Assembly: GCF_006345805.1 (NCBI RefSeq) | Contig: NC_042999.1 | Coordinates: 76,632,001 to 76,696,000, forward strand | DNA: 64,000 bases | Direction of reading: 5' to 3' | Source: Octopus sinensis | Lineage: Eukaryota | Shown: piece after piece, positions 1 to 64,000 of the stretch | Numbering within the stretch: the stretch's first letter is position 1 | Layout: each line of letters begins with the position of its first letter | Position numbers and translations under genes: made by a program | The notes under the pieces: model-generated | Databases searched by the model: none | What the model was told of the DNA's origin: nothing | Seen by the model: only the letters and a program-made list of their open reading frames with translations

Positions 1-160
1 TCCAGTTCAGCCCTTAATCTTGCTGAAACAAAGGCGTTCCAGCTGTAATAATGCCCAATTTGTTCCGTGTATAATGTATCTGGGACTACATTAATTATTG
101 CGGTCTTATTTTTAATTTCCTTAATGTACGATATTGTCATATGAGATTTGGTTATTAAAT
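1..160 (-). CDS. Candidate internal coding exon, runs off the window edge (DLITKSHMTISYIKEIKNKTAIINVVPDTLYTEQIGHYYSWNAFVSARLRAEL)
   Basis: Open frame of about 53 codons after the AG at 161-162 (weak acceptor), phase 1 start. Vague FN3-like pattern only. Confidence 0.3.
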
Positions 161-1607
161 CTATCAGCAAATATAGGCCTCATTATTGGGTCAATAGCAA
201 AACTTATAGTATACTCAAGATTGCTTATTAGAAAAGAAAAGTTTAGAGTATTAATTTCTAATATTGGTACAGGTCAGGAAGTTTTAGAGAGTCTGCAGTC
301 AATCAAATTGACATTATAGTACTCGACGTTAGCATTATTTCATCGACCACCCACTCCCAGAGAGATAGTCGGAAGGACAAGTCACCCTCAGTGGGATTTG
401 AACATGGAGAGCCTTGAATGATTAATGATTCTTCCCCTATGGATTTCGCAAAATGATTAACACTTATCGACATCACAGGAAGTGACAAAATGTGAAATCC
501 ACGAGTATTTTCATTCACAAAGTACAGCCTCAAAACAATAAATTTTTACTCAATTTTGATAGCTACTTCTCGCCGATTGAGCAACCAAACAGACATACCC
601 TTGTTTGTTCATTTAGGTTATTTGTGACATTCATCACTGTACTTAAAGAGTTTCAGTATTTAGGACTTAAAAATTAAAAGTTGAATGTTGAAACGTTATT
701 TTGTATTTTGTTAGATCAATCAACTTGCGAAGTAACAAATCAGCAGAATTAAGAAGTTGAGTTTTTTTTTTCTATTAATGTGCCAGTCTTTCGATAATGA
801 TGAAGAATTAAATGCTTTGATGTTCAATCTGATGCAAAGCGAAGGGGGGATTGCTACTGACTAGTAGTGTGCGGGTAGTGGTTGGGATGGGGGTAATTAA
901 ATAATATCAATTATAAATTACTATTTATAATGAGCCTGCAGAGTTAAATTCAATAAAAAAGAAACTACTTTTAATAGTATCGGCTAATTCAGAGATGGGA
1001 AAAAACTATTTTTGCCTCAGTACATTATATATCGGTTGCGCTTTTCATATCTTTTTCTTTCTTTCTTTTTATATATTGCAAATAAAAGTCCGCAAATTAA
1101 GTATAATAATTAGTAGTGATTGTATTGCTATTGTTGTTGCAGAAATTGTGCCCTAAAACCAGAGAGAACATTCTGCTTTCTATAATAGTATAAAATTCTA
1201 CTATAATTTGAGAAATCACATGATATAGTTTTGAAACTAATTCCATCTATTTATGTTTTCCATTTACATTTTTTCTGTATATACGCTAATATAATTTTAT
1301 ATTATGTTGTTTATATAGCTTTATTTCCGTTTTGTATATTTACTTGTTTATCTCGCTTAATATTTCCCATCAGTTCGCATTAACGACCCTATTAAGAGCT
1401 GATTGATTAGCTGTTAATAGGATTGTTAAAATAAGCAACAGACCGGTACAGGGGCCGACTTAATCAAACGTTCTTTCATATTTGAGACCTTGTGCCAATG
1501 TTAGAAATCAATATTATTTAGAGAGATCAAGAATGGGGAGTTGAACAAAAAATGGATAGTGTACCTTACTCTATTTTCAGCTTGGTAGAAGCAGCAGCAG
1601 CAGTAGC

Positions 1608-1640
<33 letters not shown>

Positions 1641-1689
1641 TGCTGTTGTTATTGTTGCACGAAATGCAAGATGACTACATGTTGCTACA

Positions 1690-1830
1690 TCAAGTACCTA
1701 ACTTTCAAAAGTATCAGCAACACAAGTGACGTAACGAAAACCCACCTTGGCCTACTCCTAGTACATCCTATCAAACTGGAGTATGCCTGCATACACTCCC
1801 TTTATTCTACCGTTTCTACCCTTTATTCAT
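1690..1830 (+). mobile_element. Possible CR1/L2-like LINE RT C-terminal fragment
   Basis: TFKSIS...LLVHPIKLEYAC resembles the LVRPILEYA motif. It is short and diverged. Confidence 0.3.
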
Positions 1831-2166
1831 ACCTTTCTACCTCTCCACCGTTTAATTTTACTAACTGTACCCATATCAAGGCAACCTAATAATAGCAAAC
1901 CCTGCGGGACTCGTGTAACATTTACCATGTAACATCACTCATACGAGAGATAGTAACAGAGTCCGAAAAAAATAGTATTCATCTTAGCAAGTATTATTTA
2001 GCAGTATTGAAATATTCAGGGAGAGAGCTCCCTCTTATATCAGAACGATTATATTCACGTTCCTCCACAGCACGCAAACTTATGTACCAGTTCTGAGTAG
2101 TGAATTGATGGAACATTGTTAGAGCGTCGAGTGGAATTCATTGCAGTTGCAGTTTCGACTCTTTAC

Positions 2167-2307
2167 ATTTTGGAGGCAAGGCATATGATGAGATTGGTGG
2201 CAAGCCTTTCCTTTGGGCCATATCAGTGGCGTGAATAGTAGTGAAAACATATTTATTACATGCATTGACAGCTGCTGCTTTTCCATAAACATTTCCACAA
2301 ACTGCTC
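2167..2307 (-). CDS. Candidate coding exon, 141 nt, phase 1-1 (GAVCGNVYGKAAAVNACNKYVFTTIHATDMAQRKGLPPISSYALPPK)
   Basis: Strong acceptor ttcttcttttag, moderate donor gtaaag, open frame, GC above background. Confidence 0.35.
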
Positions 2308-2657
2308 CTAAAAGAAGAACATTTCTGTTGCAGATAAATGGTCTCACTATCCATAAAGTGGCACTGGAGTCACTAATAACGTCAGTGTAAGTGAGAATAA
2401 CCAGATGGTGATGTGAGTGGGAAAGCTCGTGTAAACAAATATGATATGAATATATGGATGTCCAATTAATCATCATTTTTATACTAATATTAAATTGATC
2501 ACTCTTATGATATATTAATGAGACGACGTCAAGCAATGTAAAATAATTAATTTTGCTTAGGGGTAATGCTTCAGTTGTTGTTACAATGTGTCAATTCCAG
2601 TCAATACGAGTGTGTGCTTCTCTTTCCAAGCCTCTGTATGTGTATGTAATGTACATG

Positions 2658-2731
<74 letters not shown>

Positions 2732-2813
2732 TGTGTAATTGGTAAAGAGAACAACAAACGTTAAGGCAAGGCAAACTTCTCAAGTCATATTATTATTGGA
2801 AAAAAGATTCAAA

Positions 2814-2869
2814 GTCTTACAGGTGTTTCTGGGATATCCCAGAGTATAAGATATTCCGTCTTCGGAGAC
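2814..2869 (-). ncRNA. Second decayed hammerhead copy in the inverted arm
   Basis: The minus strand reads GTCT-CCGAAGA-CGGAATATCTTATACTCTGGGATATCCCA-GAAAC-ACCT-GTA-AGAC, with a different core substitution from the other arm. Confidence 0.5.
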
Positions 2870-3182
2870 AAATACGGAAAATGAGAAGGGTAGAGATTAG
2901 TGAAATGACGACATAGAGGACAGGAGTAAAGGAATAAGATGAAGAAAGAGAAGAAAAAAAGAAGCATGTTATATGTATATATTATACTATCAGGACTTCA
3001 ACCTACATGATTTACGCAGGATTGCATCTAAGGACTTGGGGACTTATTTCTACAAGATCAGAAAGCTGAACTGTGAACTTTTAAGCTTCTTTTTCCTTCT
3101 CTTTCTTCATCTCTTTATTCCTTTACTTCTGTCTTCTATGTCTTCATTTCATTAATCTATACCCATCTTATTTTCCCTATTT

Positions 3183-3238
3183 GTCTCTAATGACGGAATA
3201 TCCCATACTCTGGGATATCCCAGAAACAGCTGTAAGAC
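3183..3238 (+). ncRNA. Decayed minimal type I hammerhead ribozyme
   Basis: Layout is GTCT (stem I), CTAATGA (core, canonical CTGATGA), hairpin ATATCCCA-TACTC-TGGGATAT, GAAAC-AGCT-GTA, AGAC (stem I partner). The predicted cleavage triplet GTA ends at 3234. The core carries a G-to-A change and the stem II closing pair is non-canonical. Confidence 0.6.
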
Positions 3239-3390
3239 TTTGAATCTTTTTTTCCAATAATAAAAACGTATATGACTTGACATGTTTGCCTTGCACATCT
3301 AGGTAGCACAGCGGAATAGGGGCCACCTTAGACTCTGAGGTCAAAACAAATCTAGGTCAACAATAGAAGGGAGTTACAGGAAGCTAGCTG

Positions 3391-3404
3391 GTTGCTATAG
3401 CAAC
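3391..3404. promoter_or_regulatory. RFX X-box-like perfect palindrome GTTGCTATAGCAAC
   Basis: 14-bp palindrome matching the GTTGCYATRGCAAC consensus, in a locally GC-richer unique segment. Function is untested. Confidence 0.4.
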
Positions 3405-3604
3405 ACCCGTCTGGGCATTCCACTCCACACACGCTCACATATACGAACATCGGCAACATTCGTCAATTTCTTGAAAACGTGGTCATGACCCCATAATACT
3501 GAATACAAGATAAGGCTACATTAATTCACATATTTGTTTCCTTGTAAGTTACCTTGCATTTAATTCGCATAGTTTTGGCCTTCCCCACGATCCTTTATAC
3601 AATA

Positions 3605-3639
<35 letters not shown>

Positions 3640-3940
3640 CCCCATTTTCAAGAAATTGACGAATGTTGCTCGTGTGTGTGCATGAGTATGTATACAGGAA
3701 ATTCTCTAACCCTAATGTATGGTAAGTGTTATTGGTTAACGTAGAAAATCTGTTAAATGGAACGCAACTTATAAGCTAGTTTTTATAAAGCCTAAAATAC
3801 TAGCTTTTTCTGCACAATATAAAATTTTTAAGTTGCAATAAAGAACAATGAAATTTTACTTAGCTTTTATTACAGTGTAATTGATAGTAGGTATGTATAT
3901 TTGTATGCAAATGCACATATATACATAACACATATATCGA

Positions 3941-3979
<39 letters not shown>

Positions 3980-4944
3980 TGAGTGAGATAATTGATCCAT
4001 ATCTCGGTATATTATATATGCTTTTTTAAAATATTACTTTGTTCGGTATCAAAATTTCATCGAAAAACAGCCTTGTCTTTGTTGAATAGGATTTCGATCA
4101 ATTGTTCTTTTGTCCGATTTTTTCTTCTACTAATGTCGCCTTCTTTCGGCCAATGCGTTTTCAACAATTGTCTTTTCAAAAATTGTTCCTAGATTCGCAT
4201 GTGTGTGCGTGCGTGAGGGAGATGGAAAGAGGGAGAGAGGGGGAGACAGAAACACAGATATTAGTGATTTCATAACCAGATACTTTCTACTGGTAATCAT
4301 TTGAGCCACTGAAAACTGTCACAGGGTCGATGTGTACATGTATGTTTCATTGTGTACATGCATGTTTCATTGTTTGGACATTTTTTGGACAAGGAAACAA
4401 CCACTTCTGTAGTTTCATTGAAGTGTAAGCAGGAGAAGACTCGATTTAGAAGTCGTTCGCGTGGTAATATTCTCTGTTGAAATACTGTCGATGTTAAAGA
4501 GTTGTGGTTTTATCAGCACATGGGAGAACAACCCCTGTACACATATAGAAACACGTATACACAAATACACACAGACTCCGCTAATTGGGTATTCTTGCGA
4601 CCAGGATAGTCCTGGATAATTGAATATAACTCAACCTTAAAAACAAGATCACGTTTTTAGGCATTACATTAAATATATAATTCTATTTTGTTACAACCTC
4701 AATATCTACCGATTTATTTTATCTGGTCGAATTAAGTTTGCGGATCCATGCCTACTGAATTTCTAAACCATACAGCTATAAGCACATAATTTTCCGCGAT
4801 ACCAATAACTTTGTATAACTGCTTAACCGCAAGATATTTTCATTTATTGTTGGCTCTGAAATTAGCATATGCTCGAATAATTGAACCACTAAAATTACAG
4901 AAATTTTCAATTTCTAAATGTTTGCTTCCCATTAAGGGCTTTAC

Positions 4945-4991
4945 CTGTCTCCGAGTAAGCTCTAAATGGCAGTAAATTGTCCTTTTGTTTC
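4945..4991 (-). CDS. Candidate 47-nt micro-exon (KQKDNLLPFRAYSET or NKRTIYCHLELTRRQ)
   Basis: Acceptor tgttgtaattttag and donor cag|gtaaag. Two frames are open. Confidence 0.22.
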
Positions 4992-5569
4992 CTAAAATTA
5001 CAACAAACGTGGTCTAAGATATATTCACAAAGTAACTGAACAGCGTTATTATTTTCACTTCTTTTCAAACATTATTTCACCTTCAAGCAGTATTGCATGC
5101 TATCTTTTCTCACTGTTCACAAATTAGTTACTTTTATAAATAATGAAAAACATTTTCACTAATGGTTTGACAGCATATATGAAGACACAGCACACTTAGA
5201 TAGCACCCCACACCTTTAATGTAAACAAAAAAAAAACATTGATATCGGCGACCAATGATGATGGTTAAAGAGAAGAGGAAAAAATATATATTCTCGCGTG
5301 ATATACATGGCATTTCCTAAAACATTTTGAACCTTTATTGCTGAAAAAAGTGTCTACAAATTCTTGCCAATTTCCAAGTCAAAAAAATATGATTCAAGAA
5401 TACAAGCGTTGAAAATACTTGGCAGAAGACTTGTCTCATAAATCTACAGACCATGTCCAGGAATCTATATGCTCTCATGATATACAAGGCATTTTCTAGA
5501 ACTTTTTCAGCCTTGGAATAAACGCAAGTCTGCATATATTTACAAATAGATACTATTTTTTCATAAATA

Positions 5570-5903
<334 letters not shown>

Positions 5904-5904
5904 T

Positions 5905-6060
5905 TTGAAATTTATAGAAAATCAAAAGACGAAGACAAGACAGGTCTATGGACAACAAACAAGTGTAATAGTTTGACGCTCGGGAAAATGAAAAAGTCTC
6001 TTACGTTTGGAGCCTACGCTCTTCAACAGAACGGAGTAAGAGAAAATAAACATGGATTCA
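5905..6060 (-). mobile_element. Possible second Penelope-type terminal repeat remnant
   Basis: The minus strand reads CTGTTGA-AGAGCGTAGGCTC-CAAAC-GTA, a hammerhead-like layout with a non-canonical core. Confidence 0.3.
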
Positions 6061-6138
6061 TATTTTTACTCAAATTCATACTATTATATATTTGCATATA
6101 TATATACATACATTTATATATTTAGTTTATACATATAA

Positions 6139-6195
<57 letters not shown>

Positions 6196-6360
6196 CATGT
6201 GTGCGCGTGTGTGTGTGTATTTTCGTTTTACAAGTGTGAGCAAATGTGTTTTGAAGAAGAACTTTTGAGTGAAAAGTGAAATGTTGTCAAATACCTTAAT
6301 AGCTCTTCAATATATTATATATTTCGCACCATTACCATCCATTAAACTATTGAAATCAGG

Positions 6361-6400
6361 TACTTACCTAAAAGTAAAAAACAAAGAAACATAATTAATG
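6361..6400 (-). other. Candidate recursive splice site (3'SS immediately followed by 5'SS)
   Basis: The minus strand reads cattaattatgtttctttgttttttacttttAG|GTAAGTA, with the junction at 6368/6367. Confidence 0.35.
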
Positions 6401-7015
6401 ACATTTCTAATTCAAAACCTAAATTAAAACATATATTCATATTTTTCCTGAAACAGACTTAAGTAGATTGTAGTTAAGTTCCTTACAATTGCTTTCGGCT
6501 TTGTCTTGGTGGATTTCTTTTATTTTTATATATAATTATCAAACTACTTTAGAACACCGAGTAGAAATATTAAATTCACTTAGAATTTACCATGCGGCAT
6601 AGGTTCGATTCCTTCATGTTCCATTAATATTCTTCTATTTCTTATAACAACTTTTCGACTGTAATCCATTCCACAGGGAACGAATATGTTAGGGAAATGA
6701 TGAGTGGTACATAATGTCAAAATCATTTGTTTATTTGGTTATATTTCTTTAAGTTGATGGCTCAAGTACTATCGAGATCGAATTTTAACTTTTATCTGTA
6801 CGTCATCAATAATGTAAATAGCACTAAAAGTGGTGGGAGATCAATTAAATCTATTATATCCCTTAGAAATCAATAATTTAGAGAAGATTGCAATTAATAT
6901 GGTAAAGTAGGATGTGGCAGGATGACCTGACCTTACTTAACACGCTACATGAAGAGAAAATATTTTGTGGTAACCCAACGACGTATTCCCATATCCTTTA
7001 CTTAAATCCATGTCA

Positions 7016-7234
7016 GAATATTGGTTTCAAATTTTGGCTCAATGTTAGCAATTTCAGGAGAGGGGCTAAGTCGATTACATCGACAATAGGGTTCAACTGG
7101 TACTTATTTTATCGACCCAAACCGATGAACTGCAAAGTCGACCTCACAGAATTTGAACTTAGAACGTAGAGGCGGACGAAATGCCGCTAAGAATTTTGTC
7201 CGACTTGCTAACGATTCTGCAAGCTCGCCGCCTT
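7016..7234 (-). mobile_element. tRNA-derived SINE, family N (Nin-domain-like), near full length
   Basis: Head aaggcggcgagc..., B-box-like gttcaaatt and a central gtcgactttgc...ttcatc...gtcgataaaataagtaccag domain shared by many copies in the window. Confidence 0.85.
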
Positions 7235-7760
7235 TCCGTGCCAGAACATTGTTGGTATAATTATTTGATGCCTATAACGAGGAAAAAGTCTAAAACAGAT
7301 CCGTCAATATTTTGAACTCAGGATTTTCAAACAAAACTTATGTAGTCGTAGAGACATGCTGCATGAAATACTAAACTTCGGTGATGACCCAACGTGCAAT
7401 TATAGGCAAATACATTTTCACTCAAACTGAATATCAGTAGGTTTTGAGCCATAACATCTGTAGTTGATTAGATAAAAGTGAATGTGTATTTAATGATGTT
7501 CTTTCTTTTTGTTTCACTATTGAAGACTTTGTATTTACGCACATATGCAACTAAATATATTCTAGTATTAGTTCCTCTTTTACTTATTAACTGTGGCTAA
7601 TTAGAAAGGATTTTAAAATATCATTAACTGAAGACTAGACTGAAGGTCAACGCTTTCTTTTCTCTTTTTTTTTTCTCTCTTCACCTTTTTAGAAATAGTT
7701 GTTATTAACTCAAAAGAGTACCGGAAGTATTTAATTATATTAGGATATTTATATGTATTC

Positions 7761-7945
7761 TGTTATTTGTTTCAGTCATTTGACTGCGGCCATGCTGGAG
7801 TACCACCTTTAGTTGAATAAATCAACACCAGGACTTATTCTTTGCAAGCCTCGTATTTATTCTATCGGTCTCTTTTGCCGAAGTGCTAAATTATGGGGAC
7901 ATAAACACACCAGCATTGGTTGTCAAGCGATGTTGCGGGTGGCAA

Positions 7946-7981
<36 letters not shown>

Positions 7982-8170
7982 GCATACATACATACATACA
8001 TACATACGACGGGCTTCTTTCAGTTTCCGTCTACTAAATCCACTCACAAGGATTTGGTCGGCCCGAGACTATAGTACAAAACACTTGCCGAAGGTGCCAC
8101 GCAGCGGGACTGAACTCGGAACTATAGGGTTGGTAAACAAACTACTTACCACACAGCCACTCCTGCGCCT
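7761..8170 (-). mobile_element. SINE family A (tRNA-like head, internal microsatellite, unique 3' arm)
   Basis: Head aggcgcaggagtggctgtgtggtaag...gttcagtccc, internal CA/TA/CATA tract at about 7946-8007, 3' arm ending gactgaaacaaataa. Confidence 0.88.
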
Positions 8171-8236
8171 ATATTAATTATATTAAGATACTTATAATGT
8201 ATACCATCCTATTTATTTAGACGTAAATGTACTAAC

Positions 8237-8440
8237 AGCCTAGGATAAATGAACTGCTTTCAGCCATAGATGAAAAATGCATCTGAGGCGCAGCATGCAT
8301 AACGCATAAAATTTCGTTTTGTCCTGCCCTTCTTATCAAAAGATTTAATTTCATTTTATATATTGTTAACACCAACTTCCCAAATAATGTTATTCCATCA
8401 ATAATACTCCACACTAATCCAATAGTCATGAGGGAATCAT
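8237..8440 (-). CDS. Candidate coding exon, 204 nt, phase 1-1 (DDSLMTIGLVWSIIDG...SSFILG)
   Basis: Acceptor aattttcag and donor gttagt. Only one frame is open. Confidence 0.3.
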
Positions 8441-9602
8441 CTGAAAATTTCAATTATATATGCATACAAAGCTCGTACATCTGCTAGCGATATTCATGTG
8501 TAAATTTGAACACAACACTGCAAAGGAGCGAAACGGTCCTTAATTGTAAAGAAATCAATCTCATTGTAATGAGTTACTGTTGTTGTTGTTGCTGCTTAAC
8601 CTCAACTGACGTGTCATCAAACGTAATCCAGCCATGGCCATCCTACCTTTAATTCAGACATATAATATATTCCATTTCTAATCTTTGATAATGTTTTACT
8701 AGTAGAACGAGGTATCACGAAGAATGAGATCTTTCATTGTCAGTAATATACATTGGTATATGTTTACAACCAAGTAAACTGGGCTGTTTGTGAGTTAAGA
8801 GACTGCAAACAGAATGTTGTTTTATCTGCGCCCATGAATACTAAGAAGAATATTTATGAATACTTTCAGTCTATATCAAAATTGTACACAATAGAGGGAC
8901 AGAAAATATAGAACTAGTTCAATATTGATATATTTAAATACTAACTTAACATATATTTATAATTATTGATTAAATGGTATTTACTGGTATTAATAAAGGA
9001 AAATTGAGGTAAAAGAATATGTTAAAATTATATATTAAATATTAACAATTTTAGTGTAAGCATATTTTTTTTAATAATTATTATACCAGCATAGTTTTGT
9101 ATAAGCTGGGTATGAAATTCATACTTAGAGTAATTGTGTAAATAAATAAATAAGAGCTAGTTTTAAAAATAAAACAAAATAAAATAGATAATCATTGGTA
9201 GAACATTATAGAAAAGAGGTAAAATGGTTTATATACCAAAACTATGGTAAGGTATATTTAGCTTATTAACATCAATAGGGAAGATGTTTTTAGAAAAAAT
9301 TTAACAATTCAAAATGTTAGACTAAAAATTATGTTTACTTGTCAGGATAATATCCATAAAAGACTGATGTTTAATGTCACCTAAAGAAATAATTAAGTTA
9401 TGGAACAAAATTTTTATTATCGACTAATCTTTTTATAAAATTAAGGGTTATATTATAGGCTTAAGAAGTTGTTATTATTACACCCTACATGATATTTATA
9501 TTTTCTAATTGATACTTATTTAGAAATGTTATTTATATAAAGTTCTTTATACATACTAAGATCAGGAGGGTAGAGCTATTTGAGAAAAAGAGAAATCCTT
9601 GT

Positions 9603-9806
9603 TGCTGGGCGAAATTCGTAGCCGTATTTCGTATGTCGTTACGTTCAGAGTTCAAATTCCGCCGAGGTCGACTTTGCCTTTCATCCTTTCGGGGACGATA
9701 AATTAAGTACCAGTTACGCACTGGGGTCGATGTAATCGACTTAATCCCTTTGTCTGTCCTTGTTTGTCCCCTCTGTGTTTAGCCCCTTGTGGGTAGTAAA
9801 GAAATA
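9603..9806 (+). mobile_element. SINE family N, young copy, tail type 1
   Basis: High identity to 30488-30720 and to the reverse complement of 18503-18735. Ends gtgggtagtaaagaaata. Confidence 0.9.
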
Positions 9807-11110
9807 TATGTATGTATGTTATATAATATTATATTTATAATTATTTTATATATTAAATTATATTATTTTATATATTATATTTCTACATTTTGTTTGTTTT
9901 TCGTCTGTTAATATAGTTCAATATGATACGTTTTCCTAGATTCGTAAATACTATCACTATACATCTGAGAAACTACCGTCACGTTAATACATTACATAAT
10001 TGTTATTTGAATTATTGTTGGGTTGCTAAGGCAGAGAGACATTAACGAACGAATCAATCCTTCGTTTGTATCATGGCATTGGCGTTAACATGTATTTATT
10101 GACAAGATAAGAGAAGACCCGTAGCTTTCAACGTGAAGCAAGAAGTTATCGGTTGTAAGGCTATAAAATTAACTACTGGTCCGATGGCTTGCAATACAAA
10201 ATCCAGTCCCGCCGGCGGAAAAACAAATCTATCTCATGGAGATTACTATCCTATCCGTTAAAACCAGATAAAACTAGCAACCTAGTGAACCAGAATAGTT
10301 ATTTAGTGGTAATAAGATTTAATCCTGGGCAATTTTTTAAATGATTACTTTCTGTCGAAGGTAAGAAAATATTAGTTAATTACATACATAATCAATACAA
10401 AAACAGATCAATAGATTGATCAGGCTTTTAAAACGATATTTTCTTTGTTTTTTTATCTTATTTTATTTATTTTTTTTTTTTTAGCTATAATATAATAAAA
10501 TTTTCTCTGTTTATTGTGTGTGCGGGTGGGTTAAATGTTTTCATAAATTATAAAGTTTTATTGATTCGTTTCTGCTCCAGTAGTATGTCTGTTCAGACAT
10601 GTTGTAAACACTGACAAGAAGTTATTCATATGATTTAGTTGAGGGGTATTGCATTGCTTGCTAGCAGACAAGCTAATAAAATAAATGTACCTTACTTAGC
10701 AATAAACGAAATAAAATGGAAGAAAAATAAACGGTTTTATTTTACAAACTAGTTCTTTGATACGTTTGGGCTATTTTTTTTTTTATATATATTTTATTTA
10801 ATGTGGTTGGCCGTGTATGCATTTAAGTACGCATATATGTCTGTAAAATATGTGTTATCTCTTTATAGAATTTGGTATTGTGTGGTATATGGTGTGTGTT
10901 TGCATAGGTTTGTAAGTATTTAGGAATGTATCAACTTGATATATGTATTTGTAACAATTTATATACTTTGGTGAGTTAATGTAATTGTATGCGTAGTTTT
11001 GTGTGTGTAATATGTTTATAGCTTTTACAAAATTTTTCATGTGTTACTGTAGTTGCATCTGTGATTATTTCCAGACTCCCCCCACGCACACTTAGGAGCA
11101 CGGGTGTATT

Positions 11111-11202
<92 letters not shown>

Positions 11203-11560
11203 AATACGCCTATACAGACATACGTACGTACGTATGTATGTATGTATGTATGTCCTATAAATCGATCGAGTTTTCGGTCATAAAACATTTTTAAATACCG
11301 GCTTACTAAGACGGTACTTTGTGTGTGTGTGTGTTTGTGCGCGCGTGCGTAAGTGCCTGCATGTGTAATATTTCTTTACATCTATATTTGTGCGTATATG
11401 TAACATATTTACCACACGCTACTGCATTTGATATGTTTAATGCTCACGTGTTTGAGCTGCGTCTATAAATATTATAACTCTTTTGTCTATTTTGTGTGCT
11501 TAATATTCGAGTATTTATAGCACATTTTGTGGGTTAATTTAGTGTGTTAATACAAAGTAT

Positions 11561-11653
<93 letters not shown>

Positions 11654-13809
11654 CGTTCTTGTGTAAATGAAGTGTAATATCTACTAAGGTTTGATGTATT
11701 CGCTGTCTATTATTGGGACAGCAGTTTATGTATTATTATGCACCAGTACCATCCATATAGCAAATCACCCAGAAAGAGTTAGCGCAATAGTTTTCCCCCC
11801 ATTTGTTTGCTTGACTGCTTGTATGAGTACCAGATTTGATATGTAAGAATATATTGAAGAGAATTTCTTATTTATGAGAGGAAGATTTGGCAAAATAATC
11901 ATCTTTAGCAAGTTATTTCGATGTCAATAACGCGACCCAGCTATATTCAAAATATCATAGATTTTGTGAATTGTACAGGTTATGTAAAAGAAAACATTAT
12001 AACAGTAGGTAAATAGCGACGCATTTTGCTTCAGATAATAAAAGTCTCTTGAATGCATGTTAAGATTGGAATTACTGCAATTCTGTTCAGTGTGAACACT
12101 TGAAGACTGATGTGGAATGAAATCGAAGACTGAAATTGAAGACCTATGTCGAATGATGTCAAAAAAAGAACAAAATTCTAGTTTAGGAGAAGAAAATTAG
12201 AATATTATAAAAGGTGGGACAGTAGAAGTGAAGGAAAGACTTATGATGAGTTCACCAAATTGGCTTAGGCAGAGGAAGTAGCATAACCCGAAGGGTGAGA
12301 GAGTCACAAAGGAAGAGATAACGTGGCCTATTCTTCTCCAGGCTATAGAAACAGACGGAGTTGAACATTCTACTTCAAAGTAACAAAATACTGGTCTGTT
12401 AACGTTTATTGAGAAAACCACATGACAAAGGCATTCACGCCATAGCCATTCAATCACCTTTTTAGATGATGGCCACATAATTCAATGTGCCCCTTTGCTA
12501 AGGAATTTGTATATAATTTAAGAGAAATTAACTAATTGTTTCTAGTATGTAGAAGCTCCTTCGTTATTTATTGTACTGCTTAAGAAGTTTCTATTTAAAT
12601 TGAGAAATATAACGCGAAAATGACAGACATACACCATATACATCCTATACTAATGTACTTTTGTTAATGATAGCTGTAGAGAAACAAACAGTGAAATAGT
12701 CATGAACCCAGAGAGAGAGGGGGGAAGAGAAAGAGAGAGAGAAATGGAGAGAAAGAGAGAGAGAAAGGGAGAGAATGATAGAATAAGAAAAGAGCTATTG
12801 AAGTAGCAATATACAAGTTATACGATGCTTCAGCAACATTTTAAGCTGTTTTGTGGCCTAGTGCCAATGCCAGACAATATATATTTTAAACTGCCTGAAT
12901 TGGCCAATATTGCAGGAGAACCTTGGACGCTCAATTAAATGCATTTCTTTATATATATTGCGACATCCTTCTCGTCTCAGTACAGTACAGTTCAAGTAGT
13001 AGGGTTGATATAAAGGACAGTTCCATTCCAAAAATATATGACCTCGTGTCTGTGTTACAAATGATTATGAAATTATGCTCATTTTAAACTGATATTTCCT
13101 GCGGTCTGTTCTGTTTTTCATTCCTCATGCTCCATGTCCGATCGAAGAAGCAGCCCAGTATAATGAACTCGAATCCACCAACTTGAACTACATCTCCAGC
13201 AAATACAGATTTTTGCCTTCACCACAAATTACAGTGGATTGATATGGCTGAGTACTTAACCTCAGAAGGATGTGAGATCTGAGTTCAGAAATTAAAGTGA
13301 CGCAACAAAAGAAGCCTACACCTGTAATTTTATCCGACGTTTTACGGAATCCGTCAATCCACCAGAAAATGCTAAATCCCGTACCATAAATCCCGTAATA
13401 TAAATGGAACATGTATGTCTGTAGAACAATAGGTATCCCCGATCGGAGGTATACTTATAGCCGTTATACCAACCAAGCATGAACGTCGCGGATTCCCATT
13501 CTGCTTGCTCTCTCTTTCTCCCTCTCTCTCTCACACACACACACATACATACATGCGCGCGCGCATAGAGACATTCGTAATAAGGCAAACAGTAACCAAT
13601 GCTTGAAGCAACTGGGTTTTATCTCAAAAGTTTTCTGTGCTTTACTTTGTCTATTTCCATTTGAGATTGCTTCTTTTTTTTTTATTTATATTTCTGTGTT
13701 TCTTCTAACAGGAATGCTTTCTATATAACAGACTATAAATGTCAAACGAAATTTGAATTCGTTGTTAGAATAGAGTACGTCAAGGATTTAAAGGGATTTG
13801 GTGGGGGTA

Positions 13810-14131
<322 letters not shown>

Positions 14132-15661
14132 GGATAGAGAATGAAACGAGAAGATGAGCGAAATCAAAACGTACAAGTTGAAGACAAGATTGGGGAAACT
14201 AGTCGAAATAAAAATTCATAGCTTCAGTTCACTCACAAACACAGACTTTCATTGACTTTTGTAAGAAATACATCAAACAAGAGAATGACACTATATTTAT
14301 TATTCAACGACTAGCAATGAATCTGATTTATAAAGACAATTGTAAATGTATTGAATCGTGTTCAGACGACACTCAGATAAGATCAGAGGCGGAGAACTAC
14401 ACTGATTTGATACGGATCTGAAAGTCATACATTAGGTGTGTTTTAACAAGCCGTTTTCCCTTTTGACATTATTTCCTCATTTCTTATACACACACACACA
14501 CACACACAAGTACATATGTTTATATAACGTGCGTTTATGCACGCATATATAGTATCGCATAGCATAGATGAATCGGACAGACACTCGAAAACAGAGACGT
14601 TGTCATGTATATCAGCGAAATAGAAATACAGACATTAATATTTCACACAAACACGTGTTTCTAATTGCAGCACAACATTAAAACAGACAGGTATTGTTCT
14701 TACTATAATGACTTCTCAGTAGACGTAGTAGTTTAAGAAGTTACAGTAGAAGAACACGGAATTGTGGAATTCTTATAAATGTCTCTTTTGCAAGTAAAAG
14801 AAATAAAATGGGTGTATGTTTGTGTGTGATGCTCTTTGTTGCGTATGAGTGCGTGGATGTGAGAAGACATAGCGTATGGTTTGTATGGTACGAATATGAA
14901 AGTGATGCTTTGAATGCTGGCTTATGAACTGTGACTGTGTGTATTGTGTTTTGTTGTGTATGTATGCATGGTAGCGAAAGATTGTAAGGTCTGGTGGATG
15001 CCTAACAGTGTAGAAGTTTGCAGTTTCGGTAAATTGCAGGCGGCAGTTCAAAACGAGCTGTTGTTCCCTGAGGAAGTGGGAGATCAGTGTTCAGAGATAA
15101 GCCAGAAACCGATGGGTGTTGGACAGAGTAATAGATAGAGTGAAAAACTGAGTCACAGGTGACTGGTTGATTTGAATGTTTCAAAGGTATTATGCAAACT
15201 TGCCCGAAAATCAGCTGTGCGTTTTGTAATCACGTGGTTTAAAACTAGACCAGAATAGCTCCCATAACGATTATTTTCCATTATAACCCTCCGGATTTAT
15301 AGCATTGCGAGTGAAATTATCCAGAAACATGTATATATATATATATTCAAACACACATGTACATACATTATATATATGCATAAATATACACATATATACA
15401 TTGTGTGTGTGTGTATGTGTGTGAGCGCATGGCCTAGTGGTTGGGGTGTTGCACTCGTGATCTAGCGATTGTGACTTCAATTCCTAGACGCGTGGCACGC
15501 AGTGCACCTGTTCAGGCAACGTTAAGAGAGTGAGCTAATATGCACCATAAACATTTGATCACGATAAACAAGTTATTTGAGCAAGTCGTTCGGCAAAAAG
15601 CTGAACGTCATATGTCGTTTTTGACGGGGAAGTCCATCGTATATATATATGCACACACACA

Positions 15662-15743
<82 letters not shown>

Positions 15744-17231
15744 TATACATGCATATATACACTGTTGCTATTTTCATCCATTTTTAAGGAACATAGCTGA
15801 ATACATAAAATCAAATATATTACGAAGGTTCAAATATCTTAATCTTGGCAATATATACATATGTGTATATATTTTTGTACGTGACTGTGCGTGTGTACAT
15901 ACATGCATACCCACATATGTACATTCGTATGTATATATAAGTCTGTGTGCATTTTCGTACTAAATGATGTTTATTACAGAATTAAATGTGTGACCAATAT
16001 TCGACATTTAACAATTAAATTACAGATCGGCAATGCACTTGAGCATACATACGGATAATTCTATGTGAGCGAATATATTTATACAGATGCCTTTATATAA
16101 ATGAGTCACGGGCGACATCATTGGAAAGGCCATAGTTGTCTAGTGAATGACTGACAATTCAATTTGTATAATTAATTACTTAATTAATTAAATTATATAT
16201 CTATGTGTGGGTAAGTGAAGCTGTGTGCGTGGCCTTTCTCAAGAGTTTTGATATATATATCTTGAGAGATATCATAGCATAAGAGAAGCGAAAGTATTTC
16301 AAACGAAACAGAAAAGTGGTCTGTGATGACAGTTCACCTTTGAACTATTATGATGCATGCTCTACATTGCCTTTTCTCTGGGCAATCCCTTTTAGAGAGA
16401 AAGGAATATTGAAAGAAAGATTGTGTGTACGTGTAAAAATGTATGTGAGAATGTATGTCTGTATACTGTATTGGCAGTAGTATGCGGTGTTACAGATATA
16501 TATTAATGTGACGGCAGAGTATACAAAACTACACACCGTCAGAATCCCACAGTTGAGCGTGTATTTGGGTTTTATTGTACCGTGGTTATTTGCAGAGATT
16601 GACAGTGGACTAAATCAACATCAATATGTGACATGGAAGGGAGAATGATTTGAACTAAGAACGTAAAAAACTTAAGCAAACGATGCAAGATATTTTGTCT
16701 GATGCTCTAACGATTCTAGCAAATCAACACCTACGCATCCTTCAGAGCTACTGCCATATAATTTGAACTTTATACTGAATTTTAAAAAAATACTACAATC
16801 AAATCGATTATCTTACTTTCACATGAACTGCGACGTAATTTGCTACCATGACTCTCATCTAAAATCTTACAAAAAGAATAAACATTGAATAATGTAGTTC
16901 TCCATATATATATTAATACCAAGAAAAGAGTTTAACTAGTTTCCATGCTTTTGAACATAAGCCTGATGGGTCATGACTGTTTCTGGACAAAGCAACAATA
17001 AACATACAGCAATGACTAAGCGTCTATGCGATAGTTAGACATGGTCGAAATATCAGCCCTATTCATTTCAGGTCGCAGTGTACCGTCTTAAAAATGGAAG
17101 AATACATTATCTGAATAAAGGACCTTTGTGAACACTTGTTACTAGTGTGTATTTCTTGCATTGCTCCTTTATCATACACATAAGTATAAAAAATAAATGT
17201 GTGTATATGTTTACATACACACATACATATG

Positions 17232-17291
<60 letters not shown>

Positions 17292-17301
17292 TTTATTTAT
17301 T

Positions 17302-17504
17302 ACGAGAGGGTGCTGAAAAGTTTCTAGCTTTGGGTAAAAGAAAATACAGGAGGATCAGTTAATTATGGCTTATTCAACATATACCCCTGTCACATTCATT
17401 TACTTATTGCAGTTCTTCAGTTTTTCTAAGCGCTGTAAAAGAAGTCGGGAAATTGGGTCTCCGACCAGGCCTTTCCCGATACCCTTAAGCTAGGAACTTT
17501 TCAG
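17302..17504 (+). mobile_element. Mariner-type MITE of about 200 bp
   Basis: Terminal inverted repeats ctgaaaagtttctagctt (17313-17330) and aagctaggaacttttcag (17487-17504) match 17/18. TA-rich flanks. A homologous copy is at 47130-47495. Confidence 0.8.
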
Positions 17505-18319
17505 TATATATACATATATGCAGATATGTATATGTGCATACATATATGCATATATATATATGTGTGTGTATGTGTGTGTGCGCGCGGGCGGGCATATGCA
17601 TACGTATATAGCTATTTAATTTGATACTAAATAGGATTCTTATTTTAAACATTAACATTTTAAAGAAGCCAGTTGCTCAAGTTTTGAAAATAAAAACCTA
17701 CTGTAGGAAGCAACCATACAAAGTATGTTACTTATGAACTGCTACAGTGATTTGACAGAGATTTTATAGCGTTGGATAGACTACCGAGATCAGTGTTGCA
17801 TTTTGATCTTCCGATTTCGATAAACAATACCTACGCGGGTGGGAAATGTAAGAACGTCGTGTCCCAAGCCTACACGGATAACAGTCTTAATCCATTACCT
17901 GGTATAACACCATCACCGGGCCGTGTCTTCTAATTGAACATACTTTCCTTCCTGTCTCCCACCAGTATCAGAGACCCTGTGAATGATTATAGACACTACC
18001 TTCCCTACTGATTGTAAAAGAAATACACTGAATAAGCTACAGGATTGTCTCATCTGAAACATTTTCGATCGTGGCTGTGCTAGACCAGGTTTTTCCAGCG
18101 TCTACACAATAACTTGCTAATTTTTGCACAATGCTAGCAAGGTTTTTGTTTTTGTTTTGTTTCATTATTTTTTAAGGAAGAAGTTGATTACATCGACACC
18201 AGTACACAACTAGCACTTATTTTCTCAATCCCGAGAGGACGAGAGGCAAAAATCGTCTGAGAACGTCTGAGAGCCAAAACAAATGAGCTAAGCATTTTCT
18301 TCCACACGCTAACGATTCT

Positions 18320-18735
18320 TATTTCTTTATTGCCCACAGGGGGCTAAACATAGAGGGGACAAATAAGGACAGACAAACGAATTAAGTCGATTACATCGAC
18401 CCTGTGTGAAACTGGTACTTATTTAATCGACCCCAAATGGATGAAAGGCAAAGTCGACCTCGGCGGAATTTGAACTCAGAACGTAGCGGCAGACGAAATA
18501 CCTATTTCTTTACTACCCACAAGGGGCTAAACACAGAGGGGACAAAGAAGGACAGACAAACGGATTAAGTCGATTATATCGGCCCCAGTGCTTAACTGGT
18601 ACTTATTTAATCGACCCCGAAAGGATGAAAGGCAAAGTCGACCTCGGCGGAATTTGAACTCAGAACGTAGCGACAGACGAAATACTGCTAAGCATTTCGC
18701 CCGGCGTGCTAATGTTTCTGCCAGCTCGCCGCCTT
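18320..18735 (-). mobile_element. Dimeric SINE family N insertion with an 18-bp TSD, inside an older SINE
   Basis: A 183-bp unit (18320-18502) plus a full unit (18503-18735). ccacacgctaacgattct is repeated at 18302-18319 and 18736-18753. Confidence 0.88.
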
Positions 18736-21700
18736 CCACACGCTAACGATTCTGCCAGCTTGCCAACTTCGCGAGTAAGCAAAAAAAGGACCACCAACAT
18801 CATCGAAAAGTATTTATTCAATTTACCTCTAGCAGTCTCGTCATATCGTTATTTGAACCAAGAACTAAAAGCTACAAGCTCGAGACGAAATACCGCAAGA
18901 CATTTTAATCATGAATTCTGCTGTATATGCCAGCTCTATACCCTTACTTATTCTTACATATGATATTCCAGAAATATGTTTCAATGAACGCTTTATTTAA
19001 TTTACTTTCTTTTTTCTCTCTGTATATCCTATTTATTTTTCTACTACGTCTTTCCTGTGTTTGTTTGGTTGTATTTATTTTTCATTGCATTTTTTTTTTT
19101 TTATTCTATCTAATCATGATAAACTAACTGCAGGAATGCAGAGGAAAAATTGATTTGACATTTTTACTAAAGAACACTTTAGTAACTAAATTTAGGCTGC
19201 TGAAGAGAAATAATTTATATCGTTGGTTTATTTATTTATTTATTCAGATGTTATTTCTTTTTATATATTTATTATATTATATTTATCTCATTTTTTTTTT
19301 TTACCTAAAAATCGATTTACAGTGAAGAGGATTTAATGAAATTCTGAAAGATATTTTCGATTAAACTTATATAAAATAACCAAACTTAAATATGAAAATA
19401 GCGAAGAATGGTGATGATGATGATGATGACGATGACGATGATGACGACGATGATGATGGAGATGTCGGGATAAAATGGTAATAATTGCAGATTAGAATAT
19501 AGCGGAGGATTAAATATCTCACAGTCGACTTCGTTTGGTTGATTTTTGTCAGATATGCATTTTTCCATCTGAAAGACAGAAGCTACTGCTAACTATGAAG
19601 ACAACGACAACGATGATGACGATAATGTTTATATGGATATTTTATTTAAATCCAATAATTTATACAAGTTCATTTTAACCTTTTCATAATAAGAGTCATT
19701 TTCCAAATAATTAGTTTCGAATTTATCATTTGTTAAACTCTAGCTGTATTGGATTCATCAACGATAGCGAAGAGCAAGAGAGAGTTCTGGTAAATATATT
19801 ATAGCAAGAAAAACAATACCCAAAATTATAGTTGGGTATTGTTGAAGTATTTAACAACACAACTGCTACACTGAAGCTTCTGTTTCTATGTAAAATGTAA
19901 ATTACAGATGCAAAGCTAAAGAAACATCCGTCACTTGAACAGTACTTCTGCTGCTTATTCTAACAACATGATGCCTAATTATCGAAGTAAAGTGAATAAG
20001 ACCATTAATATCTTCTAGGCTGGAAATCACAGAAGACAACATAAGCTTTTGTGACGTGTGTGTGTGTGTGTGTTTCTACAATTTCTTGATTTTGTTTCCG
20101 CCACAAGTTTATACAGTTGGCGAATCGACCCTAGTATATGATTGTTAATTAATTCCTTAGTCCTATAAAAATCGGAAGCAGCTTGAATCCTTGTGAGACT
20201 TTCAATCAGACTGTTGAAGAGCAAAACGAAATCCTCAAAGAGCAGTATTTAATCCAACGAACTTATGCTTTTACCAAACCAATTCCTTCTATAATGTTTC
20301 AACTGACCCAGCTAAAGAAAATAATGTCAATGACGAGTATTGAGGTGGTTGAAATATGCTAAACACATGGTTAAACTGAGAGTAGATATCGTATTTAAAA
20401 AAAGTTTGTTCAACACTTCAAATTGAAAATAACTAATCAAAACTGAATGAGGACAGGAAAAGAGAGAAGAAGGATAGAGTCAGATACAATTAGAATTTGT
20501 ATTGTAAGCAGTTGAGACATTGTTATAACATTTATCTTCACGTCAAGCCTGTTGGGAGAGAACAAGACATTGTAATACTTTTTTCTTCTTTCTGGGTAGA
20601 ATTTAATCAAAACAAGAATTATATAAGGAGCTTATGTATGTGTTTCGGGGATTATGCTTCACTCAGCTCTCGGGAGAGAACAAGTCGTATACTGATTATC
20701 AGTTGATTCTGTTGAAGGGAAATGTTAATTTAACTAAAATGATAAGCCGATAGGAATTGGAACTTTTCGAGACTGCATTGCATATTCTCTCATTTTCTTG
20801 TTGCATCTTGCTTCTTTTTTACTTTATTTTAAAAATATGTTAGAAGTGTTGTTCTTGTCTTTGTTTTTGCTGTAGTTGTTTAACCCTTCTGGACAGCACC
20901 AATCCAGAAAATTTAGGATAAAAAGTATTTTCAAGCATAATCCTCGATAAACTTATATTATCTAATGTGTGTTTCATTTCTTTAAGACTATGTAATTTAA
21001 GGGACTCCGTCCTACTATTTCAAGTAAGTCGAGCAGCTAATAATAAACATGAAAATTTATTATGAGAGAGGTGATTTAGAGTTGAGAACACTTATCGAAA
21101 TAATGTAAAAAGAAAATGTCAAATTCGACAAAAGTTTAATTCAAAAGGTGCAGAGACGAAAGAGAATAGCTTTTGACAAAGTACAGAGTCGTGTATTTTG
21201 AGGGAAGAATCAATTGTATAATTGTGACATCCGTGAACTGCATGTAGTGTAAGATGTAAAATGGAATAACTCCAACCGGGAATTGAAATAGAGTTGTGTC
21301 TGGTAAAGCGTAGCTCACTGCAAACGAATGAAACACTTGATCATCTTACAGTACTACGACTACCTACACTGATGCACATTACCAGCCTACTGCACTTATT
21401 TATATCCTGTAAAGAGATTTTGTCACAGACACAACACACCTCCGGGGACAAGTTTTGAAAAGTTGAACTACTGGAGCACAGTTAATTGAAATATATACAT
21501 CACTTTATAGGTGTAGTGGAAGAATTTATATTTCAAGACATCTGCCCTTAAACTGCTGCCGTTTCTTCTCCTCAGGACGAAGTCTATTTTGTATAGTAAT
21601 TTAGTAAGACGTAGAGGGGAAAAGATGAAATGCGATGGAAAATAACGCTACAATCCGACGCTTATTCTAAACCGAACCGTGTCGTTCAACTGTTATTATA

Positions 21701-24402
21701 ACTGATTCGAAACCTGCTTCTTTGAAACTTTCTGGCTTTATGCCCGCTTCATCCTAAATTTCTTGATACTCACGATTTCCCCACTTCTCATAAATTTTAT
21801 AACTTCTGTTAAAGCAAGTGTGTGTTAGTGTGTTTTTTAAGTGTGTGCATTCATCTGTATAAACTCGAGGGTGTGTACTTGCATTTTGCCTAGAAAGGAT
21901 AAACCTTGCACGAACGTGTGAATTCTAGACATATAGTCAATCAAAGACATTGAAAGATGCGAACACACGCATGCTTGCGTGTTCAGATTTGCTTTAAATG
22001 GTCAATGTTTGTTTGTTTCTATTCCTATTCATTTAATACTTGTTTTTATTACTGTTTAGGTAGCGACGAATAAATCTCAGGACATCAGCAAAGTTTAGAA
22101 TAATAATGCAAATATCTTGAAGTGTTTAAACACGGATGATGTCTAAGCTAACAGAATTCAGTTAATTTTGCTTCTTACGCTGATGCTTCATATATATTTA
22201 TATTGATATTTGTGTTGTCATTGATGTTGTTAATCTTCTTATCAATATTCGAATTTCAAAGAAGTTTAATCAGTGGGGAGTTTAAACAGAAGAATTAACG
22301 AAACAGTATTAATTAGACCTGAAAATATCATCAAATATAAAGGAGGAATTTTTAATCGAAAAAACCAACCCATTCTGACGATTCGTTAATAAACACTTCG
22401 GTAGTTTCACGGAAAAAAAATTCAATAGGAATTGAAATGCAATAAAAATAAAAAATATAAACTATCATATTCAAACCAAGCTGTCGTGTAAAAGCGTCAT
22501 TCTGTTAACAATCATCATATATGTTAATCTAACTTGAAAGAGATTCAACACTATAAAAATTAAATGTATTATAATAATCATGTAATCACGTGTCTAACCA
22601 AAGTTTCGTACCTCATCTCCTCTTCCGGGAAAATTATTTTATTCTTCCAAACTAAATTTAAATGCACTTTAGCTCGCAGTAGTCATTTCCCCTCCACGCC
22701 ATTTTGAAATTGTTTTTCGATAATTACAAGAAAATTTCATTTCAGAAAATTCGAACGCAAATGCAAAAAATAAACACAATCAGTGTCTAAAAAAGAATAA
22801 ACAAATATATAAAGGACCATATAAAAGATCACAAGATAGTCATTATTTCTAATTTGTTGTTATGATCGTCAAAATGGAAGAAATAAAGGCAAAAGCAAGT
22901 TCCCTTTTTAAGTAATCTCCTAAACATTGGAAAACTGAAGCAAGTACCTAATGCAAAACAAATATTATTTCTGTCTATAATCTCTGTACACATCCTTGTC
23001 CATCGAACTATACGTGACTTCTCAGAAGAAGGGGGAAAATGGAAGTAACAAATGCCTCAATACAAGAGAATCTATAACGAAAAAAAATTGTGAGAACCGT
23101 AGGATTTTGCCACCGAAAATAAACATGTAATTACACAAACGAACTCAGATATTATCGACTAAAGCACGAAATGTAATGGCTGTCTTTTTTCTTCAAGCAC
23201 AATAAATCGTGGTCCGAACAGATCGGCTTAAATCCGTTATTTGTTATTTGATCGTTTATAAATCCATAACTCAAGGATAAATAACGAGTTGTAACTACAA
23301 ATGAAGGATTTGCTTTACTATATTTTGTTTATAATTTTCTTCTTTTTTTTTTTGTAATTTGAATTGATGTCGAAAGGATAAATACTTCAAACTACTGTAT
23401 GATTATTTTACTAGAATGTCAATAATACTTAGACTAAAGCGTAAAAGAAAAAGAAATATCGAAGATTAACTCTAATAGGTAGATTTATGAGTAATAAATG
23501 CAAATGGTGAACAAATCTATTCAAACAAATCGAATAGCAAACACGAATACATCAACGAAAAGTAAAGACAGAAAGAAATGCCTTGTAGAACTAAGAAATG
23601 CGAAGCAAAATTACAGTTACTTCCGGTTAATATTTTCCTTTTATTTGATTTTATAGATTTCGTTTTCTTTTGTAGTTATTTTCATCTATTTTATCTCAGA
23701 TATGTTGATGCTTTCTTCATTTAGATAAACAGCGAAGAAGCTATAAAGTATTTAGGCGACCATATAGAAATGTTAATGAGTTTATTAACTTAAATCCGTT
23801 TATTCAATTTCGTACAGTGTTTCGTGAACAAGCATACAATTTAAAGATTTATCCAAATCTAAAGCCGCTCGGAACATTAGCTATTCAATATGTGACTAAC
23901 GGTAACCACCCGTCAGTACACTTTGTCACATCACACCGTCTCCAATGTACTTCACACAAAGAATTTTTTTTAACGAAATAAACAAATATCAAAAAGTAAA
24001 TTCTCAATTTAAATAATTTGATGAAAATAGAATTATACATTAAATTTCCTCTAAATTTTATTTCCGTAATTCAATTTTCAATTAATTGAATTTTATTTAA
24101 ACAATATTAGAAATGTTATTCAATATATTTAAGCAATATTTTAAAACGTTATTCAATATATTTAAAGTGAGTTTGCAAATTGTGTTAACGATATTTATTC
24201 AATGCGGTTTTTTGATTTGTTTTTTTTTTTTCTGAGTACAGTTTTAAATGTTTTATTAAAGAAATCGTATAAAATTGTAAGTGGTAAGTCTTTGGCTAGA
24301 CAAATAATGACCCAGTTTTGATTCCAACTAAAATCCTGCTTAATTCGCTTACACTGCTAATTTGATGGTCACATTTTTCAATTCATTCACCAAAAATGTA
24401 TG

Positions 24403-24449
<47 letters not shown>

Positions 24450-24492
24450 TGTGTGTGTATAGATACATACAAATAAATACATATATACGTAT

Positions 24493-24673
24493 ATACATTA
24501 TAAGTATGTGTATGCTTGCACGTGCGAACTCATGTAAATATATGCATACAAATATTACATATATATGTATACACATACATACGTACGCACACATACACAT
24601 GCACACACACACACACACACACATCACACGAACACACACATATGGCTTCCGTGAATTTATAATGAAGTTCAAG
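24493..24673. repeat. Left arm of a long inverted repeat (partner 25980-26150)
   Basis: Identical to the reverse complement of 25980-26150 except for (CA)n length. Confidence 0.95.
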
Positions 24674-24736
24674 AGGTTAAATACCTTATTTAAAAGTACC
24701 TTGATTTTTAGCCGCTGAACGAGGAAACAAACTCAC

Positions 24737-24861
24737 ATCGTTCCAGTCCAAATCAACTTGTTTTTGTATATCAATGTTATCCTGCTGCTTTTCATATAAT
24801 ATCTCATGATATGGGAGGAATTTAGCAAGAATTCTCATAAGTAAAACTATGCCTTGATGGC
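24737..24861 (-). CDS. Best candidate coding exon, 125 nt, phase 1-0 (GHQGIVLLMRILAKFLPYHEILYEKQQDNIDIQKQVDLDWND)
   Basis: Acceptor tttctatgtcgatacag and consensus donor gat|gtgagt. A single frame is open and the other two contain stops. The product is unidentified. Confidence 0.5.
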
Positions 24862-25979
24862 CTGTATCGACATAGAAACACTGGCACTCACACATACATA
24901 TGACGGATTGGTCTCCGCCGTTCGACGATTAGAAATCAGTTGTTCCATCAAAGTACCTCCTCCTGAATGAGTGTATGCGGTTAAATATTCCAAAGACATG
25001 CGCATCCTTAGCATAATTTTCAGGCAGAATCTTCGTCAAGCAGTACTACCAAAGCTGTACCTTTTGAATTACGAGTGCAATCCACCCAGGCCTGTACACA
25101 CTTTCTCTCGGGTCGACCCGAAGCTAAAAGAAATGAAGTTTGCCCCAGCTGTCATGCACTGGCATTGAACTTCTTAACTATTCGGCCATGCTGTGCGTAC
25201 TGTACGTAGTTATACGCGTGTGCACACACATGTACTACACACATACAAATACGCACAACAATATACACTACACACATTGATAGTGATAATTTCTAAAACA
25301 AAAGAACACAACTTTGTAAGAATGTACTTTTATTGCTCCATTCGACAACTCACGCAAATAATACATGAAAATTATTCTAAGCCACAAGATTTTTGAAACA
25401 TTCATATTGTTGACATATTTTCAACAACCAATTTATATCAAACTGACAGTAATGTAAATTGTCATTTGACAATCATTTTCTATGTACATTAGGTGAATTT
25501 TCATTGTAATAAACTACATATTTTAGATAAAATTATCATCAGGTATACGTCTACGATACGAGTAACTATGTCAGAATAGACAATAACGTTTAATCATCAT
25601 ATACGAAGCGCTTGACTTTTTAGTAAAGCTAATCACATCATCATTGTGTTTTAAAGAAAGTGGTGAGAAAGAAATATCTTTGCATATTTTGAATTAGGAA
25701 AAAAAAGCATTACCTTAATTTTTCAACCAAACAATCAACTATTTTGCACACAGATAAAAAAAAATTAGATCCATAAAATTAATCATATTGTATGAGAGTA
25801 CTTTTTCAACGAGGTATTACAGCCTTAGGATATTTGCAAAGATCTAATTTCATGACCTCTTCATATTTAAAAGTTGTACATATTGTAATCTTCTTATATT
25901 GTATTCAGTGATGAACAAAAAGATAGCGATACGTATCGAGTTGAGAGAAATCTTTGACATATATTGCATCTGGATATCA

Positions 25980-26226
25980 CTTGAACTTCATTATAAATTC
26001 ACGGAAGCCATATGTGTGTGTTCGTGTGATGTGTGTGTGTGCATGTGTATGTGTGCGTACGTATGTATGTGTATACATATATATGTAATATTTGTATGCA
26101 TATATTTACATGAGTTCGCACGTGCAAGCATACACATACTTATAATGTATGTAAGTATATATATATATATATAGTGTGTGTGTGTGTGTATAGATACATA
26201 CAAATACATACATATATACGTATATA
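25980..26226. repeat. Right inverted arm (25980-26150) plus a direct copy (about 26145-26226) of about 24395-24495
   Basis: Base-by-base alignment. The direct copy has one mismatch in its core apart from TA/GT repeat length. Confidence 0.92.
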
Positions 26227-26227
26227 G

Positions 26228-26265
<38 letters not shown>

Positions 26266-26456
26266 ATATGCATGTATGTATGTTGTATTATGTGGTATGT
26301 ATATTCTATTTTATTAAAGCCGAAAAATTTCACGAACTGTTACTCAGAGTAATTTTGACTTTAATAATATAATATTTTACTCTGTCTTTAGTATTTGAGT
26401 ACTATTTTCTTCCACTTTGTTTGGCACATGTGCTTATTTGTGTGAGTAAATAAATA

Positions 26457-26587
<131 letters not shown>

Positions 26588-27057
26588 GCATCTGATACGC
26601 TGTTCAATAGGGAAGAAAAAGCCAAGTTGAGCGAAACGTTTTTAAAAACAGTAGTAAAGAAGCAGTCAACGAGGTCTCTTGGACCCAGATGTGTTCCAAT
26701 TCTCACTTCGTCATTGACAGAGTCGCTTTTTTTTTTTTTTCAAAGGTAGCCATTTAAAACAATAAGTTCAATGTAATCAAACTCGTGACAAATGAGAGAT
26801 GCTAATGATGAAGATTTCTGGTGACGATACCGTGGGCGGTGTTTTATGCATTGTGTGTGTGTATGTGTAGCGTGTGTGTGTGTGTGTGTGCGTAAATAAG
26901 GAGAAAATTAAAATGTAAACTTCAAACAATTATTGAAGCTGCTTCGAGTTTCACGTTCCCTACTCCCGATGAAATTTAAAGAATGATGCAAGAAAAATAT
27001 CCCTATGAATATTCAATATAAAAAAGACAAAATACAGAAATCTTTTTACAGTGTGTG

Positions 27058-27102
<45 letters not shown>

Positions 27103-29219
27103 GATAACTGTGCCATGGATGGTATTTTCTCACCTTATTCCAGTTATTTAAATGCGTAGTAATCTACCCGAATGAATCAAAATCTCCTTTCTTTATTGGT
27201 ACTTAATGTATGGAACCCGGGAGGGAGAAGAATGGATCGTAAAATTCAATAAGAGACAAATTTGAACTCTTACTATAGGTGTATCTAAATGTTATAAGGC
27301 ATTTTGTACTGTACTCTCATTTTGTTTTAGTGCTTCTTTCCTATTTATTAATTCATTTTCTCTGCTTTTTTGTTTGAGGGAGTTTTCTGTGAGATTGGCG
27401 CTATGTTCAAAAAATAACGAAACATGTATTTGCTCTAGTGGCTTTAATATCTTACATAAGAATTCAATATTTGTTACTTGACGATAAGATATCTTAGAAT
27501 TTAAACGACGTAGGTTTCATATTAGCTGCCAACATTAATAAAGAAAATGTCTAATTTTCTATATATTCTGCATGACTATCCGAGAGGTTACATACTTTGG
27601 CTTGAAGTGAAATGATATAGTCAATACTTTCTAACAATATATTTCCAAATTAGTTGAATGGAATGTAAAAATCTTGGATTTTAGCCGATAGTCTTTCACA
27701 TACTTTTCTCTTAGCCTGAATTTGTTTGGCTTTCCGCATTAACCTCTGTTCGACCCATCTGTTGAAAGACATAACATGGTCTACTAATTTTGCTTAAGGT
27801 AAGTCTAAAGCGCAGTTTTGCCAACAATAATTGTGTTTATGTTTAGTTTACAATTGTAGTTCTGGAATTTCAAATATAGCTTTTGGAGATGTTAGTAAAT
27901 TCTCTGTGGACAAAACGATCAAGTAACATTTCAAAATATCGCAGTTTACGATAGGCACGAAAGTAACTTTTTATTGCTATCATCGAGAACGGCGAATAGT
28001 AGAATCAGTAGAATGATGGATTAAATGCCTTGTGGTATTTAATTACCTTCATTTACGTTCTTTGTCTTTCATCTGTCGTGTCGATAAAATATGATCAGTC
28101 CTGTATTGGGGATAGTTAAATCGACAACACAAAAGTTATGACCTTGTACCAGAAGTAGAAACCATTGCAAGTGAAGAGTGAAATTGGCAGAAACTACAGA
28201 ATGACGGTTAATTGGTCTTATGTTATTTAGTTAGTTACGTAACTAAGTTCAAATCTCGTTAAGTTGTTGTTGCGTTCCATCCACCGGGAATCGATAAAAT
28301 AAGTATCATTCAAGTTGAAAGGATTAATTAGATTATATCTATTACTCAAAACATTCAGCATTGTGATAATGTTTAAAATGTTCACTAACAATAGGATTCC
28401 CAGGGTACAACCAGACGCTCCTGTATCACTCTGGCATACTATCTTTAGTATAATGGTTAAGTATCTATGTTAGAATAAATTATAATACTAAATTGAGAAA
28501 ATGTATGCTATGCTTAGTAAAGATATTGCTTATGTTGCAAGCAAGTTCTGGTAGGGATTTCATGCGCTCGTTTAATTTCAAATCCAATTAACCAATAAAT
28601 CTTGGCATTATTTTTCTGTTGCCATATTTTCATTGCGCTAACCATTCACTTCAATTGTCTTTCAACTTTTTTCCAGGTGACGGTTTAATCGGAAGGAATC
28701 GAAATGTTTATGTATGCATATGTCTTCATTTCTATCATTGCTCTATCTCAGAAACTTTCTTAAATCATATTATGAGATCAATGAGAAGTCTTCTAAGGAC
28801 ATGTTGTTGTCAGATAATGCTTAGATGCGGATTTATATCACTTATTCTCACATTCAATTTGACTGTATTTTTACTACTGTTGTTATTGCTGACAGTAACA
28901 TTCATTCTTTGAAAGCGATAAAAGTGAAGTACTATCGATTATTCTCTCCCCCATAGGTTTGTAACCTCCTGCCTGATTTTGAAATCAATACTATTATGGA
29001 CCCAGCTATCGGTTGAATCCATCATAAAGGGCAAGCAGTTTTCTTATATGGTTGATCTACCGAAAGAGTGTGTGTAGGGCACGTTTCTAAGAATTAAGAA
29101 CAGATGATTCAGTCTACGACCAAGGCCTCATTGAGATCCCCAAGTTGCACTTGAATAGAAAGGTGAGGGTGCAGGTGAGTTGCTTCCTCTGCTTCAATAA
29201 ATCTATGAGAAAAAATGAC

Positions 29220-29590
29220 AGCTGGTGCAAATCCTGAGTATACAGGTCTACTCTCATCATGCACCAGAGTTCAAATCCCACCAAGAACAACTTTGCCTTT
29301 GGGGAGGTCGATAAAATTCCAACCAAGTACTGGGGTCGATGTAATCGACTACCCCCCCTCCCACAAATTTCAGGCCTTCAGCCTCTAGTAGAAATAATAA
29401 TAATAATAATATATTATTATTATTATTATTATTGTTGTTGTTGTTAAGGCGACACGTTGGCAGAAACGTTGGCATGCCGGATAAAATGGTTTGCCTTTCA
29501 TCATTCCGGATTCGATGAAATAGGTATCGGTCGATATAGTCGACTTACTCAATCTCCGAAATTCCTGGCCTTGCGCCAAAATTTGGCATT
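29220..29590 (+). mobile_element. Two head-to-tail SINE family N copies separated by a TAA/TAT/TGT tail
   Basis: Homology to the family N core. Simple-repeat tail at 29394-29445. Confidence 0.75.
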
Positions 29591-30487
29591 TGTCTTATCG
29601 CCGAAAGTAAAGCATCATTCATCATTAAGGACAAATACAGAGAAGGGCTGAGAGAGAGAGAGAGAGGAGAGAGAAAGAGAGAGAACCTGAGATGGAAACG
29701 AAAAGAAAAAGGAAAAGAGAGCAAGATCAAATAAAAGTGATATAAAGTCTATATATGTAGACTATATGTGAATGCCGGTGCAGCTGTTTTCTAATGCAAA
29801 GTTACTCGTTTTAGTAAACATGCAAACATGACATTAATTGAAAATTATGGCGTTATGCAATTGGTATGCCACACATTATATTGAGGCATCGGTAGTTCGT
29901 TTATAATACATGCATGATATAGCGTAGTTCAGTAATATACAGTGTCATATTACGAAATTGTATTTCTTTCTTTCTTTCTTTCTTTTTTATTTAGTAACGG
30001 TGAAACACGTACAAATAACTTATAAACAAACATCGAAGATATAATCAAAGTTATATGATTCTGCAAAGTTCTCTGATAAGATAGCATTACAGATAAATAT
30101 AATTTTCTTTGTGATGAACGTTACATAATTCATCCAATATACACTTATGTTGTTTCGTTATCATTTATTATTATAGTTTGAGAAGGTGTTTGATACCAGA
30201 GTTGGTAGAGTGTGGAAACACATAGCAGCATTTACATACATACATTTACATTCGAAGTTCAAATGCCACTAGAGTCAGCTTTACCCTTCTGAGGACAAAC
30301 TAGATACTAGAGAGGTTACTGTTATAGACATAGTCAATTACATCTTCCTCTAAGATAATATAGAAAATATAATTATACTGAAGACGGTAAATTGACAGAA
30401 ATATTAGATAATCGGACAGAATGCCTAGTGATATTTGCACCGGCTCTTTATCAACCATCTGGTGTCGATAAAATAAACAAGTCAAGT

Positions 30488-30720
30488 TAAGGCCGCGAGC
30501 TGGCAGAACCGTTAGGACGCCGGGCGAAATGCGTAGCCGTATTTCGTCTGCCGTTACGTTCTGAGTTCAAATTCCGCCGAGGTCGACTTTGCCTTTCATC
30601 CTTTCGGGGTCGATAAATTAAGTACCAGTTACGCACTGGGGTCGATGTAATCGACTTAATTCGATTGTCTGTCCTTGTTTGTCCCCTCCATATTTAGCCC
30701 TTTGTGAGTAATAAAGAAAC
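30488..30720 (+). mobile_element. SINE family N, full length, tail type 1
   Basis: Complete head-to-tail match to the other young copies. Confidence 0.9.
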
Positions 30721-31267
30721 AGATAACATAAACTACAAATCAAGTACAGGGCTTTATGGAATCGATTAACCCCAACAACTAAAATAACTAATTGCATTAA
30801 GACGCTGTTGAGTCCACTATTCATTCACAAAACTGAGACCGGGACTCGTTATTTTGATAAGAATAACCGTTTAATAACATCACTCGTAATTATAAGAGAC
30901 GGATTCTTTCCATATGCATTTATACACGCATATACACTGCTACATTCCCAATACCAACATACAATTCCATTAGCACCATCACCACCCACACCAATACCAC
31001 CAACATTTCCATACACATAGCGAGCGCTGGTTTTTATCTCTCCATAGATTATAGTGATTATGTCGCAATTTACTAGGAAATTTTTGTACCAACATCCGGG
31101 ACCTAAACTTTAAGAGGCGGTGAAATTTGAAATCCTTTTAAAGAAAGCGTGTGGGGCACACTAACCTTGGTAACAATAACAGCTCATTAAAATTAATTTT
31201 CCGAATATATAATGAGCAGGTTTCTCTCTATACGAAATGGTATGTGTGTGTGTGTGCAAATATAGGC

Positions 31268-31590
31268 GAACGAATCGACCCTAGTACTTATTTCTGTTTT
31301 TTAAGCCTGGTATTTTTCGCCAAAATGCTAGGTTACGTGGACGTAAACACACCAACACCGGTTATCGAGCGGCAGTGAGGGGCAAAGTTAGAGACAAATA
31401 TACCTCAACACACACCCACACACCCACACACCACGGTCTTTTTTCTCTTCCCATCAACCAAATACACTTACAAAGGTTTGATTGGCCCGAGGCTATAGAA
31501 GACACTCACCCAAAGTGTCACACAATGGAACTGAACCAGGAACCATGAGGTTATAAAGAAAAACTTTTTAACAGCCATGCCTACGCCTAC
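31268..31590 (-). mobile_element. SINE family A, diverged
   Basis: Both arms are homologous to 7761-8170, with an internal CACCCA tract. Confidence 0.75.
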
Positions 31591-31672
31591 ACGCAAACAC
31601 ACGCACACATGGTTATACACATGCATATATCATCTTGTGTGTATATATATTATTGTTTTTATTATTACTATA

Positions 31673-31713
<41 letters not shown>

Positions 31714-32229
31714 ATATAGGTATAACATATACATACATATAAACATGCATATACTGTGTGCGTGTGTGTGTATGTGTGCGTGTGTGTTTGTGTGTAATAT
31801 ACATGTGTATGTGGCTGTTTGTGTATTCTATGCGGAGTGTGAGTGTATGCATGTTTCTATCGTTTCCTTATTTTTATAAATGTCCATTTCTGTTTTACTT
31901 GTTCCTCTTCTGGTCTTCATAGAGTTTCTGTGTTGTTTTCAAGCGGAGGCTTTATAAGTTCAAACACATTCCGGCTAACATGATGTCTCATATATATATT
32001 TATCTAACTCCCAATGATACTTTATGGATGTTATATTACAGGCGTGAAATTCAATGAAACTATATCATACTCTCCATTAATCTTAGCCTCAAAGGTCGTA
32101 ACTTTTATATTTGTTATACCAAATCTCTCTTATATTATATATGTGTGTGTGTGTATACAAATGTATATATGTATATATCTACATACACATATGAAACAAA
32201 CAAATATTATGTGCATGTGCTTGTGTGTG

Positions 32230-32269
<40 letters not shown>

Positions 32270-32958
32270 AGAGAGAGTCTGTGCATTGTGTGTGTATCTA
32301 TAAATTTATGCATCATATACAAGATTTATGTGGCTAAGCTTATATATTTAAATATGTGTATTAAGGATATATTATATGCGTTTATATGTGAGTATGAGTG
32401 CGCGCGCGCGTTTGTGTGTGTGTGTGTAAATGTGCATTTCGTGTGTATATATTGTTCACATTCATATATGTATTTATGAATGAATACATGTATGTTGGTG
32501 TCGTAAAGTTGTAATATTTACGTATTTACCCAAGTATTAATGTATAAATACATTATTGTATATTGCGAAGATATCATTCCATCACATTCTTTATTTATTT
32601 GTCTTTTACACTCTTCCCCACCTCTCTCTCTCTCTTTCTCATACAGTTTCATATATATATATATATATGCATGTGTATATGCATATATGTGTGTGCGTGA
32701 ATGTGTGTATGTGTGTGTGTGCTCGCGCGTACGTTTGATATATTTATGTATTTTGCTATAAATATCTTAATGTATGCACACAAACACATATAGTTGTGAA
32801 CACACATACACGCACACAAACACACGCACACACATAAACCTCGTACATCATTACAGTATATACCTCGTACATCATTATACGTTTAGTGTGGTGGGGTTGC
32901 CGGCAAGTAACCTTGTGAGCCAATGTCGGTCTTAACAACAACATTGCTTTTCTAACTC

Positions 32959-33006
<48 letters not shown>

Positions 33007-33691
33007 TCCATGTGCCTCTGCGTATACCTGTGTGGGGGCGTGTTGTGTGCATGTGGATGTATGTATGCATATTTTGTATTCGTCGTCTTAGATAATTCCC
33101 AACTATTCTTGATAAGTAAATACCAAAAAAAATTGCATAAATTTACCCTGTTGTTGAAATACAAACGGCAATAAAATCGGCTAACTTAAATACTGCATAT
33201 TCCAGAATTTTTTTTACATTCTGTTGACTAAATGTATTTGTAAAGAAGAAAAAGTGAGGCAAAATTCATTGTTCGGTCTTTGAAAAACCTACCGAAATAG
33301 TTTGTGTTTCATGTGATCTCTGTTCATGTTTATTTGGAAGGTTTCTTGCTGGATAGGGTAAATGCTAGCGTATTATGTAGTATTAAAGCAGAAATCCATT
33401 TTTGCATGTTGCTTCTTTTTAATTACTTCTGCGCTCATTACAAAGAACAAATGGTATATTACAACATAAAAGGAGAAAATACTCTTTTGTTAGACTTCTG
33501 ACAACAATGAACTGAGATGCATACAAAAGAGAAATGTTCAGTGTTTTTTAGATTTTGTTTTCTTGTAAATATCCTGCATAGCTTAAGCGTACTAGAAAAT
33601 GGTCTAAGGTTTACTTGAAAATTCCTTCTGTAGGAATTGTTAAAGTTCTCTTTCAAGATAAACATTTTCTAAACATTTTTCATTAAATATA

Positions 33692-33860
33692 TAGGCACGG
33701 GCTTAGTTGTGTGGTTACGAAGTTCGATTCCCAAACCCTGGTTTCTGATTTCGATGCCCCTGAGTACAAATCTCTACTGTAACTTCAGGTTGACAAATAC
33801 GTTGGCATCAGAATTTAATCGTCCGAAACTGTGGAAAAGTTCGTTGTGTTTGTATATATA
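33692..33860 (+). mobile_element. Decayed SINE family A 5' arm ending at the TA site used by the mariner
   Basis: aggcacgggcttagttgtgtggttacgaag...gaaactgtggaaaagttcgttgtgtttgtatatata. Confidence 0.5.
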
Positions 33861-34833
33861 TTGGGTTGGCAAGAAAGTAATTTCGTTTTTTTATTGTAAA
33901 ATAAACGTCTTTTTCTTTTGTTTTTTTTTTCTTCTTCATACAAAGAATTATATATTTTTCATTTTGTTCGATGACCTTTGCCATCTTTCTGGCAACTTCA
34001 TGATTCCGCCCTCGCAGAACTTCTGATCCTTAGCAGCCAAAAACTGAAGCAAGTGCGATTTAAAGTCATCATCATTATTGAAAGTTTTACCATTCAAACA
34101 ATTTCGCAAACTTCGAAATAAATGGTAATCTGATGGTGCAAGGTCAAGACTGTATGGTGGACGTGACATCACTTCCCAACCAAGCTCCAATAATCTTTCA
34201 CGAGTTAGCAAACACGTTTCTGGTCTAGTGTTGTCATGGTGGAAAAGGATTCCTTTACGATTTGCCAATTCTGGCCGTTTTTCTTTGATTGAATCCTCCA
34301 GTTTCATCGGTTGTTGACAGTAAACATCTGAATTGATCATTTGGGTCCTTGGAAGCAGCTCAAAATATATACCTTTGTAGTCTCACCAAACTGACAGCAT
34401 GACCTTTTTTATGCAATTCAGCTTTCGATGTGGCTTGTGCTGCTTCATTACACTTGGACCATGATCGTTTTCGATTGATGTTATTGTAGACAATCCATTT
34501 TTCATCGCGAGTCATGATTCGTTTAAAATGCTAACCATTTCTGACATGTGTGTTCTGTTAAGCAATCACCACCTTAAACTTCACTTATTTCTTTGTGAGC
34601 CTCAGCAGCTTTCTTGCCTTTACGGAAATAAAAAAAGCAAAATATGGCCAAAATGTTCGTTTTTGCACTCCATGTAAAATTGACACTGAACTAACAACTG
34701 TAAACAAAATTACGCGCAATTTGCTTCTAAAGTAAGATAAAAGTAACGACTATCAAATGTCAAAAGGGAAAAATCATAATATTGACAAAAGTCATTAAAA
34801 AAAATAGTAACTATCTATTTGCGAAAAACGAAA
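33861..34833 (-). mobile_element. Mariner DNA transposon, mellifera-subfamily-like (D,D34D), internally deleted pseudogene
   Basis: TA plus TIR ttgggttggcaagaaagtaatttcgttttt at 33861. ATG at 34673 gives MECKNEHFGHILL...GKKAAEAHKEISEV...TCQKW, joined near 34531 to FKRIMTRDEKWIVYNN. This is followed by FHHDNTRP and PPYSLDLAPSDYHLFRSL (ORF 33948-34340). Only aaaaacgaaa of the right TIR remains. Confidence 0.93.
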
Positions 34834-36359
34834 GTTCAGAAGTTTGCTCGGCAATAAGAGCCCTTCAGTGTGTTTGTTTTCTTTTCCATAGGCCTCTTCG
34901 TCCCTTCCGGGTCGACATACTGCTCTATCTGAAACTGGGTAAACAGAAACTGTAGAAGTCTGTCGAATGGACGGCATTTATGTTTTAAAGAGCGAGCCTT
35001 GTCACAGTGTCTGACATCGTTTCTCCATGAAGTTTACAATAACAACACTAGTGACTGCAGAATACTTACTCGTTAATAAATAACCCAATGCAAATGTATA
35101 TCCCCGAGAAACCGTTTATATCACTGTGTTTGTGCAAAACAGCATGCCGAATCGCGAGAGAATAAGTATAAACAAAGAAAAGTTATTTACAATTAACCAG
35201 TTTCACATGCTCGGTTGCTTTTCAAAGAAACGAAAAGCAACCAAGCGTTAACTTAGACAGGTAGCACTTTCGATCAAAGACTCGCCATATTTCACTACTT
35301 TTGGACATGATGAAAATCGTGAATCGGGTTTAGTAATATGAATAAATTTTCTTAAAGTGTATTTTCAACTTCTTTTCTTTGTGTGTGTGTGCGTGCGTGC
35401 GTGCTTATATATGTGTTGATATATCCTTTAAGTCAGTTTATGCGAAACCTTTTTGAGTGCGCTCATGAAAAGCTCCTATGTTATATGAAGGATACAGTTT
35501 CATGAAGTAGGATGTCTAGCAGTTATTTTCGCAACGTACACCCTTCCCTGTTATCTGATGAGGTACAATAGATGCATACAGGGGCTGGTATTTTAACTAC
35601 AAAGACCCCCTTGTTGGCACAGACAGGCTAAATAGTTGGTTTAAGAAGGTAACTTGTAGGTTTGAAGGCCTAAAGTCTTGGCAAAAACGGTTATTGGCTA
35701 AATGACCTAACTACTTGACTGTGCTTAACTTGTTGGTTGGTAAGTCTGACCTATTATACAGATGAAAGTTTGGTGACTTCGGCTGATTCGAGGCTACATG
35801 TAATAGGAGAACGATATATTACAGTGTTTGAGGTAGAATGCGAACTCTGTAGCTCTTAGTTGTACGTCTGTTACCTCCAAACAACTCGTTTACATTTCCA
35901 AATATTTGCAGTGGCTGAATACAAACCATTCATCGTATCTTTTTTTCTTGTTTTGTATATGAAGCAAAATATGAAGGATCAGTTATAATTATGTAGTAAA
36001 AAGCAACATATATGTGTATATATATGTATGTATATATACATACACACATATTCACATACAAATACTAAGCAACAGACCCACATATGTATGTACGTTCATA
36101 TATATATATATATATAAACAAAGGAGATTGCTTTGTTTATAAAGTAGCATCAAATATATTGATTATTTGAAGGAGCAATCGTTCCTGTCAACAGTCCGTT
36201 TGTTTGTATTTCATCACGAACTGGAAAATAGTTGTTTTTTTTCCATTTTTCCAATACTTTGTCTGAATTCTCCGGGGTGTGTTGTATCTACAGAAAGTAA
36301 ATACGAAAGTAGTTAATCTGTTATGTGTTGCAGTATTTGTGCGTGACGTGTGTGGTGTG

Positions 36360-36361
36360 TT

Positions 36362-36452
<91 letters not shown>
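36360..36452. repeat. (GT)n microsatellite, representative of dozens of GT/CA/TA/GA tracts in the window
   Basis: Read directly. Confidence 0.97.
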
Positions 36453-36453
<1 letters not shown>

Positions 36454-36989
36454 TGCGTGTGTACAAGGAGAGAAATGTTTGTTCGGGTCAGTATGTTCGT
36501 GTGTGTGTGTGTCAGTGAGCGCACGCATTTGGGATACCTGTGGCAAATGAGTGGTGGAAAGAGTTAAAGGAAAGAGAAACAGTCTATGTCTGTGACAATG
36601 AGTGCGCGTTTATGCGGGTAAGTGCTTGTGCGTGAGAGAGACAGAGGCAGAGACAGAGAGAAACAGGAACAGAAGATGACAGTGTGACAGTCAGTGTGTG
36701 TTAGTGAATGTGTATTTGTGAGTGAATAAAGACAGTGAAAAAGTAAGACAGAAGGAAACGTTGGCGCAGGTATAGGAAACAGCGTGAGCTTTCTTATCCG
36801 TATGCTTGTCAATTGTATGCTATTATTATGTGATTTATGAGTGTATGAGTGTATAAGTGTGTGTTAGTGTGTGATTTGAATGCGTGTATGACGCAGTGTC
36901 CGGGTATTCATTGGTTTTGTTTGATTCATGTTCCTTCCAATGTTATTACGAATTAGTAATTGCCCAGTGTTACGGGGATTCAGATGTTT

Positions 36990-37041
<52 letters not shown>

Positions 37042-37607
37042 TGTTAATGTGTGTGTGTTTGTATGTAGTTTTATATTTGCGCGTGTACACACACACACAC
37101 ACACACACATACATATTGGTGTAACTGTGTGCGTGTGCATGTACGTGTGTCTGCGTGTTTTAACTTACAATGCCCATCTAGAAAATCGGCAGATAAATAT
37201 ACTGAATGTGGTTGAGCGTTATCTCGCAAACCTGATTAGGTTACGAAAGTAAATGCATGGAAGAACATATATATATATATTTATATGCGTAAATGTGTGT
37301 GTGTGTGTGTGTGTGTTTGTCAGATACATGCTTGCTTGCTACAAATAACTGTGTGTATGTATGTATGTATGTGTGTGTGTATGTATGCATGTATGTATAT
37401 ATGTATGTATGTATGTATGTATAAATGAAATTGCAAACACACACGTACAAACAACATTTTCGCAATTTTATACTTTTATTTTATATTACTGCTTGTATTA
37501 TTTATGAACAAGAACATGTCGGAAATTTTACAATATTTTCCCTAGCGGGAAAACTAATAATTATTCTACTTTCTTCACAAACTCTGACCGTTAACTTCAG
37601 AATTTTG

Positions 37608-37667
<60 letters not shown>

Positions 37668-38388
37668 TCTCTCCTCTCCCTCTCCCTCTCTCTCGCTCGC
37701 TCACTCGCTCACACACATTCTATCTCCTTTATGTCTGTCTCCTTCTATTTCAACCATAGTTATAATTCCTAAGAAAAATCACTGTTATCGAAACAGGATA
37801 AGCTTAAGCATTGAATTATTTTAAAATGGTTGTATTCGCTGTTATTTTTCCATGACCATGCAACCACGACAGTTACATCGTTCTAGAAGTATGTCTAGTA
37901 TAACATATTCCAATACGCTCTTTCGTTTCCAAAACGTCGTTTTATGATGGATACCTGACTGTTATTTCTGCCAGATCAAGCGATGTGTTTCATTGTTATA
38001 TATATTTCACTCCGCACCAGATCTGATTAAGTAATCCTAAGTCAAAAGCATTTCATCGATGACCAGCCCGTATTTTCTCAGTGAAATATATCTAGTAGAA
38101 TTGTGACTCAGTTTTAGTTCAGTAGACTTGAGTAATGTGAAATGAAAGGTTTTCCTCAAGGAGACATGGCACCGCCCGATCCAGGAGTCATACCTACGAC
38201 CTTACCATTGTGAGGCCAACACCGCAACCAGTAGGCGACTGGTGCAGCTGTCCTCCTCCAACAGTTTTACACTGGATGGTCTGCGAATCAAGAGTGGCGG
38301 GTAGAGTGATGTAGAGGCTGCCTATGTTTACTCGGTGTTTTCTCTGCCTCAGTGTATTTAAAACTACTCGCTTTACTATTATTATTAT

Positions 38389-38592
38389 CCAGTAGTTTTA
38401 TTTTTATAGCGTGCTTTCATTTCACTACCGAGCGCAGTTCTGTGTGCCTTGGGTATGTGCTGTGATTTGTTGTGATGCTCTGATGGTTATTGTATGGAAA
38501 GTGTTCTCCGTAGGATGTGTGCAGTGCCTAATAGTACAATTTTCTGTATGTTATATGTCCTGGTGTTTTTGTTATGTATTTGTCTGAATATT
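38389..38592 (-). mobile_element. 5'-truncated R4/Dong-clade non-LTR retrotransposon, 3' end
   Basis: Encodes YNIQKIVLLGTAHILRRTLSIQ*, the typical C-terminal motif of RLE-type R4/Dong ORFs, then about 100 bp of 3'UTR. (TAA)n lies on both sides. Confidence 0.75.
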
Positions 38593-38627
38593 TTTTTTAT
38601 TATTATCATTATTATTATTATTATTAT

Positions 38628-38676
<49 letters not shown>

Positions 38677-39078
38677 AATGGTAGTGCAGTTTTCAAATTA
38701 CATTAAATTAATTTAATTTGACTATGTCTTGCAATTACGTAATTCTACATTTAGTGGTGTTAATCTTAGCGAAACAACTGTTGTGTACAAAATATAAATA
38801 TGTGATAGCTTTCTGCTTTTATGCTATGTGTGTGTGCACTATATGCATACATGCAACATTACACTACCATTATGTGTATGTGTATGTTAAATAGAAATAG
38901 GAAGTGTAAGTTTGGGAATAACAAGAAAACATTTATTGATAAGGAGACTCATATTCGGAGTAGACTCAAATTTACTATATAATTCATTTTAAGTGGAAAT
39001 GTAATCTTCGGTTGATGGCTTACGCAGCTGGTTGAATGAACCTGAAAGCGATAATTAATCTTCCACTCTACGAATTTT

Positions 39079-39110
<32 letters not shown>

Positions 39111-39115
39111 TTTAT

Positions 39116-39490
39116 TTTTTATTTGTTTCAGTCATTGGACTGAGGCCATGTTAGGACACCTCCATGAAAGGTTTAATCGAACAAATCGACTCCAGTATTT
39201 ATTTTTAAACCTGCTACTTATTCCAAAGGCTCTCTTATTGCCGAACCGCTAAGTTACGGGACGTAAACAAAACCGACATTGGTTGTCAAGCGGCAGTGGG
39301 GGATAATCATAAACACACACACACAGACACACACAGACACGCGCGCGCGCGCGCACGCACGCACACACAACAGGCTTCTTTAAGTTTTCTGTCTACGAAA
39401 TTCACTCACCAGGCTTTGGTCGACCTGCCAAGCAATGGAACCAAAACCTGAACCCATGTGGCTGAGAAAGTAAGGTTCTTACCACAAACA
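39116..39490 (-). mobile_element. SINE family A
   Basis: Both arms are homologous, with an internal (CA)(CG)(CA) tract. It abuts a family B copy. Confidence 0.8.
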
Positions 39491-39496
39491 ATCTGA

Positions 39497-39832
39497 GAGA
39501 CCCCCTTCGGTCACAACACTGACCATGGGATTGCACCTAGAAAATTACCCTCCCAGGCCCAAGTCCGGGCAAGGTTGTTTATGGAAGACCAGCAGTCGCC
39601 CATGCATATCGGCCTCCCCTCTCCACGCCACCAGTGTTATCCAAGGGAAAGGCAACGGCCGTTAAAGCTTGGCACCTGTGACGTCGCAACTCATATTTAC
39701 AGCTGAGTGAACTGGAGCAACGTGAAATAAAGTGTCTTGCTCAAGAACACAACACGCAGCCCGGTCCGGGATTCGAGCTCACAACCACACGACCGTAAGC
39801 TCGACGCTCTAACCACTGAGCCATGCGCCTTC
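39497..39832 (-). mobile_element. SINE family B, full length
   Basis: tRNA-like A/B boxes (ggctcagtggtt, gagctcgaatccc), then ttgagcaagacactttatttcacgttgctccag. Homologous to 51369-51702. Confidence 0.88.
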
Positions 39833-40390
39833 ACTAACAATATAATATATTTTATAGAGAGGCAGAATAGAGAACATGCATATCTATATAAGGTATGTGT
39901 GTATGCGCGTGCGTGTATTTATTCATAAATCACAGGGATTACATTCTTAACTAAATTAAAAATCGGACCTTATCAAATGTTTCCCTTTATTTTTCGATTT
40001 CTTTTTCCATCACTTTGTCACTTCCCCTTTGGCTTTTTCCTTCACTTTCTACTTCTTCTCGATTCAACTACAACCTTTCTCATTTCTACTTGTCTGAATA
40101 TTTCTGAATTTCCTGCTTTGCAATCCAACATACTTATATTTCCCTTACTCTGTATTTTTACTAAAAGATTCCAGGGGTGAATGGTCATTTGAACAAGCAG
40201 TCAGAGAGTTCATCTAAGAAGAGCAGTTACGTAACTTTGAATATTATTTAATAACCAAGCACTGATGAAAATATTTCACGCCGTTACTTATTTAGAAAAT
40301 GGCTTTTTTAAAGAGTAATAGAATATTTTATAGCTTTTTAAAGAGCAATACAATATATTATCAATACGGAAGGGATGAAAGGCTATGATC

Positions 40391-40870
40391 ACTTTCAACC
40401 TTCATCTCTCCGTGGTCGATAAAATAAAGTACTCGTCCTGCACTGGATCGATGTTCATTTCCCTCAAAATTGTTAGCCATTATTATTATTGTTACTATAA
40501 TTTTCATTATCATTCTTGATTTCCGCCGAGGGGGCGATAAAATAAGCACCAGTTGTGAACTGGGGTCGATGTAATCGACTTAACTCCCTCCCCAAAATTG
40601 CTGCCCTTATGGCAAAATTTGAAACCATCATTATTATTATTATTATTATTATATTATCATTATTATTATTAACCAGGCAGAATCGTTAGCACGCCTGGAA
40701 AAATGCTTAGCAGCATTTCGTCCGTCCCTACGTTCTACGTTTAAATTTCGCCGAAGTCGATAAGTACCAGTTGAGTACTGGGGTCGATCTAATTGACTAG
40801 ACCCCCTCCCCCAAATTTCAGACTTTGTGCCTATAGTAGAAACGATTATTATTGTTGTTGTTGTTGCTGT
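40391..40870 (+). mobile_element. Array of three SINE family N copies, each ending in an (ATT)n tail
   Basis: Units at about 40391-40490, 40518-40670 and 40671-40870. Confidence 0.8.
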
Positions 40871-41430
40871 TTCGAGGTCGATTCTATCGCCTGAAACCTC
40901 ACTGAAATCGCTGGCTTTCTGCCAACATGTGAAACAATTATTGTCATTTAAGACAAAAACGACACATATTTTTAGGGTGTATTAAACTGGTCCAATAATT
41001 GTTTTACTTCTATATTTTATATCGCAATTTGTAAATATAAACCTTTCAACGGGTCACTCATATATCGACTGTATTTCTGACGTTGATCGTAATAAGGTGG
41101 CGTCTATACAAATCAGTGAAGACCGATTATAACAAGTGACTTCGTTCAAAGCACTTGCATTGGACTGACATTAAGTTTTCATTAAGGTAGACACTGAATA
41201 AGCCTTTATTTTGTTTCAAAAACGAAAAATGTCGATGTTTATACCCGTTTCAGATGGTTAATAGTGTAAATAGAGGGAAAGTGATTCAACAGGATATTGG
41301 ACCCTGCTGCGTCCACGACTTGCCATGGTCTTTCTTCATGCTCTGTTTTTGATCAAATAAATATCAGTAGGTATTATGTTAATTATTATAATTAGCTGAT
41401 ACACAGTTACATATAAAACATGGGGCGCAT

Positions 41431-41490
<60 letters not shown>

Positions 41491-43711
41491 AAGTGTGTAT
41501 GTATATGAGTGACTTTTGCCAATGCAGGTGTGATGTGTATGTATACAAGGTTGTACGGTGCGCATATGTGTGTGTTTGCGCGCGCATGTGTGTGTGTGTG
41601 CAAAGAAACACGCATTTTCCTTAGATAAATATGACTCCATATATGAGAAATTTACAAATATCACACTCTTCACACATACGCACACACACACAACACAATA
41701 ACTGAACAGAGCAATCATATGTATATAATTATTTTCATACGAGTTCATAACAAAAAATTTATTAGCAGTATTGTCATGCGCATTCATTCACGCACGAAAA
41801 CAACTTACACTCACACAATTAATAATAAATAACAACAAAGCCTAAATAAGCCCTTGCATCCCTTATTTTCCAAATAGAATTGAAAAGATATGCGACAACA
41901 ACCTGCAGTCTTGCCAACTAATCAAAATAAAGACAAGATTTGAAACGAAAAAAATATTTGATAGAAGAAGGGAGGGCTCTTTTCTTCTCTCATGAATCTT
42001 AATGACACAGGAATGCTATCATTGCTGTGGTATGTCTCCCAGGTTCAACATCACCGTCAGTATAGCGATGTTGTTGTTGTTGTTGTGTGGCGGCGCCTAC
42101 TTGCTTGCGATCCTGTATGTATGTGTATGTTCGTGTGCGTGTATATGTATGACGGTGTCGGATGTTTGTCTGATGATGTTTGTGTGCAATGGCATGAGAT
42201 TTGCATGTATGTGCGTGTGTTCTATCTTGCTTGTTTGTGTGATGGTAGGGATAGATGATGATGATGATGAGGAAGAGGAGGAGGATTGAGTGTGTGTGAT
42301 GGAGCAATGAAGGATGAGAGTGAAAGGGCGCGTGTGTGTATGTATACATGTGTATAGGTGCGTTAATCTCAGTACTAACGCTGACGTTTCAGTTATAGTT
42401 ACTACTCTTAATAATCGTAATACTGGAAATGTCGAGGAGGAGGAGGAGGAGGAGGGGTTGAAGTTGATGATGATCAGTACCACGATAAAGGCGACAACTA
42501 ACTTCCATACAACATATAGCAATCACAACTCAATGCCGCCATTTTCCCCCTCTATTCACCACAACACATGCATTTTATCGAATATCTGTCTCTTTTACAA
42601 GTTGCTACCAAAATTTTGCTTTTTCCAAATTAGCTAACAGTATAGAAACCTACCTAAACTCCCATGCAGCAACTGACAATTCTCTACTCCTCATTCAAAC
42701 GCTACCACAACTGCCATCAAGGGTCTTCCTAAACACTTCGCCTAACCATTTTAATCTACTGAAATACCCTTCCTGTCCACCATTTCCTAACAAGCATCAG
42801 TTTGAAGTGGTTTTAATCTGAACATTAACCACATCTAATCTCCAAAATGTCAGTCAATTTTCAAGGTGCTGTGATTTTAACTTCACCACATATTTGAGGC
42901 TAAATAATGGTTTCAGTGTTTGGATCAAGGACTCAAATAAGAAGAAGGCGCCTACCTTATTTAATTTGGCGCTTTAGTGACCGGTAACAGATTAATCAAC
43001 CCCCGAAAGGATGACAGACAAAGTCGGAAGCAACATCTGAGCCTAGTAAGTAAAGGTCGTGAATTGATTTCACTGCCACATATTTGGATGGATATGAATA
43101 AATGATTTAATCGATCCCAAGAAGTTAATTGTCCTTTATTTTATGGACAACGAAAGAATGCAAAGCTGATTTGCGCATGATTCGAACTCAAAACATAACA
43201 AGCTGAAATTAAATATCCCGAAGCATTATGCCAACACCGACTTCGTTCAGACTAAATAATGTATTCTAATATAGGCACAGTTCCAACTAAATCAAAGAGC
43301 GGTATCAATATAAAAATTCCTGTGTGTTCTGTGTATTTGTCATGTTGAGTTCGATGCGTTGAACATGTACAAACGCCCATTTTTTTTCAGTAAAATAAAA
43401 TATAACAACAGGTCGAGCTACGTAAACCATACGCACACATGCATAAGCACACATTTTTACATATAAGCACGTAATTCAGTCATATACGAAGTTACGGAAA
43501 TCAACGACACAAGACGATATGTCAGGCCGTTTTCTGCCTCCAGGCGTTTGATAAAATGAATGATGGTATAATAGACTATCAGATTTTATTACGTCCTTGA
43601 GGAAGAGAAGCAGTACACGCAAAGGAAGAGCTGGAGAAAGGTGGGGAGGGGTCGTAAATGAGAAGGATTATAGAAAAGGGGGGAGAAGGAGGAGGAAGGA
43701 GGAAAAAAGAT

Positions 43712-43995
43712 TGAGAAGAAGAAGAAGAAGAAGAAGAAGAAGAAGAAGAAGAAGAAGAAGAGAAGAAGAAGTTGAAGAAGAAGAGAGGGAGAAAAGAATG
43801 AAAAGAGAGAAGGAGGAGATGAAGAAGAAAAAGGTGGAGAGGAAGAAGGCGGAGCAGAGGAAATAGAAAGAAAGGAAACAGAAGAAGGGGAGGAAAAGAG
43901 AAGAAGAAGAAGAAGAAGAAGAAGAAGAAGAAGAAGAAGAAGAAGAAGAAGGAGAAGAAGAAGAAGAACAACAACAACAACAACAACAAAAACAA
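43712..43995. repeat. (AAG)n and (AAC)n tracts with a purine-rich spacer
   Basis: Read directly. Confidence 0.95.
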
Positions 43996-44463
43996 CAACG
44001 ACAATGACAACAACATAATGAGACGCAAAAGAGGAGTGAGTGTTGTGTGAAAACAAGGGGGAAATTACACTCAATGCCAATTAGCAAATATAACCTTAGG
44101 TAATTTTATCGTTGCTTTTTCTTTATTTTCTTTTTTATTTGTCATTCATTTATTCAGATGATTATTTTCTTCAAGACTCGAGTTTCTTTGTTTTATCATT
44201 GTTTCTGTAGAGGTATTGTCACTCTTATTATTGGTGTGGTTGATGATGATGGTGATGATAATGATTCTCTTATTTTTATATATTTTTCGTGCTAATTATT
44301 TTTCATTATAATTAACTACGAGAATATTCTTCAACAAGCAAAATCATTATACGCTCACATATATGCGTATTTTTGATACATACATATTTACACACACACA
44401 TAAATATATATAATATACTTATAAGCATATGCATATATCTATCTATGTTTGCATGTATGAATT

Positions 44464-44588
<125 letters not shown>

Positions 44589-45598
44589 GGATGGATGGAT
44601 GGATGGATAAAGAATACAGTCTTCTATTCTCTTATCCTATAAGGGTTGTATATACCAACCTCAGTACATATTGCAATTGATACTTGTTTTAACAGTCTTT
44701 GCTTGTCGAACGGCTATGTTATATTATATAGGTGTGTGTATGTGTGTAAACGACGCAATTCAACATGCTAAGTGAATAAACATAAACGCATACACACATT
44801 CAAATACACACACATAAACACATGCACGCACGCACAAACACGCACTCGTATACATATCTGTTTCGCTTTCACTCGTAATCAAAAGTGATGCCGGCCAGAC
44901 GGATCATGTGTCCCGTCATCCGGTGCAGATCCGATTCTACATTCTAGATTGTAGCTAGCGCAACTACCGATATACTAGAATCTCTTGCTGTGTCAGCGAT
45001 ACAGAGTATAGGTCTCAGCAAAATTCAAAAGACACAAAAATACTACTGCTCGGTACAGGCTTGCATTTTGTCGACAATTTTATGTTCTTTTCTTTCCACA
45101 GTTTTTCACTGAGCTTCCTGACAGCGAACTTAGTTGAACTTTCTATCTCAATAAATATTTATTTTCTGATAATTGCAAATATATTCTTGTAATTACATTT
45201 ATTTTCTTACTAAAAGAACGATAACCTGAAAATAAATTGAAAAAAATATCTCGTTTTATAATTAGTTATTGCAATTTTCAAATTACAATAAGCTGTTTCA
45301 AAAATTAATATTTTGTCTAATTTGTCTTTCGGCTGATGTACTTTCGACCAGTAATGTTTGTTTTTACGGCATAAACACAATTTCACATTACGCTCAATAG
45401 TCTTAGTAGAGAACATATCTATTAAATTTTTACAAGGAAAACGTTAACAGTGACTTCGAAATTACGGTTTGCTTGCCGCCATCAGATTGTCAGTAGTTCT
45501 TTCGGGGTGTCAGAACTGGATCAATCGAAAATCATTAAGACATTCCAAGACTAGGTATGTGGACCAAACAGATTTTATCAAGCCCTTCGACACTAGCC

Positions 45599-46605
45599 AT
45601 GGAAAAATTCACGACCGAATAGTGAACACAAACTGTTCACTAAGCAAAGATCAATAATTCTGAGCCAACGAGCATATCGTCGCTAATACGGCGTGAGATT
45701 TTCTCCGAGTGAATCAAAGATTATATGTTTGGCTGTCATTTTCAGGATCAGGGTTTAATAAGTAACAACCCACGATGAGACTGACTTCATTCGGTTAGGA
45801 GCAAAGGTATAGTTGAGTGTGTAAGTGACAGTGTTGCAGAAGATCCTTGCAACATAAGCTTGAAAACGGTCTGAAAAGGTTAAGGTCTCTCGAACGTTGT
45901 TCCGACGAATTCTTAAAGCCTTGATCCTGTTTCCGTATAAAATACAGTTGGCACCACCAGATTATGTCCATAGATGCATTATGCAGACAGATTTCAAGAA
46001 TTAACAAGGGGACATCTCGAATTTATTCATATGAATAGCTTCATTAATAAACAAAACAGCTAGGGTTGAGGTTCGAAAATTCTTTGGGCAATTCACCAAA
46101 AGATATCGCATCCCATTAAAAGGAAGGCCTGATCTGAGGTAACGTCGAACGAAATGAATGAACTTCGCTTTTTCGCAGATCACATTGGGAATGCTTTAAC
46201 TGTTATAGGAGAGTAATATCGGTCTATTACCGAAAATTTTTCACTCCCAACAGTTCAAGATATACAAGACATGAGGTTCTAACAGATCGGAACGACAACT
46301 TAAGTAGCAAAGGCCACAACCTAAGTGTTCAGCCAAAATTTTGAGAGTGAACTAATTCCTTCGGTAGTGACATAAGCAGATTACCACATTCTCCAGATCT
46401 CACGACTTCTAATTTAATCCAATGAGTTTATGTCAGTAACAAAGTTTATGTTAACAAACACCAGATGCTCCAACGGCCGAAGAAAATTATTCCAGACGCA
46501 ATCAGAAAACTGGAACCGGAAACAGTAAAAGGTGTCACGGAAAACGCCTTATCAAAAGCACAGAAAAAGGACGCCATTTACGATGCGATTTTTTTTCACA
46601 CATAG
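45599..46605 (+). pseudogene. Decayed DD41D (rosa/Visitor) Tc1/mariner transposase
   Basis: Collinear motifs with stops and frameshifts: MEKFTTE, YGVRFSPSES, SVAEDP, FRRILK..LFPYKIQL, HMNSFINKQN, GNALTVIGE, MRF*QIGT, HSPDLT, KVYVNK, GRHL..FFHT*. There are 41 codons between the second and third catalytic positions if one 1-nt deletion is allowed. TIRs were not identified. Confidence 0.85.
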
Positions 46606-47129
46606 CGTACGTTAATTTCTTATGTATATTGTTTATGATGCTATAGTATTATGAATTTAAAGCAAAAACTTAAGAAGTCATTAAATGTTCAAAACTCTAC
46701 GTGAATTTTGACTCAACAAAATTTGTTTTGAAGGGCTATGTCAGAGAAAACTGTTACCCTTGGAAGATATTCTTATTTTATGAATTGGCTTAAGATTTTT
46801 TATATTTTCATCTATTCCACTTACATTTACATTACATCTTTCTTTTTACTGTTTATTCAGTCCGCACTTAATTCATTACTGGCATACTTAATAATCTTAA
46901 ACTTTGCTTAATACTATCTTATATTATACTATCACTACCATCTTTTTTGCATTTTATTATTCTATCTTATGTATTTGACTCTTATTCAGTCTTCTCATAC
47001 AGTTAGAACGGCTTGTGTCTATGTGTATAAAGACGTAAAATATGTATAGGGTCACTGATGAAAAATTCGCCAGGCAAATTATTTTATTTGCTAAAAAATT
47101 TAGAAACCTAGGTCTGATCGGAATAAACA

Positions 47130-47495
47130 GGGCTTAGAAAAACTGAAAGGCCGTTGCAATAAGTGTACGAATCTCAGAGAGGAATATGTTCTTTTCTACT
47201 CTAGGCACAAGGTCCGAAATTTTGGGGGGAGGGGGCTAGTCGATTAGATCGACCCCAGTATGTAACAGGTAGTTAATTTATCGACCCCGAAAGGATGAAA
47301 GGCAAATTCTACCTCGGCGGAATTTGAACTCAGAACGTAAAGACAGACGAAATACTGCTACATTTCGCTCGGATTGCTAACGTTCCTGCCAGTTTGCTGC
47401 CTCTGAGGGGGAAATATCTTGAATAAAATCACAATTAATTCATCCTCCTGTATTTCCTTTTACCCGATACCAGGAACTTTTCAGCACCACCTCAT
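47130..47495 (-). mobile_element. Second MITE copy, interrupted by a SINE (47190-47402)
   Basis: Reverse-complement homology to 17302-17504 on both sides of the SINE. Degenerate duplication ctcagagaggaatatgt / ctgagggggaaatatct. Confidence 0.75.
47190..47402 (-). mobile_element. SINE family N, tail type 2
   Basis: Begins tcttttctactctaggcacaagg on the plus strand and has the family N core. Confidence 0.88.
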
Positions 47496-47526
47496 ATACA
47501 TAAATGGATATGTGAGTATGTACGTG

Positions 47527-47557
<31 letters not shown>

Positions 47558-47589
47558 ATGTGTGTGTGTATATATATATATATATATGA

Positions 47590-47850
47590 GAAGTCACGTG
47601 GCATAGTGGCTAAGATATTCGACTCACGATCTTACGCTCGTGATTTCGATTCCCGCCACGAGTTGTGTCCTTGAGCAAGACACTTTACTCCAGTCCACTC
47701 AGCTGGCAAAAACGTGTCGTACCTGTAATTCAAAGGGCCGACTCTGTCACACTGTTTCACGCTGACTCTCCCTAAGATGTCTGTGTAGTGCTATGCCATT
47801 TGCATGTTAACATCACGAGCATGCTCTGAGGTTTATCGTATCAGTGCCAG
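47590..47850 (+). mobile_element. SINE family B variant with a different 3' half
   Basis: Same head and ttgagcaagacacttt domain, then aattcaaagggcc... A decayed relative lies on the minus strand at about 24900-25195. Confidence 0.7.
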
Positions 47851-48562
47851 CTATAGCTGTAGATAATCATCGATACACGTAAATATATACACAAATGTAT
47901 GTGTTTGTATACATATATACACGCACAAAAATATGCGTTTGTATATATATAGGCGTGGCTGTGTGGTAAGAAGCTTGTTCCCTAACTGCATAGTTGCGGG
48001 TTCAGTCCCACGATGTCAACATTAACAATTTTTCAAACTTTAGCACAATGCGTTAGTCAATTGCATTGACCCCTGTTCGTGGCCTGTGCTTTCGTTTTAT
48101 CGATGCCGAAAGGATAAAAGTTACAGTTAACTTCGACACAATTTGACGTTAGTGCATAAAGAGCGGCAAGAAATTCCGCTATGCATTTTCTTTCGATGTG
48201 CTAACGATTCTGCTATCTCGCCACTTTTAGCAATAAGAATATCAAATTTTGGCACAAGGCCACCTAGTGTAAGGAAAGGGGTAGTCGATTGAATCGACCT
48301 CAGTACTTGACTAGTACTTTATGGTATCGATCTTGAAAGCATGAAAGGCAAAGATGAACTCGGCTTGCTAACGTTTCCGCAATTTCGCTCTCATCAACAG
48401 ACATAATAACAATAACATCAAACAACAGCAGGGTAGCAAAAATGATGATGATGATGATGATGATATCGAGCAAGAGAAACCAACGCCAGGATTCTTGAGA
48501 ACTGTTTCAGTTCCATGTATTACCACTTTGAGGAGACATATAGTGCACAGTTTATATCAATA

Positions 48563-48727
48563 AAGAAGAAGAAGAAGAAGAAGAAGAAGAAGAAGAAGAA
48601 GAAGAAGAAGAAGAAGAAGAAGAAGAAGAAGAAGAAGAAGAAGAAGAAGAAGAAGAAGAAGAAGAAGAAGAAGAAGAAGAAGAAGAAGAAGAAGAAGAAG
48701 AAGAAGAAGAATAAGAAGAAGAAGAAG
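48563..48727. repeat. Nearly pure (AAG)n tract of about 55 units
   Basis: Read directly. One interruption near the 3' end. Confidence 0.97.
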
Positions 48728-49053
48728 ACGTTCCATAATCTGAAAGCGTTGACCTGAATGGAGTGTATAAGATTTTCCAGGTGTTTACAAAAAGTATAGT
48801 TCTTTCTTGTTTTGTTGCTGTTGTTAGCTATTTCTTGTATTTGCTTAATTTGTTTCTTAATGCTTTTATTTATCTTTACATTCTTCTCTTGTTTTTGTTG
48901 TTGTTGCTATATTTATTTCATTATTTCAATTAGATTTCTGGAGTGCGATAGAAAAGAAAGGAATGTCGGTAATGCCAATGAGCAACTAGAGGAGGGAGGC
49001 AAAGAGGGGGATGTGTGTGTGTGTGAGAGTGAGAGAGAGACAGACAGACAGAC

Positions 49054-49102
<49 letters not shown>

Positions 49103-49348
49103 AAGAGAGACAGAGAGAGATGGCGATTATGATCATAGTGATGGTGTTGGGTGATAAGGAAGATGAGGCGGAGAAAAAGAACAGAGGCATGCAGTAAGAA
49201 AAAAAGATAGACAGAGGAGAGTGAAAAGAAAGGTAAGTGAAAGAATGATGAGAGTAGACAGACAGACAGATAGACAAGCAGACATAAATAAATAAATAGA
49301 TAAATAAATATGAATTGATGCAAATAAATATATATGTGTGTATTGATG

Positions 49349-49387
<39 letters not shown>

Positions 49388-49605
49388 AGACAGACAGACA
49401 GGCAGACAGGCAGGCAGGCAGACAGGCAGGCAGACAGACAGGCAGGCAGGCAGACAGACAGACAGACAAACAGATAGATAGATATTGTGTTAATTAGTGT
49501 GCGCTTGTGTTTTTGTGTCTTTGTTATGGCGTATATATTGTGTCTGTATTTGACTGTATTACTCTGTGTGTGTGTGTGCACATATATACGTGTGAGTGTG
49601 TGTTT

Positions 49606-49650
<45 letters not shown>

Positions 49651-50786
49651 TGTGTGTGTGTGTGTGTGTGTGAGTATTTGGTAGGCGTGTGTGCGTATAA
49701 ACGTGTATTACCTAGATAATGTTTCTGTGTGTGGTTCAGTGTAATTAATATGTGTGAATATGCGTTTTAGAAAAACAGGTATCTATGAGACACTGTGCGT
49801 GTGATATTGTGAGAAGATGAAAGGAGATACAGAGTGGAAAAAAAATCAGGAAGGGTAGAAGGAAAGTGAAAGTGCGACGAGAAAGATGCAATAGAAAATG
49901 TTTATTATATGATTATTATAGACAAAATAAAGTGAGGGCGGTTGCAACATAATAGAGCAGAGAGGGAGTGAGAGAGAAAGAGATAAAGGGGGGAAAGAGA
50001 GTGTTAGTAAAAAAGCAAGCAAATGAGACAGAGAGATCGAGAGAGATACAGAAATAGTGAGAGGCACAGAAAGACGTGGAGAGAGAAAATTGAAAAGAGT
50101 GAGAGAAAGTGAGATATATTTAGAGTAGGAAGTGAACATGAAAATTAGTGAATATAAGGAACGATGTATAAGGAAGTAAGAGAGAAGGTGAGTGATGCTG
50201 TAGAAGAAGAAAAGGAGTACTACAGAGTAAAAATTCAAATAGAGTAGCGACAGGTGAGAAAGTAAGTAGGGAATGTGTGAACTGGTGAGTGAGTGAGTGA
50301 GTAGAAAATATGTAGTAGTATAAACGTTAAAATAGTTGAAGTGGAGAATGAAGCGAAGGAAAGAAGAGTTGTGAGTGAGAGTATGAGTGGAGTGATGTGG
50401 ATCAAGTGAAGATGAAGTAAAAATTAGATGACGATGTAGAAGTTAGAAAAGGTGAGGTAAAAGATTTTCAGTTGTGTGTGTGTGGGGTGGTGGTGATTGG
50501 GTGAGGGGATGGAATAAAGAAAGTGGGAGGAGGAGGAGGAGGAGGAGGAGGAGGTAAAGGAGAGCGTGTAATGAAACAATTTCAATGATAGTTTGAGGCA
50601 GTATGAAATGACTCAGCATTCTGCTTGGAATCACTGAGTGCTTCGTTCATTAAGTTCATGATATGTGTTACATTTTCGCAAGCAAGCAAGCAAGCACAGA
50701 TAGGCACATGCATCGTTACATGCATAGTCGCACATACACTTACTCACACAGCGATAAATAGATAGATAGATAGAAAGAAGGAAATA

Positions 50787-50842
<56 letters not shown>

Positions 50843-50909
50843 CAGAATTAGTATAAATACAACTATGATGAAGCTGGTACTTTCACTGAATATATGTTAA
50901 CTGTTTCTC

Positions 50910-50960
<51 letters not shown>

Positions 50961-50971
50961 CTATATATATA

Positions 50972-51046
<75 letters not shown>

Positions 51047-51368
51047 GTATATATATATACATGTGTATGTGCGCGCGCGTGTACATGTATGTATGTGAGG
51101 CGAGAGAGAGAGAGAGATGTGCGTGTATGTATGTTTAAATATATAAACACACCATCGTATTCTTCAGTCTCACACCAAGCTGTCAATCTCTATCAAATCT
51201 GTTCTAGTCATCATCGACAATCTAATTATGTCGTCTGTTGTAACATACTTAACATATAACATATACGTGTGTCTTAAACCATATCGCCCGTTCACTCATT
51301 ACTTATCAATCAGCAAGTAGCTTCAGAATTTACAAACTGCTGCTTTTACCAACTTTTACAGGCAGTGT

Positions 51369-51702
51369 GAAGGTGCATGGCTCAGTGGTTAAAGCTTGGG
51401 GCTTGCAATCGTGAGGTTGTGAGTTTGTGAGTTCGATTTGCGGACCGGACTATATGTTGTGTTCTTGAGCAAGACACTTTATTTCATTTCATTCAGTTGT
51501 AGAAATGAGTTGCGACGTCACTGATGCCAAGCTGTATTGGCCTTTGCCTTTCTCTTGGATAAAAATCGATGGCGTGGAGACAGGAGACTGGTATGCATGA
51601 GTGACTGCTGGTCTTCCACAAACAACCTTACTTGCTCTTGTGTCCGAGCGGAAGTTTCTAGGTGCAATCTCAATGTTATTCGTGACAGAAGAAGTCTTTA
51701 CC
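51369..51702 (+). mobile_element. SINE family B, full length
   Basis: Collinear with the reverse complement of 39497-39832. Confidence 0.85.
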
Positions 51703-52881
51703 CTTTTACAAACATTCTCAGTTTTGGTTTAGCTCCCTGTGAGGGAGCATCTACGAACTTTTTCATGTTGCCACCCGTCTTAAAATAGCTGCACATGCTA
51801 ATCGCTTAAATATAAAGTATAGAATTCTTTACAACAGAGATGGCACACTCAATCATAGCAAGACTTTCAAAGGTAAGCTAGGTAAGCTAAATTTGATGCC
51901 TGATTCCTTGGTTTCCTATTCATAATTCTGTGCTTGTGTGTGTGGGGGGGTGTACATAAATACATGAGAAATTATGATAAATGAAGGTTTATATCATTTG
52001 ATCCAAATGTAAGCTTCGCTGTTGTCGTTGTTTGGAACTAACCTCTACATTGGATGTTCCAAGTGCTATCGGGGATGCTTAACTACAACGCCATCATCAG
52101 GAGAACATTTACATATATATATATAATCATCATCATTATTATTATTATTATTAGGTGCTCATTAAGTCATAAATAAAAGCATATTTAGTTTTAGTAATAG
52201 AGCGGGTATATCTATTTATATAATGTCAAACAATAAATTGCTTATTATGACATAACTGATCGTACATACATAATACACACCCCCCACATACAATAATACA
52301 TACATACATACATACATACATACATACATACATACATACATACATACATACATACATACATTAGATACTCGATAGCGAATGATTTGATTGTAGTTAAGGA
52401 GTTTCTTAAACAGAGGACCTATGAAACACCTCTAGTTACAGAAGGAAAAAAAAACTCGCTAATCTCCCATCCCCTACCTCATTAGCTTAGACCACCTCCA
52501 CTCCTAGTTCCTGCTTTCATCATTAAACTTAAATTCACTTCTGTGTCACTTCCGCCCAACAAAAGACATTCGCTCTCATGATGCTATTTGACGTAGTACT
52601 AAAATGAAGGATTGTGTGATAGTGTGAAAACAGCATAAGAGAAACACATGTCATCAACAAGATCACAGAGTGTAACGGAAAAAACTTTGTTAAACTAATT
52701 AATCAATTAATATATTTTATTCACAAACTATTGAATTCATAATAAAATTTACAATCAGGGCAATCAGTATGCGTTTTTATATGTAAAATACAACAGTTTC
52801 ACCATAAGATTTCACATCAAAATTAGTGCAAAACGAGGGTGTGTACGTGTGTGTATATAAATATATAGCTTTGTCTTTAAT

Positions 52882-53270
52882 CTTTTACTTGTTTTAGCCA
52901 TAAGATTGCGGCCAGTCTGAGGCACCACATTGAAGAATATTTAGTTGAATGAATCGAGCTCAATACGTATTTAGTATTATTATTATTATTTTTTTGTCTT
53001 TTTGAGCCTCGTACTTATTCTATAGGTTCTTAACCGAACCACTAAGTTATGGGGACGTAAACACAACGACACCGAACGTCAAGCAGTAGCGAACGAAGGA
53101 CACTGACACAAAGACACACACACGCACTCACACATACACATATATATATATATACATATATATATACATACATATATATATACATATATATATATACATA
53201 CATATATATATACATATATATATACATACATATACATATATATATATACATACATACATACATACATACA

Positions 53271-53319
<49 letters not shown>

Positions 53320-53435
53320 TTACGACGAGCTTCACTCAGTTTCCGTCTACAACATCAAGTCACAAGACTTCGATTGGCCCGGAGTTATAGCAGAAGACAC
53401 TTGCACAATGGGAGTGAATCCGGAACCATGTTGTG
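52882..53435 (-). mobile_element. SINE family A with an expanded internal microsatellite
   Basis: Both arms are homologous. The internal TA/CATA tract spans about 53110-53320. Confidence 0.78.
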
Positions 53436-53604
53436 TATATATAAACTTCATGCTTTCTTATATTATTAGAACATTGTTGCTGATTTGATGATATTCAGAC
53501 GTTTGGTTCCTGCTTAGTGTTTTGAAAAGCAATCCAAATTAAAAAACATAGACTGCACTTCCCGCCACCAATAACAGTTCAAAGCAGCAGCAGTAGCAAC
53601 AGTA

Positions 53605-53674
<70 letters not shown>

Positions 53675-54266
53675 CCGCAGCAGCAGATCGCGGGCGTGGA
53701 ATTGACCACACACATTTTACCATGGGATGAAGACAAACATATTACGGCCGTGTACTGAAGTTGATATTATCGACTGCGACCTTAGGCTTTTATCATTATT
53801 ATTATTGATGTGATACGGTGATGTATATTTTATAAGATGCGGGCGGCACACCACTCCTTTTTTTTTCTTTTTCATTATTCTATTTCCCGTGTCGTATATT
53901 AATTTTCATCATGAAATTATAATAGATGCAACACACCGCCACCCTCCATTACATTACTATTTCCCATCATCCACACACTTTTCTTTGCCACTAATTACTT
54001 GTTCCTCATCTTACTTCAAACACCGCAACTACCTACCACCAACACCAACACCACCATCATCATCCCCATCATTATCATAATCATCTTCATCTTCATCATC
54101 GTAGTCAACTGCAATAAAAACTCTAACACACTATGATCGCTGTAAGTATATATTATATCCGCCTCCACACAATTCCGCTTCTTTTACACTTAAAGAACAT
54201 CAGCTCATCTCGCCATCTTCACGCGTTGCATTTCTACATTCGGTGCATTTACACGCACACACACAC

Positions 54267-54350
<84 letters not shown>

Positions 54351-54416
54351 GTAAGACAGCAATAGACATATTTATATATGGACACCTGGCATTCTAATGA
54401 GAAACATGAACTAGGA

Positions 54417-54447
<31 letters not shown>

Positions 54448-54817
54448 CATAGATATATACACACACATATATATATATATGTATGTATAAATATATGTAT
54501 ATATATATATATATATATACACGCGCTCGTGTGTGTAAGTGCACGTGTTATGTGTTTTATATATATATATATGTTTATAGGTTAGTATGGCGTGTTGTGT
54601 GTTTTGTAGCCTCAAGTCTTCGTAGTCTTTTTCCACTTAAGATCTCAAGTACTGCATTCGCCATTGTGTTTGCTGCCGTCGTCAGTGTTGTCAGTCTCAT
54701 TGTTTTGGTGTCGATGGTGTTGGTGGTAGTGATTGTCATCGTCGTCGTTGTTATAGTCATTATCAATCTTGTGTTTCTCGGTGTACTTCATATATTTTTT
54801 TCTGTTTTTTTTTTTAT

Positions 54818-54956
54818 CATTTCTACTCTAGGCACAAGGCCAGAAATTTTAAGGGAAGGGGCAAGTCGATTAGATCGACACCAGTATGCAACTGGTACTT
54901 AATTTTATCGACCCCGGAAGGATGAAAGGCAAAGTCGACCTCGGAGGAATTTGAAG
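54818..54956 (-). mobile_element. SINE family N, 5'-truncated, tail type 2
   Basis: Homology to 47190-47402 and 60521-60730. Confidence 0.85.
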
Positions 54957-55255
54957 GTGTGCTTCATATATTATACTATCTTTAGCAAATCAAATAAAAT
55001 TCTTTTCTGTTTTTGATATTTCTTTCTCACTCTCTCTCTCCCCGTGTGTGTATGCGTATGTGTATGTGTGCGTGTGCGTGTGTGTGTGCGTGTGTCTGTG
55101 TGTGTGTGCGTGTGTCTGTGAGTGTCTCTGTGTGTATGTGTGTGAGTGTAATTTCTGCATTTATTTCTTCCATACAGTCTCGCTCTTTCCTTTTTCTTCT
55201 TTACCTTTCTTTCAACTACTCTTCGCTTTGAATGTGCAGATTCATTCATACATGC

Positions 55256-55320
<65 letters not shown>

Positions 55321-55448
55321 TGTGTGTGTATGTGTGTATACACATACACACACAGAAGCATACGGCCAGCACATAAACACACAGACACACATACATAATA
55401 TATAGACAACATATATATACAAATATGCATACATAAAGCATATAAGCC

Positions 55449-56120
55449 ATATTGTTGCTGTTCAGAAAGAAGTGATAGCTCCAAATGCCTGATCAATGAG
55501 AGAGATAAGATTGCCTCCAAACATTCACATTGTGATAAAAAAGAATGTTGATCGCACCATACCAACGTGGAAGATACCACCCATATCACCAACAGCTGTC
55601 CTAAAATGTCTTTAAGTTACGACTAACCTATATTACGCTGTACGATATTACGCTGTGGCAAAAACTATCTACAATGCTTTCCGCAGGAAGGATTTTTCGG
55701 AAAGCAATACCTTAAAGCATAACAGAACGTATGCATCTGTTGCTTTAAAACTAAGAAATACTGATGGAATATTATAATAAAATCAGCAGTCTGGTGTTAA
55801 TACAGTGTATTTGATATTCTTCTATAGGACAATGAGCAAAAACCATGCATTTCTGTAAATACTAACTGCTCAGGCATTATGAAATTATTGAATAAATTCG
55901 TAAAAGGACAACTATAATATTCTAATGCAGAAATTACTGCTCTATTGTCCAGACTATATATTTTTAGTTGTGCTATATAGTGTAAGTGCATTTGATGAAA
56001 CGACAATGGATTTATATAAAACCCTAGAAATAATGGGAAATTGTTAGGAAGTATAAAGTAGACTCACACTTTCAAGCTCTTTGAATATAAAGAGAATTTT
56101 CCTAAAATATTTTTGGAATA
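55449..56120 (+). mobile_element. Decayed RLE-type LINE 3' portion (CCHC knuckle plus PD-(D/E)xK endonuclease)
   Basis: FAVQKEV, NVEDTTHITNSCPKMS, AVAKTIYNAFRRKD, KY*WN, FDILL*DNEQKPC, KDNYNILMQKL..CPDY, in the expected order. Confidence 0.7.
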
Positions 56121-56689
56121 AATATACACACTCGCTTGTTTACACGTATGTAAAGAGTCGCCAGACATTTGTGTTCTAGAGAATTATATACACCCATTAC
56201 ACGAGTGCAAATAAACCTTTGTATATGCACCAATTAATTTACCTACATATTCACAAATTCCTACTATTCTCTTCATTCAAATAAAAAAAATGCCTTCGAG
56301 CTGGTCACTAGCAAAGTAATCAGCTTGAATTCCACAAGGAACGTAAACAGGTCTCAAAGAAAAACATATATACATAAGCGAACATATATACATGCATCCA
56401 CATATACAAAAGTGAAAAATACATAAACACAAGTACTTACATTCAAACGAGCATAAATATTGGCGCAAATACAAATACGGAAACATTTATTAATGCAAAC
56501 ACATATATAACACACACATACACACACATACATACACACATACATACACACATACATACACACATACATAACACACACACATACATAACACACACACCTA
56601 CACACACATACACACATACATACACACATACACATACATACACACATACATACACACACATACATACAACTGTTACCTCACAACACAAC

Positions 56690-57332
56690 TCCAAGGAGAA
56701 TATTTTTCAATCCAAAAGCTAGGTGAAGCCACCTCACTTGTCGATTGAAAAAATACCTAACGAAGTATAAAAAAAAATAGTGAAGCATCTAAACCCCACA
56801 AATGCAACTGAAAATGCATATTGTGTTACATTTCTGTGATACATATAACAAATGTGATAAGCAGATGCCTAGAAATTGTCATCAATTTTTCACTGACATG
56901 ATGTTGTTACTAAAGCTATATACAATATCAACGCTAACAAGAGAAATATTGTAGAAACATCTCCATCAAAACTTTCTCCAAATACAAACATGACAGGCCC
57001 GAACTTGTTGTTTTGCACAGAAAAGAAAAACCATGTACTGTCATAAATGTTAACTGCTCTACAGATGTGAACATGTCTTCTACAATCGCACAGAAGTAGA
57101 ATGCTTTTGAACAATTTCCTTGAAATTAATTACTTCCCTATCTCGATATTACACTCACATTTATACAGATAATTATTTGCCCACTTGAATATGTGATTAA
57201 ATATTTTAAGAGATAATGTCGAAAAACCAGATTTCTTTTTTGCAAAGAAGTGACCAGCAAAGACACTTTACAAATCAAAATGTAAGTGGAACCGTAAAAA
57301 TATTAAAGTTTTTTCGAAAGTTCAACATGTAG
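56690..57332 (+). mobile_element. Second decayed copy of the same RLE-LINE region
   Basis: KCILCYIS..HITNVISRC, HDVVTKAIYN, DNYLP and C-terminal NVSGTVKILKFFRKFNM*. Confidence 0.65.
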
Positions 57333-57670
57333 CAACATTTATATTTCAGAAACTCCTATGAAGCAGCTTTGTTCCTTTTGTTACAAGAACAGCACTTTCC
57401 TTTTAGGAAAAATTCAATTAATTAAAAAAGAAAACACGTACATACATAAAATTATTCAGTCTCCCCCATGTCTCTATAATAATCTTAGTTCTCTCTATTC
57501 TTTTTAACCTAATGATATTTTCTTTTTCTTTTCAAATGCTGTCTTTTTATGGATTTTATGTATTTTGTTCACGCATTTCCTTTATTGTATTTCATTCTTC
57601 TGTATCTCTCCCTCCCTACATTTCTCTCTCTCTCTCTTTTATTATAAACATAGTACACGCACCACCACCC

Positions 57671-57714
<44 letters not shown>

Positions 57715-58619
57715 GGTGTGTGTGTGTGTGTGTGTGTGTAATGCCATCACTATTTTTCTTACTTTTGTTCTTTGTCATCTCTCTTTTCCACTGGCTGGCG
57801 TCTCTCTATTTCTTGCTGCTGCATTGTATAAATGTTTTGTGTTTCATTAGTATTCTATGTTCTTTTCTCATTCTTACTGAATACCTCTCACTCCTGTACC
57901 TCTCCTTTCTCTTTCCTTCTATTTCTTGTTCTTTGTATATCTCTCCCTCTCTGTGTATACGAGTACCGTCTCCTTCTGCTTCCTCTCTTTTTCTCCCTTT
58001 CACTCTCTCATTCTTCCTCTCCCCAACTCTATCAATTTTGAAAAGTTAATTGACGTTCTATGAAAATTTACCCTCATCTTTATCTTTATTGCTTTAGAGT
58101 TTTCTCTCTTCCTTACATTTGTCTTTCATTATACACTGTCTCTGTCTCTTTCCCTTATCATCCCTCCCTGCACGTTTATGCCTTGTTTCTCTTATATTTT
58201 TCTTCTTCCCTCATATCTTTTGACTTCATTTTTTGCAGGTTCTTTAATTCAAATGTCTTTTTTTTTTTTTAATCTCTTGTAATTTTAAACAGTTTCCTGA
58301 TTTGTCTCATTGAAATTCTTAACCGAATAAATAAATAGAAAAACGATAAATTAAAATGCCAACTCTTTCTACAGGATCTGTCAATACACTGATAGAGGAA
58401 CAAATGAACAAATTTGTTGCTGTAGGAGGAAAAGAAAAAGAATGAACAGCCAATCAGCTAATAAGGGTAACCTTGTATCTTTGATCTAACGTTTTCGTAC
58501 ACTTTATAACTACTGCCAGTCTTGAGAAGTCAAAATGAGGGGTTATAAAGTGTAGTTCCATGACACTTCATATCTCCTTCAATAGCTGATAACAGTCTGG
58601 CAGAAAACACTGACAAGCG

Positions 58620-60100
58620 AGAAGCTTCCGGTTAATAATAACCCTGGAAAGGGCATCAATGCTACAAATTACTAAGGACGCCTTTTTTGATAATATAAGG
58701 CTTTTTGTACTTAATCGGAGTAAAATTTCTACTAGTTACTGAAAGAACTACATGCACAGTAGTGTAAAAAAAATTAAGACACCTGTAAAATAGAGAAACC
58801 TACTGAATAGATTCACAGAGTTGGTCTTCATTCCTAACTGGAAGAATTTCGTGATATTTACGCAGAGAATGATTTTCATAAAATGACATGAGCATCAATA
58901 CTTCACATAACTTCATTGAAGATATAGGGTATTATTACTTCGATTCGATACTATTCAGACAGCTCCAACTTAACTAATGTCAAACGTCCTTTTCTTAACT
59001 CCTGTGGACAACCCTAGCGATGTGCAGAGGGGATTTTGCCATCTGGCCAACCCAAAACATCCATAGATCCAGCCAAGCCTTCTGTTATGAATAGGTCGCT
59101 AGATTGAATAGTGGTGGAAAGAGATGGATATAAAGTTTAAGGGAAAGATGAAAAGAAAGGCAAGTGCCATGTAAGCCGAAAATGTGGCCATATATACCAT
59201 CCCCACAACTGCCGCCTCTTCGTGCCAACAACGGCCGATACTCGGCTGTCAAATATATTTATTTTCTGAATGACGGAAAACCCTACAAAGATGGAAAAAG
59301 GGAAAAGAGGACACGCACACACTGCAGACCAATGAGCAATCAATAATGATGTCTCTGCCGGTCAAGCTTCAGAAATATTTCTACGATCCTTACTTCTTGT
59401 AAGCGATCGAAATCGGTCGTCTTTTCTAAGTCATGGAAATTTCGCCGGTGACGGAATTCAGCCAGTCGACTGGGAAACTGACTGGCAGATCACGAGACCT
59501 CACTGGGCCATTCGGTCTTAGTAGTAATTGGTGGTATGTACAAAGTGCAGAAGAGTGATCGACACAAGCTAATGACCCTCGCATACCGGGAACTCCACGT
59601 TCTAAACGCAGATCGCTATCAGGGGAGGTGGTTGAAATGTTCCCTGCCCTTCTCGGACCAGAAAAAAAAACTCTTGCTGATACTTCTTCACATCTAATTG
59701 CATCACAGACTTTTATCTCTCCGCCTCGTACGGCTTTCTGCTATTGATTCCTCAAAGAAACATTGCATTCACCAGCCAACCGGTCCAGACACAACGCCAC
59801 GAGCCGAGCCAACAGATCACCCTTCCAAGTGACATCACCACTGCGCTGGTGACGGGCGCCGCTGAAAGGCTATGACGACAGAAGCAAAATCGACCGTAGC
59901 ACCAGCAGCGAAAAGAACGGTGGCAGAAACAGTAAGCTAACAATACGTTGAAAGTTACCGACAACGGTTTTGGCGTCACTATATTGCCAAAACAACACTG
60001 AGCGACGCACTACTGAGGAGACCTGAATTTCGTTTCTTATTGGAATAGACCGTTCGAATCGCCTTGCCAGCTCAACGACTTTGCTCCATCACACACCACA
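58620..60100 (+). mobile_element. Probable decayed non-LTR retrotransposon ORF1 region with a gag-like zinc knuckle
   Basis: GC-rich relative to its flanks, broken frames, KCHVSRKCGHIYHPHNC at about 59160-59215, followed by low-complexity S/T/P/A-rich sequence. Confidence 0.4.
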
Positions 60101-60520
60101 ATTAGGAACACCTCGATTGACTTACGTGTCTAAAATATCTAATTAACAATGAACAAAAATCAAAGACAGATTCCACAAATTTTCTTTTATTCACCCTCTC
60201 CAACAAGCGAGTATTTGTATACATTCTAAAAGAAGCCAATAATTGATAAGGAGCATGTCATGTTGGTCCTTAACGGTTGTAATTGCATCAGTTCGATCCC
60301 AATTAGTTGCTGAACAGAAATTTATGAGGACGTATTCACTAGTGCACATCTTGCTTGAAATCTGTAATGGTTTACGTTGGTAGAAACAGAGGTAAAGTTG
60401 ATTAAATCGACTCAGTATATAACTGGAAATAATTTATATCATCGTCGTCAGAGAAAAGAACATTAAACCAACACTATTGATGTTTAACACAGAACAAAGC
60501 AAATCTAAACTAAATATTAT

Positions 60521-60730
60521 TTTCTACTCTAGGCACAAGGCCTGAAATTTTGGGGGAGGGGCCAGTCGATTAGATCGACCCCAGTACGCAACTGTTACTT
60601 AATTTAGCGATCCCGAAAGGATGAAAAGCAAAGTCGACCTCGGCGAAATTTGAACTCAGAACGTAAACACAGACGAAATACCGCTAAGCATTTCGCCCGG
60701 CGTGCTTACGCTTCTGCCAGCTCACCACCC
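60521..60730 (-). mobile_element. SINE family N, full length, tail type 2
   Basis: Complete homology to the family. Confidence 0.9.
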
Positions 60731-61930
60731 TACATCTACACTAAATATTGTAAGACACTTTACGGGGGAGGCTTACTTTTTCCGCCATTTTAGCTATTTC
60801 CAGAAATCTGAAATTTCACAAAAGATTTATTGTTCAGGGATTTGTTTCCGTTCTTTCGCAACTGTAAGTTAGTCGAGCTAGAAATACAATTTTGATTCGA
60901 TGACTGCCCCCATTGTGCTCCTCCCATTAGGAATGGTGAGGTAAGATAATTGTACAAGATAAGTACGGTTACAGTTCAATTTGAATTGTTTGTAGTTTCA
61001 ATGCTAAGTGAAAAGATTGGGCGTGGAAAAAGTTCCACAGAAATGTAATCCCGAGAGGATGGACTTGGCAAAATGATATTAGAATGGGTCGAGATTCAAT
61101 ATGGGTGATTGAAGAAATCTAAAATCTACATCAATGTTTACTTGTTTGCTTGTTTTATTTTATTTAAAATCTCCTGGCGATGAATCAGAAATGATGTAAA
61201 CATAAAACACAGACAGCATTTTATAAATAGCAAGCAAATTTACCAAATGACCAATATCTAAGTTTAGTAGCAGCTTAGTTTAATTATTTAGACTGTTGAA
61301 ATTTGTCTATAAGTTAATCACATTAGATAATAGATCAATTATATATCGATTGTGTATCAGTTATTTATAGTAAATATCTGACTACACATTTTATTTAAAC
61401 AAACAAAAACACATTGTAAACTTTGTTTTCTTTTTCAGACTAAAATCACACCCGCGGGATATAAATTGCTTCCTAATATAGATAGGATATGATCACCAAC
61501 TGGTGGTATTCTATGCGTGGGATCGAAGAGCACAGCTACTTGAATGATTGCTTAACAAGGAACAAATGTTTCTTGATCACTAACAAACTTTGAATCTGGG
61601 TACTGAGCATGATGACAGCTAAGTGTGTAGGTCATGGAAATATTGCACACCCATAACAGCATACTAATCACCAACACTTCGACTGCACGACCGGCACCCT
61701 GTCGATTCAGCCTTCTGTTATTCTGTTCCCTTCAATATTCTAAAATTTAGTCCAGATTGCTGAAGCAATAGCGCGCTGAACTAAACGTGTTGGACTACTT
61801 AGTTTTGGTCTGTGAGTTCTAAGTTCAAATCTTGCTTTACATATCTGGGATAGATTTGTACACCTATATTTCTTCAAAATCCTAATATGGTGCCTGTATA
61901 ATAAAATAAAATCAGTACTGAAATGTTTAC

Positions 61931-62065
61931 GTTGTGAATGGTAGCTAGTTGAGTTCATACAGTGCTGGAATACCGACTGTGGAATTACCACTTTGCGTCC
62001 CACCGCGGACGGTGCGTTGCTCTCATGGACATCACATTTAACAATCACTGGTTTAGTACTCTTAG
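61931..62065 (-). CDS. Candidate coding exon, 135 nt (or 105 nt with the donor at 61960), phase 1-1 (AKSTKPVIVKCDVHESNAPSAVGRKVVIPQSVFQH...)
   Basis: Strong acceptor ttcttatgttttacag, GC-rich open segment. The opposite strand is also open, so the strand is uncertain. Confidence 0.35.
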
Positions 62066-62589
62066 CTGTAAAACATAAGAACTCTTGATTGTTCGGCACG
62101 TGTCAGTAAATTATGAAACTAGAACTACAAGCTACACATTTTCTCTTGATAAATACATTTTATCTACCTTGTATTTGTCTTGATCGATATATTATTTAGC
62201 ACCGTCATAACTTGAGATTCATCAACACTTCATACCTAACAAATAAACTGCTCATTCCCCTTGAAGCTTCCCTGATTGCAATTGGCACTTCTACATTAAA
62301 AAGAAAAAAATTCCTGTTCTAACAGAATATATAATCAACATTGCAGCATCAATAAAATTTCAACCTTGCAACAATTAAATCCCTATACAAATTGGATTTC
62401 AAACTCTTCGAATCATTAAGTAACAGTATTGGGATCTAACATACTATTATTTACCCTAATTTACAATCATTTAAACCTGTAACCATGTTCAAAGCATTAA
62501 AAGTTATGGTTTTTATGATATAAAATGGAATTCTCTATTTCAACGTTCTTCGTTCAGATTACAGTAGTCAAATCTCTCTACCCCCAACC

Positions 62590-62632
<43 letters not shown>

Positions 62633-64000
62633 CTTCCTATAAAATAAGTGCCAGTCAGGCACAGGAGTTAATTAAAACATTTGTATTACTTTTCAGCAGA
62701 ACTCATATCTAACACGAATGTGAGAACATGATTATAGGTCAGAATCATTTTCAGACACAGTGATTTAGGTGGAGGGGGAAACCCAGCTTATAAGCGTAAG
62801 ATAAAGTTGTGCAAGAGAGATCAAATGTAATAAATAGTATTACTTAACCTCTAGTTTGAAATTAATTGATGTTGGAGTCTAGCTATGAAACTACCCTTCT
62901 TAGACATTCAATATAAATGCCCCATGTAGTTCAAGGACAATCAGGGCAATTTGATTATTTGCGTGTTTTATGTTCATATGTCTGAATTTCTTTCACTTCG
63001 ATAAAATAGACACGAAGAGTTCAACCATCCACTCCAAAATAAATATAACTATACGCTAGTTCTAATTAGAATCCGCTTCGGTTTGGGGCTTCTTAGTTGT
63101 TTTGATATTTGTGTTAATATTTATTTGGACGAGACACAGAATTAGTTTATGTAGAAAATGTGGGTGCATTGCTACGGTAATTTGTTTTATTTGAGTTAAC
63201 TATCGATTACTCAGAAAGATATTATAGAAGCTAGTGTAGTTCTTTGAAACGATGTCAGCATACTAGTAGTATATCTTATATAGATCACCAGATAGATTTC
63301 GAACAGAATCGGATATAAGATTTGAATGTATAAGTCAAGGGTCGTAGCTAAACACTAATGCATTTAATCCGGAATCCTTTCGGTTCTGCCAATCTATCAG
63401 CTATAGTTGAGATAATAATGACTTTTATAGGGAAGGCACCAAGGCTAGGGTTTATAATAGACAGAATAGATTTCAATGTATTACTTTTGTTACTTGTTAT
63501 TGTTGTTTGGCGCCACGATCTGTTCCAGTAAACCTATGAATAAATGCATTCTTGAGAGTTAGGTATATATGGGACAACATTATTTAATGTATCCTTGTCT
63601 TTTGAAGAAACTATTGTGCTTTGATGAAGATTTAGCTGCTATTTTACTTTTCGGGTTACCATATACAGCCTCAGTCACTATCTTGACTATTAGTTTATCC
63701 CAGTAGTATAATAGCTAAATTATAGTTACCATGAGAAAAGAAAACAATCCTGACGTTTCTGTGCCAACTTATTTTATCAAAGGAGAGAAATGTGAATTCA
63801 TGGTGCTGTGATCGAAACGTATTTTATCGGAATGTAAAAGAACAAACCTAAACAATAAGGCGTTAAGTATAAATTGTTATCTCACAACTCATCGCTTTTC
63901 AAACCAACAAGAGAGCTTTTACATGCATAAAACTAAAAAGACGGGATAGTCACTAATGAAATGTTTTTCAGTATAAGTCTGTTCAGTGAAGACTGTCCTG

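What the first reader, a model, noticed from the sequence alone, without database searches (positions are those of the whole stretch)
24395..26226. Near-perfect inverted repeat plus direct repeat bracketing the best candidate exon
Seen: the arrangement is X-Y-Z-Y(rc)-X. Y (24493-24673 versus 25980-26150) is identical apart from CA repeat number. X (about 24395-24495 versus 26145-26226) is a direct copy. The Y(rc)/X junction has aatgtatgta microhomology. Z (1.3 kb) contains the 125-nt exon candidate, whose donor is about 64 bp from one arm. Inference: a recent template-switch or templated-insertion event seeded by microsatellites. In pre-mRNA the arms would pair and loop out the exon, the architecture known to promote exon skipping, back-splicing and A-to-I editing. 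It could also mediate an inversion of Z, or it could be an assembly artefact.
Basis: partly seen in the sequence, partly recalled or inferred. Interest (0 to 1): 0.7.

Follow-up and report, generated by a model that had tools for sequence, protein, structure and literature searches.

The report
Young inverted-plus-direct repeat in microsatellite DNA
A 1.3-kb stretch of non-coding, microsatellite-rich animal DNA is bracketed by a perfect 171/181-base inverted repeat and an 83/101-base direct repeat, most likely the scar of a recent copying error during DNA repair or replication; the "exon" inside it has no support.

Summary
The X-Y-Z-Y(rc)-X arrangement is real in this assembly, at almost exactly the reported coordinates. 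Y1 (24493-24673) and Y2 (25980-26150) are perfectly complementary except for one (CA)5 length difference. X1 (24395-24495) and X2 (26144-26226) are direct copies that differ by microsatellite unit numbers and 2 substitutions. The non-microsatellite parts of Y, and all of Z, occur nowhere else in the 64 kb.

The functional reading is not supported. The 125-nt "exon" has no homologue in 5.8 billion protein clusters or 1.84 billion representatives, and no Pfam domain. It is one of 15 equally good splice-site-plus-open-frame candidates in the window, against about 7 in shuffled sequence. The only coding remnant in 64 kb is a dead mariner transposase.

The arms would form a 169-bp RNA duplex (about -295 kcal/mol), but only if the region is transcribed, and nothing shows that it is.

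Best reading (about 0.4): a young templated insertion. An inverted copy of Y and a direct copy of the adjacent X were placed between Z and the next (TG)n tract.

Rivals:
- a non-autonomous element with terminal inverted repeats, either inserted with an abnormally long target duplication or inserted into a pre-existing X-X duplication;
- an assembly artefact.

An ordinary structural scar of low interest. Long reads and an allele lacking the insertion would settle its origin.

The parts
24395..24495 (+). X1, left copy of the direct repeat (101 nt): AATGTATGTATG-(TA)24-(GT)6-ATAGATACATACAAATAAATACATATATACGTATATA
24482..24495 (.). 14-nt perfect palindrome TATATACGTATATA at the end of X1. Both the copied X and the copied Y end here. 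It occurs only here and at 26213-26226 in the window.
24493..24673 (+). Y1, left arm of the inverted repeat (181 nt). The outer ~145 nt are degenerate TG/TA/CA microsatellite; the inner ~33 nt are unique sequence.
24674..25979 (.). Z, a 1306-nt single-copy spacer. It has no Pfam domain in any of six frames and no protein homologue.
24737..24861 (-). Unsupported and probably not an exon.
25973..25977 (+). GATAT at the end of Z. It is repeated at 26227-26231, so the two copies flank the putative inserted block 25978-26226 (CA + Y2 + X2).
25980..26150 (-). Y2, right arm of the inverted repeat (171 nt). It is the reverse complement of Y1 minus (CA)5.
26144..26226 (+). X2, right copy of the direct repeat (83 nt), with (TA)9, (GT)8 and 2 substitutions relative to X1. 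It overlaps the end of Y2 by 7 nt (AATGTAT).
26227..26302 (+). B, the flanking microsatellite island: GATATA-(TG)16-(TGTA)n. It is the presumed site of the break or stalled fork in the templated-insertion model.

Best explanation
This is a young, local, repair- or replication-generated templated insertion in non-coding DNA.

**Inferred ancestral locus.** A, then the X-Y microsatellite island, then Z, then the B (TG)n island.

**Inferred event.**
1. A break or stalled fork arose at the Z/B border, around ...CTGGATAT|ATGTGTG...
2. It was repaired with about 250 nt copied from the nearest similar island, 1.3-1.8 kb upstream.
3. First Y was copied on the opposite strand, from its inner end out to the TATATACGTATATA palindrome. 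This gave the inverted arm Y2.
4. After a switch on the 7-nt microhomology AATGTAT, the adjacent X was copied in direct orientation up to the same palindrome. This gave X2.
5. The new strand was then joined back to B.
6. Polymerase slippage during this synthesis, or afterwards, changed the (CA), (TA) and (GT) unit numbers.

**Shown.**
- The repeat geometry and the near-zero divergence of the copies.
- The microsatellite nature of X and of outer Y.
- The junction sequences.
- The absence of coding signal.

**Inferred.** The ancestral state, the order of the switches, and the break site.

**Consequences.** They are passive. The product is a perfect 171-bp inverted repeat that would form double-stranded RNA if it is ever transcribed, and that could occasionally flip Z by recombination. 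No function is indicated.
For: 1. Y arms: 0 substitutions in 171 aligned nt. X copies: 2 substitutions plus changes in microsatellite length. So the event is recent, or the arms have been homogenised.
2. The two copied pieces are immediate neighbours in the source. X1 and Y1 abut and overlap by 3 nt, so all the duplicated material is available within 1.8 kb.
3. X1 plus outer Y1 reads as one native compound-microsatellite island. Outer Y resembles other TG/TA/CG islands of the window. The inner 33 nt of Y are unique sequence, like Z. That fits an arbitrary local stretch better than a transposon terminus.
4. There is a 7-nt microhomology, AATGTAT, at the Y2/X2 junction. A 5-nt GATAT repeat, plus a 2-nt CA filler, flanks the block 25978-26226.
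5. A 14-nt hairpin-forming palindrome sits exactly where both copies end.
6. No transposase, no domain and no homologue is found in Z in any frame. No other copy of Y or Z exists in the window.
7. Inverted templated insertions next to their template, with microhomology and sometimes several templates, are a described signature of template switching (PMC8421209; four-point model, PMC7954356).
Against: 1. Three junctions are required, and only one has clear microhomology. The Z/Y2 junction has none.
2. The X copy and the Y copy end within 3 nt of each other (24495 and 24493). An insertion with target duplication explains this for free. In this model it needs the palindrome or a template end as a special reason.
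3. The copied tracts (171 and 83 nt) and the template distance (1.3-1.8 kb) exceed those catalogued for short-range template switches. There the median is 12 nt and the maximum 128 nt (PMC7954356), and templates were sought within 100 bp (PMC8421209).
4. The GATAT flank was noticed after the fact, in AT-rich sequence.
5. No allele lacking the insertion, no sister-species locus and no reads were available. The ancestral state is therefore pure inference.
Confidence: 0.4

Rival explanations
1. **Insertion of a mobile or captured DNA segment.** Y-Z-Y' (24496-26147) is a 1.65-kb non-autonomous element with 176-bp terminal inverted repeats that landed in microsatellite X. The flanking X copies are then one of three things:
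- an abnormally long (83-101 bp) target duplication, from nicks staggered about 90 nt apart and then filled in;
- the product of single-crossover integration of a circle that carried X;
- a pre-existing X-X tandem duplication that was hit exactly at its junction.
For: - Direct repeats abutting inverted terminal repeats are the classic insertion geometry. It explains all four boundaries with one event and no coincidence.
- The element ends 5'-CATTATAAG...CTTATAATG-3' are flanked by TA on both sides (24494-24495 and 26148-26149). Tc1/mariner-type elements show this, and a mariner remnant exists in the window.
- X being slightly more diverged than Y would fit an older X-X duplication, but the difference is not significant: 2 of 57 against 0 of 171 positions, Fisher p = 0.06.
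Against: - From my own knowledge, no eukaryotic DNA-transposon superfamily makes target duplications longer than about 11 bp.
- The X-X variant needs the hit to fall exactly at the unit boundary, among 34 TA sites per unit.
- The flank B is not a third X unit.
- The supposed terminal repeat is mostly degenerate microsatellite, like the host's own islands.
- There is no transposase remnant and no homologue of any Z frame in 5.8 billion protein clusters.
- There is no second copy in the window or in the searchable DNA collections. The window is too small, and those collections are not of the right kind, for this last absence to weigh much.
Confidence: 0.25
2. **Assembly artefact.** The second Y/X copy, or the placement of Y-Z-Y' between two X copies, was created by the assembler or a gap-closer in a microsatellite-dense region. 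Alternatively, it merges two haplotypes.
For: - The structure lies wholly within microsatellite-rich sequence, where assemblers err.
- The perfect identity of the arms is what a computational duplication would give.
- No read-level evidence could be consulted.
- Open reading frames that cross the junctions are absent from the gene-position collection, so there is no independent assembly of the junctions.
Against: - The 64 kb have no N and carry long uninterrupted arrays, for example (ATAG)34 and (TA)24. This suggests long reads that would span 1.8 kb many times.
- The copies are not computationally identical. They differ by (CA)5, (TA)15 and (GT)2, and X has 2 substitutions.
- Known chimeric or fold-back read artefacts give a full palindrome with X inverted, not a direct X with a unique 1.3-kb centre.
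Confidence: 0.12
3. **Functional RNA architecture.** The locus lies in an intron-exon-intron context of a minus-strand gene. The arms pair in the pre-mRNA and so promote skipping or circularisation of exon 24737-24861 and ADAR editing of the duplex.
For: - The arms form a 169-bp duplex with one 10-nt bulge, about -295 kcal/mol on either strand. This duplex is retained in the minimum-free-energy fold of the whole 1656-nt RNA.
- The candidate has an AG acceptor, a GTGAGT donor and an open frame.
- Complementary sequences flanking an exon are known to promote back-splicing and exon skipping (PMC8330042, abstract listed; otherwise from my own knowledge).
Against: - The exon peptide has no homologue.
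- The only hit among 1.84 billion representatives is a tandem-repeat pseudo-protein at 9 of 28 identity per unit.
- There is no Pfam domain.
- The polypyrimidine tract is weak, at 60%.
- There are 15 comparable candidates in the window against 7.3 in shuffles.
- No other coding exon or domain exists in 64 kb apart from a mariner remnant, and no Rfam family matches.
- With the arms undiverged, the structure is too young for conservation to say anything.
Confidence: 0.04

Closest known systems
Templated insertions from template switching (MMBIR/FoSTeS; the 'four-point' short-range template-switch model; polymerase-theta snap-back synthesis)
   Same: - The new sequence is a reverse-complement copy of a nearby template, which creates a perfect inverted repeat.
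- A second template is used in direct orientation.
- One junction has a microhomology.
- The event lies in hairpin-prone, repetitive DNA (PMC8421209; PMC7954356).
   Different: - The copied tracts (171 and 83 nt) are much longer, and the template is more distant (1.3-1.8 kb), than in the catalogued short-range events.
- One junction has no microhomology.
- A single four-point event would have continued from X into a second Y-Z copy, and that copy is absent.
Non-autonomous DNA transposon with terminal inverted repeats (a MITE-like or foldback-like element) with target-site duplication
   Same: - Inverted termini are directly abutted by direct repeats.
- The interior is non-coding.
- TA dinucleotides flank the inverted termini.
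- Foldback elements have long arms built of short tandem repeats (from my own knowledge).
   Different: - The direct repeat is 83-101 bp, not 2-11 bp.
- No other copy and no related transposase was found.
- The arms look like the host's own microsatellite islands.
DUP-TRP/INV-DUP and ODIRA-type inverted rearrangements
   Same: Iterative template switches produce a direct-inverted-direct arrangement of copies (PMC11293582 and PMC10766183, abstracts listed).
   Different: - Those events span kilobases to megabases.
- They triplicate the central segment and use pre-existing inverted repeats.
- Here only about 250 nt are duplicated and nothing is triplicated.
Inverted-repeat-flanked circularising exons and ADAR-edited inverted repeat pairs (for example inverted Alu pairs)
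   Same: There is a long, perfect, intramolecular duplex potential around a 1.3-kb loop.
   Different: No evidence was found for an exon, a gene or transcription.

Membership tests
Templated insertion by template switching (MMBIR / four-point model) | The inserted tract is identical to a nearby template and in inverted orientation | tested here: met
   Y2 is the reverse complement of Y1 with 0 substitutions, 1306 nt away
Templated insertion by template switching (MMBIR / four-point model) | Microhomology at the switch junctions | tested here: inconclusive
   7 nt (AATGTAT) at Y2/X2; 0 nt at Z/Y2; a 5-nt GATAT repeat flanks the whole block. The context is AT-rich, which makes chance matches likely
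Templated insertion by template switching (MMBIR / four-point model) | An ancestral or allelic sequence lacking the insert | not testable with these tools
   No genome of this or a related species could be searched. Scans for exact Y motifs in the metagenome and prokaryote collections found nothing
Templated insertion by template switching (MMBIR / four-point model) | Short range and short tract (tens of nt, template within about 100 bp) as in the published catalogues | tested here: not met
   Tracts of 171 and 83 nt, with the template 1.3-1.8 kb away. Published values: median 12 nt, maximum 128 nt (PMC7954356); templates sought within 100 bp (PMC8421209)
DNA transposon with terminal inverted repeats / MITE | Terminal inverted repeats | tested here: met
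   Arms of 176-181 nt, perfect apart from (CA)5
DNA transposon with terminal inverted repeats / MITE | Target-site duplication of superfamily-specific length (2-11 bp) | tested here: inconclusive
   TA flanks both ends, which is compatible with Tc1/mariner. The conspicuous abutting direct repeat is 83-101 bp, which fits no superfamily (the lengths are from my own knowledge)
DNA transposon with terminal inverted repeats / MITE | Multiple dispersed copies in the genome | not testable with these tools
   There is no second copy in the 64-kb window, but the rest of the genome is not available
DNA transposon with terminal inverted repeats / MITE | Transposase, or a recognisable derivation from an autonomous element | tested here: not met
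   No Pfam hit in six frames of Z. No homologue of any Z open reading frame
Inverted-repeat-flanked back-spliced or skipped exon | Reverse-complementary sequences on both sides of the exon | tested here: met
   169 bp of arm-to-arm pairing, about -295 kcal/mol
Inverted-repeat-flanked back-spliced or skipped exon | A genuine, transcribed exon of a gene | tested here: not met
   No homologue and no domain. It is one of 15 chance-level candidates. No gene is detectable in the window. Transcription itself is not testable here
Inverted-repeat-flanked back-spliced or skipped exon | Back-splice or skipping junction reads; A-to-I edits in the arms | not testable with these tools
   No RNA-seq data are available
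Recombination-invertible segment | Both orientations of Z present among reads or individuals | not testable with these tools
   Only one assembled haplotype is available. The arm length of 171 bp makes occasional flipping conceivable (inference)

The most novel reading that the evidence does not exclude
Y-Z-Y' may be a member of an undescribed kind of mobile element. It would integrate with a target duplication of about 90 bp, or through a long att-like homology (X) from a circular intermediate. It would have microsatellite-built terminal inverted repeats, and it would be active very recently in this genome.

A lesser variant is that the locus is transcribed, and the brand-new 169-bp duplex drives circularisation or hyper-editing of a lineage-specific exon.
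Probability: 0.06. Interest if true: 0.6.

Novelty: new member of a known kind. Interest (0 to 1): 0.2.

Why it matters
If the structure is real, it is a clean, essentially undiverged example of how microsatellite islands seed complex local duplications that create long perfect inverted repeats in one step.

Such repeats are raw material for inversions, for fragile sites and, when transcribed, for double-stranded RNA.

It matters mainly as a data point on mutational mechanisms, and as a check on assembly quality. Nothing indicates a gene or a regulatory device.

Tried and rejected
- **Junction-crossing open reading frames** (25899-26174 and 24362-24718), looked up to find independent assemblies of the junctions: not on record.
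- **Exon peptide** against 5.8 billion protein clusters: no candidate.
- **80-aa open reading frame around the exon** against 1.84 billion representatives: one hit, a translated tandem repeat, which is spurious.
- **All Z open reading frames of 24 aa or more, six frames, joined into one query:** 3063 word-sharing candidates, none with E of 1 or below.
- **Pfam on six frames of Z:** nothing.
- **Pfam on non-low-complexity open reading frames of 50 aa or more from the whole window:** only mariner Transposase_1.
- **Rfam and ARAGORN on the window:** nothing.
- **Exact Y motifs in the metagenome and prokaryote genome collections:** nothing, as expected for eukaryotic DNA.
- **Mariner remnant used to identify the organism:** the best relatives are only 77-78% identical and unnamed. 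The named ones are insects, spiders and a bat, so they are not informative. The taxon stays undetermined. The repeat landscape reminded me of cephalopod genomes, but that is memory, not a test.

**Origin models considered and rejected**
- Inversion with staggered breaks: it predicts an inverted copy of the start of X at the start of Z, and none is there.
- Fold-back or palindromic chimeric read: X would be inverted and Z palindromic.
- A single four-point template switch: it predicts a second Y-Z copy after X2.
- B as a third X unit of a tandem array: the alignment score is 40, against 125 for X1 versus X2.
Full report
**1.

Reading 24200-26500 and aligning the pieces gives the following layout.

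| Piece | Coordinates | Length |
|---|---|---|
| A (unique flank) | up to 24394 | - |
| X1 | 24395-24495 | 101 nt |
| Y1 | 24493-24673 | 181 nt |
| Z | 24674-25979 | 1306 nt |
| Y2 | 25980-26150 | 171 nt |
| X2 | 26144-26226 | 83 nt |
| B, a (TG)16/(TGTA)n island | from 26227 | - |

- Y2 is the exact reverse complement of Y1 apart from five CA units. There are 0 substitutions.
- X2 is a direct copy of X1 with (TA)9 instead of (TA)24, (GT)8 instead of (GT)6, and two substitutions.
- The non-microsatellite parts of Y are perfect matches of 62 and 49 nt. They occur only at these two places in the window, and Z is also unique there.
- Other microsatellite islands match X at only 75-82%.
- So this is a specific duplication, not generic low-complexity similarity.
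- The window has no N. Reads were not available, so what is confirmed is the assembly.

**2. Surroundings**

- The window is AT-rich (30-40% G+C) eukaryotic DNA crowded with microsatellites.
- It holds a SINE-like interspersed repeat of about 200 bp in at least nine copies.
- It holds an older hairpin-like element at 2766-3294 and a decayed mariner transposase at about 33.9-34.5 kb.
- Pfam scans of all non-low-complexity open reading frames of 50 aa or more found only that mariner domain.
- Rfam and ARAGORN found nothing.
- The locus therefore lies in gene-poor DNA, either intergenic or in a very large intron.
- The organism could not be identified. The mariner's named relatives are insects, spiders and a bat at 69% identity or less.

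**3. The "exon"**

The candidate at 24737-24861 on the minus strand has an AG acceptor, a GTGAGT donor and one open frame of 41 codons. Against it:

- The peptide shares no word triplet with any of 5.8 billion protein clusters.
- A full HMMER scan of 1.84 billion representatives with the 80-aa stop-to-stop frame gave a single hit. It is a translated tandem repeat whose score is the sum of many 9-of-28 matches.
- All Z reading frames together found nothing, and Pfam found nothing.
- I applied a simple criterion: an AG preceded by at least 60% pyrimidines, at least 100 nt open, and a GTRAGT donor. It returns 15 candidates in the window against a mean of 7.3 in shuffled sequence. This candidate only just passes the pyrimidine filter.

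The exon is therefore unsupported. With it falls the case for exon looping, back-splicing or skipping.

The arms would pair. Co-folding gives 169 bp with one 10-nt bulge, about -295 kcal/mol on either strand, and the duplex survives in the fold of the whole 1656-nt RNA. This is a property of any perfect inverted repeat and says nothing about transcription.

**4. Origin**

The junctions are as follows.

- X1 ends and Y1 begins inside the 14-nt palindrome TATATACGTATATA (24482-24495), with a 3-nt overlap.
- Y2 and X2 overlap by 7 nt (AATGTAT).
- The Z/Y2 junction has no microhomology.
- GATAT occurs at 25973-25977 and again at 26227-26231, so it flanks the block CA+Y2+X2.
- TA flanks the inverted termini on both sides (24494-24495 and 26148-26149).

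*Reading A: templated insertion.*

- The ancestral locus was A-X-Y-Z-B.
- A break or stalled fork at the Z/(TG)n border was repaired by copying Y on the opposite strand, and then the adjacent X in direct orientation, before rejoining B.
- In favour:
  - All the material is local.
  - The two templates are neighbours.
  - X1 plus outer Y1 looks like one native compound-microsatellite island. Outer Y resembles other islands at 17.5 and 37.1 kb.
  - The inner 33 nt of Y are ordinary unique sequence.
  - Inverted templated insertions near their template, sometimes from several templates, are a described signature of template switching (PMC8421209; PMC7954356).
- Against:
  - It needs three junctions, and only one has clear microhomology.
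  - The tracts and the template distance are well above the catalogued short-range events.
  - Both copies end within 3 nt of each other, which requires the palindrome or a template end as a stalling point.

*Reading B: insertion of Y-Z-Y' as a unit into X.*

- This explains every boundary with one event. It is the textbook look of a transposon with terminal inverted repeats, and the TA flanks suit a Tc1/mariner-type element.
- However, an 83-101 bp target duplication fits no known superfamily (from my own knowledge).
- The escape route is a pre-existing X-X tandem hit exactly at its junction. That needs a coincidence of a few percent, and B is not a third unit.
- The arms are mostly host-like microsatellite. 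Z has no transposase trace, and no other copy is visible. The 64-kb sample is too small for this last point to count for much.

*Reading C: assembly artefact.*

- It cannot be excluded without reads.
- The copies differ at three microsatellites and two bases.
- The contig is gap-free through long arrays.
- Known chimeric-read artefacts would invert X.

I rate A at about 0.40, B at about 0.25 and C at about 0.12. The remainder goes to mechanisms not considered here. The functional RNA reading is rated at about 0.04.

**5. Age**

- There are zero substitutions in 171 nt of Y and 2 in about 57 non-repeat positions of X. The difference is not significant (Fisher p = 0.06).
- Both X changes lie in tetranucleotide-like repeats.
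- The event is young, or the arms are kept identical by gene conversion.

**6. Comparison with what is known**

- The locus behaves like a large, multi-template version of the inverted templated insertions ascribed to MMBIR/FoSTeS-type switching. It fails the "short-range" criteria of the published catalogues.
- It has the geometry of a transposon with terminal inverted repeats. It fails the criteria on target-duplication length and on coding or derivation.
- It has the pairing potential of circRNA-promoting inverted repeats (PMC8330042, listed). It lacks a demonstrable exon or gene.
- It is one more instance of a known kind of structural mutation. It is not a new system.

**7. Verdict**

- The structural interpretation is plausible but not unique.
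- The functional interpretation is unsupported.
- Interest is low (0.2).
- The decisive data are spanning long reads, an allele lacking the insertion or a sister-species locus, a genome-wide copy count, and RNA-seq.

Noticed in passing
window 2766-3294: An older hairpin-like element. Its arms, 2766-2965 and 3085-3294, are 86% complementary and separated by a spacer of about 120 nt. It has no obvious target duplication and no other copy in the window.
   Followed up: partly
window 7017-7234, 9604-9806, 18320-18501, 18503-18735, 30489-30725, 40676-40850, 47186-47402, 54817-54955, 60513-60729: An interspersed SINE-like repeat family of about 200 bp, present in both orientations at 75-93% identity. 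It includes a head-to-tail pair at 18320-18735. ARAGORN and Rfam do not recognise it as a tRNA.
   Followed up: partly
window ~33948-34500, minus strand: A decayed mariner transposase (Pfam Transposase_1) with at least one frame break. The closest relatives are 77-78% identical, on unnamed short contigs. The named relatives are insects, spiders and a bat.
   Followed up: partly
window 13742-14176, 43579-44087, 48800-50240: Long purine/pyrimidine-biased simple-sequence arrays. GC skew reaches +0.40 around 48-52 kb.
   Followed up: no
window 26450-26587: (ATAG)34 preceded by (TAGG)8, an uninterrupted array only about 220 nt to the right of the structure. Together with (TA)24 and several (TG)16-24 tracts, it suggests a long-read assembly.
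   Followed up: no
window 50914-51099 and 53103-53322: Two microsatellite arrays of opposite polarity about 2 kb apart, giving an 82-85% inverted match. It is purely microsatellite-based, unlike the Y pair.
   Followed up: no
window 24482-24495 and 26213-26226: The 14-nt perfect palindrome TATATACGTATATA occurs only at the ends of the two X copies. In X1 it is also the point where the inverted copy of Y stops.
   Followed up: yes
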